A stretch of DNA of 10,316 nucleotides, taken from the UHGV virus genome UHGV-0214301. One strand, given 5' to 3'. The DNA comes from a virus. Below, piece by piece: positions 1 through 10,316 of the stretch. The notes under the pieces were generated by a model. The model searched no databases. It saw nothing but the letters and a program-made list of their open reading frames with translations, and was not told the origin of the DNA. How positions within the stretch are numbered: position 1 is the first letter of the stretch; the number at the start of each line of letters is the position of its first letter. The position numbers were made by a program, and so were the translations under genes.

Positions 1-1
1 T

Positions 2-967
2 ACCCAGACTATCCGCATGATTCTGGTTGTCACGAATACCGAAGCCATCACGCTGAAAATCGACCCGTCGGTGGTACTGGCGACCCGTAAATACGTGGAT
101 GATGAAGTCCTGGAATTAAGACTGTATGTGGATGACAAGATGAGAAACCACATTGCCGCACAGGATCCTCATATCCAGTATGCGCAGAAACATAATCCGA
201 CATTTACCGGAGAACCAAAAGCGCCGACGCCTGCCGCAGGAAATAACACCACGCGGATTGCGACCACTGAGTTTGTTCAGGCTGCTATTATCGCTCTGAT
301 TAACGGTGCGCCTGCCACGCTGGACACACTGAAAGAAATTGCCGCGGCCATTAACAATGACCCGAAATTCAGCACCACCATTAACAATGCGCTGTCAGGT
401 AAGCAGCCACTGGATGAGACGCTGACTCATTTGAGTGGAAAGGATGTTGCCGGTCTTCTCGCATACCTTGGTTTGGGAGAAGGCTCAGCATTACCTGTTG
501 GGGTGCCTGTTCCGTGGCCTTCAGCCACTCCGCCAACAGGCTGGCTGAAATGCAATGGTGCGGCTTTTTCTGCTGAAGAATACCCGGAACTGGCAAAGGC
601 TTACCCGACCAATAAATTGCCTGATTTACGAGGTGAATTTATTCGTGGCTGGGATGACGGGCGTGGTATTGATAATGGGCGAAGCCTTCTTACTGTTCAG
701 GGGTATGCAACAGAGGATCACGCTCATGGATTACCGTCAAGATCCACGATTGTGACTGATGCAACGATTAATTTTTATTTTGATGAAAGCTGGGTAAATA
801 GTGGCACAGACATTATCAAAAGAGGAAACACAAACGATGCCGGATTACCAGCACCGGATTATGGAACCTTTAAAACATATAAACAATCAGTGGCTGGTTT
901 AGGTGCCGCAGCCTCAGAAACGCGTCCGCGTAATATTGCATTTAACTATATCGTGAGGGCAGCCTGA
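2..967 (+). CDS. H: Tail fibre protein, C-terminal part (5' end lies upstream of the window); P2 gpH equivalent
   Basis: Open frame runs from the window edge (frame of position 2) to TGA at 965-967. The translation has a repeated ATTEFV-type fibre shaft motif and a C-terminal segment (PWPSATPPTGWL...GEFIRGWDDGRGID...HAHGLP) typical of Mu S/P1 S-type tail-collar fibre tips. The stop overlaps the start of the next gene as TGATG. Identification by recognition, not search. Confidence 0.88.
   Translation, partial: TQTIRMILVVTNTEAITLKIDPSVVLATRKYVDDEVLELRLYVDDKMRNHIAAQDPHIQYAQKHNPTFTGEPKAPTPAAGNNTTRIATTEFVQAAIIALINGAPATLDTLKEIAAAINNDPKFSTTINNALSGKQPLDETLTHLSGKDVAGLLAYLGLGEGSALPVGVPVPWPSATPPTGWLKCNGAAFSAEEYPELAKAYPTNKLPDLRGEFIRGWDDGRGIDNGRSLLTVQGYATEDHAHGLPSRSTIVTDATINFYFDESWVNSGTDIIKRGNTNDAGLPAPDYGTFKTYKQSVAGLGAAASETRPRNIAFNYIVRAA
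456..481. other. Candidate hix/gix-like 26-bp invertase crossover site, embedded in H at the constant/variable junction
   Basis: Sequence TTCTCGCATACC-TT-GGTTTGGGAGAA is an imperfect dyad: the left half and the reverse complement of the right half (TTCTCCCAAACC) agree at 9 of 12 positions. As I recall hixL (TTCTTGAAAACCAAGGTTTTTGATAA) it matches at about 19 of 26 positions, including the ACC-NN-GGTTT core. It encodes LLAYLGLGE, immediately before the collar-type variable tip. Confidence 0.4.
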
Positions 968-1569
968 TGCATAAAGCAATATTAAATAGTGAGTTTATTG
1001 CAACAAAGGCAGGGGATGTTACCGTTTATAACTACGATGGTGAAACACGGGAATATATTTCCACGTCAACTGAATATCTTGCTGTGGGTGTCGGTATTCC
1101 GGCATGTTCCTGTCTGGATGCACCTGGCATACATAAGGTTGGTTATGCAATCTGTCGTTCTGTGAATTTAAATTCATGGGAATATGTGCCAGACCATCGC
1201 GGTGAAATCGTCTATAGCACCGAAACAGGAGAATCGAAAGAAATCACAGCTCCGGGTGATTATCCTGAAAATACAACCACTATCGCCCCGTTAACGCCAT
1301 ACGATGAATGGAATGGTGAGAAATGGGTGACAGATACCGAGACACAGCATGGCGCAGCAGTAGATGCAGCAGAAGCACAGCGCCAGTCGCTGATTGATAC
1401 TGCAATGGCCTCCATCAATCTGATTCAACTGAAATTACAGGCCGGACGGAAGCTGACGCAGGCAGAAACAACCCGCCTTAACGCTGTGCTGGATTACATT
1501 GACGCGGTGACGGCAACAGATACCAGCACAGCGCCGGATGTCATCTGGCCTGAACTGCCGGAGGCGTAG
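967..1569 (+). CDS. G: Tail fibre assembly protein (Tfa/Mu U family; P2 gpG position)
   Basis: 200-aa ORF whose ATG overlaps the H stop (TGATG). The C-terminus (LNAVLDYIDAVTATDTSTAPDVIWPELPEA) carries the conserved Tfa signature ending APD-x-WP-x-x-P. It sits directly after the fibre gene. P2 gpG is 175 aa as I recall, so this is a different Tfa allele. Confidence 0.85.
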   Translation: MHKAILNSEFIATKAGDVTVYNYDGETREYISTSTEYLAVGVGIPACSCLDAPGIHKVGYAICRSVNLNSWEYVPDHRGEIVYSTETGESKEITAPGDYPENTTTIAPLTPYDEWNGEKWVTDTETQHGAAVDAAEAQRQSLIDTAMASINLIQLKLQAGRKLTQAETTRLNAVLDYIDAVTATDTSTAPDVIWPELPEA

Positions 1570-1669
1570 GCCATTCAATATCTGGCGCACCAGAAGTATC
1601 GACCAGCTCCAGTGCGTCCAGATAATCTAACCACAAATTGTATTGTTCTAAATCGCCACCTTTTAGCAG
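1541..1669 (-). pseudogene. Remnant of an oppositely oriented tail-fibre assembly gene (tfa', C-terminal ~40 codons only)
   Basis: The minus-strand frame translates to LLKGGDLEQYNLWLDYLDALELVDTSGAPDIEWPTPPAVQAR-stop. This aligns with the G C-terminus on the + strand (NAVLDYIDAVTATDTSTAPDVIWPELPEA). It is cut off upstream by an in-frame stop (+ strand 1670-1672) and overlaps the last ~29 nt of G head to head. Confidence 0.6.
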
Positions 1670-2137
1670 TCAACATCCGATCCTCTTTTGAAGGGAAAGG
1701 CATTAATCCATATGGGGTTCCTGAATTGTTAGCGCCAATTTCTTTCCGGATGCAGACTAAGAATTCACTCATATGCCATGCATTTTTTATAAACGACAAG
1801 CATTGCCCAAGAGTGCGTTAGATGATAGGTGGGAAGAAGTGACAGAAACAGCTAATATCATTGTTCAGCGTAGAGTTGGCAGTGGGCTATGCTCCATCAC
1901 TCAGTGTCCGATAGTATAGAGGCTTGCAGTCCAGTGCACAGATTAGTATGTGTCCGTTTTGTTTCATCCATGTATTGGGAACTGTATAGTTAAATAAAAA
2001 GTGTACAAATTACAATCGCCACTGTAATCATGTGAAAGAATAGATTAATATATCGCATCGGCAAACGTAAGGATGATGTTAAATCGCTTGTGGTTTCTAC
2101 TCACAAAATGATGTTTTATTAATTTTAGGGTTTTATT

Positions 2138-2162
2138 AAAAGGGGATGTAATATCCTTTTTT
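2138..2162 (+). terminator. Possible weak hairpin followed by a T-tract, ~48 bp upstream of the acyltransferase ATG
   Basis: AAAAGGGGAT-gtaat-ATCCTTTTTT: a short GGAT/ATCC stem extendable through G-U pairs, followed by T6. The stem is short and AT-rich, so function is uncertain. Confidence 0.2.
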
Positions 2163-2209
2163 ATAAATTTGATGTATGGTTTTTTGAACTTACACATAAA
2201 AGGTATAAC

Positions 2210-3364
2210 ATGCTGCCTAATCAATCAGTTTTACTTATCTGGATGTTTGTGTTGATGACCGCTATCATTGTTTTATTCTCCACGCAACAATTTAATTTCT
2301 TGGACAAGGATGTGAAATACCGAAATGAGCAGATAGATGGTCTCCGTTTTTTCTTATCAATATTTGTTGTGTTTCATCATTATGTGTTGTCTGAATCATA
2401 TTTTTTCGGCTCAGGATGGACATATGATGCAATCAAAGAGTATCCAGTTAACCAAGTTATTGGTAGATATGGGGTTTCCTTATTTTTCATGATCTCTGGA
2501 TTCTTGTTTTGCAATATTAAATCAAGCGCTAGAGATTGGTTTGTTTTTTATATAAAAAGATTCTTCAGGATAGCGCCTTTATTTACTTTATCATCTTGCG
2601 TTTGTATATCTTTAGCCTTTTTTTTATCACAAAATCCGTCAACATCAGACATATCACTAAAGAGCCTCGCCTATTGGTTTAATATGGGGTTGTCCATGAC
2701 TAAACCAGATATATTTAGTTTGCAAAACTCAAGTTTAATTAACGCTTCTGTAACTTGGACTTTGTACTGGGAATGGGGTTTTTATTTTTCACTGCCATTT
2801 GTATTATTTCTAAAATCAAAGTGGTGTGGGCTATCATTGTCTATCAGTATTATCTTTTTATGTGTTTTTATTTACGCAGATATTAATTCATTCAATGCAA
2901 CGCTCATTTCCTTCTTTTCTATAGGGTTTCTCTGCGCAGAGTTAACAAAAATAATTTCGCTATCTGTGCGAACTTGTAATGTGCTTATTGTTTTTGGGGG
3001 GGTGTTCTGCATTTTTATCGTGGATGATCCATATACAATCTTCAGTATTCCAGGTGTTGGTCTGATTTTTTTTGCTATATCAATGGGCGGAGATTTTTTT
3101 GGTTTATTAAAAATGAAAGGTGTTAGAAGACTTGGTGAAATAACATATAGTACTTATATGTTGCATGGAATTTTTCTCTATGTTCTAAATTTTTTTATTT
3201 CTCCTAATATAAGCAAACAGACATACATGTTGTTGTCGAGCTTTACTATCTTGCTTATTCTAATAATATCTTCATTTACATTTTATGTAATAGAAGCCCC
3301 ATTAAATAAATTAGGTTCTCAAATCGCCACTCGTATGCTTAAGACACATTTGAAGAGTCATTAA
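2210..3364 (+). CDS. Acyltransferase family 3 (OafA/Oac-like) integral membrane protein; probable surface-polysaccharide/LPS O-acyltransferase carried as cargo
   Basis: 384-aa ORF, hydrophobic throughout with multiple predicted membrane-spanning segments. It carries the AT3 hallmarks as I recognise them: an N-terminal R-x-IDGLR-x(10)-H motif (RNEQIDGLRFFLSIFVVFHH), GVSLFFMISGFLF, and a C-terminal ITYSTYMLH plus FYVIEAPLNKLG. About 30% GC on counted lines, sharply lower than the flanking tail genes. No fused SGNH domain. Start codon not certain (an internal Met lies at residue 17). Confidence 0.85.
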   Translation: MLPNQSVLLIWMFVLMTAIIVLFSTQQFNFLDKDVKYRNEQIDGLRFFLSIFVVFHHYVLSESYFFGSGWTYDAIKEYPVNQVIGRYGVSLFFMISGFLFCNIKSSARDWFVFYIKRFFRIAPLFTLSSCVCISLAFFLSQNPSTSDISLKSLAYWFNMGLSMTKPDIFSLQNSSLINASVTWTLYWEWGFYFSLPFVLFLKSKWCGLSLSISIIFLCVFIYADINSFNATLISFFSIGFLCAELTKIISLSVRTCNVLIVFGGVFCIFIVDDPYTIFSIPGVGLIFFAISMGGDFFGLLKMKGVRRLGEITYSTYMLHGIFLYVLNFFISPNISKQTYMLLSSFTILLILIISSFTFYVIEAPLNKLGSQIATRMLKTHLKSH

Positions 3365-3384
3365 ACATAGATAATGTTATTTTT

Positions 3385-3414
3385 GCTCTGAAGCGGTTTT
3401 TATTACTTCAGAGC
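3385..3414. terminator. Perfect 9-bp inverted repeat hairpin just after the acyltransferase stop; possible terminator or transcript-stabilising element
   Basis: GCTCTGAAG-cggtttttatta-CTTCAGAGC, 20 bp past the stop at 3362-3364. A T-run precedes the stem and another lies in the loop, but no U-tract follows on either strand, so it is not a canonical intrinsic terminator. Confidence 0.25.
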
Positions 3415-3466
3415 AATACGGATTCCGACAGGTCGGGGTTAAAAAACTGCGCATAACATTATCTGA

Positions 3467-3700
3467 GGGTGCCATTCTGGTTCTCTGGAAGCAACCAGAG
3501 CTAAAGATCGTATTGGTGGCAGACGTCCGAAACTCACCGCGAGTGAGTGGGAGCAGGCCGGACGGTTGCTGGCTGCGGGGGAGTCACGTCAACGTGTGGC
3601 GCTGATTTTTGATATTGGCCTGTCACCGCTCTATAAAAAATTCCCCTCATCAGCGACAAAGAATAAATTGTGTCATCCCTTAGCCAACCGGGACAAATAG
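3467..3700 (+). pseudogene. 3'-terminal remnant of a serine DNA invertase gene (Gin/Hin/Pin/Cin family), C-terminal HTH domain only
   Basis: The frame translates to ...LEATRAKDRIGGRRPKLTASEWEQAGRLLAAGESRQRVALIFDIGLSPLYKKFP..., matching the conserved C-terminal DNA-binding end of Gin/Pin-type invertases (GRIGGR-P-KLT...EWEQAGRLLA-G..R..VA-I.....S.LYK.FP). The frame is closed by TGA at 3464-3466 and there is no catalytic N-terminal domain or start codon upstream. Confidence 0.7.
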
Positions 3701-3740
3701 CCTGACATCTCCGGCACAACTGAAAATACCACTCACCCAT
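3668..3740 (+). promoter_or_regulatory. Putative Ogr-dependent late promoter for the FI operon (PF)
   Basis: Position is immediately upstream of FI. A partial dyad TTGT-N21-ACAA (3668-3696) is centred about 55 bp upstream of a plausible start near 3737. It does not match the TGT-N12-ACA consensus I recall for P2/P4 late promoters, so this is a low-confidence call. Confidence 0.3.
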
Positions 3741-3759
3741 TAACCACGGAGTTAAACGG

Positions 3760-4950
3760 ATGAGTGACTATCATCACGGCGTGCAGGTGCTGGAGATTAA
3801 CGACGGCACCCGCGTCATTTCCACCGTATCCACCGCCATTGTTGGCATGGTCTGCACGGCCAGCGATGCGGATGCGGAAACCTTCCCCCTCAATAAACCT
3901 GTGCTGATTACCAATGTGCAGAGCGCAATTGCAAAGGCCGGTAAAAAAGGCACGCTGGCGGCATCGTTGCAGGCCATCGCTGACCAGTCAAAACCGGTCA
4001 CCGTTGTCGTGCGCGTGGAAGACGGCACCGGTGATGACGAGGAAACGAAACTCGCGCAGACCGTTTCCAATATCATCGGCACCACCGACGAAAACGGTCA
4101 GTACACCGGACTGAAAGCCCTGCTGGCGGCGGAGTCGGTAACCGGTGTTAAACCGCGTATTCTCGGTGTGCCGGGACTGGACACCAAAGAGGTGGCTGTT
4201 GCACTGGCATCAGTCTGTCAGAAGCTGCGCGCTTTCGGGTATATCAGCGCATGGGGCTGTAAGACCATTTCCGAGGTGAAAGCCTACCGCCAGAATTTCA
4301 GCCAGCGTGAGCTGATGGTCATCTGGCCGGATTTCCTCGCATGGGATACGGTCACCAGTACCACCGCCACCGCGTATGCCACCGCCCGTGCGCTGGGTCT
4401 GCGCGCTAAAATCGACCAGGAGCAGGGCTGGCATAAAACGCTGTCCAACGTCGGGGTGAACGGTGTTACCGGCATCAGCGCATCCGTCTTCTGGGATTTG
4501 CAGGAGTCCGGCACCGATGCTGACCTGCTTAACGAGTCAGGCGTCACTACGCTGATTCGCCGCGACGGTTTCCGATTCTGGGGTAACCGTACCTGCTCTG
4601 ATGACCCGCTGTTCCTCTTTGAAAACTATACCCGCACCGCGCAGGTGCTGGCCGACACGATGGCTGAGGCGCACATGTGGGCGGTGGACAAGCCCATCAC
4701 CGCAACGCTGATTCGCGACATCGTTGACGGCATCAATGCCAAATTCCGTGAGCTGAAAACAAACGGCTATATCGTGGATGCGACCTGCTGGTTCAGCGAA
4801 GAATCCAACGATGCGGAAACCCTCAAGGCCGGAAAACTGTATATCGACTACGACTATACACCGGTGCCTCCTCTTGAAAACCTGACCCTGCGCCAGCGTA
4901 TTACCGATAAATACCTGGCAAATCTGGTCACCTCGGTTAACAGCAATTAA
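3760..4950 (+). CDS. FI: Contractile tail sheath protein
   Basis: 396-aa ORF, the same length as P2 gpFI as I recall, first gene of the FI-FII-E-T-U-D order. GGAG Shine-Dalgarno about 9 nt upstream. High-GC codon usage like the neighbouring tail genes. Confidence 0.93.
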   Translation: MSDYHHGVQVLEINDGTRVISTVSTAIVGMVCTASDADAETFPLNKPVLITNVQSAIAKAGKKGTLAASLQAIADQSKPVTVVVRVEDGTGDDEETKLAQTVSNIIGTTDENGQYTGLKALLAAESVTGVKPRILGVPGLDTKEVAVALASVCQKLRAFGYISAWGCKTISEVKAYRQNFSQRELMVIWPDFLAWDTVTSTTATAYATARALGLRAKIDQEQGWHKTLSNVGVNGVTGISASVFWDLQESGTDADLLNESGVTTLIRRDGFRFWGNRTCSDDPLFLFENYTRTAQVLADTMAEAHMWAVDKPITATLIRDIVDGINAKFRELKTNGYIVDATCWFSEESNDAETLKAGKLYIDYDYTPVPPLENLTLRQRITDKYLANLVTSVNSN

Positions 4951-4962
4951 GGAGCCTGACCG

Positions 4963-5481
4963 ATGGCAATGCCGCGCAAACTCAAGTTAATGAACGTCTT
5001 TCTGAACGGCTACAGCTATCAGGGCGTCGCGAAGTCCGTCACGCTGCCAAAACTGACCCGTAAGCTCGAAAACTATCGCGGTGCGGGGATGAACGGCAGC
5101 GCACCGGTAGACCTCGGCCTTGATGACGATGCGCTGTCAATGGAGTGGTCGCTCGGGGGCTTCCCGGATTCGGTTATCTGGGAGCTTTACGCCGCAACCG
5201 GTGTGGATGCTGTGCCGATTCGTTTTGCAGGCTCTTACCAGCGTGACGATACCGGCGAAACGGTGGCCGTCGAAGTGGTCATGCGTGGACGTCAGAAAGA
5301 AATCGACACCGGCGAGGGTAAACAGGGAGAAGACACTGAGTCGAAAATCTCCGTGGTCTGCACCTATTTCCGGCTGACGATGGACGGTAAGGAGCTGGTC
5401 GAAATCGACACCATCAACATGATTGAGAAGGTGAACGGCGTCGACCGGCTGGAGCAACACCGCCGCAATATCGGCCTGTGA
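4963..5481 (+). CDS. FII: Tail tube protein
   Basis: 172-aa ORF, the length of P2 gpFII, 12 nt after the FI stop, preceded by AAGGAG. Confidence 0.93.
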   Translation: MAMPRKLKLMNVFLNGYSYQGVAKSVTLPKLTRKLENYRGAGMNGSAPVDLGLDDDALSMEWSLGGFPDSVIWELYAATGVDAVPIRFAGSYQRDDTGETVAVEVVMRGRQKEIDTGEGKQGEDTESKISVVCTYFRLTMDGKELVEIDTINMIEKVNGVDRLEQHRRNIGL

Positions 5482-5537
5482 TTTTCATCCGGTCAGCCAG
5501 GCTGACCGGTTAACCCTGATTCAGAAGTGAGAAAACC

Positions 5538-5813
5538 ATGAACAAAGAAAATGTGATTACCCTGGACAATCCGGTCAAGCGTGGTGAGCAGGTCATCGAA
5601 CAGGTCACGCTGATGAAACCCAGTGCCGGGACGCTGCGCGGTGTCAGTCTGGCTGCGGTCGCAAACTCCGAAGTTGATGCACTAATTAAGGTGTTGCCGC
5701 GCATGACGGCACCGATGCTGACCGAGCAGGAAGTTGCCGCACTGGAACTGCCTGACCTTGTGGCGCTGGCCGGTAAGGTGGTCGGTTTTTTGTCGCCGAA
5801 CTCGGTGCAGTAA
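5538..5813 (+). CDS. E: Tail assembly chaperone E (zero-frame product)
   Basis: 91-aa ORF between the tube and tape-measure genes, the length of P2 gpE. It contains the slippery heptamer near its 3' end. Confidence 0.88.
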   Translation: MNKENVITLDNPVKRGEQVIEQVTLMKPSAGTLRGVSLAAVANSEVDALIKVLPRMTAPMLTEQEVAALELPDLVALAGKVVGFLSPNSVQ

Positions 5814-5965
5814 CGTTCCCGAAAAATCTCTCGGTCGATGACCTGATGGCGGATGTGGCAGTGATATTTCACTGGCCGCCATCAGAACTGTATCCCATGA
5901 GCCTGACCGAACTCATCACATGGCGCGAAAAGGCGCTCCGGCGAAGCGGAAACACGAATGAGTAA
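5538..5965 (+). CDS. E+E': Tail assembly chaperone E+E' (-1 frameshift fusion; 85 aa zero frame + 57 aa in -1 frame)
   Basis: Slipping at 5786-5792 and continuing in the -1 frame gives ...GFLVAELGAVTFPKNLSVDDLMADVAVIFHWPPSELYPMSLTELITWREKALRRSGNTNE-stop. The total is 142 aa, equal to P2 E+E' as I recall, and the end overlaps the T start at 5958, as in the P2 and lambda G/GT arrangement. Confidence 0.75.
5786..5792 (+). other. Programmed -1 ribosomal frameshift slippery heptamer T TTT TTG
   Basis: The zero-frame codons are TTT (5787-5789) and TTG (5790-5792), fitting the X XXY YYZ pattern. The -1 frame is open from here to TAA at 5963-5965. Confidence 0.75.
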
Positions 5966-8405
5966 CAATGTAAAATTACAGGTATTGCTCAGGGCTGTTG
6001 ACCAGGCATCCCGCCCGTTTAAATCCATCCGCACAGCGAGCAAATCGCTGTCGGGGGATATCCGGGAAACACAAAAATCACTGCGAGAGCTGAACGGTCA
6101 GGCATCCCGTATTGAGGGATTTCGCAAGACAAGTGCACAGCTCGCCGTGACTGGTCATGCACTTGAAAAGGCTCGGCAGGAAGCCGAAGCCCTTACCACA
6201 CAGTTTAAAAACACCGAACGTCCGACCCGTGCTCAGGCGAAAGTGCTGGAGTCCGCGAAGCGTGCGGCGGAGGACTTACAGGCGAAATATAACCGCCTGA
6301 CGGATTCCGTTAAACGCCAGCAGCGGGAACTGGCCGTTGTGGGAATTAATACCCGCAATCTTGCACGTGATGAGCAGGGACTGAAAAACCGTATCAGTGA
6401 AACCACCGCACAGCTTAACCGTCAGCGTGACGCGCTGGCGCGTGTCAGTGCGCAACAGGCAAAACTTAACGCAGTAAAACAGCGTTATCAGGCAGGCAAG
6501 GAACTGGCCGGAAATATGGCCTCAGTGGGCGCTGCCGGTGTGGGGATTGCGGCGGCGGGAACGATGGCCGGAGTTAAGTTGCTGACGCCCGGTTATGAGT
6601 TTGCGCAGAAAAACTCAGAATTGCAGGCCGTGCTCGGTGTGGCAAAAGATTCCGCCGAAATGGCCGCGCTCCGCAAGCAGGCGCGCCAGCTCGGCGATAA
6701 TACCGCCGCCTCGGCGGATGATGCAGCCGGTGCGCAGATTATCATTGCGAAAGCGGGTGGAGATGTTGATGCCATTCAGGCGGCAACGCCGGTCACGCTG
6801 AATATGGCGCTGGCGAACCGTCGCACGATGGAAGAAAACGCCGCCCTGCTGATGGGGATGAAATCCGCCTTTCAGCTTTCAAACGATAAGGTCGCTCATA
6901 TCGGGGATGTTCTCTCCATGACGATGAACAAAACCGCCGCCGATTTTGACGGCATGAGCGATGCGCTGACCTATGCCGCACCTGTGGCAAAAAATGCCGG
7001 TGTCAGCATTGAAGAAACCGCCGCAATGGTCGGGGCGCTGCATGATGCAAAAATCACAGGCTCAATGGCGGGAACGGGAAGCCGTGCCGTGTTAAGCCGC
7101 CTGCAGGCACCGACGGGAAAAGCATGGGATGCACTCAAAGAGCTTGGTGTGAAAACCTCAGACAGTAAGGGAAACACCCGACCAGTATTTACCATTCTGA
7201 AAGAAATGCAGGCCAGCTTTGAGAAAAACCGGCTCGGTACTGCCCAGCAGGCTGAATACATGAAAACCATTTTCGGGGAGGAGGCCAGTTCAGCCGCCGC
7301 CGTGCTGATGACTGCCGCCTCAACCGGAAAGCTGGACAAACTGACCGCTGCGTTTAAAGCCTCAGACGGAAAGACCGCAGAGCTGGTAAATATCATGCAG
7401 GACAACCTCGGCGGTGACTTTAAGGAGTTTCAGTCCGCTTATGAGGCGGTGGGGACTGACCTGTTTGACCAGCAGGAAGGCGCACTGCGTAAGCTCACGC
7501 AGACGGCCACAAAGTATGTGTTAAAACTCGACGGCTGGATCCAGAAAAACAAATCACTGGCGTCAACCATCGGCCTTATTGTCGGTGGTGCACTGGCGCT
7601 TACTGGCATCATCGGTGCAATTGGTCTTGTAGCCTGGCCGGTTATCACCGGCATTAATGCCATCATCGCGGCAGCAGGCGCAATGGGGGCAATCTTCACG
7701 ACGGTTGGCAGTGCTGTTATGACGGCCATCGGGGCGATTAGCTGGCCGATTGTGGCTGTGGTGGCCGCCATTGTCGCCGGGGCGTTGCTTATCCGTAAAT
7801 ACTGGGAGCCTGTCAGCGCATTCTTTGGCGGTGTGGTTGAAGGGCTGAAAGCGGCATTTGCGCCAGTGGGGGAACTGTTCACGCCACTTAAGCCGGTGTT
7901 TGACTGGCTGGGTGAAAAGTTACAGGCCGCGTGGCAGTGGTTTAAAAACCTGATTGCCCCGGTCAAAGCTACCCAGGACACCCTGAACCGTTGCCGTGAC
8001 ACGGGCGTCATGTTCGGGCAGGCACTGGCTGACGCGCTGATGCTGCCGCTTAATGCGTTCAACAAACTGCGCAGTGGTATTGACTGGGTACTGGAAAAAC
8101 TCGGTGTTATCAACAAAGAGTCAGACACACTTGACCAGACCGCCGCCAGAACTCAAGCCGCCACGTATGGCAGCGGTGGTTATATTCCGGCGACCAGCTC
8201 TTATGCAGGTTATCAGGCTTATCAGCCGGTCACGGCACCGGCTGGCCGCTCTTATGTGGACCAGAGTAAAAACGAATATCACATCAGCCTGACGGGTGGT
8301 ACTGCACCGGGGACACAGCTTGACCGCCAGTTACAGGATGCGCTCGAAAAATACGAGCGGGATAAACGTGCGCGCGCCCGTGCCAGCATGATGCATGACG
8401 GTTAA
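5958..8405 (+). CDS. T: Tail tape measure protein
   Basis: 815-aa ORF, the length of P2 gpT. The N-terminal region is rich in Q/R/A/L (coiled-coil-like), and there is a long Gly/Ala/Ile-rich hydrophobic segment (LASTIGLIVGGALALTGIIGAIGLVAWPVITG...), typical of tape measure proteins. Position follows E/E'. Confidence 0.93.
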   Translation: MSNNVKLQVLLRAVDQASRPFKSIRTASKSLSGDIRETQKSLRELNGQASRIEGFRKTSAQLAVTGHALEKARQEAEALTTQFKNTERPTRAQAKVLESAKRAAEDLQAKYNRLTDSVKRQQRELAVVGINTRNLARDEQGLKNRISETTAQLNRQRDALARVSAQQAKLNAVKQRYQAGKELAGNMASVGAAGVGIAAAGTMAGVKLLTPGYEFAQKNSELQAVLGVAKDSAEMAALRKQARQLGDNTAASADDAAGAQIIIAKAGGDVDAIQAATPVTLNMALANRRTMEENAALLMGMKSAFQLSNDKVAHIGDVLSMTMNKTAADFDGMSDALTYAAPVAKNAGVSIEETAAMVGALHDAKITGSMAGTGSRAVLSRLQAPTGKAWDALKELGVKTSDSKGNTRPVFTILKEMQASFEKNRLGTAQQAEYMKTIFGEEASSAAAVLMTAASTGKLDKLTAAFKASDGKTAELVNIMQDNLGGDFKEFQSAYEAVGTDLFDQQEGALRKLTQTATKYVLKLDGWIQKNKSLASTIGLIVGGALALTGIIGAIGLVAWPVITGINAIIAAAGAMGAIFTTVGSAVMTAIGAISWPIVAVVAAIVAGALLIRKYWEPVSAFFGGVVEGLKAAFAPVGELFTPLKPVFDWLGEKLQAAWQWFKNLIAPVKATQDTLNRCRDTGVMFGQALADALMLPLNAFNKLRSGIDWVLEKLGVINKESDTLDQTAARTQAATYGSGGYIPATSSYAGYQAYQPVTAPAGRSYVDQSKNEYHISLTGGTAPGTQLDRQLQDALEKYERDKRARARASMMHDG

Positions 8406-8419
8406 GGAGGTGACGAAAA

Positions 8420-8899
8420 ATGATGCTCGCGTTAGGTATGTTTGTTTTTATGCGCCAGACGCTGCCACACCAGACCATGCAGCGTGAATCAGATTATCGC
8501 TGGCCGTCAAATTCCCGTATCGGTAAACGGGATGCCTACCAGTTTCTCGGCGTTGGTGAGGAAAACATGACGCTTGCCGGTGTGCTTTATCCCGAACTGA
8601 CCGGCGGCAAGCTGACGATGACCACGCTCAGACTGATGGCAGAGGAAGGCCGGGCGTGGCCGTTGCTGGATGGCACAGGCATGATTTACGGCATGTATGT
8701 CATCAGCAGGGTGAGTGAAACAGGGAGTATTTTCTTTGCAGACGGCACACCCCGGAAAATTGATTTTACGCTGTCACTCACCCGCGTGGATGAATCACTG
8801 GCCGCGCTTTATGGCGATATCGGTAAACAGGCAGAATCGCTCATCGGTAAGGCTGGCAGTATGGCGACTAAATTCACGGGGATGACGGGGGCGGAATAA
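8420..8899 (+). CDS. U: Tail protein U (tail tube terminator/baseplate-proximal protein)
   Basis: 159-aa ORF, the length of P2 gpU, with a strong AAGGAGG Shine-Dalgarno at 8404-8410. The stop overlaps the D start as TAATG. Confidence 0.88.
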   Translation: MMLALGMFVFMRQTLPHQTMQRESDYRWPSNSRIGKRDAYQFLGVGEENMTLAGVLYPELTGGKLTMTTLRLMAEEGRAWPLLDGTGMIYGMYVISRVSETGSIFFADGTPRKIDFTLSLTRVDESLAALYGDIGKQAESLIGKAGSMATKFTGMTGAE

Positions 8900-10062
8900 T
8901 GCTGGATGCGCTGACATTTGATGCAGGCAGTACGCTGACGCCGGATTACATGCTGATGCTCGACAGCAGGGATATTACCGGCAATATCAGCGACCGTCTG
9001 ATGAGCATGACCCTGACGGATAACCGGGGCTTTGAGGCTGACCAGCTTGATATTGAACTGAACGATGCCGACGGGCAGGTCGGGCTGCCGGTTCGTGGCG
9101 CTGTCCTGACGGTGTATATCGGCTGGAAAGGTTTTGCCCTGGTATGCAAAGGGAAATTTACCGTTGATGAGGTTGAACACCGGGGCGCGCCGGATGTGGT
9201 TACCATCCGCGCCCGGAGTGCAGATTTTCGCGGGACGCTCAATTCCCGCCGGGAAGGCTCCTGGCATGACACCACGCTCGGTGCGATTGTTGAGGTGATA
9301 GCCTCCCGTAACAGGCTGGAAGCCAGTGTCGCGCCGTCACTGGCCGGAATTAAAATCCCGCACATCGACCAGTCGCAGGAGTCCGATGCGAAATTCCTGA
9401 CCCGTCTTGCTGAACGCAACGGCGGTGAGGTGTCGGTAAAAATGGGAAAATTGTTGTTTCTCAAAGCGGGGCAGGGGGTGACGGCCAGTGGTAAAAAAAT
9501 CCCGCAGGTCACCATAACCCGCAGCGACGGCGACCGCCATCATTTTGCGATTGCTGACCGTGGAGCCTATACCGGCGTAACGGCAAAGTGGTTACACACC
9601 AAAGACCCGAAGCCACAAAAGCAGAAGGTAAAACTGAAACGCAAAAAGAAAGAGAAACACCTGCGCGCACTGGAGCACCCGAAAGCGAAACCGGTCACGC
9701 AGAAGAAAGCGCCAAAAGTACCGGAAGCGCGCGAAGGTGAATACATGGCAGGTGAGGCTGACAACGTTTTTGCCCTGACCACGGTATATGCCACGAAAGC
9801 GCAGGCCATGCGCGCCGCTCAGGCGAAGTGGGATAAGCTGCAACGGGGCGTTGCGGAGTTCTCCATCAGTCTGGCTACTGGTCGGGCAGATATTTACACG
9901 GAAACGCCGGTCAGAGTATCAGGCTTTAAGCGCGTCATAGACGAGCAGGACTGGACAATCACTAAGGTGACACATTTTCTGAATAATAGCGGCTTCACGA
10001 CGTCCCTGGAGCTTGAGGTCAGGCTTTCTGATGTGGAGTACGAAACAGAAGATGATGAGTGA
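8899..10062 (+). CDS. D: Tail protein D (late gene D, tail/baseplate hub family)
   Basis: 387-aa ORF, the length of P2 gpD, translationally coupled to U and last gene before ogr. Contains a lysine-rich basic segment (KDPKPQKQKVKLKRKKKEKHLRALEHPKAKPVTQKKAPK). Confidence 0.88.
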   Translation: MLDALTFDAGSTLTPDYMLMLDSRDITGNISDRLMSMTLTDNRGFEADQLDIELNDADGQVGLPVRGAVLTVYIGWKGFALVCKGKFTVDEVEHRGAPDVVTIRARSADFRGTLNSRREGSWHDTTLGAIVEVIASRNRLEASVAPSLAGIKIPHIDQSQESDAKFLTRLAERNGGEVSVKMGKLLFLKAGQGVTASGKKIPQVTITRSDGDRHHFAIADRGAYTGVTAKWLHTKDPKPQKQKVKLKRKKKEKHLRALEHPKAKPVTQKKAPKVPEAREGEYMAGEADNVFALTTVYATKAQAMRAAQAKWDKLQRGVAEFSISLATGRADIYTETPVRVSGFKRVIDEQDWTITKVTHFLNNSGFTTSLELEVRLSDVEYETEDDE

Positions 10063-10080
10063 TGTTTTTATTTTATCTGT

Positions 10081-10109
10081 TTGTTTTATAAGGATAAATT
10101 AACTAAAAT
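10081..10109 (+). promoter_or_regulatory. Putative sigma-70 promoter of ogr
   Basis: TTGTTT (10081-10086), a 17-bp spacer, then TAAAAT (10104-10109). The predicted transcript start is about 27 nt upstream of the ATG at 10144, which has an AGGTG Shine-Dalgarno 7 nt upstream. Confidence 0.4.
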
Positions 10110-10143
10110 GGCACCATCAACAAAACCGGAAGAGGTGCTCGCG

Positions 10144-10316
10144 ATGTTTCATTGTCCTTTATGCCAGCATGCCGCACATGCGCGTACAAGTCGCTATATC
10201 ACTGACACGACAAAAGAGCGTTATCACCAGTGTCAGAACGTGAATTGCAGCGCCACGTTCATCACTTATGAGTCGGTACAGCGATACATCGTGAAGCCGG
10301 GAGAAGTCCACGCCGT
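10144..10316 (+). CDS. ogr: Late transcription activator Ogr (Cys4 zinc finger), 3' end beyond the window
   Basis: Translation MFHCPLCQHAAHARTSRYITDTTKERYHQCQNVNCSATFITYESVQRYIVKPGEVHA... matches P2 Ogr as I remember it, including the CPLC...CQNVNC zinc-binding cysteines. An in-frame ATG at 10108 would add 12 residues but lies inside the predicted -10 element, so 10144 is preferred. Confidence 0.9.
   Translation, partial: MFHCPLCQHAAHARTSRYITDTTKERYHQCQNVNCSATFITYESVQRYIVKPGEVHA

Follow-up and report, generated by a model that had tools for sequence, protein, structure and literature searches.

The invertible DNA segments of phage Mu (G segment, gin), phage P1 (C segment, cin) and Salmonella (H segment, hin) share one crossover site architecture, with 12-bp half-sites on either side of a 2-bp core. 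In Mu and P1 the site lies within a fiber gene and the invertase gene sits beside the segment, and the enhancer forms part of the 5'-terminal stretch of the invertase gene, as annotated for P1. DNA invertases are described as acting in a complex of two sites and a Fis-bound enhancer, with looping of the DNA (see PMC3798978). Escherichia coli K-12 carries a segment of this kind, the P segment with its invertase gene pinE (Plasterk and van de Putte 1985, as cited in PMC4272514 and PMC12529663), whose inversion site is a 16-bp inverted repeat (sequence per PMC12529663). The P segment belongs to e14, called a lambdoid element in the title of Mehta et al. 2004 (as cited in PMC4272514), and inversion has been shown experimentally in the P2-like prophages of EPEC E2348/69 (PMC4272514). 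Phage P2 itself retains an orphan gix-like site at the constant/variable junction of its fiber gene H, has no invertase, and carries the cargo gene fun/Z between G and FI. The P2 site is identical to Mu gixL at 23 of 26 positions, and the similarity of P2 to Mu S starts at this site.

Here we describe a 10,316-nt stretch of the virus genome UHGV-0214301 (the window), which Pfam, PHROG and DNA comparisons place in the late tail region of a P2-like (Peduovirus) prophage. A 26-mer at 456-481, within the tail fiber gene H, is in all probability the left (pixL-type) site of a decayed Pin-family invertible tail-fiber segment, left behind as a locked orphan relic. Such an orphan site is an already well-described kind of feature and calls for no new mechanism. 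The features of the window are as follows.

2..967, + strand: tail fiber gene H, 3' two-thirds, the window beginning within the gene (Phage_tail_fib and Collar)
2..467, + strand: constant (shaft) part of H (Pfam Phage_tail_fib; 94.5% identical to H of the intact prophage L001)
456..481, + strand: putative orphan pixL-type crossover site, TTCTCGCATACC-TT-GGTTTGGGAGAA (matrix score and pixL identity)
468..483, + strand: 16-bp TTGGTTTGGGAGAAGG, the inverted repeat of the e14 P segment (exact match)
470..967, + strand: variable tip of H, Collar domain, e14 StfE type (Pfam Collar, residues 167-214)
967..1569, + strand: tail fiber assembly gene, P2 G / e14 TfaE type, pairing with the fixed tip (Pfam Caudo_TAP, E = 6e-32)
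1541..~1775, - strand: 3' stump of tfa', the alternative, opposite-strand assembly gene (L001 alignment, translation)
1667..3484, no strand: replacement block relative to intact prophages (blastn against L001 and L002)
2210..3364, + strand: acyltransferase-3 / O-acetyltransferase gene, 384 aa (Pfam PF01757, E = 1e-26; PHROG 3333, E = 8e-51)
3418..3473, + strand: invertase pseudogene, fragment A (alignment to L001 and L002)
3485..3719, + strand: invertase pseudogene, fragment B (Pfam HTH_7, E = 3e-11; alignments)
3760-4950: FI (sheath)
4963-5481: FII (tube)
5538-5813: ORF at the position of P2 gene E
5958-8405: T (tape measure)
8420-8899: U
8899-10062: D

The crossover site in gene H

A preliminary description of this DNA had pointed to a 26-bp imperfect dyad of the Hin/Gin family at 456-481, and our analysis bears this out. 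The 26-mer, TTCTCGCATACCTTGGTTTGGGAGAA, is self-complementary at 20 of its 26 positions, with its central TT at 468-469. It has the site architecture of the Din family, two imperfect inverted 12-bp half-sites around a 2-bp core, and the core (TT on the + strand, AA on the opposite strand) is that of the hix, cix, pix and mix sites. Scored with a half-site position weight matrix derived from the published hix, gix, cix, pix, mix and bix sites (PMC3241671, Table 3), it reaches 29.8 bits, within the range of bona fide sites (18.6-32.5 bits), compared to 5.9 bits for the runner-up 26-mer of the window. None of 200 shuffled windows attained this score (mean of the shuffle maxima 8.6 bits, largest 17.8), so that the motif is indeed closer to invertase sites than shuffled sequence is. 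The result was the same when the pix sites were dropped from the matrix (27.8 bits) and when the matrix was made from hix, gix and cix alone (25.9 bits). Additionally, the consensus TTCNNNNAAACCNNGGTTTNNNNGAA, with up to 3 mismatches allowed, matched the window only at 456-481, with 1 mismatch, where dinucleotide-preserving shuffles give an expectation of 0.07 matches.

Alignment with the published sites, which the preliminary description had called for, places the 26-mer nearest to those of e14. Its reverse complement is identical to the published e14 pixL at 23 of 26 positions, compared to only 17-21 of 26 for the sites of Mu, P1 and Salmonella, whose systems are complete. Both pixL and pixR have the same left half as the reverse complement, and the window agrees fully with e14 in the inner half-site, the central dinucleotide and the 16-bp repeat. 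Based on its sequence, we regard the 26-mer as a genuine crossover site of the Din (Hin/Gin/Cin/Pin) family.

The site was also correctly placed at the boundary between fiber shaft and tip. Its outer half lies within the constant part of H and its inner half within the variable tip. The encoded peptide is LLAYLGLGE, residues 152-160 of the H fragment, and the Pfam Collar domain begins seven residues past it, at residue 167. Similarity to e14 starts inside the site as well: stfE-tfaE and the end of tfaP are 92.3% identical to window 465-1647, in inverted orientation, whereas the constant fiber part of e14 is unrelated to that of the window and no similarity exists upstream of the site. Because the e14 similarity begins within it and unrelated constant parts lie upstream, the site marks a past evolutionary border between modules. 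Compared with e14, pixR, the alternative tip and the invertase are gone here, and there is nothing to invert.

The preliminary description had found no convincing second site, and we agree: the matrix and consensus scans located none in the window, which also has no reverse-complement copy of the 16-bp TTGGTTTGGGAGAAGG. Nor does any second site of at least 16 bits occur in the 21-kb loci with the same module, which extend from the terminase gene to the chromosomal flank. A quasi-site of 15.0 bits, TATTCTAAAACC-TT-CTTATTGGCGTA, lies beyond the window at 4093-4118 of the related loci L007-L013, about 4.15 kb upstream of the site and with the same core orientation. The ORF around it, on the reverse strand between the tail genes S and V, encodes 261 aa and has no Pfam match; the quasi-site is probably due to chance, as shuffled sequence attains such scores. 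We also considered an inverted copy of H-constant (331-449 against 1671-1746) that might hide a right site near 1645-1670, and rejected it as chance matches. These short inverted matches have inconsistent offsets and a blastn E of about 2, and the region is the tfa' stump read in another frame.

Intact invertible segments in related prophages

A megablast search of complete E. coli genomes returned thousands of related prophages, none of which covers the middle of the query. Intact P2-like prophages and phages (for example NZ_CP022154, NZ_CP010242 and phage NC_041848) carry the same H with the same 26-mer at the same codon, at 94-97% DNA identity, and the same flanking genes I, H, tfa ... FI as the window. 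The intact layout runs from H-constant through the site, the tip Hv and tfa to tfa' (reverse), an alternative tip Hv' (reverse), an inverted site, the invertase and FI. In two annotated intact examples, L001 (NZ_CP022154) and L002 (NZ_CP007394), the alternative tip is a reverse 'gp53-like' ORF, followed by a 197-aa recombinase and then FI; the assembly gene corresponding to window 967..1569 is annotated tfaE in relatives.

The window's 26-mer is identical at all 26 positions to the left site of L001, L002, L014 and L015, where it occupies the same codon of H, and to that of 56 of the 73 IMG/VR relatives with a scorable site. In the same four prophages an inverted partner lies 1.8-1.9 kb downstream of the left site. 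The L001 partner is TTCTCCCAAACCAACGTTTATGAAAA, and in both L001 and L014 the partner matches the published pixR at 26 of 26 positions. It is located where the alternative-tip ORF has its 5' end, with the recombinase start about 55 nt farther on (L001, L002), and its outer half is non-coding DNA beside the invertase gene. The recombinase or DNA-invertase gene that follows is 594 nt long in L001, L002 and L014 and 495 nt long as annotated in L015; the invertase of the intact relatives is pin-like (85.7% over 384 nt).

Inversion is visible in these relatives. We computed the flipped junction by joining H-constant, through the central TT, to the far end of the segment in reverse complement. The product reads in frame (…LLAYLGLGEAAKRNVG…), and 39 complete E. 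coli genomes contain it as one contiguous match (identity up to 99.4%). Outside the two sites L014, one of the 39, aligns collinearly with L001; between them its sequence is inverted. In both comparisons, homologous copies of the 26-mer are the actual inversion breakpoints.

The metagenomic relatives give a similar picture. In 34 of the 80 closest IMG/VR relatives the partner site is present and a complete invertase follows about 80 nt later; 16 of the contigs break off at the 26-mer or within it, and several fold back on themselves through the segment at 100% identity. These contig ends and fold-backs are assembly signatures of mixed orientations in the sequenced culture, and the invertible segment systematically breaks or mis-joins short-read assemblies. 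Five contigs with a partner and no invertase (L022, L030, L040, L055 and L083) were considered as products of recombination between prophages and rejected. They contain inverted repeats of 99.9-100% identity, up to 4.2 kb or more in length, that begin at the crossover sites and fold back to the contig end, and they are assembly artifacts of a segment in mixed orientation.

A few other contigs depart from the intact layout. L036 (IMG/VR_UViG_640753023_000011) is a P2-like phage with a perfect 26-mer in H and a different tip downstream; neither a partner nor an invertase precedes FI in the 6 kb available downstream. This makes it an independent instance of an orphan site and the only clear one among the 80. 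In L044 no invertase follows the right-hand site; what follows is an inverted copy of part of H-constant, diverged (79-86%), and in L045 the right-hand site is identical to e14 pixL. Both look like real variant architectures, with two convergent fiber genes and no invertase within 6 kb.

Replacement of the segment by an acetyltransferase gene

What separates the window lineage from the intact P2-like prophages is the replacement of part of the segment by an acetyltransferase gene, which cost the lineage its right site, its enhancer region and the catalytic portion of its invertase. In blastn comparisons, window 1-1666 is 94.5% and window 3485-4000 is 96.7% identical to L001, and all between is replaced, 1,818 nt of the window standing in place of L001 3167-4300. 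Within that interval L001 has the bulk of tfa', Hv' as the alternative tip, the right site and nt 1-378 of the invertase gene. None of this replacement, including the acetyltransferase gene, the invertase pseudogene, the tfa' stump and the cis-acting switch once present in the same prophage, had figured in the preliminary description.

At the left edge, the L001 alignment stops at window 1666, within L001 tfa' (3041-3481, minus strand). The remaining tfa' is a 3' stump with the C-terminal residues ...LKGGDLEQYNLWLDYLDALELVDTSGAPDIEWPTP, its translation also given as …LWLDYLDALELVDTSGAPDIEWPTP, and window 1661-1775 is degenerate and about 77% identical to other tfa genes. With Hv' absent and tfa' reduced to this stump, only one tip and one tfa gene are intact in the window. 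A mechanical ORF at 1575-1799 on the minus strand was rejected as a gene, as its translation is nonsense.

The block itself is low in GC, 22-39% between 2001 and 3400, compared to about 50% in the flanks. Its core DNA matched nothing in 5,426 complete E. coli genomes or in phage or plasmid collections; the matches to 1667-3484 in these E. coli genomes, phages and plasmids were only short tfa and invertase fragments at its edges. NCBIfam returned no family for the acetyltransferase or for H. NCBI draft assemblies of E. coli do contain the exact acetyltransferase protein in the same setting, and 112 index blocks covering draft and metagenome assemblies list it. The draft-assembly prophage that carries the module adjoins yegQ-yegP-baeR, with a flank 100% identical to E. 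coli chromosomes. All 24 contigs that we read with the acetyltransferase have the order H - tfa - acyltransferase - sheath, and none of the 24, a limited sample of assemblies rather than of populations, shows a rearrangement at the site. The acetyltransferase is likely a lysogenic-conversion gene acting in surface-polysaccharide acetylation.

At the right edge lies an invertase pseudogene in two pieces. Fragment A, which is frameshifted, matches about nt 118-165 of an intact pin-like gene and shares only 76-79% identity with L001 and L002. Fragment B corresponds to the last ~71 codons (about 127-197; nt 379-594), comprising the HTH DNA-binding domain and the stop codon, and is about 97% identical to L001. 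The remnant is thus without about nt 1-117 and about nt 166-378, and the start codon, the catalytic serine region and the enhancer region are all absent from it. Consistent with this, Pfam recovered only HTH_7 from the remnant and no adjacent invertase with a catalytic N-terminal domain. In the P1 record the recombinational enhancer is annotated at nt 19-90 of cin, and DNA homologous to that interval is absent from the window. No pin-like gene found is more than 76-80% identical to the 5'-proximal invertase fragment (3418-3492), which is matched best by Klebsiella phages and by recombinase genes on E. coli plasmids; the two invertase pieces overlap by 8 nt in the alignments (3485-3492). The structure of the pseudogene suggests a recombination joint of two different invertase genes.

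The module also appears to have moved as a unit. Window 1-3888, which takes in the H tip, tfa, the acetyltransferase gene and the invertase pseudogene and reaches 130 nt into FI, shows 100% identity with eight NCBI E. coli loci, whereas window 3889-10316 differs from the same eight loci by 183 substitutions and no indels, or about 2.8%. Because identity is complete up to 3888 and about 2.8% is lost from 3889 onward, we infer that the cargo-gene module was exchanged between P2-like prophages by homologous recombination. The edge fragments diverge more than the rest, and for this reason the acetyltransferase may first have landed in the switch of a different phage lineage, with the decayed module moving later.

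These observations fit a simple sequence of events. In the ancestral prophage, an invertase and a Fis-bound enhancer in the 5' end of its own gene would have flipped a segment of about 1.9 kb, each flip connecting the shaft of H with one or the other of two tips and expressing the matching assembly protein. The 1.8-kb acetyltransferase replacement then took out Hv' and the bulk of tfa' together with the right site, and it also deleted the 5' portion of the invertase gene, where the catalytic serine and the enhancer region lay. With these parts removed, the switch is now locked, with H-constant joined to a collar tip of the StfE type and served by an assembly protein of the TfaE type. The left site would have persisted as part of the reading frame of an essential fiber gene, the loss being a recent event. 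Its survival needs no special cause, because the coding sequence in the block is invariant between copies, and it carries no independent conservation signal, because window 1-3888 is 100% identical to the eight copies. Phage P2 offers a more advanced stage: its relic is degraded (21.1 bits) and accompanied by no invertase remnant, whereas here the site is perfect and the pseudogene still visible, which argues that the decay in the window is more recent than that in P2.

Other readings of the site and their consequences

Although the intact relatives document a working switch, the window contains no partner, no complete invertase, no enhancer in cis homologous to that of P1 and only one tip, and so is not a functional segment; an unrelated enhancer elsewhere is conceivable. 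The whole system might still be intact and merely split, with partner, alternative tip and invertase outside the 10.3-kb window in the same prophage, of which the window is only a part. We consider this very improbable. In intact relatives the partner and the invertase always lie between tfa and FI, an interval that is wholly within the window and holds the pseudogene, and the 21-kb loci with the module have no second site of at least 16 bits, with about 12 kb of early genes lying outside these loci. Harder still to credit is a conserved coding motif, LLAYLGLGE, that merely resembles the Din consensus and was never a recombination site. The 26-mer does lie in frame within an essential gene, and P2, without an invertase, keeps the similar motif IEYLGLQE (21.1 bits) at the same junction. 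However, the inversion breakpoints of near-identical prophages fall inside this same 26-mer, the partner site stands in a different protein context with a non-coding outer half, and the score equals that of experimentally defined sites. For the family, a purely coding reading is already refuted by the flipped junctions and the L001/L014 inversion.

The remaining alternative keeps the site in use in trans: the invertase of another prophage, such as PinE of e14, PinQ of Qin, PinR of Rac or that of a second P2-like prophage, would join it to a compatible site elsewhere, with an exchange of fiber tips, or else a chromosomal inversion or deletion on a large scale, as the outcome. In its favor, the sequence of the site departs nowhere from that of functional left sites, it shares its inner half and central dinucleotide with e14 pixL and pixR, and the e14 similarity begins exactly in it, as expected of a past module border. 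Its identity at 26 of 26 positions to sites of intact systems implies that the putative orphan site could still be bound and cleaved by Pin-type enzymes. Of the 5,426 complete E. coli genomes, 2,851 have detectable pin-like genes, and trans action of Pin-family enzymes from one prophage on another is documented, PinQ of Qin inverting the e14 segment (PMC12529663); for these reasons resident invertases probably still bind the site. Productive recombination, however, needs a partner and an enhancer on the same DNA molecule, and none lies within 21 kb; the region homologous to the P1 enhancer is deleted here. In e14, deletion of one of its two repeats abolished the inversion-dependent effects of PinQ (PMC12529663). 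An e14 partner would be about 1 Mb distant, with the prophage at yegQ and e14 at about 1.2 Mb (K-12 coordinates only), and the uniform gene order of the contigs read with the module gives no sign of such events. We therefore regard use in trans as conceivable but very unlikely, and doubt as strongly, if not slightly more, that the site is a live substrate that occasionally recombines with a pix-type site of another prophage. Were this the case, a 'locked' phage could capture a new fiber tip, or megabase inversions could arise between prophages, and decayed switches would be recombination hot spots for fiber-module exchange.

We favor the locked relic of a Pin-family segment, in which the site, without a partner and an enhancer in cis, should be inert. 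The value of this finding is chiefly for annotation. Together, the site, the invertase pseudogene and the tfa' stump record a host-range switch frozen in its StfE/TfaE (collar-tip) state, and the prophage has gained a probable lysogenic-conversion gene, an O-acetyltransferase, in exchange for that switch. The locus provides an example of how, at the G-FI hot spot of P2-like phages, a cargo gene (moron) can displace a module subject to phase variation. Finally, the e14 homology has its border exactly at the site, an illustration of the old idea that Din sites mark the borders at which fiber modules are exchanged.

Follow-up and report, generated by a model that had tools for sequence, protein, structure and literature searches.

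How an AT-rich interval with a gene foreign to the tail came to separate the tail-fibre assembly gene G from FI in a P2-like prophage, and why the end of G is overlapped on the opposite strand by what looks like the end of a second assembly gene, are the questions raised by the locus described here. The window, i.e., the whole stretch of 10,316 nucleotides that was analysed (UHGV virus genome UHGV-0214301), corresponds to the tail region of a P2-like prophage of Escherichia coli on the basis of its open reading frames (ORFs) and Pfam domains, and contains in this order the 3' part of the tail-fibre gene H, G, the AT-rich interval with an acyltransferase gene, FI, FII, E, T, U, and D. The G-FI interval is the Z/fun cargo hotspot of P2-like phages, a site of receptor-binding swaps, often with an invertase, and of accessory genes (bioRxiv 10.1101/2024.10.15.618418). 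A sequence-only reading of the window had proposed that the minus strand at 1541-1669 encodes the last ~40 residues of a tail-fibre assembly (Tfa) protein left over from an invertible tail-fibre segment, and that the cargo was inserted by deleting half of a host-range switch. The comparisons presented below indicate that the locus is very probably a non-functional fossil of a P2-type invertible host-range switch, replaced mainly by an O-acetyltransferase cassette. Neither the hotspot nor the switch nor a pseudogene of this kind is new; what is new is the particular cargo and the reconstruction of the locus at base level. The features concerned are collected in Table 1.

Table 1. Features mapped between the tail-fibre gene H and the F-operon promoter, in coordinates of the window.
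Feature	Position	Strand	Basis
Tail-fibre gene H, 3' part	1..967	+	Window begins inside H; ORF 17..967, Phage_tail_fib and Collar domains
Left crossover site, 26 bp, TTCTCGCATACCTTGGTTTGGGAGAA, now orphan	456..481		Homology to the L002 repeat
Tail-fibre assembly gene G, intact, 200 aa	967..1569	+	Caudo_TAP E 6.3e-32; phrog_105 E 1.2e-95
tfa' fossil, segment A	1541..1666	-	Last 41 codons and stop, in frame, 29-nt overlap with G
Internal deletion junction in the tfa' fossil	1646..1668	-	Pairwise alignments to L012, L001 and L002
tfa' fossil, segment B	1667..1775	-	Roughly codons 40-78 of a divergent tfa' allele, small indels
Left cargo junction, TCATATG	1769..1775		Three-way comparison of the window, L012 and L128
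Cargo leader	1776..2209	+	Homology and composition
Membrane acyltransferase gene, 384 aa	2210..3364	+	Acyl_transf_3 (PF01757) E 1.2e-26, residues 40-354
Invertase fossil, N-terminal piece	3403..3492	+	About residues 36-63, frameshifted; 83% DNA identity to L002 6180-6249
Invertase fossil, C-terminal piece	3493..3700	+	Residues ~127 to end; helix-turn-helix; HTH_7 E 2.5e-11
Ogr activator binding site, F-operon late promoter	3662..3695	+	Alignment with P2 (annotated site, transcription start)

The minus-strand translation of 1541-1669 reads LLKGGDLEQYNLWLDYLDALELVDTSGAPDIEWPTPPAVQAR followed by a stop codon, and an in-frame stop lies immediately upstream at 1670-1672. This peptide matches the Pfam family Caudo_TAP (PF02413; E 8.6e-10, 39.3 bits against a threshold of 22.1 bits) over the last 33 positions of the profile only (99-131 of 131), and is assigned to phrog_188, tail fibre assembly protein (E 4.5e-17). 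When aligned to residues 107-147 and the stop of intact 147-aa tfa' genes it shows 90-93% identity (E ~1e-21), and it is present in 54 phage records that comprise P2-like, Mu-like and lambdoid phages. The proposed Tfa C-terminus is therefore confirmed. The overlap with the 3' end of G that had been pointed out measures 29 nt, and the same length is annotated in five other loci (L001, L002, L003, L012, and that of E. coli K-12), some of them with intact switches; the two genes had been described as ending head to head, however, when in fact G and tfa' converge tail to tail. Of the 5426 complete E. coli genomes, 2544 contain the convergent tfa junction sequence.

The arrangement from which such a remnant could derive is preserved in two relatives, Wadgaonvirus wv5004651 (L001; NC_049342) and Peduovirus magyaro (L002; NC_041848), whose gene order is H, G, tfa' (minus strand, 147 aa), alternative tip (minus strand), crossover site, DNA invertase and FI. 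In L002 the crossover sites form a perfect inverted repeat of 31 nt that encloses 1833 nt; one copy lies within H, and its partner separates the alternative tip from the invertase. L001 has a 27-nt inverted crossover pair. DNA identity between the window and these two genomes is 92-97% across G and the 3' end of tfa', as far as 1666. P2-like prophage switches of this type invert experimentally in EPEC E2348/69 (PMC4272514). The annotated invertase of L002 (6063-6557) runs out of frame from about residue 127 (...EAEPKVVLVADDRNSPRV...) with respect to L001 and to the window fossil, which reflects either a real frameshift, leaving an inactive switch there too, or a sequencing error.

In the window, positions 452-482 are 100% identical, in inverse orientation, to L002 5965-5995, i.e., to the site between the alternative tip and the invertase. 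A second copy was not found in the window at up to 3 mismatches, nor any inverted repeat of at least 16 nt within 1-3800. Where a Din-family switch has two inverted crossover sites, the window thus has a single one, and where such a switch has two tip-plus-tfa sets, the window has one intact set (the H tip and G) plus the tfa' fossil. The part of H downstream of the crossover site is the variable tip now expressed; the complete H gene (441 aa) can be seen in an identical locus, L004. Synteny with L001 and L002 argues for ancestral membership in the Din-family invertible segments, and the invertible-segment origin deduced earlier from the convergent pair is in this respect upheld by the comparison.

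Past G, homology to L001 and L002 extends as far as 1666 and is regained at 3424 and 3493. The breakpoint of the supposed cargo insertion had been expected near 1670, to be located by alignment to P2-like phages. A lower-stringency DNA search recovered, beyond this point, a further piece of tfa': 1669-1775 is 79% identical at the DNA level to the annotated interior of tfa' in 239 E. coli genomes, including ATCC 11775 (locus L012). Since tfa' resumes after ~1666-1670, the break there is a deletion inside the pseudogene and not the boundary of the cargo. According to the alignment with L012, the deletion removed ~75-87 nt (roughly codons 80-106), and short TTT(C/T)AG repeats allow its edge to be placed anywhere from 1646 to 1668. 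Segment B carries at least 4 small indels relative to the L012 gene in a gapped alignment, as a result of which its tblastn matches switch between two reading frames (e.g., KEIGANNSGTP...PSKEDRMLTAK against KEIGADSSGRP...PSKEDEVLTAE). A 17-mer taken from this segment was also tried as a probe; nearly all of its matches were due to chance, and the relevant one, the Shigella flexneri locus L025, was no better than L012.

The homology to tfa' stops at CTCATATG (1768-1775). Within it, TCATATG is common to the tfa' allele and to the incoming DNA and constitutes a 7-bp microhomology, the position of which is approximate to within a few bases since the sequences compared are only 67-79% identical to the window. 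An exact 41-mer across this junction had zero matches among the GTDB species representatives. Instead of an ORF for a full-length chaperone (~147 aa in relatives), tfa' of the window shows the stop at 1670-1672, the internal deletion and frameshifts within 1667-1775, and the minus strand of 1541-1775 is, as judged from these alignments, a tfa' pseudogene. Its 40 N-terminal codons are not recognisable in the window by alignment or tblastn. The earlier statement that everything upstream of the remnant is gone holds for the alternative tip, which left no trace detectable by tblastn or Pfam (the six frames of 1667-2209 gave nothing significant with Pfam, and no alternative-tip fossil shows there); it does not hold for segment B, the invertase fossil and the left crossover site, which persist.

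The right-hand edge of the interval is formed by what is left of the invertase. The tblastn fragments of its N-terminal piece fall in two frames, and the C-terminal piece is 97% identical to L002 from 6445 onward; the two are joined at 3492/3493 by a 195-bp internal deletion. The first 35 residues of serine invertases carry the catalytic serine, and residues 1-35 are absent from the window, where HTH_7 was detected without a resolvase catalytic domain. The Fis-dependent recombinational enhancer usually lies inside the 5' coding region of the invertase; that region, where the enhancer would be expected, is deleted as well. The anatomy of the fossils, both junctions, the orphan site and the loss of the catalytic region together mean that the segment is unable to invert and that the fibre is fixed as H plus G. 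At its other end the fossil runs into the F operon, its last codons and stop overlapping the Ogr site within 3662-3700. Homology between phage P2 and the window starts inside this Ogr site, which gives the exact right edge of the Z/fun hotspot. In L012 (4754-6867), a Mu/e14-type prophage, intact tfa/tfa'/tip genes stand beside a truncated recombinase ("missing C-terminus") that is followed by a DUF262-domain gene, apparently a parallel case, which suggests that cargo repeatedly overwrites switch invertases.

Between these two fossils lies DNA with a GC content of 0.28-0.34, compared with ~0.5 in the flanks. By its location between G and the pF promoter/FI, its deviating composition and its absence from L001 and L002 it has the properties of Z/fun cargo. 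Its first part, 1769-1968, is homologous to a non-coding block of P22-like/lambdoid prophages that has the integrase gene on its 5' side and O-antigen conversion genes on its 3' side. In one prophage the identity is 67% over the whole of 1769-1968; in 64 others the match covers 1911-1968 at 81-86%. Downstream of the block comes a conversion gene for a CatB-type O-acetyltransferase (L129, L131) or for an Acyl_transf_3 protein (L130), and in L128 the block adjoins a tailspike gene. The core of ~58 nt (window 1911-1968; ~4145-4203 in L128, 4001-4049 in L129, 3501-3558 in L130 and L131), which reads AAAGCCTTGCAATCCAGTGCAAAGCTTTGTGTGTCTCCGTTTTGTTTCAT in the relatives, recurs in the P22-like prophages of 65 E. 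coli genomes, directly behind the integrase stop and with differing O-antigen conversion genes on its other side. It contains a short stem with a T-rich run after it, and may serve as a terminator for the integrase gene or as a leader of the conversion genes. An assignment of 1773-1919 to an integrase C-terminus found no support, as the sole match (E 3e-4) falls just downstream of the integrase gene, outside it; a weak protein-level echo of the leader occurs directly after the integrase of phage IdasGreatGrand. The remainder of the leader is very AT-rich upstream of the acyltransferase gene (2000-2209), and 1969-2209 had no homologue in any of the collections searched.

The acyltransferase belongs to phrog_3333, O-acetyltransferase (E 7.6e-51), shares 34% identity with the L130 protein encoded in the conversion locus of a P22-like prophage, and is probably an O-antigen/LPS O-acetyltransferase as far as its sequence indicates. 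Its nearest relatives (44-46% identity) are chromosomal and located between ompW and trpA in Pseudescherichia; relatives in IMG/VR reach 36-38% identity at best. The cargo region 1667-3423 had no match in the phage collection, and in plasmids and the 5426 complete E. coli genomes the only cargo matches were the tfa' piece and the leader block. The exact protein is absent from these complete genomes and from the phage records and plasmids searched; it is present in many E. coli draft assemblies, and the layout was identical in all 24 of the contigs that were read. A consensus scan found neither a convincing promoter ahead of 2210 nor a canonical terminator behind 3364. Right after the acyltransferase stop, an 8-bp inverted repeat (CTCTGAAG...CTTCAGAG, 3382-3409) was noticed by eye; it has no T-run and was not called by the terminator scan, and could be the terminator of the cassette.

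Positions 1-3888 of the window (H tip, G, both fossils, cargo and start of FI) differ by one mismatch from six loci of E. coli draft genomes (L004-L009), whereas from 3889 to 10316 about 2.85% of the positions differ, with zero indels. The near-identity of the first block and the divergence of the second imply that the cargo-bearing block resides on at least two different P2-like backbones, and hence that it has been exchanged by homologous recombination with a crossover inside FI. In the same six loci the prophage ends, at 16426-17155, with an Ogr/Delta gene beside a Peptidase_U32 gene. This end presumably resembles the ogrK-yegQ neighbourhood of K-12, the site of a cryptic P2 remnant, and by analogy suggests the same attachment site.

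From the anatomy, homologies and breakpoints observed, the following history may be proposed. The ancestor would have been a P2-like phage with a serine-invertase host-range switch between H and FI, in which two inverted crossover sites of 26-31 bp, one in H and the other beside the invertase, flanked two convergent sets of a tip gene and its matching assembly gene (G and tfa'). Illegitimate recombination would then have joined foreign AT-rich DNA to tfa' at TCATATG and to the invertase near codon 36 (~3400). This would have cost tfa' ~40 N-terminal codons and the invertase its promoter and its first third, with the catalytic serine; the alternative tip and the right crossover site would have disappeared altogether, and a ~1.6-kb cassette encoding a membrane O-acetyltransferase would have taken the place of what was lost. 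The cassette probably derives from a P22-like or lambdoid prophage, and there from the serotype-conversion locus close to the integrase gene. Later decay would account for the ~80-nt internal deletion and several frameshifts in the tfa' fossil and for the 195-bp deletion and a frameshift in the invertase fossil, the fibre now being locked in the H-G state. Two internal deletions and several frameshifts point to stepwise decay as opposed to one clean insertion-deletion; as had been proposed, the cargo does occupy the place of the former switch. The outermost ends of the fossils would owe their survival to an overlap with essential neighbours (the final codons of G on one side, the pF activator site on the other), which explains the very ends but not the full lengths retained.

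In a wider sense, it is conceivable, and is put forward tentatively, that a serotype-conversion cassette of a P22-like/lambdoid prophage, made up of the leader from downstream of the integrase gene and the O-acetyltransferase gene, entered the Z/fun hotspot of a P2-like phage by microhomology joining, that a host-range switch was traded in this way for a surface-modifying gene, and that the block from the H tip to the 5' part of FI is now mobile between P2-like backbones by homologous recombination. If so, the capture of the cassette would be a cross-family transfer, to which that of the sopE cassette is comparable.

The order of events admits an alternative. No intermediate, i.e., the cargo beside an undeleted tfa' or invertase, was found among the 24 contigs read with the exact acyltransferase, so that replacement in a single event and the succession of steps are what we infer from the fossils. 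The switch could instead have decayed first, by loss of the tip, the site and the invertase to deletions in a domesticated or defective prophage, and the cargo could have arrived later in an already dead locus. Decay certainly happened, as both fossils have several independent lesions, and truncated invertases do occur beside unrelated cargo elsewhere (e.g., the recombinase and DUF262 gene of L012). Both edges of the cargo, however, directly abut tfa' and invertase sequence, for which one replacement is the simplest explanation, and FI to D of the window are intact ORFs; prior decay is therefore considered unlikely, and replacement of a switch by the cassette followed by decay of its remains is preferred.

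The symmetry of the G/tfa' junction has likewise been open to other interpretations. The two overlapping ends had been described as a near-palindrome around 1519-1605. A fold does exist in the prediction, since 1501-1618 forms a long imperfect hairpin (-51.9 kcal/mol, z -3.7) whose stability none of 200 shuffled sequences reached, but the dyad itself is weak, with 22 of 40 positions complementary at its best centre (1559/1560), and the repeat finder returned no inverted repeat of at least 10 nt at the junction. Two homologous C-terminal coding ends facing each other are sufficient to produce such a by-product, and nothing about the symmetry requires a structural role. It might nonetheless be argued that 1501-1618 was kept for its structure. 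Where the late V-W-J-I-H-G operon ends, the hairpin might terminate transcription, act as an insulator or stabilise the mRNA, and so keep late transcription away from a cargo that is expressed in the lysogen; the prediction of the fold extends to all seven loci compared, and the interval from G to the cargo has no other plus-strand terminator-like site. Against this, compensatory changes were seen in none of the 38 predicted pairs (covariation term +0.23), conservation of the fold is fully accounted for by the two overlapping coding sequences in intact relatives, the stem is not followed by a T-run, and the plus-strand terminator scan gave no call. An Rfam search of 1400-3800 returned no RNA family. 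Maintenance for structure is thus quite improbable, and a conserved terminator role, which the earlier reading had itself considered as a case without tfa' ancestry, was rejected as unsupported for want of covariation. The remaining suggestion, that the Tfa-like reading has no gene ancestry of its own and only mirrors the 3' end of G, by chance or through the palindrome, can be dismissed with near certainty: G and the remnant do have the C-terminal motif LDY-DA---DTS-APD--WP--P in common, but they share just 17 of 37 residues and fall in different PHROGs (phrog_105 and phrog_188), and DNA homology to independent intact tfa' genes continues for 97 nt past the end of G and then for 109 nt more.

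Taken as the fossil of a replaced switch, the locus would illustrate at base level how the P2 Z/fun hotspot acquires cargo, in this case by the overwriting of a phase-variable host-range switch; what survives at the edges is sequence in common with essential neighbours, namely with the 3' end of G and with the F-operon activator site. In annotations, 1541-1775 and ~3403-3700 are best treated as pseudogenes, and the small ORFs within them not as genes. A fixed host range is predicted for the phage, which probably also alters the O-antigen of its host; both points leave the current understanding of such systems as it is.

Among known systems, the intact P2-like switches of L001 and L002 share with the window the gene order, the position between H and FI and the 29-nt G/tfa' overlap; the left crossover site of L002 is identical, and the 3' end of its invertase together with FI is 97% identical. 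The window differs from them in lacking ~40 tfa' codons, the alternative tip, the right site and the 5' third of the invertase, and in having the 1.6-kb cassette. The G segment of Mu (S/U, S'/U', gin), the C segment of P1 (cin) and the P segment of e14 (pin) are Din-family invertible host-range switches. The resemblance to these lies in the convergent tip-plus-tfa pairs, the crossover site at the boundary between the constant and variable parts of the fibre gene, and the adjacent serine invertase with a C-terminal HTH_7 domain; in contrast to them, the window holds a fossil only, and its ancestor would have been of the P2 type, in which the invertase is directly upstream of the F-operon promoter. 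Phage P2 itself has the non-essential gene fun(Z) between G and FI (P2 annotation), with no tfa' remnant between G and fun(Z), whereas the cargo of the window is an O-acetyltransferase gene flanked by switch fossils. HK97 keeps only fragments of side tail-fibre genes; its annotated tfa (gp29) is 100% identical to the remnant peptide over residues 17-42 of the latter, in a lambdoid siphovirus devoid of an invertase context.

The closest analogue is found in the CPS-53/KpLE1 element of E. coli K-12, where a truncated tfa ("missing N-terminus"), presumably the gene known as tfaS, converges on yfdK, an intact tfa, with the same 29-nt overlap as in the window and adjoins yfdH and yfdI, genes of the O-antigen-modification type. 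The junction in K-12 is 92.8% identical to window 1300-1645. The two cases differ in that the truncated copy of K-12 is the G-like partner and resides in a defective P22-like/lambdoid element, whereas in the window it is tfa' that has been truncated, within an intact-looking P2-like tail cluster.

Follow-up and report, generated by a model that had tools for sequence, protein, structure and literature searches.

A predicted AT3-family acyltransferase gene between G and FI of a P2-like E. coli prophage, flanked by relics of a tail-fibre inversion switch

The window, a stretch of 10,316 nt of the virus genome UHGV-0214301, covers part of the tail-gene region of a P2-like prophage. Between the G-like tail-fibre assembly gene and the tail sheath gene FI (1570-3759) we found exactly one intact non-structural ORF, accompanied by pseudogenes and non-coding segments (Table 1). 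This interval had been predicted to be a compositionally foreign island of about 2.2 kb with ~30% GC, against ~57% in flanking tail genes, containing one intact gene unrelated to virion structure and degraded recombination relics. In sliding windows, the GC content was 0.53 at 1351-1650, 0.30-0.34 over 1951-3450 and 0.50-0.60 from 3451 on; it is thus not uniform across the window, with tail genes at 53-60% and the stretch of about 1950-3450 at 30-34%. Computed per feature, the ORF has a GC content of 32.6% (GC3 31%), and the tail genes have 56.8% (FI; GC3 69%), 56.8% (FII), 55.9% (T), 53.7% (U) and 55.4% (D). Both computations bore out the predicted figures, and the single intact gene and the relics, an invertase remnant and an inverted tfa pseudogene, were also present. 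The foreign composition stood, but the extent did not: the interval as a whole has 37.0% GC compared to 55.5% for 3760-10316, and the AT-rich core comprises only ~1.45 kb (about 1969-3417). The segments flanking this core are of intermediate GC content (42% at 1570-1790, 44.5% at 1791-1990 and 51% at 3424-3700) and are relics of another origin than the core. In agreement with a foreign origin, the core had no match of at least 65% identity in 5,426 complete E. coli genomes. Transposon or integron-like ends were rejected, as the direct and inverted repeats bounding the island were short chance-level pairs only. In 1400-3900 and around the 48-bp element, ARAGORN called no tRNA and no Rfam family was found at E<=1.

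Table 1. Features in and next to the interval between G and FI (positions in the window)
Feature	Position	Strand	Basis
Tail-fibre gene H, 3' part: constant to about 482, then expressed variable C-terminus	17..967	+	Pfam Collar, Phage_tail_fib
Last Din-type (hix/gix/pix-like) crossover site, in H: TTCTCGCATACCTTGGTTTGGGAGAA	456..481	.	Inverted match to NC_041848 site
G-like tail-fibre assembly gene, left border	967..1569	+	Pfam Caudo_TAP, E=6e-32
Pseudogene relic of second, inverted tail-fibre assembly gene	1572..1775	-	tfa matches, in-frame stops
About 200-bp relic of P22-like serotype-conversion slot flank, ending in the 48-bp element	1769..1968	+	Match to L032
Conserved 48-bp non-coding element upstream of the AT3 gene	1921-1968		84-86% identical copies elsewhere
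AT-rich (28% GC) 5' region of the cargo gene	1969..2209	+	GC computation; no homologue found
AT3-only transmembrane O-acyltransferase gene, OacB-like, 384 aa (predicted)	2210..3364	+	Pfam PF01757
Stable hairpin, possible terminator or 3' stabiliser, no U-tract	3383..3416	+	Fold energy
DNA-invertase (serine recombinase) pseudogene	3418..3700	+	Translation ...GGRRPKLTASEWEQAGRLLAAGESRQRVALIFDIGLSPLYKKFP...
pF late-promoter region of the FI operon, intact	3680..3759	+	98.8% identical to P2 17572-17651
Tail sheath gene FI, right border	3760..4950	+	Pfam Phage_sheath_1, Phage_sheath_1C, Gp18_domIII_N

In the P2 reference, fun(Z) is located exactly between G and FI, and Wiles et al. 2013 named this slot 'moron position 2' (PMC3573123). 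The island lies in the same place, flanked by Caudo_TAP and sheath genes and upstream of pF, which confirms the Z/fun position assigned to it by the original prediction. The P2 counterpart of this pF region is annotated with an activator binding site and the transcription start of the F operon. About 1,549 records of chromosomes or plasmids contain an FI at least 95% identical to that of the window (over 3760-4360), and 1,696 of the 5,426 genomes had an FI match at any identity. As had been anticipated for P2-like phages, the slot is variable: prophages with an FI at least 97.8% identical to that of the window differ in its content, and a comparison of the segment with other P2-like prophages gave at least eight different contents. 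These include an intact invertible segment with its invertase, a DUF5677 gene accompanied by an integrase fragment and a hypothetical gene, one hypothetical gene by itself, fun(Z), the 'Z-region' ORFs of P2-EC46 and P2-EC48 (AJ512680 and AJ512681) and neaT. Like the cargo of the window, fun(Z) and the Z-region genes lie between G and FI, where they are annotated as lysogenic-conversion genes, but their proteins are unrelated: no Pfam family was assigned to fun(Z), EC46 ORF1 carries a Peptidase_U49 domain and EC48 ORF3 is weakly GNAT. Both records annotate inverted repeats around the Z-region, and these had no megablast-level match to the window, in which only the region just upstream of FI was matched.

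The relics on both sides of the core resemble parts of the Din-family switches (Gin/Cin/Pin/Hin type) of Peduovirus magyaro NC_041848 and E. coli KL53, with 91-97% identical relics, crossover site and H/tfa modules. H showed 96% homology to the KL53 and T22 prophages up to 482 and diverged beyond this position. At this boundary, 31 bp (452-482) match, inverted and without a mismatch, the second crossover site in the intact switch of NC_041848, and the site within them resembles the hix/gix/pix consensus. It occurs once in the window (chance expectation 0) and twice in the intact phage L001. The G-like gene is in the expressed orientation, while the same sequence is inverted in KL53. Downstream of it, 1570-1666 aligns with the inverted tfa gene of L001 and L028 (91-92% identity) and 1669-1775 with other tfa genes (79%); the minus-strand translation of this relic ends in ...LEQYNLWLDYLDALELVDTSGAPDIEW, with in-frame stops upstream. 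The invertase relic corresponds to invertase nt ~112-187 (3418-3492, 75-83% identity) and ~379-594 (3485-3700, 97% identity). It is frameshifted and retains the C-terminal HTH part, but codons 1 to ~37, including the catalytic-serine region, and codons ~63-126 are gone, the latter through an internal deletion of ~190 bp. In contrast to the intact switches, the switch is dead here, with one site, an invertase that lacks its N-terminus and carries an internal deletion, and a deleted alternative fibre end. Judged from the surviving sequence, the relics are the remains of a Din-type invertible tail-fibre switch. It was destroyed by the arrival of the cassette, which took the place of the 5' half of the inverted tfa gene and of the alternative C-terminus of the fibre, and also of the right crossover site and the first ~37 invertase codons (about 111 bp), so that the fibre is now locked in one orientation. 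The locus thereby offers a concrete route whereby the gain of cargo costs a phage its host-range switch.

The intact ORF is predicted to encode an AT3-family transmembrane acyltransferase. It matched PF01757 with 94 bits (cut-off 31, E=1.2e-26, profile positions 2-321 of 326), and this is its single Pfam domain (residues 40-354 of 384), so that the protein is AT3-only, without an SGNH domain, as are Oac and OacB, and encoded as a prophage moron. AT3 proteins are characterised by an R-X10-H motif in TMH1 and an RXXR motif in TMH3 (PMC9833829); the corresponding R46...H57 and R117-F-F-R120 were invariant in 60 aligned homologues. The predicted protein also has the polytopic fold of the transmembrane acyltransferase superfamily, in a structure model that is very confident. 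No NCBIfam equivalog and no PDB sequence matched the protein, and a Foldseek search against the PDB gave nothing informative. Its nearest homologues (44-46% identity) are stand-alone chromosomal genes, located for instance between ompW and trpA, outside O-antigen clusters and outside phages.

Upstream of the gene, the flank relic is 68% identical over 211 bp to a P22-like phage sequence (L032) that adjoins a tailspike gene. The 48-bp element at its end, a new detail of this locus, has 84-86% identical copies in the Shigella flexneri phage Sf101, where it lies 73 bp upstream of oacB, and in 611R6 and Gally. It was detected in 57 of the 5,426 E. coli genomes and in 20 IMG/VR contigs; every context inspected was a P22-like integrase/tailspike region, and in every record examined the element was intergenic and without annotation. 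A coding sequence was rejected, because the differences between copies show some period-3 spacing but conservative changes in no frame. Neither is it the attP of Sf101, as it differs from the reported one (PMC4159516), nor a structured RNA (fold z-score 0.08).

The best phage match of the AT3 protein was OacB of Sf101, with 34% identity over 97% of the length. OacB, to which OacC is closely related, is the O-antigen 3/4-O-acetyltransferase of this phage and the best characterised homologue, also AT3-only with about 11 helices. Of seven residues that are critical in OacB according to mutagenesis, six are identical here (R47, H58, W71, F98, R116 and R119 in OacB numbering), while S146 is replaced by T145, or by A145 in other alleles (PMC8952252). 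Like oacB, the gene is an AT-rich prophage moron preceded by the 48-bp element, but oacB is carried by a P22-like Lederbergvirus in the integrase-tailspike slot. At 34% identity the relation is one of homology, and orthology, substrate and acceptor sugar are not transferable from OacB. We consider it most likely, with a probability of roughly 0.6, that the island is a lysogenic-conversion moron, a single horizontally acquired AT3 inner-membrane acyltransferase gene in the G-FI slot of a P2-like E. coli prophage that O-acetylates the O-antigen of the host. As for OacB, the enzyme would draw on cytoplasmic acetyl-CoA by way of a pore that the R-X10-H and RXXR residues line, and a sugar of the O-antigen repeat unit would be O-acetylated on the periplasmic side. 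The modified O-antigen could then alter the surface antigen of the lysogen and its susceptibility to O-antigen-dependent phages and antibodies. If so, antigenicity and phage susceptibility of carriers would differ from those expected for the typed O-serogroup, with bearing on serotyping, O-antigen vaccines and phage therapy.

An AT3 gene in this slot is not without precedent. The gene neaT of the E. coli CFT073 prophage phi-b0847 encodes a PF01757 acyltransferase at 'moron position 2' and is the one AT3 gene of this slot that has been studied; NeaT alters aggregation and the interaction with phagocytes; its substrate is undefined and O-antigen modification was not shown (PMC3573123). Because this unrelated AT-rich gene sits there, the kind of cargo was already known for the slot. 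neaT, rare in E. coli (9 of the 5,426 complete genomes), shares with the gene described here a GC content of ~30% and the position as sole cargo between G and FI of a P2-like prophage. However, the two proteins are only 27% identical over 190 of 384 residues (E 1e-8), NeaT has 343 aa compared to 384 aa, neaT is encoded on the opposite strand, and its surroundings have no annotated relics of an invertase or tfa gene. The AT-rich core had no DNA match to any CFT073 record either, so that no close relationship to NeaT was found. The distant relation, strand and surroundings therefore indicate an independent acquisition of a different AT3 subfamily, and thus a second, independent case of an unameliorated AT3 acyltransferase in the G-FI slot of P2-like coliphages. 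This second case strengthens the view of the slot as a preferred home of envelope-modifying cargo, not of intracellular defence genes alone. The example of NeaT also raises the possibility that the enzyme contributes to niche fitness or virulence instead of converting the serotype and acylates another envelope glycan, such as enterobacterial common antigen, capsule, colanic acid, periplasmic glucans or peptidoglycan. Many glycans are known targets of AT3 proteins (PMC9558356), and the closest homologues stand alone outside O-antigen clusters. We regard this as rather unlikely, since the protein is far nearer to OacB (pairwise E 1e-51) than to WecH (1e-3) and gave no real alignment to OpgC, its identity to NeaT is low, and the upstream element is common to oacB and P22-like conversion slots.

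We also considered whether the island encodes an intracellular anti-phage defence like that of other P2 hotspots (old/tin-type) instead of a surface modifier. P2-like phages do carry defence hotspots (PMC9122126), P2 fun(Z) is annotated to block T5 from the same slot and P2-EC46 ORF1, with its Peptidase_U49 domain, lies there as well. Yet none of the PADLOC-DB defence-protein models matched (0 families at E<=0.01) and the protein is a polytopic membrane acyltransferase with the complete AT3 catalytic set; any phage exclusion would stem from receptor modification, that is, from the preferred O-antigen explanation. A defence island is thus highly improbable.

As the cassette carries the conserved 48-bp upstream element of this slot, common to oacB, its sequence suggests a P22-like phage, with its conversion slot between integrase and tailspike, as the source. 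A search for the donor in a database of 5.8 billion proteins gave, beyond the E. coli cluster, a next relative of 44-46% identity, and the four IMG/VR relatives were 36-38% identical and lacked the element. Tentatively, a serotype-conversion cassette consisting of the element and the AT3 gene may have moved from the P22-like slot into the P2-like switch, killing the switch and coupling a host-range fibre that can no longer change with a new enzyme that modifies the surface, after which the H-G-AT3 module spread by homologous recombination to different P2-like backbones. If true, the element would act in regulation or recombination as a portable signal travelling with O-antigen-modifying genes. 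The locus hints that conversion genes move between unrelated phage families along with a short conserved upstream element. Mirold and colleagues reportedly described in 2001 that the sopE cassette of the Salmonella SopE-phi is a moron that has passed between P2-like and lambdoid phages. Both cases share the concept of a cargo cassette that sits among the tail-fibre genes of a P2-like phage and is also present in an unrelated phage family, but SopE-phi carries a type III effector, and the link between families here is limited to about 200 bp of flank.

In line with maintenance of the gene, an allele identical to that of the window was present in 112 blocks of the assembly collection, and all 24 contigs read (three distinct places after collapsing) had the same G-AT3-FI arrangement. 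Among the full-length alleles listed, six amino-acid polymorphisms were found, too few substitutions for dN/dS, and other alleles are frameshifted (149 and 305 aa). Because of these frameshifts, and as all six polymorphisms are by definition non-synonymous, purifying selection is not demonstrated. Upstream of the gene, a Shine-Dalgarno AAGG is located at 2200-2203. A simple scan called no consensus sigma-70 promoter upstream of the gene, and from the G stop codon (1569) to the gene the + strand had no terminator-like call. Any transcription of the gene could therefore be late read-through only. With no consensus promoter found, with the gene absent from the 5,426 complete genomes and with frameshifted alleles and protein variants that are non-synonymous only, the island could be a silent hitchhiker, recently acquired AT-rich DNA that stays unexpressed in the lysogen, brings no benefit and is kept only as the slot tolerates insertions. 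This seems quite improbable to us, since the intact ORF retains all catalytic motifs and has a very confident structure model, the intact allele was found in over 100 assemblies and with two or more different F-operon backgrounds, and a 211-bp upstream region of its own drives expression of the analogous neaT (PMC3573123). Downstream of the gene, the hairpin was not called by the terminator scan; it begins 19 nt after the stop codon and has a fold energy of -19.8 kcal/mol (z = -4.07 compared to shuffled sequences).

The gene order of the window, established from an ORF listing and Pfam scans, identifies it as the late (tail) part of a P2-like E. coli prophage, and longer contigs with this cargo gene carry a complete late region of the P2 type. 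At the far end of one of these (L002), D is followed by ogr and by host genes of the yegQ/yegP/baeR type, as assigned by Pfam. The E/E' chaperone pair, a 91-aa ORF at 5538-5813 and a GpE-family frame that runs to 5965 and overlaps the start of T, has the usual arrangement, for which a programmed-frameshift site is expected in P2-like phages. Outside the window, L002 harbours a second cargo-like gene: flanked by an S-like and a V-like gene, an ORF of 261 aa (4065-4850, minus strand) without a Pfam family occupies the position of P2 orf30 on the opposite strand.

Features of the window between the tail-fibre gene and D
Feature	Position	Strand	Pfam or remark
Tail-fibre gene H, 3' part	17-967		Collar, Phage_tail_fib
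Crossover site, 26 bp	456-481		within H
G-like tail-fibre assembly gene	967-1569		Caudo_TAP
Remnant of tail-fibre assembly gene (tfa)	1572-1775	-	
48-bp element	1921-1968		non-coding
AT3 (cargo) gene	2210-3364	+	PF01757, 384 aa
Sheath FI	3760-4950		
Tube FII	4963-5481		
E/E'	between FII and T		
Tape measure T	5958-8405		
U	8420-8899		
D	8899-10062		

The original prediction of an AT-rich island of about 2.2 kb between G and FI was right about the foreign composition, as seen by window and by feature, but not about its extent. In sliding windows, the GC content was 0.30-0.34 across approximately 1950-3450 and 0.50-0.60 throughout the tail genes to the right. The cargo gene has 32.6% GC (GC3 31%) and the stretch 1969-2209 has 28%, while FI, FII, T, U and D have 54-57% (GC3 59-70%). 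The compositional island is thus real, with a core of about 1.45 kb. The remainder of the interval, of intermediate GC (42% at 1570-1790, 44.5% at 1791-1990 and 51% at 3424-3700), is relic DNA derived from elsewhere. A GC content below that of the rest of the phage was also found at 600-1350 (41-45%), where H has its variable C-terminus and G its 5' portion; this fits exchangeable host-range modules.

The protein encoded by the cargo gene matched PF01757 (Acyl_transf_3) with 94 bits (cut-off 31), and had no sequence match in NCBIfam, PADLOC or PDB. In an alignment of 60 sequences, R46, H57, R117 and R120 were invariant; these make up the R-X10-H and RXXR motifs, which are reported to be essential in AT3 enzymes (PMC9833829). 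An AlphaFold model from the same alignment was very confident, with a pLDDT of 95, a pTM of 0.92 and about 11 long helices. The protein is therefore an AT3 family member with the full catalytic motif set and a matching predicted fold. Among phage-borne relatives it is closest to OacB, from the Shigella phage Sf101 (34% identity, with 97% of the length covered), an enzyme responsible for 3/4-O-acetylation of rhamnose III in the O-antigen (PMC8952252, PMC4159516). Pairwise E-values were 1e-51 for OacB and 1e-3 for WecH, with nothing meaningful for OpgC. Of the seven residues critical in OacB (R47, H58, W71, F98, R116, R119 and S146; PMC8952252), six are identical in the cargo protein, whereas S146 corresponds to T145 in a variable column. 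The T145 codon (2642-2644) is polymorphic, and the alleles P0122-P0124, P0128 and P0133 encode A145.

By analogy with OacB, and given the upstream element shared with oacB, the O-antigen is the probable target of the enzyme, to which we assign a probability of about 0.6; the identity to OacB of only 34% limits this reading. The enzyme would then carry out acetyl-CoA-dependent O-acetylation of the O-antigen, which would alter both antigenicity and the phage receptor, and the gene would be expressed in the lysogen. A search for a consensus promoter of the cargo gene found none, nor were terminator-like sites called on the plus strand from the G stop codon (1569) to the gene, which leaves room for late read-through. 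The gene is followed by a stable hairpin lacking a U-tract.

As predicted, the gene occupies the position held in P2 by fun(Z), which lies between G and FI, and the content of this position varies among P2-like phages. The "Z-region" records of P2-EC46 and P2-EC48 contain different ORFs annotated as "putative lysogenic conversion". ORF1 of the P2-EC46 record (L017 294-1295) has a domain of the Peptidase_U49 family (E=3.5e-7), to which the Lit abortive-infection protease belongs, and may be a defence-type cargo. Four complete genomes in which the start of FI is 97.8-99.7% identical to that of the window were sampled: in one the slot held decayed fibre genes and an invertase, in one a hypothetical gene along with a DUF5677 gene and a fragment of an integrase, in one a single hypothetical gene, and in one a whole invertible segment. 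The cargo gene thus sits in a cargo slot, termed "moron position 2" by Wiles et al. 2013 (PMC3573123). In CFT073 its sole occupant is neaT, a 29.8%-GC PF01757 gene (PMC3573123), found in 9 of 5,426 complete genomes, so this kind of cargo has already been described at the slot. However, the cargo protein and NeaT share only 27% identity across 190 residues, differ in length (384 and 343 aa) and are encoded on opposite strands; the cargo gene therefore belongs to another AT3 subfamily and was acquired independently at this site.

We compared the interval with two relatives that have an intact invertible segment, Peduovirus magyaro (L001, NC_041848) and E. coli KL53 (L028). In L001 the annotated order is H, G, inverted tfa, inverted fibre fragment, DNA invertase and FI; window 917-1666 is 92% identical to it, and the sequence from 3493 rightward 97%. 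Of the invertase gene, an internal stretch is represented by a 70-bp piece (3424-3492) with 75-83% identity. The retained 3' part of the invertase translates as ...GGRRPKLTASEWEQAGRLLAAGESRQRVALIFDIGLSPLYKKFP..., the helix-turn-helix with which Hin/Gin-type invertases end; its frame differs from that of the upstream piece. Around 190 bp were lost between the two pieces and the first ~37 codons (about 111 bp) are absent. The tfa remnant translates into a typical tail-fibre assembly protein end (...VDTSGAPDIEW), with in-frame stops further upstream. A single crossover site (TTCTCGCATACCTTGGTTTGGGAGAA) remains in H, inside a 31-bp stretch that matches the second L001 site perfectly in inverted orientation; L001 has two sites, and no second copy was found in the window. 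The KL53 segment is in flipped orientation relative to the window. Together, the invertase relic, the inverted tfa remnant and the lone crossover site indicate that the "recombination relics" predicted beside the cargo are the remains of a tail-fibre inversion switch. To judge from the sequence, this switch is destroyed and the fibre is locked in the window's H-G orientation. Immediately ahead of FI, 80 bp share 98.8% identity with the P2 sequence annotated as pF activator site and transcription start, so the F operon retains its promoter. The inner relic ends, 1667-1775 and 3418-3492, are 75-83% identical to the reference tfa and invertase genes, and the outer parts 91-97%; instead of having decayed where they lie, the inner ends may come from another phage lineage.

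A distant DNA search with the region upstream of the cargo gene gave one significant hit: 1920-1968 is 86% identical, in the same orientation, to a stretch of Sf101 that lies 73 bp upstream of oacB. The conserved element (GGCTTGCAGTCCAGTGCACAGATTAGTATGTGTCCGTTTTGTTTCATC) is 84-86% identical to copies in the integrase-tailspike conversion slot of P22-like phages (L015 3875-3922, L029 2433-2480, L030 2499-2546, L031 3502-3549 and L032 3534-3581), and also occurs in phages 611R6 and Gally, in 20 IMG/VR contigs and, unannotated in all, in 57 of 5,426 complete E. coli genomes. Each inspected context was a P22-like phage or prophage remnant, mostly with the element between integrase and tailspike genes; in L032 the tailspike alone remains beside it. 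In P22-like phages a hairpin (AAGGTGGAGTGATCCACCTT) spans the intS stop codon and is followed by the element, mostly ~30-40 bp after IntS; in Sf101-type loci it is farther away and the integrase is different. What this slot contains differs from case to case: it may be empty, or hold oacB, a further AT3 O-acetylase, a CatB-like O-acetyltransferase or a small membrane protein. No tRNA, Rfam or stable-fold signature was found in the element, nor is it the attP published for Sf101 (PMC4159516). Over its whole length, window 1769-1968 aligns with the prophage remnant L032 (68% identity over 211 bp). On the simplest reading, which we infer from this ~200 bp, the AT3 gene came with its flank from a P22-like conversion slot; a donor with a close AT3 gene was not found. 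Notable here are an inversion switch that is dead, a slot put to convergent use by two unrelated AT3 genes and a 48-bp element in common with P22-like conversion loci; overall, the original prediction was correct and had read the region well.

The island is rare as well as foreign in composition: searches of 50,697 phage records and of 5,426 complete RefSeq E. coli genomes gave no match to its core at or above 65% identity. The protein does have an NCBI entry, unnamed, under "acyltransferase family protein [Escherichia coli]", and 112 blocks of the assembly collection list P0121, the allele identical to that of the window. Among the alleles are a few with frameshifts (149 and 305 aa). The nearest proteins beyond the E. 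coli cluster (44-46% identity) are encoded by stand-alone chromosomal genes of other Enterobacterales, for instance between ompW and trpA. The G-AT3-FI arrangement was present in all 24 contigs read, which collapse to three distinct places, one being a partly deleted prophage. Compared with four other carriers (L002, L019-L021), the window has 0-2 differing sites over 1-3888, whereas over 3889-10316, to the window end, it diverges by ~2.5-3% (151-185 differences). This sharp recombination breakpoint, ~130 bp into FI, places the H-G-AT3 module on at least two F-operon backgrounds. In the defective prophage L019 the genes between those for tail proteins X and I are missing (holin to baseplate J, at 2606-2825), but it retains both fibre and AT3 genes as well as the F operon.

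Follow-up and report, generated by a model that had tools for sequence, protein, structure and literature searches.

A putative OacB-like acyltransferase gene between tail genes G and FI of a P2-like Escherichia coli prophage

We analysed a 10,316-nucleotide stretch of viral DNA (UHGV-0214301; hereafter the window) and found in it an intact gene for a membrane acyltransferase of the AT3 family, lying among the tail genes of a P2-like prophage. The gene probably encodes a functional OacB-like inner-membrane AT3 acyltransferase without an SGNH domain, a horizontally acquired moron that would acetylate O-antigen and so act in lysogenic conversion. There is good support for a functional transmembrane acyltransferase whose target is a glycan outside the cytoplasm. 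O-antigen as the acceptor is suggested by the closest characterised relative and by phage biology, and we hold it to be slightly better than an even proposition. Our analysis shows the family, the conserved catalytic residues, the fold, the prophage location, the foreign origin and conservation in one prophage lineage; which acyl donor and which glycan acceptor are used, whether a lysogen expresses the gene and what phenotype follows are what we infer.

The acyltransferase and its family

Pfam matches and gene order identified the window as the tail module of a P2-like (Peduovirus) E. coli prophage. ORFs on either side of the acyltransferase gene match the Phage tail collar/fibre, Caudo_TAP, Phage_sheath_1 and Phage_tube families, and outside 1646-3484 the window is 95-97% identical to Peduovirus genomes. 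The acyltransferase gene sits within this module, between the tail-fibre assembly gene G and the sheath gene FI. The features discussed below are as follows.

17..967, + strand: tail-fibre gene H, 3' part (Pfam Collar and Phage_tail_fib)
452-482: relic left crossover site within H, 31 bp, 100% match to L001 2838-2868 in inverted orientation
967..1569, + strand: tail-fibre assembly gene G (Pfam Caudo_TAP, E = 6e-32; syntenic with relatives)
1544..1775, - strand: alternative tail-fibre assembly gene, pseudogene stump (tblastn, allele match)
1776..2209, + strand: AT-rich foreign upstream region, presumed to hold the gene's own promoter and ribosome-binding site (low GC, AAGG motif)
2210..3364, + strand: putative OacB-like AT3-only O-acyltransferase, 384 aa, 11 predicted transmembrane helices
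3383..3416, + strand: stable hairpin, 19 nt past the stop codon, without a U-tract
3527..3700, + strand: Hin/Gin-type DNA invertase, C-terminal stump (tblastn, translation, intact gene in relatives)
3666..3759, + strand: late promoter P_F region with an intact activator (Ogr) binding site, overlapping the end of the invertase stump
3760..4950, + strand: tail sheath gene FI (Pfam Phage_sheath_1, E = 1e-33), right border of the moron slot
4963-5481: tube gene FII, followed in order by E, the tape measure gene T (5958-8405), U and D

The ORF at 2210-3364 (+ strand) is intact, with 1155 nt, 384 encoded residues and 33% GC. An earlier note, made from the letters alone, had described the product as a stand-alone AT3 membrane protein of a prophage and had proposed an HMM search for the family. 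This search gave a significant match to Pfam PF01757 (Acyl_transf_3; E = 1.2e-26, residues 40-354) at 94 bits, against a gathering threshold of 31 bits, and P2-like tail genes were found on both sides, so the description holds. The protein also matched PHROG 3333 'O-acetyltransferase' (E = 7.6e-51). Because 1155 nt are open in stop-rich DNA of 33% GC and the Pfam and PHROG E-values are so low, the ORF cannot be a product of chance. PF01757 was the only Pfam domain found in the 384 residues and no SGNH domain was present, in agreement with the earlier description.

All three AT3 motifs quoted in that note were located: R46-x10-H57, which lies in the first core helix, GVSLFFMISGF at residues 88-98 and YSTYMLH at residues 313-319. 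In addition, the first cytoplasmic loop carries R117-F-F-R120 (RxxR). R/K-x10-H and RxxR are the defining motifs of AT3 proteins (PMC9558356). The protein has the ten-helix transmembrane core whose fold is common to HGSNAT and GWT1 (TmAT superfamily), and the structure model is all-helical through the C-terminus. Searches of the protein against NCBIfam and against PDB sequences gave no family and no match, respectively, and Foldseek against BFVD returned a single match, an unnamed protein of 637 aa. The AT3-SGNH fusions OafA, OafB, GtrC(BTP1) and OatA share the AT3 membrane domain and the R/K-x10-H and RxxR motifs, and some members of this group resemble the window gene in being prophage-borne O-antigen acetylases. 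Unlike these fusions, the window protein lacks an SGNH domain at its C-terminus and carries its extra helix at the N-terminus, where theirs is C-terminal.

OacB, an enzyme of Shigella phage Sf101, was the closest characterised relative (E = 4e-52; 34% identity across residues 1-374). Mutagenesis of OacB identified R47, H58, W71, F98, R116, R119 and S146 as essential (PMC8952252), and all seven are conserved in the window protein, where their counterparts are R46, H57, W70, F100, R117, R120 and S144. In an alignment of 64 homologues R46, H57, F100, R117 and R120 were invariant and W70 nearly so. The likeness to Oac-type prophage O-antigen acetylases that had been proposed from the letters was thereby strengthened, the nearest characterised enzyme being a serotype-converting one with every critical residue kept. 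Oac of Sf6 and E. coli K-12 WecH and OpgC were all far more distant than OacB (alignments over 91, 115 and 64 residues, respectively). WecH, OpgC and NeaT, an acyltransferase discussed below, showed 26-28% identity to the window protein in partial alignments of 64-190 aa.

OacB of the Shigella flexneri phage, like OacC/OacD, is also an AT3-only protein, of about 385-390 aa, and is likewise low-GC cargo of a temperate phage encoded beside a receptor-binding protein gene. At 34% identity the window protein is a homologue and not an orthologue of OacB; at this distance the sequence allows fold and chemistry to be transferred from OacB, but not acceptor specificity. The settings also differ. The gene for OacB occupies the prophage edge of a P22-like podovirus, with the tailspike gene on one side and int/att on the other. 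The window gene lies in the interior of a P2-like myovirus, between G and FI, away from the classical serotype-conversion locus beside int/att. Its host is E. coli, that of OacB Shigella flexneri.

The hydrophobic N-terminal stretch ahead of the R-x10-H motif had been called unusual in the earlier note, which explained it by either a mis-set start or an extra helix. The extra helix stood: residues about 5-23 form a confident helix in the structure model (pLDDT 89-98). The stretch is not unusual, since 60 of the 64 homologues have at least 35 residues with a hydrophobic segment ahead of the conserved arginine, and the OacB alignment begins at residue 1 and includes the extra helix. OacB itself is predicted to have 11 transmembrane helices and a periplasmic N-terminus (PMC8952252). 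A mis-set start was rejected, as no start codon lies between the upstream in-frame stop and the ATG at 2210, which is preceded by a Shine-Dalgarno-like AAGG read 6-7 nt before it and opens a helix common to the homologues. Some database entries begin at M16 (369 aa), which would truncate this helix. Residues 1-5 contain no K or R while residues 24-45 contain three, a charge distribution that fits an N-terminus facing outwards. The stretch is thus predicted to be an eleventh helix, normal for the OacB-like subfamily; Oac, WecH and OpgC are without it.

The insertion site and the displaced tail-fibre switch

GC content is 33-34% over about 1776-3484 (roughly 1.7 kb), against 48-55% in the flanks, and the 1646-2209 stretch has 37% GC against the same flanks. 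In the closest phages, L001 and L002, this space is occupied by an invertible host-range segment, made up of an alternative tail-fibre assembly gene in inverted orientation, an alternative C-terminus of the fibre, a crossover site and a Hin-type invertase. Remnants of this segment were found on both sides of the acyltransferase gene. On the left, 1666-1544 encodes residues 107-147 of 147 (the last 41 codons) of the L001 alternative assembly protein at 93% identity (tblastn), and the adjoining 1661-1775 is degraded and 79% identical to another assembly-gene allele; the stump has in-frame stop codons. On the right, the invertase stump, at 3527-3697, corresponds to residues 141-197 of 197 (the last 57) of the L002 invertase at 94.7% identity (tblastn), and the catalytic N-terminal domain has been deleted. 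No inverted partner of the crossover site at 452-482 is left in the window.

These remnants indicate that the acyltransferase cassette replaced the invertible tail-fibre switch, and the low GC content that the acyltransferase gene is foreign and was acquired horizontally. The replacement removed the catalytic domain of the invertase, the crossover site on the right and the alternative end of the fibre, and fixed the tail fibre in one orientation. The late promoter beyond the stump has remained intact. Between about 3680 and the start of FI its sequence is almost that of P2 17555-17651, a stretch for which an activator site and a transcription start are annotated in P2. The invertase frame runs at its end into the Ogr site of P_F (3666-3700), which may explain why the stump was retained.

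The space between G and FI is known as 'moron position 2' of P2-like phages (PMC3573123). P2 itself carries fun(Z) there, a gene of lysogenic conversion whose product blocks T5. Like the window gene, fun(Z) is non-essential lysogenic-conversion cargo immediately upstream of P_F and FI; it differs in encoding an unrelated protein of 528 aa, on the opposite strand, that acts against T5 by a non-acyltransferase mechanism. In prophage phi-b0847 of strain CFT073 the same slot carries neaT (c0970; Wiles et al. 2013, PMC3573123), found here at L023 33883-34914. NeaT is also a PF01757 acyltransferase, encoded by low-GC DNA (about 30%), rare in E. coli and located at moron position 2. It shares only 26-27% identity with the window protein over about 190 of 384 aa, has 343 aa and no N-terminal extra helix, and its gene runs opposite to the tail genes. 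Orthology of the two was ruled out at this level of identity, and NeaT and the window gene appear to be independent acquisitions of different AT3 lineages. In bacteraemia NeaT contributes to fitness, and it also changes aggregation (PMC3573123).

Public P2-like viral contigs yielded at least five other OacB-like AT3 genes that lie between FI and a tail-fibre or assembly gene (L028, L032, L038/L041, L074/L075 and L084). They share no more than 40% identity with one another, have 31-43% GC in loci of 50-55% GC and occur in either orientation. At least six mutually distinct low-GC AT3 genes, with NeaT in addition, thus hold this slot in different P2-like phages. Capture of AT3 genes at the G-FI slot is thus recurrent and independent and, through NeaT, already described. 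Two published surveys of P2/P4 defence hotspots make no mention of acyltransferases or of the G-FI slot. We also considered capture of AT3 cassettes by the invertase itself and rejected it, because among the slot occupants traces of an invertase were found only in the window and in L028.

A different AT3 gene, with 30% identity and an N-terminal hydrophobic stretch, was seen in Escherichia phage ESSI2_ev239 (Peduoviridae; L011 3917-5020). It lies at the prophage edge beside the integrase and not in the G-FI slot. In two other contigs (L043 3893-5041 and L048 863-2011) an AT3 gene 72% identical to OacB directly adjoins a tail-fibre assembly gene. The assembly genes there are 84-92% identical to G of the window, and their vicinity has no sheath gene, so in another type of phage this fibre module is paired with a different AT3 gene.

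The acceptor glycan and the role in the lysogen

By analogy with OacB, Oac and OafA, the protein would draw on cytoplasmic acyl-CoA for an acyl group, most likely acetyl. The group would pass through a transmembrane pore by way of R46 and H57, a pair in the second helix, and of the cytoplasmic loop with R117-x-x-R120, and would then be esterified to a sugar hydroxyl of an envelope glycan on the periplasmic side. Of the possible acceptors, the repeat unit of the O-antigen is the likeliest. An altered O-antigen on the lysogen could change its antigenicity and the adsorption of O-antigen-dependent phages. A role in lysogenic conversion is in keeping with the slot, which carries such genes elsewhere, namely fun(Z) in P2 and neaT in CFT073.

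The genomic context of the relatives does not name the glycan, because the next protein relatives (44-46% identical) are orphan chromosomal genes outside O-antigen clusters; in Pseudescherichia, for example, one lies between ompW and trpA. The main rival to O-antigen acetylation keeps the fold and the chemistry and changes the acceptor, to enterobacterial common antigen, K capsule, colanic acid, LPS core, periplasmic glucans or peptidoglycan. The benefit would then be a NeaT-like host interaction (immune evasion, aggregation) instead of serotype conversion or phage blocking. In favour of this reading, AT3-only enzymes are known to work on many glycans (PMC9558356), NeaT, from the same P2 slot, affects bacteraemia fitness and aggregation without a defined substrate, and the context of the closest homologues does not point to O-antigen. 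Against it, OacB, at 34% across the full length, is a much nearer relative than WecH, OpgC or NeaT, and the characterised members seen in this clade, OacB and the relatives in L043/L048 that are 72% identical to it, are either O-antigen enzymes or closely related to such enzymes. On balance we regard another acceptor as possible rather than likely.

The phage exclusion suggested in the earlier note would be a consequence of receptor modification and not a separate mechanism. A dedicated superinfection-exclusion or anti-phage factor, which would replace fun(Z) in function and mask the receptor of the phage itself or of its competitors, seems improbable to us. The gene does occupy the slot of the T5 blocker, adjoins the tail-fibre genes and has taken the place of a host-range switch, and O-acetylation by Oac of Sf6 confers superinfection immunity (PMC9558356). 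However, no PADLOC defence-system model matched the protein at E <= 0.01, there is no homology in kind to fun(Z) (528 aa, opposite strand), and acyltransferases are absent from the two P2 defence-hotspot surveys noted above.

A more speculative proposal, which we consider rather unlikely, concerns the slot as a whole. G-FI could be a dedicated 'receptor-editing' slot that recurrently captures AT3 enzymes matched to the glycan recognised by the phage's own tail fibre, in which case this lineage would have traded an invertible host-range switch for a receptor-masking enzyme. One fibre would then be locked, and the lysogen and the released virions would be protected from adsorption of phages that use the same receptor.

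Prophage-borne glycan acetylases alter serotype, recognition by vaccines and antibodies, and phage susceptibility. An E. coli enzyme of this kind may therefore explain O-acetylation that is not encoded by the O-antigen cluster, or resistance to therapeutic phages. The gene adds a member to a well-known class of prophage cargo, not a new mechanism. That different AT3 genes recur at the P2 slot beside fibre genes suggests a broader connection between receptor-binding and receptor-modifying genes, which is open to systematic survey. Compared with the first classification, the start codon, the subfamily, the insertion history and the precedent are now refined; the first reading had left out the replacement of the switch by the cassette, P2 moron position 2 and the NeaT precedent.

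Control regions, distribution and variants

The region upstream of the gene (1776-2209) had no match in 5426 complete E. coli genomes, and the two largest ORFs that overlap it (69 and 59 aa) had no Pfam, PHROG or PADLOC match. A promoter scan found no consensus sigma-70 promoter above chance before the gene, and fewer promoter-like sites than in shuffled sequences. AT-rich DNA of this kind is often silenced. An Rfam search over 1500-3800 gave nothing. The hairpin downstream of the gene (3383-3416) has a folding energy of -18.2 kcal/mol (z = -3.9), and none of 200 shuffles was as stable. The terminator scan did not call it; it may be a cassette-borne terminator or an element that stabilises the transcript.

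The window protein is identical to variant P0121, the commonest variant, which occurs in 112 blocks of the sequence collection; all P0121 blocks that bear a name are E. coli. The gene context was identical in 24 of 24 contigs examined. Four independent assemblies differed by 0-2 nt within the gene and not at all in the 640 nt upstream or the 395 nt downstream, which points to one young prophage lineage. By megablast and blastn the gene was absent from 5426 complete RefSeq E. coli genomes, where only the flanking stumps were found. More widely, a Salmonella relative with 33% identity adjoins prophage genes, and IMG/VR holds at least 280 phage-borne relatives. Forty-eight of 70 IMG/VR relatives lie within 5 kb of a contig end, compared with 24 expected.

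Several homopolymer runs were found in the gene: T8 at 2618-2625, G7 at 2996-3002, T8 at 3066-3073, T7 at 3094-3100 and T7 at 3190-3196. T-runs of at least seven number four, versus 1.2 expected from shuffling. Two frameshifted variants in the database break at such runs, P0125 (149 aa) at the T8 of 2618 and P0131 (305 aa) at the T7 of 3094. They could reflect slipped-strand on/off switching or errors of sequencing or assembly, and some hosts may carry an inactive copy.

These frameshifted variants, the failure of the scan to detect a promoter, the unameliorated composition (33% GC) and the absence from the complete RefSeq genomes would suit a passenger gene, silent or decaying, that has no function in the lysogen today. 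We consider this highly improbable, given that the full-length ORF and all catalytic residues are preserved and that the intact form is the commonest variant. An ORF of 1155 nt in AT-rich DNA would also decay fast without selection, although this argument carries only moderate weight because the lineage is young.

A contig that encodes a protein variant with one changed residue (T164A) was found to contain the complete prophage, from terminase to ogr. The prophage adjoins a peptidase-U32 gene, a DUF1508 gene and a response regulator, which is the trhP-yegP-baeR neighbourhood where K-12 has the cryptic P2 remnant PR-X. In another strain (L012 2606-2825) the lysis, R, S, V, W and J genes have been lost from the prophage while the acyltransferase gene is intact; there the cargo has outlasted the phage functions. 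Finally, a 261-aa ORF without a Pfam match was seen in the same prophage outside the window (L003 4065-4850, - strand). It lies on the opposite strand, between the tail-completion gene S and the baseplate gene V, and may be a second cargo gene.

Follow-up and report, generated by a model that had tools for sequence, protein, structure and literature searches.

Remains of a Gin/Pin-family DNA invertase upstream of the tail sheath gene in a P2-like Escherichia coli prophage

The interval between the tail fibre assembly gene G and the tail sheath gene FI is the documented Z/fun hotspot of P2-like phages, in which invertases are often seen together with varied cargo (10.1101/2024.10.15.618418). 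The stretch analysed here, 10,316 nucleotides of the virus genome UHGV-0214301 and hereafter called the window, carries late genes of a P2-like (Peduovirus) E. coli prophage. The gene order in the window is the 3' part of the fibre gene H, the assembly gene tfa (the equivalent of P2 G), a 1.8-kb interval with one AT-rich gene, FI, the tube gene FII, E/E', the tape measure gene, U and D. An open frame at 3467-3700, directly upstream of FI, reads like the end of a DNA invertase. What is this frame, and is the tail fibre of this prophage still under the control of an invertible switch? The frame is very probably a pseudogene of a Gin/Pin-family serine DNA invertase, without function, and a remnant of the fibre switch of this prophage. 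The case is ordinary, one more example of a familiar kind of feature in a variable hotspot that is itself well known, and its importance beyond correct annotation is small: the frame should be annotated as an invertase pseudogene and the fibre of the prophage as locked in one orientation.

Identity and composite structure of the remnant

The frame at 3467-3700 translates into GCHSGSLEATRAKDRIGGRRPKLTASEWEQAGRLLAAGESRQRVALIFDIGLSPLYKKFPSSATKNKLCHPLANRDK followed by a stop codon, the same peptide that had been quoted in an earlier note, which read the letters alone and proposed a Gin/Hin/Pin-type C-terminal DNA-binding domain. Profiles, structures and alignments agree on this assignment. The frame matches the resolvase helix-turn-helix family HTH_7 of Pfam (PF02796) over profile positions 1-44/45 with a score of 43.7 bits (E 3.1e-11; the gathering cut-off is 23.8 bits), PHROG 125 'DNA invertase' (E 1.4e-15), the solved structure of the Mu Gin invertase (3uj3, residues 126-182, E 5e-18) and that of Hin (1hcr, E 1.5e-8). 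The similarity also survives alignment by tblastn with an intact neighbour invertase as query, which places residues 127-197 at 3485-3697 with 67/71 identities (E 3e-40). At 3485-3700 the window is 96-98% identical in nucleotides and 94% identical in amino acids to the intact invertase genes of P2-like prophages. The nucleotide alignment is colinear at the orthologous position and runs on into FI, and together with the disabling lesions described below, it gives the pattern of a pseudogene.

The C-terminal relic proper occupies 3485-3700 on the plus strand and covers residues 127-197, namely the end of helix E, the linker, the HTH_7 DNA-binding domain and the tail, and it ends with a TAG stop codon at 3698-3700. 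The frame is open from 3467 onward (77 codons) and is preceded by TGA at 3464-3466; the homology begins only at 3485. As had been claimed, there is no start codon: an in-frame ATG is absent, and the sole listed open reading frame is a TTG-initiated one of 44 codons at 3566-3700.

Small serine invertases have their nucleophilic serine near residue 9-10 of a resolvase-type catalytic domain, and a Fis-dependent enhancer lies in the 5' part of the invertase gene. Pfam found no resolvase catalytic domain (PF00239) with this serine and detected HTH_7 alone. Gin of Mu, Cin of P1, Pin of e14 and Hin of Salmonella have a homologous C-terminal DNA-binding domain (the relic matches PDB 3uj3, 4m6f and 1hcr, and is 67% identical to Gin over 55 residues), but the relic has neither the catalytic domain with its nucleophilic serine nor the 5' gene segment, and a second crossover site is missing. 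Among the attributes of a functional invertase, the window retains HTH_7 but not the catalytic domain, a complete open reading frame with a start codon or two inverted sites.

The earlier note had further stated that no catalytic domain is present. This is right within 3467-3700 but not for the neighbouring DNA, in which a decayed 25-codon piece of the catalytic domain lies out of frame and contains a stop codon. This second invertase fragment upstream of the relic is one of three new points of the present analysis, beside the occurrence of the joint in a cargo-less prophage and the overlap with the PF promoter. It covers 75 nt at 3418-3492 on the plus strand and corresponds to gene nucleotides ~112-187 (codons ~38-62), although its left limit is uncertain and possibly extends as far as ~3392. 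It is 79-83% identical to intact invertase genes by blastn, and tblastn resolves it into SNTDSDRSGLK and GVKKLRITLSEGAILVLWK, which are read in two different frames and have a stop codon and a frameshift between them.

The fragment and the relic meet at the octamer CTGGAAGC (3485-3492, plus strand), which was located by pairwise alignment to an intact gene (locus L002) and by overlapping ends of blastn matches; the sequence across the joint is CTGGTTCTCTGGAAGCAACCAGAGC. In the intact gene, the octamer occurs twice as a direct repeat, at nucleotides 180-187 and 379-386, and the 199 bp between the copies (codons ~63-126) are missing from the window. From the alignment, this loss is best read as an out-of-register deletion between the two direct repeats. 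In addition, the first ~110 nt of the gene (~37 codons), including the codon for the catalytic serine, are absent from the window. Because the gene has both a 5' scrap and a 199-bp deletion, it was hit by at least two lesions and not by one truncation. The 5' scrap is also far more diverged from intact genes than the 3' part (16/76 versus 10/216 differences, Fisher p = 6e-5), so that the two pieces probably do not have one simple common history.

The former fibre switch and the cargo gene

In relatives, the intact arrangement is H, tfa, an inverted second assembly gene (tfa'), an inverted alternative fibre end, a right 26-bp crossover site, a 197-aa invertase gene, 59 bp and FI, and the right site lies ~55 bp upstream of the invertase ATG. 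An intact 197-aa invertase (Resolvase + HTH_7) followed by 59 bp and then by FI is found at loci L002, L023, L024, L025, L028, L030, L034 and L035, and carriers of the full switch include E. coli O157:H7 493/89, ZF34, phage S164 and Salmonella phage MET_P1_103_31. An ancestor with a complete invertible fibre switch had been proposed, with a full-length invertase at this locus in related prophages as a check; the proposal holds, as relatives carrying the full set at the same place have flanks 96-98% identical to those of the window.

What is left of the switch on the fibre side agrees with this ancestry. A gix/pix-like 26-bp crossover site, TTCTCGCATACCTTGGTTTGGGAGAA, is located at 456-481 (not assigned to a strand), within H at the boundary between its constant and variable parts, and is the sole survivor in the window. 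The degenerate 26-mer pattern with at most three mismatches finds this one site in the window and none in 200 shuffles, which substantiates the gix-like site of the earlier note. The same 26 bp form the left site of the switches at L002, L032 and L035, each of which has a right site too, and their palindromic half-site layout is that of gix/pix/hix sites. No second site was found in the 10.3-kb window by the same pattern or by an inverted-repeat search. An inverted match between 434-449 and 1671-1686 (16 nt, 81%) was considered as a second site and rejected; it lies inside the tfa' relic and no gix core precedes it.

The tfa gene itself is intact (967-1569, plus strand; Pfam Caudo_TAP, E 6e-32). 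The remnant of tfa' that had been suspected beside it is real: its C-terminal 41 codons and stop codon are found by tblastn at 1541-1666 on the minus strand, where 1544-1666 matches residues 107-147 of the tfa' products of L001 and L002 with 90-93% amino acid identity. A diverged, out-of-register piece of tfa' (approximately residues 38-76) follows at 1667-1780 on the minus strand; it is 79% identical to the tfa' genes of e14-like elements by blastn, was placed by pairwise alignment, and is divided from the C-terminal piece by an internal deletion of ~90 nt. A trace of the alternative fibre end is absent from the window. Because the recombinase is gone and only one crossover site is left, the tail fibre of this prophage is predicted to be fixed in one orientation.

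A complete AT-rich gene lies between the tfa' relic and the invertase relic, as had been described. This cargo gene (2210-3364, plus strand) encodes a 384-aa membrane acyltransferase of the Acyl_transf_3 family (PF01757, E 1e-26; PHROG 3333 'O-acetyltransferase', E 8e-51), under the database name 'acyltransferase family protein [Escherichia coli]'. Such source names, together with the genes that flank the prophage in matching assemblies, identify E. coli as the host. NCBIfam gave a family match for neither the cargo nor the relic. The G+C content of the cargo gene is 0.28-0.37 (~30%), compared with 0.5-0.6 in its flanks. With its PF01757 domain, low G+C and position at a recognised moron site, it has the attributes of a phage-borne Acyl_transf_3 moron and is, by analogy with Oac-type phage genes, probably a surface-glycan O-acetylase of lysogenic conversion. 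The locus would then be an example of turnover at the Z/fun hotspot in which a phase-variable host-range switch was replaced by a lysogenic-conversion gene. The nearest homologues of the cargo in GTDB representative genomes and IMG/VR, at 36-45% amino acid identity, are from Pseudescherichia, Ewingella and IMG/VR contigs, and none in these collections has P2-like or invertase neighbours. The cargo is absent from 5,426 complete RefSeq E. coli genomes and from PLSDB plasmids.

The neaT gene of E. coli CFT073 (phi-b0847) occupies the same interval, termed 'moron position 2' of P2-like phages (PMC3573123). It is also an AT-rich PF01757 acyltransferase gene between the fibre-assembly gene and FI. 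However, NeaT was rejected as a close relative of the cargo: it is a distant homologue (27% identity over 190 residues) encoded on the opposite strand of a different backbone, with no invertase remnant beside it. Loci L026, L027, L031 and L033, which have an identical sheath protein, carry differing genes between G and FI that encode unannotated proteins of 259-461 aa, with one weak HNH_2 match and one faint DUF3800 match among them; they illustrate the breadth of cargo at this hotspot.

The AT-rich segment of ~430 nt between the tfa' relic and the cargo start (1781-2209) is the presumed home of the cargo promoter; searches of E. coli, plasmid and phage collections gave no homologue of it, and it shows no convincing sigma-70 consensus. 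Rfam gave no family at E <= 1 over 1500-3800. A strongly folding stretch lies directly after the cargo stop codon, at 3366-3467 on the plus strand, with a 13-bp outer stem around two hairpins and a perfect 12-nt inverted repeat (3369-3380 and 3453-3464). Its predicted RNA fold reaches -46.5 kcal/mol (z = -4.6), and none of 200 shuffles is as stable. All copies of the stretch are identical, hence covariation gives no signal. The 3' half of the structure is made from the 5' fragment of the invertase gene. Because it has no U-tract, it is not a canonical terminator, and the modelled fold may serve as a transcript 3' end or as a stability element instead.

In the preferred account, a P2-like E. 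coli prophage would have had an ancestral invertase that inverted its distal tail-fibre and assembly genes. The first ~37 codons of the invertase gene with the catalytic serine, the right 26-bp site, the alternative fibre end and most of tfa' would then have been lost, and the AT-rich acyltransferase cargo would have taken over the place of the lost right half of the switch. A deletion between the CTGGAAGC copies would further have removed 199 bp inside the invertase gene, leaving the 75-nt catalytic-domain scrap and the complete DNA-binding end as a relic without a role of its own.

It is possible, though rather doubtful, that the cassette at 1667-3484, consisting of the diverged tfa' piece, the cargo and the diverged 5' piece of the invertase gene, was formed in a more distant phage and then imported by out-of-register recombination inside tfa' and, at CTGGAAGC, inside the invertase gene; the function of the relic would be the same as in the preferred account. 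The backbone-proximal pieces are conserved (~90% for tfa' at 1544-1666 and 96-98% for the invertase at 3485-3700) and the cargo-proximal pieces are ~79% identical, and each junction, in tfa' and in the invertase gene, has an internal deletion, all of which would follow from such an import. However, no donor was found that has a matching intact invertase or carries the cargo within a switch, and the 3' part alone could just as well have been renewed later by homologous recombination from the FI side.

A sister relic in E. coli 2018-05-5CC (NZ_AP027886.1, locus L012) also argues against import. It has the same out-of-register joint, from invertase nucleotide ~185 to ~380, at the same position upstream of FI, but neither the cargo nor the tfa' relic. 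Because the joint is present in this cargo-less strain, the deletion need not be tied to the arrival of the cargo. The 2018-05-5CC relic differs from that of the window in that it begins further 5' (at approximately gene nucleotide 66) and its 5' fragment is only 69% identical to that of the window. Except for this related joint, the exact joint is absent from 5,426 complete RefSeq E. coli genomes, PLSDB and IMG/VR. The order of deletion, cargo arrival and recombination may therefore differ from that of the preferred account, and the two invertase pieces may have different histories.

An unlikely extension is that the tfa' and invertase relics serve as homology arms for the cassette in a recurrent conversion from switch to cargo, and that 3366-3467 was co-opted as the 3' end of the cargo transcript, which would insulate the PF promoter from read-through in the lysogen. 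If this were true, the acyltransferase cassette could recombine through these arms into any related P2-like phage and take the place of its intact fibre switch.

Overlap with the PF promoter and constraint on the frame

The late promoter PF drives the genes from FI (3760-4950, plus strand; Pfam Phage_sheath_1, Phage_sheath_1C and Gp18_domIII_N) through D. In P2 (NC_001895), a misc_feature at 17555-17583 is annotated as 'activator binding site; activation of pF promoter', and the 'transcription start site for F operon' is at 17626-17628. Mapped to the window, these give a predicted binding site for the activator Ogr at 3663-3691 and a PF transcription start at 3734-3736, both on the plus strand. 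The mapped features are at a constant distance from the FI ATG in P2 and in the window, so that by sequence equivalence the window has the elements of PF with the same spacing to the FI start codon. The last 13 codons of the invertase frame contain the whole predicted activator site, and predictions of the PF promoter should allow for its position in a former invertase frame. From 3680 onward, the identity of the window to P2 is 97.7%; within the PF region itself, the two are identical from 3680 except for one base, and TTGTG is retained at 3668-3672.

The earlier note had supposed that the remnant runs into the PF region and that promoter sequence may be partly derived from the invertase. The overlap is confirmed, but the direction is probably the reverse. 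In P2, 9W and cargo-bearing relatives with the same FI protein, all of which lack the invertase, the common sequence starts at 3668 or 3680, and none is shared upstream. Since the sequence from 3668 is present in P2 and 9W too, the invertase frame reads through promoter DNA in its non-conserved tail; this C-terminal tail, SSATKNKLCHPLANRDK, has no counterpart in Gin or Hin. The last ~11 codons of the invertase frame (3668-3700) are accordingly placed, by comparison with invertase-less P2, within the predicted Ogr-activated PF promoter, and the frame probably reads into pre-existing promoter DNA. The intact invertase WP_000905108.1 of P2-like E. coli prophages (O157:H7 493/89 and ZF34) is at the same position directly upstream of PF and FI and has the same tail and the same overlap of its stop-proximal codons with the activator site. 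It is 94% identical to the relic in amino acids and 96-98% in nucleotides over residues 127-197, but has all 197 codons, an ATG, the right site and the full invertible segment of tfa' and alternative fibre end, all of which the window lacks.

In P2 (~1450-1482 of locus L011) and 9W (~1462-1495 of L021), a G+C-rich hairpin followed by TTTTCTTT directly precedes the PF activator site. This element resembles a terminator that would protect PF against transcription from upstream, and it is absent where an invertase or a relic fills the position.

Relics always keep the 3' end of the invertase gene because this end overlaps PF, and its last ~35 bases are indispensable, as they double as the part of the promoter that is predicted to bind Ogr. 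We infer that only this promoter-overlapping 3' end of the relic is under constraint, and we take the ~250 bases upstream of the overlap to be debris that has not yet been deleted.

Selection might instead have kept the helix-turn-helix end as a small DNA-binding protein, expressed alone from TTG 3566 or by read-through from the cargo and acting at the gix site or on PF. Such a protein is very unlikely. The 77-codon open frame, a GGAG 12 nt upstream of TTG 3566 and a cargo gene that is encoded on the same strand and not separated from the relic by a canonical terminator would allow it; between the cargo and FI there are weak hairpins in the HTH coding region only, in numbers barely above those of shuffles. 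However, ATG is absent, and a start at TTG 3566 would leave out helix 1 and the minor-groove arm. In addition, relatives that carry a cargo and the same FI allele have no invertase sequence at all.

The substitutions point in the same direction. Six are specific to the relic when it is compared with four intact alleles, and three of them alter amino acids (A130T, G134D and T174P). G134 and T174 are common to Gin and the intact alleles, and T174P places a proline in the S-T-L-Y stretch of the HTH recognition helix; both changes speak against a working peptide. Tandem double substitutions account for two of the relic-specific changes, GG to AA at 3493-3494 and CA to AC at 3625-3626. The substitutions are few, and they agree better with recent inactivation than with selection for a DNA-binding peptide. 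Taken together, the differences from one intact allele give a synonymous to non-synonymous ratio of 6:4; this excess and the open 77-codon frame would allow some constraint on the HTH part, but the counts are tiny and fit recent inactivation as well. In addition, the 2018-05-5CC relic has further deletions of 11, 7 and 1 bp, some of which break the frame in the HTH region, and PGAP annotates its 5' part (AABK14_RS23700) as a frameshifted, incomplete recombinase pseudogene. These deletions and the pseudogene flag indicate that the relic frame is not conserved.

Recurrent decay of the invertase at the locus

Other alleles at the locus have been inactivated independently by internal deletions as well. 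Loci L029 and L032 encode a dead 60-aa in-frame invertase product, which has a ~400-bp deletion between CTGATTTTTGA copies. In phage KC618326 of E. coli O157:H43 T22 (L001, 3136-3630), the protein of 165 aa annotated as 'phage DNA invertase' comes from a frameshift allele, in which a 4-bp deletion beside CTGGAAG shifts the frame at approximately codon 129 and removes the DNA-binding domain. Because the joint of the window occurs without the cargo in 2018-05-5CC and other internal-deletion alleles exist, invertase decay at the G-FI locus appears to be recurrent and to proceed via the internal repeats of the gene itself. The locus would in this respect exemplify hotspot turnover in which deletions between short direct repeats inside the invertase gene inactivate it again and again.

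Loci L029 and L032 (GCA_049200765.1 and GCA_976942565.1; 3483-4703) are also exact inversion isomers of a 1.2-kb fibre segment with 99.8% identity. Their half-sites are exchanged at the central dinucleotide of the 26-bp sites, and the same dead 60-aa invertase is present in both. Either a trans-acting invertase has worked at the locus, or the same deletion has arisen twice. Because both orientations occur with a dead invertase, action in trans is plausible at the locus in general. For the window, it is hardly credible that a host invertase, such as Pin of e14 or that of another prophage, still inverts the fibre switch: the 10.3 kb contain one crossover site, the alternative fibre end is gone, and the same single orientation is seen in eight assemblies.

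That the gene is truly intact and its truncation a sequencing or assembly artefact, a reading for which the open 77-codon frame is the one point in favour, is next to impossible, as eight independent NCBI E. coli assemblies agree with the window in every base of 1-3888, the gene has lost ~110 nt at its 5' end and 199 nt inside it and is not just frameshifted, and the upstream space is filled by a complete unrelated gene; the stretch is a relic and not an intact gene behind a sequencing error.

From 3889 to 10316, the identity to the same eight assemblies falls to ~97%. Because this drop is abrupt, it marks a homologous-recombination breakpoint in FI, ~130 nt into the gene, and not in the relic. 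The block of fibre, cargo, relic and PF is common to two backbones, which shows that it moves between backbones via homologous recombination.

Follow-up and report, generated by a model that had tools for sequence, protein, structure and literature searches.

The locus considered here raises the question of what a stretch of exceptional lysine content is doing in the middle of a phage tail protein. The window, i.e., the whole stretch of DNA that was analysed (10,316 nucleotides of UHGV virus genome UHGV-0214301), was described in an earlier note as carrying such a segment within tail protein D, which might serve as a flexible linker or as a stretch interacting with nucleic acid or membrane. 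To answer this question, the identity of the protein, the position and predicted structure of the segment, its conservation and distribution, and the roles that can be proposed for it are addressed in turn.

Gene D within a P2-type tail cluster

The window covers the late tail genes of a P2-like phage or prophage, and the following features are relevant to its interpretation.

17-967: tail-fibre gene H, 3' part
967-1569: fibre-assembly gene G
2210-3364, plus strand: low-GC cargo gene, a 384-aa multi-pass membrane ORF (Pfam Acyl_transf_3, E 1e-26)
3760-4950: sheath gene FI
4963-5481: tube gene FII
5538-5813: chaperone gene E
5958-8405: tape measure gene T (PF10145)
8420-8899: gene U (PF06995)
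8899-10062, plus strand: gene D, encoding the baseplate hub protein gpD of 387 aa (Pfam PF05954, P2 identity, AF2 model)
3' of D: ogr, start only (PF04606)

The order FI, FII, E, T, U, D, ogr is that of a contractile-tail cluster and is identical to the order in P2. Two observations concern genes other than D. The cargo gene at 2210-3364, situated between G and FI, has a GC content of 0.30-0.34 vs roughly 0.55 in the flanking tail genes; other non-essential genes occupy this G-FI site in P2, and the gene is probably a lysogenic-conversion cargo gene for a putative LPS/O-antigen acyltransferase. Near the other end of the window, the ATG at 10144 has a further in-frame ATG 12 codons ahead of it (10108-10146, plus strand). 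P2 Ogr starts at the 10144 ATG (MFHCPLC...), and in this reading the match to the Ogr_Delta zinc-finger domain begins at residue 3.

The assignment of the ORF to tail protein D, as given in the earlier note, was confirmed. The PF05954 (Phage_GPD) profile matched gpD with 92.6 bits (cut-off 30.1) across residues 51-364, the nucleotide identity of gene D to P2 and relatives is 98%, and the protein differs from the reference P2 gpD (NC_070905.1, YP_010663834.1) by three substitutions, at positions 8, 108, and 133, none of which falls within the lysine-rich segment. Since the segment is identical to that of P2 gpD, the flagged stretch is exactly the reference P2 sequence and, both as DNA and as peptide, is already known. 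It is also widespread, as about 30% of complete E. coli genomes (1,640 of 5,426) contain a 251-base piece across the segment.

Structure prediction points in the same direction. An AF2 model of the gpD monomer based on a diverse alignment of 100 sequences reached a pLDDT of 89.6 and a pTM of 0.86; with no more than 22 close homologues in the alignment, residues 190-387 had come out with a pLDDT below 50. Foldseek matched the model to 6u5h, 3cdd, 9ki1, 1wru, VgrG, and 1k28 (E 1e-23 to 1e-13), and the best structural matches are hubs of contractile injection systems, namely, those of R2 pyocin, MuSo2/Mu gp44, phages P1, Milano, and 7-7-1, VgrG, and T4 gp27. In the model, gpD is predicted to have the hub fold of two tube-like beta-barrel domains and an alpha/beta domain, with this fold intact around the segment. 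On each feature tested, gpD is the P2 gene D product and a member of the Phage_GPD/baseplate hub family with the gp27-VgrG-gp44 fold; the name 'late control gene D' is a misnomer, as gpD is the hub protein. Proteins of the hub family form a trimer that caps the tube and carries the spike, with pseudo-sixfold symmetry.

Several database proteins related to gpD have an unusual make-up. Two of them (P0007 and P0009) are encoded by mosaic gpD genes, in which the N-terminal ~220 residues are of the Klebsiella/Enterobacter type and the remainder, from about residue 222 on and including the basic loop, is identical to P2; these mosaics imply that recombination has taken place within gene D, with breakpoints shortly upstream of the segment. 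Three others (P0003, P0006, and P0012) appear to be fusions of gpD to fragments of sheath (PF04984) or gpV (PF04717), which are most likely assembly or gene-calling artefacts, since each is represented by a single sequence on 1-3 contigs.

Composition and predicted structure of the lysine-rich segment

The segment had been placed at 9592-9735. It is real and lies within ORF 8899-10062, whereas these coordinates, which translate to LHTKD...EARE, begin three codons and end two codons too early. The segment is defined here as follows.

9601-9741, plus strand: lysine-rich peptide KDPKPQKQKVKLKRKKKEKHLRALEHPKAKPVTQKKAPKVPEAREGE, aa 235-281 (15 lysines in 47 residues, net charge +12, pI 10.4)

Besides its 15 K, the segment contains 3 R, 6 P, 5 E, 3 Q, and 1 D. 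That its composition is unlike the remainder of gpD proved correct, as the other 340 residues have a net charge of -9 and a pI of 5.4. The densest 47-residue window of gpD contains 16 K, and none of 20,000 shuffles of the protein reached this number (mean maximum 7.8, highest 14).

At the DNA level, the segment consists of 43% A, 27% G, 25% C, and 5% T, and its AT skew of 0.41 is the maximum of the window. As a description of this DNA, 'A-rich and T-poor' fits better than the A/G-rich of the earlier note. Tandem Repeats Finder (minimum score 30) detected no tandem repeat arrays at 9500-9850, and neither Rfam families nor promoter-like sites were found in or around the segment. A terminator-like hairpin with a T-run is present inside gene D (9502-9524, minus strand), and this count of one is in keeping with shuffles, in which 1.3 are expected. 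Two overlapping reading frames from the ORF list run antisense to the segment:

9567-9809, minus strand: antisense ORF of 80 aa
9592-9843, minus strand: antisense ORF of 83 aa

These ORFs stay open because the minus strand is nearly devoid of A, which is needed in every stop codon. In comparison with FSL SP-004, the differences within the segment number 3, 5, and 17 at codon positions 1, 2, and 3 of the plus-strand frame, and 13 of the 19 changed codons are synonymous (6 non-synonymous). It follows from the codon-position pattern that selection acts on the gpD frame. Genuine genes on the minus strand at 9567-9843 were rejected on both composition and substitution pattern, and the two ORFs are artefacts, in agreement with the earlier note, which had called them spurious. 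A search for a promoter-like site serving them found none.

Recoding and internal initiation were likewise discarded. Ribosomal frameshifting or poly-A sliding was rejected, with a longest A run of 5 and no in-frame X XXY YYZ heptamer; the closest slippery-site candidate, at codons 248-250, reads C AAA AAG, with a C where the pattern demands an A. A Shine-Dalgarno-like AAGGTG occurs 5 nt upstream of the in-frame ATG of Met283 (9730-9747, plus strand), and an internal start at this position was rejected as coincidence, the Met being Leu or Val in ENT90, SopEPhi, and KS5.

When the AF2 model is combined with an alignment of 20 homologues (78-99% identity), over which mean column identities were calculated, the segment and its C-terminal border resolve into five parts.

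9613-9636, plus strand: predicted beta-strand PQKQKVKL, aa 239-246 (DSSP on the AF2 model), with lysines at alternate positions
9637-9657, plus strand: polybasic cluster KRKKKEK, aa 247-253, at which the insertion starts (column identity 0.88)
9658-9693, plus strand: conserved motif HLRALEHPKAKP, aa 254-265 (column identity 0.90)
9694-9723, plus strand: variable K/A/P spacer VTQKKAPKVP, aa 266-275 (column identity 0.60)
9724-9765, plus strand: highly conserved EAREGEYMAGEADN, aa 276-289, leading to core strand 290-297 (column identity 0.96)

Strand 239-246 aligns with the family-wide 'krksvtv' strand and is the last core strand ahead of the insertion. Between it and strand 290-297, residues 247-289 lack DSSP secondary structure in the AF2 monomer and have a pLDDT of 51-73, with the minimum at 254-259, while the flanks exceed 90. 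In a charge-hydropathy analysis, the segment falls on the disordered side (mean hydropathy 0.29 vs a boundary of 0.505; charged fraction 0.51) and the remainder of gpD on the folded side. Both approaches therefore predict the segment to be unstructured, so that the flexibility in the proposal of a flexible linker is retained. The linker part of that proposal is not: most relatives join the two strands with about 6 residues, from which the segment is best read as bulging out of the tight turn that links two neighbouring beta-strands in the second tube-like barrel, and not as a connection between domains.

The composition of the segment bears on one of the proposed functions, i.e., contact with nucleic acid, according to which the loops would reach into the lumen of the hub and, as a gate, retain either the tape measure C-terminus or the leading end of the DNA. 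K/P/A-rich composition resembles that of non-specific DNA-binding tails, and the lysines of strand 239-246 lie on one face. Even so, this role is considered very improbable: phage DNA channels are usually electronegative, the C-terminal 30 residues of the tape measure (KYERDKRARARASMMHDG) are themselves basic, and other Peduoviridae deliver DNA without the loop. Repeat units of the histone-H1-like or AlgP-like type (KPAA/SPKK) are absent from the segment peptide as well, which has isolated PK and KP dipeptides only.

Conservation of the loop and its distribution among hubs

Within P2-like phages, the segment has a mean column identity of 0.83 vs 0.89 for the folded parts, and this conservation is uneven among the sub-blocks. 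In aa 254-265, residues H260, P261, K262, A263, and K264 are invariant in close homologues, and in aa 276-289 invariance extends to 12 of the 14 columns, with a terminal G-x-x-x-N that is found family-wide. Small indels, 1-4 residues long in close homologues, are concentrated in the spacer at 266-275. Two conserved motifs, HLRALxHPKAK and EAREGEYMAGE, thus flank a variable lysine/alanine/proline spacer, and the earlier description of the segment as low complexity does not hold if it is taken to mean featureless, as the two sub-blocks reach 0.90 and 0.96 against 0.89 in the folded body. Farther afield, five distant clusters (41-49% identity) have HPxAK at the corresponding alignment position, in loops of similar length with a net charge of 0 to +5. 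Motif and length are therefore conserved in the wider clade, and the strong charge is a trait of the P2-type branch.

These patterns may be set against the simplest explanation, namely, that the turn is an indel hot spot at which a functionless loop has expanded neutrally. The free variation of spacer 266-275 fits such tolerated filler, as do the unrelated expansions of 20-178 residues at this turn elsewhere in the family and the lack of any expansion in most lineages. Blocks 254-265 and 276-289, however, equal or exceed the folded body in conservation, substitutions are mainly synonymous, and HPxAK persists in clusters with an overall identity of 41-49%, so that neutral filler is regarded as unlikely. 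Instead, the insertion is kept by purifying selection in P2-like phages, as judged from the aligned sequences.

The distribution of the loop was surveyed in 113 sequences, namely, the query and 112 full-length representatives of 50%-identity clusters, with the loop taken as the distance from Trp231 to Val290. Its length has a median of 19 residues, a 10th percentile of 18, a 90th percentile of 57, and a range of 4-178, and is 58 in the query. A K/R run of at least 4 occurs at the loop in 12 of the 113 sequences (the query and 11 of the 112 representatives). Among named phages, the following forms were encountered.

P2, FSL SP-004, and ENT90: long loop form
SopEPhi and KS5: loop of about 20 residues, with VKRRRK
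Pseudomonas phage Dobby and Burkholderia phage phiE094: without the loop
Mannheimia phage: long, unrelated K/G-rich loop

The turn is thus a recurrent insertion hot spot in contractile-tail hubs. In a pairwise alignment to the R2 pyocin hub, query residues 14-231 and 295-371 align, and query 232-294 faces pyocin 217-245; the family profile alignment places a 6-residue pyocin insert at the same point as the P2 loop. The earlier note had reasoned that the segment would be ordinary if it were fully conserved and structured in solved homologues. Instead, its length varies and it is missing from the one solved close homologue, the R2 pyocin hub. As related phages also do without it, neither the hub fold nor hub function at large appears to require the loop.

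Two further observations were made during the survey. The protein P0008 (339 aa) was tried as a natural loop-deletion variant and rejected, because its deletion covers residues 97-144 and spares the basic loop. In seven homologues (P0191, P0138, P0160, P0161, P0157, P0139, and P0184), 100-178 residues occupy the turn equivalent to 9592-9765 of the window. In these inserts, the strand-helix motif 'xLxxTYxxxxxAxxAAxxEW' seems to be repeated once or twice more, and the second tube-like domain may be partly duplicated in these proteins, one of which (P0161) has a long C-terminal extension as well.

Proposed roles and comparison with known systems

Taken as a class of feature, the segment is of an ordinary kind, i.e., a lineage-specific disordered charged loop at a variable turn, which will not surprise a specialist. 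With moderate confidence, it is read as a lineage-specific excursion of about 40 residues (aa 247-289) that acts as an accessory docking or electrostatic loop in the P2 baseplate hub. The excursion would interrupt a turn in the second of the tube-like beta-barrel domains, following the lysine-lined strand. In the trimer, as extrapolated from the monomer model, the loop would be exposed to solvent and present in three copies, with a total charge of about +30 to +36. It would then function as an accessory tether, of which HLRALxHPKAK and EAREGEYMAGE could dock onto a neighbouring surface, while the lysine clusters could make non-specific electrostatic contacts with acidic surfaces of the baseplate. 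Candidates for such acidic partners are gpJ, gpX, and the C-terminal tail of gpD itself, and the contacts would stabilise the junction of the hub with the wedge or the spike.

10021-10059, plus strand: acidic C-terminal tail RLSDVEYETEDDE, aa 375-387, candidate electrostatic partner (within the most acidic window)

The docking reading is based on the conservation of the motifs independently of charge, on the acidic partners available, and on a weak anticorrelation of charges. Among 12 P2 proteins, mostly of the tail or baseplate, the last 30 residues of gpD (aa 358-387, net -8) form the most acidic 30-residue window; of the P2 proteins examined, gpJ has a net charge of -18 and gpX a pI of 4.4. 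Loop charge and C-tail charge are weakly anticorrelated over the 113 phylogenetically non-independent sequences (rho -0.30, p 0.0015). A further candidate for an acidic partner, the tape measure C-terminus, was rejected, given its basic last 30 residues. Since the set of baseplate genes is identical in phages with and without the loop, a docking role must be either dispensable or lineage-specific.

The second proposed function, contact with the membrane, can be formulated as contact with the cell envelope: once the sheath has contracted and the spike is gone, the hub forms the open tube end, and its three polycationic loops would bind anionic groups of the envelope, be it lipid A, the phosphates of the inner core, or the phosphatidylglycerol and cardiolipin in the inner membrane, and so dock the tube tip for DNA transfer. 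The charge of +12 per chain across 47 residues is the sole argument for interaction with membrane or nucleic acid as such; in the family, longer loops are more basic (rho 0.61 over the 113 sequences), and a review on T4 proposes a terminal pore formed by gp27, with a possible interaction at the cytoplasmic membrane (PMC3004832). Envelope contact is nonetheless unlikely, in view of three observations, namely, that Dobby and phiE094 lack the loop despite hosts with the same kind of envelope, that a search for hydrophobic or amphipathic elements in the segment found none, and that the loops are non-basic in the clusters that keep HPxAK, from which it follows that charge is not the conserved property. 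A stronger version, which is quite improbable, is that the loops make up a 'cationic collar' on the P2 hub, exposed after contraction, and that docking and opening of the tube tip for DNA transfer depend on the binding of this collar to anionic lipids or lipid A; several Peduoviridae lineages would have gained such an element independently at this turn.

The importance of the segment beyond annotation is slight. Still, the HPxAK and EAREGEYMAGE motifs are worth attention when maps of the P2 baseplate are read. The turn is also a plausible site for inserting or removing sequence when P2-type tails or tailocins are engineered, given that its tolerated length in relatives ranges from 0 to over 100 residues. 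If the loop should be needed for membrane docking or for baseplate stability, this would be a small addition to the mechanism of P2 genome delivery.

A literature search, in which the preprint on the cryo-EM structure of the P2 virion (10.64898/2026.09.14.750843) was represented by counts of terms, returned no paper describing the basic loop of gpD; by these counts, the preprint contains gpD 17 times, 'disordered' five times, 'positively charged' once, and 'lysine' not at all. The hub was left unresolved in the paper on Vibrio phage XM1.

Of the known systems, the closest is P2 itself, in which gpD (Peduovirus P2) is the same protein with an identical segment and the same T-U-D-ogr order; the window differs in carrying another cargo gene between G and FI, and nothing relevant differs otherwise. 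The R2 pyocin hub (chains A and C of PDB 6u5h, probably PA0628) is homologous over its full length (phmmer E 1e-45, profile E 3.5e-83, Foldseek E 5e-23), and the hub fold is common to both proteins. However, this protein of 329 aa has a short turn (...VELKNPKAPATAMGEH...) where P2 gpD has about 50 residues, lacks the polybasic cluster, and belongs to a DNA-free particle. Mu gp44 (PDB 1wru, 9ki1) shares with gpD the fold and the role of central trimeric hub, at an identity of about 15% in the structure alignment. T4 gp27 (PDB 1k28) has the same hub architecture (Foldseek E 3e-13) at a sequence identity of about 9%, and carries an insertion at residues 240-306, which is probably part of a folded domain, unlike the basic coil of gpD. 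The second tube-like domain of gp27 is split by this insertion, which belongs to neither of the tube-like domains (PMC3004832). Judged from the order of strands rather than from superposition, the gp27 insertion and the gpD loop are probably located at an equivalent site, which suggests that the turn in gpD faces away from the tube-like torus.

What the first reader, a model, noticed from the sequence alone, without database searches (positions are those of the whole stretch)
10081..10160. ogr start-codon ambiguity resolved in favour of the internal ATG by promoter placement
An in-frame ATG at 10108 would extend Ogr by 12 residues (MAPSTKPEEVLA), but it falls inside a good -10 hexamer (TAAAAT, 17 bp after TTGTTT). 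The ATG at 10144 has an AGGTG Shine-Dalgarno and gives the canonical MFHCPLCQ N-terminus. Automated annotation could easily over-extend this gene.
Basis: partly seen in the sequence, partly recalled or inferred. Interest (0 to 1): 0.2.

Follow-up and report, generated by a model that had tools for sequence, protein, structure and literature searches.

The report
P2 ogr start codon and promoter
The upstream in-frame ATG sits in the gene's own promoter and is not the start of the phage P2 late-gene activator Ogr, which begins at the second ATG as the curated P2 record already shows, so this is only a known annotation pitfall.

Summary
TTGTTT is at 10081-86, followed by a 17-nt spacer and TAAAAT at 10104-09. 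An in-frame ATG lies at 10108, AGGTG at 10133-37, and ATG at 10144 (MFHCPLCQ...).

The window is a P2-type prophage tail/D/ogr region. It is 97.6% identical to phage P2 and 100% identical to E. coli E308 over 10000-10316.

The curated P2 record AF063097 marks the same -35, the same -10 and the same start codon. RefSeq ogrK also starts at 10144.

Comparative data agree. In 22 P2-type D-ogr spacers from more than 10 genera, TTG, the 17-nt spacing, TAAAAT, a CAT 6-8 nt downstream, AGGTG and the ATG are conserved. The base that completes the upstream ATG is G in only 5 of 22. The leader length varies between 32, 33 and 34 nt. The frame is open in only 2 of 22.

Among 84 close relatives, four have ATA instead of ATG. 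Seven of the eight variable sites in the "extension" change the residue or the start codon.

Two caveats apply. The promoter is only an 8/12 match, which is chance level by sequence alone. Late read-through transcripts do contain ATG 10108.

Verdict: interpretation supported; already known; low interest.

The parts
8899..10062 (+). Gene D (tail protein, 387 aa), last gene of the late F operon. Its stop TGA at 10060-10062 is in the same frame as ogr.
   Evidence: ORF list. Annotated as gpD / late control D family protein in matching records.
10081..10086 (+). -35 element TTGTTT of the ogr promoter (3/6 to consensus; the TTG is the conserved part).
   Evidence: Sequence. AF063097 minus_35_signal maps to 10081-10083. 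Invariant in 84 close relatives. TTG is 95-100% conserved in 22 spacers from more than 10 genera, always with a 17-nt spacer.
10090..10094 (+). AAGGA in the promoter spacer. This SD-like element lies about 13 nt before ATG 10108 and probably helps mislead gene callers.
   Evidence: Duplex energy is -6.0 kcal/mol with the 16S tail. It is polymorphic among close relatives (10091-10094 vary).
10104..10109 (+). -10 element TAAAAT (5/6 to consensus).
   Evidence: Sequence. AF063097 minus_10_signal maps to 10104-10110. Mean column conservation is 0.98 in alignment A3. The only variant in close relatives is at the already non-consensus third base.
10108..10110 (+). In-frame ATG that is not the start codon. 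It overlaps the end of the -10 hexamer.
   Evidence: G10110 is A in 4 of 84 close relatives. It is G in only 5 of 22 cross-genus spacers, and only 2 of 22 are in frame and open.
10115..10117 (+). Conserved CAT located 6-8 nt after the -10. The inferred transcription start is near A10116, which would give a 5' UTR of about 28 nt.
   Evidence: Conservation is C 0.91, A 0.82, T 0.95 in A3, while the flanks are 0.41-0.55. The start site itself is inferred, not measured here.
10132..10137 (+). Shine-Dalgarno GAGGTG, 6 nt before the true start.
   Evidence: AGGTG is 100% conserved in A3. Duplex energy is -7.1 kcal/mol.
10144..10316 (+). ogr coding sequence, codons 1-57 of 72 (cut by the window end). 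It encodes the Ogr/Delta zinc-finger activator of late transcription.
   Evidence: Translation MFHCPLCQ.... Pfam PF04606 scores 76.9 bits on residues 3-49, and NF007241 covers 1-72 of the full-length homologue. CDS starts in AF063097 and RefSeq map here.

Best explanation
Window 10063-10143 is the D-ogr intergenic region of a P2-type prophage. It holds the gene's own sigma-70-type promoter (P_ogr), with -35 TTGTTT at 10081-86, a 17-nt spacer and -10 TAAAAT at 10104-09.

Transcription is inferred to start near A10116. That gives a leader of about 28 nt whose GAGGTG (10132-37) directs ribosomes to ATG 10144. The product is the 72-residue zinc-finger activator Ogr (MFHCPLCQ...).

The ATG at 10108 is a by-product of the -10 hexamer being followed by a G. 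It lies upstream of the promoter's own transcript and does not start the protein. The 84-aa and longer versions in databases are gene-caller over-extensions.

Shown here: the sequence features, their conservation, the non-conservation of the upstream ATG, frame and peptide, and the database annotations. Inferred: the exact start site. Taken from the curated P2 record and from my own knowledge of Birkeland, Lindqvist & Christie 1991, which I could not read: that the promoter is experimentally established.
For: (1) AF063097 annotates the -35, the -10 and the ogr start at exactly these positions. RefSeq ogrK in E308 and in K-12 BW2952 starts at the equivalent of 10144.

(2) blastn to 186 B, EtG, Klebsiella, Salmonella and Yersinia homologues begins exactly at query base 145, which is window 10144.

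(3) NF007241 (72 positions) aligns to residues 13-84 of the extended protein. Pfam Ogr_Delta starts at residue 3 of the short form.

(4) In 80 loci from different species, 79 have ATG at the position aligned to Ogr M1, and the products are 72-73 aa.

(5) Alignment A3 covers 22 spacers from more than 10 genera. All 22 have a 17-nt spacer. Mean conservation is 0.91 for the -35, 0.98 for the -10, 1.00 for the SD and 1.00 for the ATG. The base after TAAAAT is G in 5 of 22. The leader is 32, 33 or 34 nt long, so the indels are not multiples of three. Several sequences have in-frame stops, and only 2 of 22 are open and in frame.

(6) In 84 close relatives, the -35 is invariant and the -10 has one neutral variant. 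Positions 10110-10121 have 7 of 12 sites variable. ATG is changed to ATA in 4 loci. The 12 extension codons carry 6 replacement sites, 1 start loss and 1 synonymous site.

(7) The SD before 10144 is stronger and optimally spaced.

(8) Genomic SELEX with RpoD holoenzyme alone gave a peak in the ogrK-yegZ spacer of K-12 (PMC3946193). The ogr homologue of prophage BTP5 was expressed in all conditions in lysogens (PMC7067206).

(9) Phage 186 B has the same layout, with pB -10 ending 31 nt before its ATG.
Against: The hexamer pair is only 8/12. The standard scan misses it, and it is matched by chance in about 50% of shuffles.

Late F-operon read-through mRNA contains ATG 10108 together with an AAGGA 13 nt upstream. 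Occasional initiation there in Escherichia-type phages is therefore not formally excluded.

The 80 IMG/VR loci were selected for identical Ogr protein. The zero replacement changes in the CDS are therefore by construction and cannot serve as a fair dN/dS contrast. The N-terminal pattern was one of two patterns used to fetch the 80 genome loci, which is a partial ascertainment bias.
Confidence: 0.92

Rival explanations
1. ATG 10108 is the true and only start, and Ogr is an 84-residue protein, as many database entries state.
For: The frame is open. An AAGGA lies upstream at -6.0 kcal/mol. The exact 84-aa sequence is recorded on at least 1000 contigs and in some viral RefSeq records.
Against: The ATG is absent in 17 of 22 cross-genus spacers and in 4 close relatives. 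The leader length varies by 1-2 nt. Relatives have in-frame stops. The peptide is not conserved. Family models and homologue similarity start at 10144. The curated P2 record and RefSeq use 10144. The SD spacing of 13 nt is poor.
Confidence: 0.01
2. There are two starts. ATG 10144 is used on P_ogr transcripts. In addition, late in infection a minor 84-aa isoform is made from ATG 10108 on F-operon read-through mRNA in Escherichia-type P2 phages.
For: The P2 record says the terminator after ogr serves both the ogr transcript and the F operon. There is no terminator-like site between D and ogr. An AAGGA lies 13 nt upstream. The frame is open in most Escherichia-type sequences.
Against: There is no selective signature on the 12 codons: 6 replacement sites, 1 start loss and 1 synonymous site. 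The ATG is lost in some otherwise intact relatives. The extension is absent in other genera. The spacing is suboptimal. Even if the isoform is made, it is dispensable.
Confidence: 0.04
3. The hexamer pair is a chance match. ogr has no promoter of its own here and is expressed only by read-through from the late operon. The start codon would still be 10144.
For: The match is only 8/12. The scan does not call it, and shuffles give such a pair half the time.
Against: The TTG, the fixed 17-nt spacing and TAAAAT are strictly conserved across more than 10 genera, while the spacer and leader diverge. The P2 record annotates it. An RpoD-holoenzyme SELEX peak falls in the orthologous K-12 spacer, where the D gene is a truncated remnant. 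An activator of late transcription cannot depend solely on a late promoter that it must itself activate; this last point is logic and established P2 biology from my own knowledge.
Confidence: 0.03

Closest known systems
Bacteriophage P2 ogr gene and its promoter P_ogr (GenBank AF063097 / NC_001895; UniProt VOGR_BPP2)
   Same: Window 10081-10160 differs from P2 at a single spacer base: 10088 is A here and G in P2. The -35, -10, SD, start codon and the first 57 residues are the same. The position after gene D is the same.
   Different: There is no functional difference. The window is a prophage variant, 100% identical to E. coli E308 over 10000-10316, and it is cut before the end of ogr.
E. coli K-12 cryptic P2 remnant gene ogrK
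   Same: It has the same gene, the same spacer and the same 72-aa product. RefSeq uses the equivalent of ATG 10144.
   Different: In K-12 gene D is a truncated pseudogene, so ogrK cannot be read through from an intact late operon.
Phage 186 gene B and promoter pB (U32222)
   Same: It encodes a homologous 72-aa activator (63% identity). It lies directly after D and has its own sigma-70 promoter, whose -10 ends 31 nt before the ATG. It also has an accidental in-frame upstream ATG overlapping the promoter.
   Different: The promoter sequence is unrelated (TTCACA-17-TATCAT). It carries CI repressor sites. The upstream peptide is unrelated, and the close relative EtG has a stop there.
Satellite phage P4 Delta / Ogr_Delta family (Pfam PF04606)
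   Same: It shares the CX2C-X22-CX4C zinc-finger domain, which begins at residue 3 of the protein.
   Different: From my own knowledge, Delta is a tandem two-domain protein in a different genomic context. It was not examined here.

Membership tests
Ogr/Delta zinc-finger late transcription activators (Pfam PF04606; NCBIfam NF007241) | Significant full-length match to the family models | tested here: met
   PF04606 scores 76.9 bits (cut-off 26.3) on residues 3-49. NF007241 scores 177.6 bits (cut-off 116) on residues 1-72 of the full-length protein from P2/E308-type loci. The window itself encodes residues 1-57, identical to P2 Ogr.
Ogr/Delta zinc-finger late transcription activators (Pfam PF04606; NCBIfam NF007241) | Four cysteines spaced CX2C-X22-CX4C, starting at residue 4 | tested here: met
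   MFHCPLCQ...YHQCQNVNCS has C4, C7, C30 and C35, which are invariant in the five-genus alignment A2.
Ogr/Delta zinc-finger late transcription activators (Pfam PF04606; NCBIfam NF007241) | Protein starts at M-[FM]-H-C-P with no N-terminal extension | tested here: met
   79 of 80 loci have ATG at this position, and the products are 72-73 aa. This is partly ascertained by the search pattern. The extension is not conserved.
Ogr/Delta zinc-finger late transcription activators (Pfam PF04606; NCBIfam NF007241) | Activates P2-type late promoters through the RNA polymerase alpha subunit | not testable with these tools
   This is a functional property. It is described for P2 Ogr in PMC3152322.
P2-type ogr promoter (sigma-70, own promoter between D and ogr) | -35 and -10 hexamers with 17-nt spacing at the position annotated in phage P2 | tested here: met
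   The hexamers are identical to AF063097, and the annotated signals map to 10081-83 and 10104-10.
P2-type ogr promoter (sigma-70, own promoter between D and ogr) | Match to the sigma-70 consensus better than chance | tested here: not met
   The match is 8/12 and is not called by the scan. About 50% of shuffles have an equal match. This weakens the argument from sequence alone, but it does not affect identity with the P2 promoter.
P2-type ogr promoter (sigma-70, own promoter between D and ogr) | Phylogenetic footprint: hexamers and spacing conserved while the surroundings diverge | tested here: met
   All 22 sequences have a 17-nt spacer. Mean conservation is 0.98 for the -10, 1.00 for the G and second T of the -35 TTG (0.95 for its first T; 0.91 for the whole hexamer), 0.74 for the spacer and 0.41-0.55 for the leader.
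P2-type ogr promoter (sigma-70, own promoter between D and ogr) | Mapped transcription start downstream of the -10 | not testable with these tools
   Birkeland et al. 1991 (PMC209047) is not held. Only indirect support is available: the RpoD holoenzyme SELEX peak in the K-12 spacer and the conserved CAT at 10115-17.

The most novel reading that the evidence does not exclude
In Escherichia-type P2 phages, the late F-operon read-through transcript contains ATG 10108 and an AAGGA 13 nt upstream. It might be translated into a minor 84-residue Ogr isoform that appears only late in infection. That would give a temporal isoform switch driven by promoter choice.
Probability: 0.03. Interest if true: 0.25.

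Novelty: already known. Interest (0 to 1): 0.05.

Why it matters
The main value is for annotation hygiene. The same 72-residue regulator is deposited as 84-, 93-, 99- and 103-residue proteins on thousands of contigs. One form 'starts' at the TTG of the -35 hexamer and another at the ATG overlapping the -10. The case is a clean teaching example of a principle: conservation of promoter geometry, set against non-conservation of frame, can settle a start codon without experiments. No new biology follows from it.

Tried and rejected
(1) The consensus promoter/terminator scan of 9800-10316 returned nothing. The promoter falls below the tool's 9/12 threshold, so the scan can neither confirm nor deny it.

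(2) I tried to read the primary literature: Birkeland 1991 (PMC209047), Christie 1986 (PMC323488) and Christie 2002 (PMC135442). None is held. Full-text searches for the ogr promoter or start site gave only secondary mentions.

(3) GTG 10135 as a start was rejected. It is part of the SD itself and has only -3.5 kcal/mol upstream.

(4) TTG 10081 as a start (the 93-aa database form) was rejected. It is the -35 TTG and has no SD (+0.3 kcal/mol).

(5) A LexA box overlapping the -35 was considered, because ogrK is listed under 'potential SOS box'. CTG-N10-AAG at 10077-10092 is imperfect, its C and G are not conserved in A3, and ogrK was not induced in an SOS time course. It was set aside.

(6) The A/U-rich hairpin 10042-10087 was considered as a D-ogr terminator. 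It is weak (-10.6 kcal/mol, z -2.27) and was not called as a terminator.

(7) A search for a solved structure of an Ogr-family protein, to fix the N-terminus, found none. The only match was a marginal one to the NrdR zinc ribbon.

(8) A dN/dS contrast between the extension and the CDS was abandoned as a formal test, because the 80 IMG/VR loci were pre-selected for identical protein.

Full report
OBSERVATION. The sequence is as described. TTGTTT lies at 10081-10086, followed by a 17-nt spacer and TAAAAT at 10104-10109. ATG at 10108-10110 shares its A and T with the end of that hexamer. AGGTG is at 10133-10137, six bases before ATG 10144. The two ATGs are 36 nt apart and in frame. The extension reads MAPSTKPEEVLA, and the downstream protein begins MFHCPLCQ. 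In fact the frame is open for 27 codons, right back to the TGA stop of the preceding gene at 10060-62. It also contains TTG 10081 and GTG 10135.

WHAT THE REGION IS. The window is the tail-gene end of a P2-type prophage. ORFs for the sheath, tube, E, tape-measure, U and D proteins all lie on the + strand. Gene D ends at 10062 and ogr begins at 10144. Positions 9900-10316 are 97.6% identical to phage P2. Positions 10000-10316 are 100% identical to the E. coli E308 chromosome, and similar sequence is present in 2071 of 5426 complete E. coli genomes. Within 10081-10160 the only difference from P2 is one spacer base, at 10088.

COMPARISON WITH CURATED ANNOTATION. The P2 reference record AF063097 carries a minus_35_signal, a minus_10_signal and the ogr CDS. 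These map to window 10081-10083, 10104-10110 and 10144 respectively. The record also carries a terminator after ogr, noted as serving 'ogr transcript and F operon'. PGAP/RefSeq calls ogrK at the equivalent of 10144 in both E308 and K-12 BW2952.

IS THE PROMOTER MORE THAN CHANCE? By sequence alone it is not. The -35 matches at 3 of 6 positions and the -10 at 5 of 6, so the pair is 8/12. That is below the scan's threshold, and the scan finds nothing. Half of the shuffles of the 81-nt intergenic region contain an equally good pair.

Conservation is what makes it convincing. I fetched 80 Ogr-family loci, one per species genome. I aligned the 22 with a P2-type spacer, from Escherichia, Kosakonia, Scandinavium, Kluyvera, Buttiauxella, Enterobacter, Huaxiibacter, Lelliottia, Citrobacter and Erwinia, plus phage ENT4. 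All 22 have exactly 17 nt between the hexamers. The TTG of the -35 is 95-100% conserved. TAAAAT averages 0.98. AGGTG and the ATG are 100% conserved. The spacer (0.74) and the leader (0.41-0.55) drift.

A CAT located 6-8 nt after the -10 is also conserved (0.91, 0.82, 0.95). This is the usual position and context of a start site, so I infer a start near A10116. This was not measured.

There is external support as well. Genomic SELEX with RpoD holoenzyme alone gave a 'constitutive promoter' peak in the ogrK-yegZ spacer of K-12 (PMC3946193). [quoted passage not shown] Phage 186 has the same layout with an unrelated promoter sequence, pB, whose -10 ends 31 nt before the B start codon.

IS THE UPSTREAM ATG A START CODON? 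Five lines of evidence say no.

(i) Distant-mode blastn to 186 B and a dozen other homologues begins at query base 145, which is exactly window 10144.

(ii) The 72-position NCBIfam equivalog aligns to residues 13-84 of the extended protein. Pfam Ogr_Delta begins at residue 3 of the short one.

(iii) In the 80 species-level loci, 79 have ATG at the position aligned to Ogr M1 and encode 72-73 residues. One of the two search patterns was the N-terminal motif, so this count is partly ascertained.

(iv) In alignment A3 the base after TAAAAT is G in only 5 of 22 sequences, T in 13 and A in 4. The distance from the -10 to the start codon is 32, 33 or 34 nt, so the indels are not multiples of three. 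Three of the four other sequences that keep the ATG have a stop codon (TAA or TAG) seven codons later, and one of these is also out of frame. Only 2 of 22 are in frame and open, and their peptides are unrelated: MAPSTKPEEVLA versus MLALNHKGEVIK.

(v) Among 84 close relatives (80 IMG/VR loci encoding an identical 72-aa Ogr, plus four reference loci), the -35 is invariant. The -10 varies only at its already non-consensus third base. Positions 10110-10121 have 7 of 12 sites variable. ATG is ATA in four loci: L012, L020, L042 and L074. The eight variable sites in the 12 codons comprise six replacement sites, one start loss and one synonymous site. That is the pattern of non-coding DNA.

In addition, the SD before 10144 is stronger and ideally spaced (-7.1 kcal/mol, 6 nt). 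The UAAGGA before 10108 is weaker and about 13 nt away (-6.0 kcal/mol).

Lying inside the -10 hexamer removes ATG 10108 only from transcripts that start at this promoter. The P2 record states that the F operon shares the terminator after ogr. No terminator-like element lies on the + strand between D and ogr. Late read-through mRNA therefore does include ATG 10108 and its AAGGA. The comparative data show that any product from it is dispensable and unselected. Occasional initiation there in Escherichia-type phages cannot be formally excluded without ribosome or protein data. I rate this at about 3-4%.

THE ANNOTATION PREDICTION. This is confirmed. LR595870 annotates an 84-aa 'Prophage P2 OGR protein' starting at the equivalent of 10108. 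The exact 84-aa sequence is recorded on at least 1000 contigs, the counting cap. It sits in a 90%-identity cluster of 218 distinct over-extended sequences that also includes forms of 93, 99 and 103 aa. The 93-aa form starts at TTG 10081, the -35 itself. The 99-aa form is named 'Ogr' in UniRef (Q858U4_9CAUD). Viral RefSeq names are attached to the 84- and 93-aa forms (pro483, P22H4). The 72-aa form (UniProt VOGR_BPP2) is likewise on at least 1000 contigs. An in-frame upstream ATG before the first stop occurs in 17 of 80 family loci, including phage 186 itself. This kind of ambiguity is an ordinary chance feature of AT-rich promoters.

COMPARISON WITH THE KNOWN, AND VERDICT. This is phage P2's ogr gene with its own promoter, in a prophage variant. 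All sequence-level membership features are met. The one that is not met is a better-than-chance consensus match, which concerns only the strength of a sequence-only argument. The matter is already settled in the curated record and, by my recollection, in Birkeland et al. 1991, which I could not open. Novelty: already known. Interest: low, apart from its use as an annotation caution.

Noticed in passing
window 10081-10083 and 10063-10143: Public databases hold 93-aa, 99-aa and 103-aa 'Ogr' proteins as well as the 84-aa one. The 93-aa form starts at the TTG that is the -35 element. The whole D-ogr spacer is open in the ogr frame, which is also the frame of gene D.
   Followed up: partly
window 10042-10087: An A/U-rich hairpin (AAACAGAAGAUGAU...AUUUUAUCUGUUUGUUU) spans the D stop codon and the -35 element. 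Its energy is -10.6 kcal/mol, with z = -2.27 and 3 of 200 shuffles as stable. It is not a classical terminator, and its function, if any, is unknown.
   Followed up: partly
window 10074-10090: Bases just upstream of the -35 (T10074, A10075, T10078) and in the spacer (A10090) are invariant across 22 spacers from more than 10 genera. This goes beyond what the hexamers require. It could be an UP-like element or a regulator site.
   Followed up: no
window 10077-10092: K-12 ogrK is listed among genes with a 'potential SOS box' (PMC6590174). The only LexA-like element here is CTG-N10-AAG overlapping the -35. Its C and G are not conserved in relatives, and ogrK was not induced in an SOS time course (PMC11002266).
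   Followed up: partly
L005 359-361 (phage 186): Phage 186 gene B also has an in-frame ATG, 14 codons upstream, lying between the pB hexamers and giving an unrelated peptide (MIIIYSRIENKGWV). The close relative EtG has a stop codon in that stretch. This is the same annotation trap, arisen independently.
   Followed up: yes
window 10122-10143: The second half of the leader, including the SD, is almost invariant among 84 close relatives (1 variable site in 22). The first half, 10110-10121, has 7 variable sites in 12. Only AGGTG is conserved across genera.
   Followed up: no
window 5765-5793: A stem-loop followed by TTTTTTG lies near the end of the 91-aa E ORF (5538-5813) and was picked up as 'terminator-like'. 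From my own knowledge this is where the programmed -1 frameshift producing E+E' occurs in the P2 FETUD operon.
   Followed up: no
window 3370-3660: Between the tail-fibre assembly ORF and the sheath gene there is a perfect hairpin (GCTCTGAAG...CTTCAGAGC, about 3385-3416). It is followed by about 200 nt that read like the C-terminal helix-turn-helix end of a Hin/Gin-type DNA invertase. Related phages annotate a 'DNA invertase' or 'recombinase family protein' in the matched region. It is probably an invertase remnant.
   Followed up: no
L099 (Salmonella enterica s1) and L143 (Citrobacter youngae): Two Ogr homologues are preceded by GC-rich, coding-like sequence instead of the AT-rich promoter spacer. 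L143 also lacks the ATG. They may be rearranged or decayed prophage remnants.
   Followed up: no
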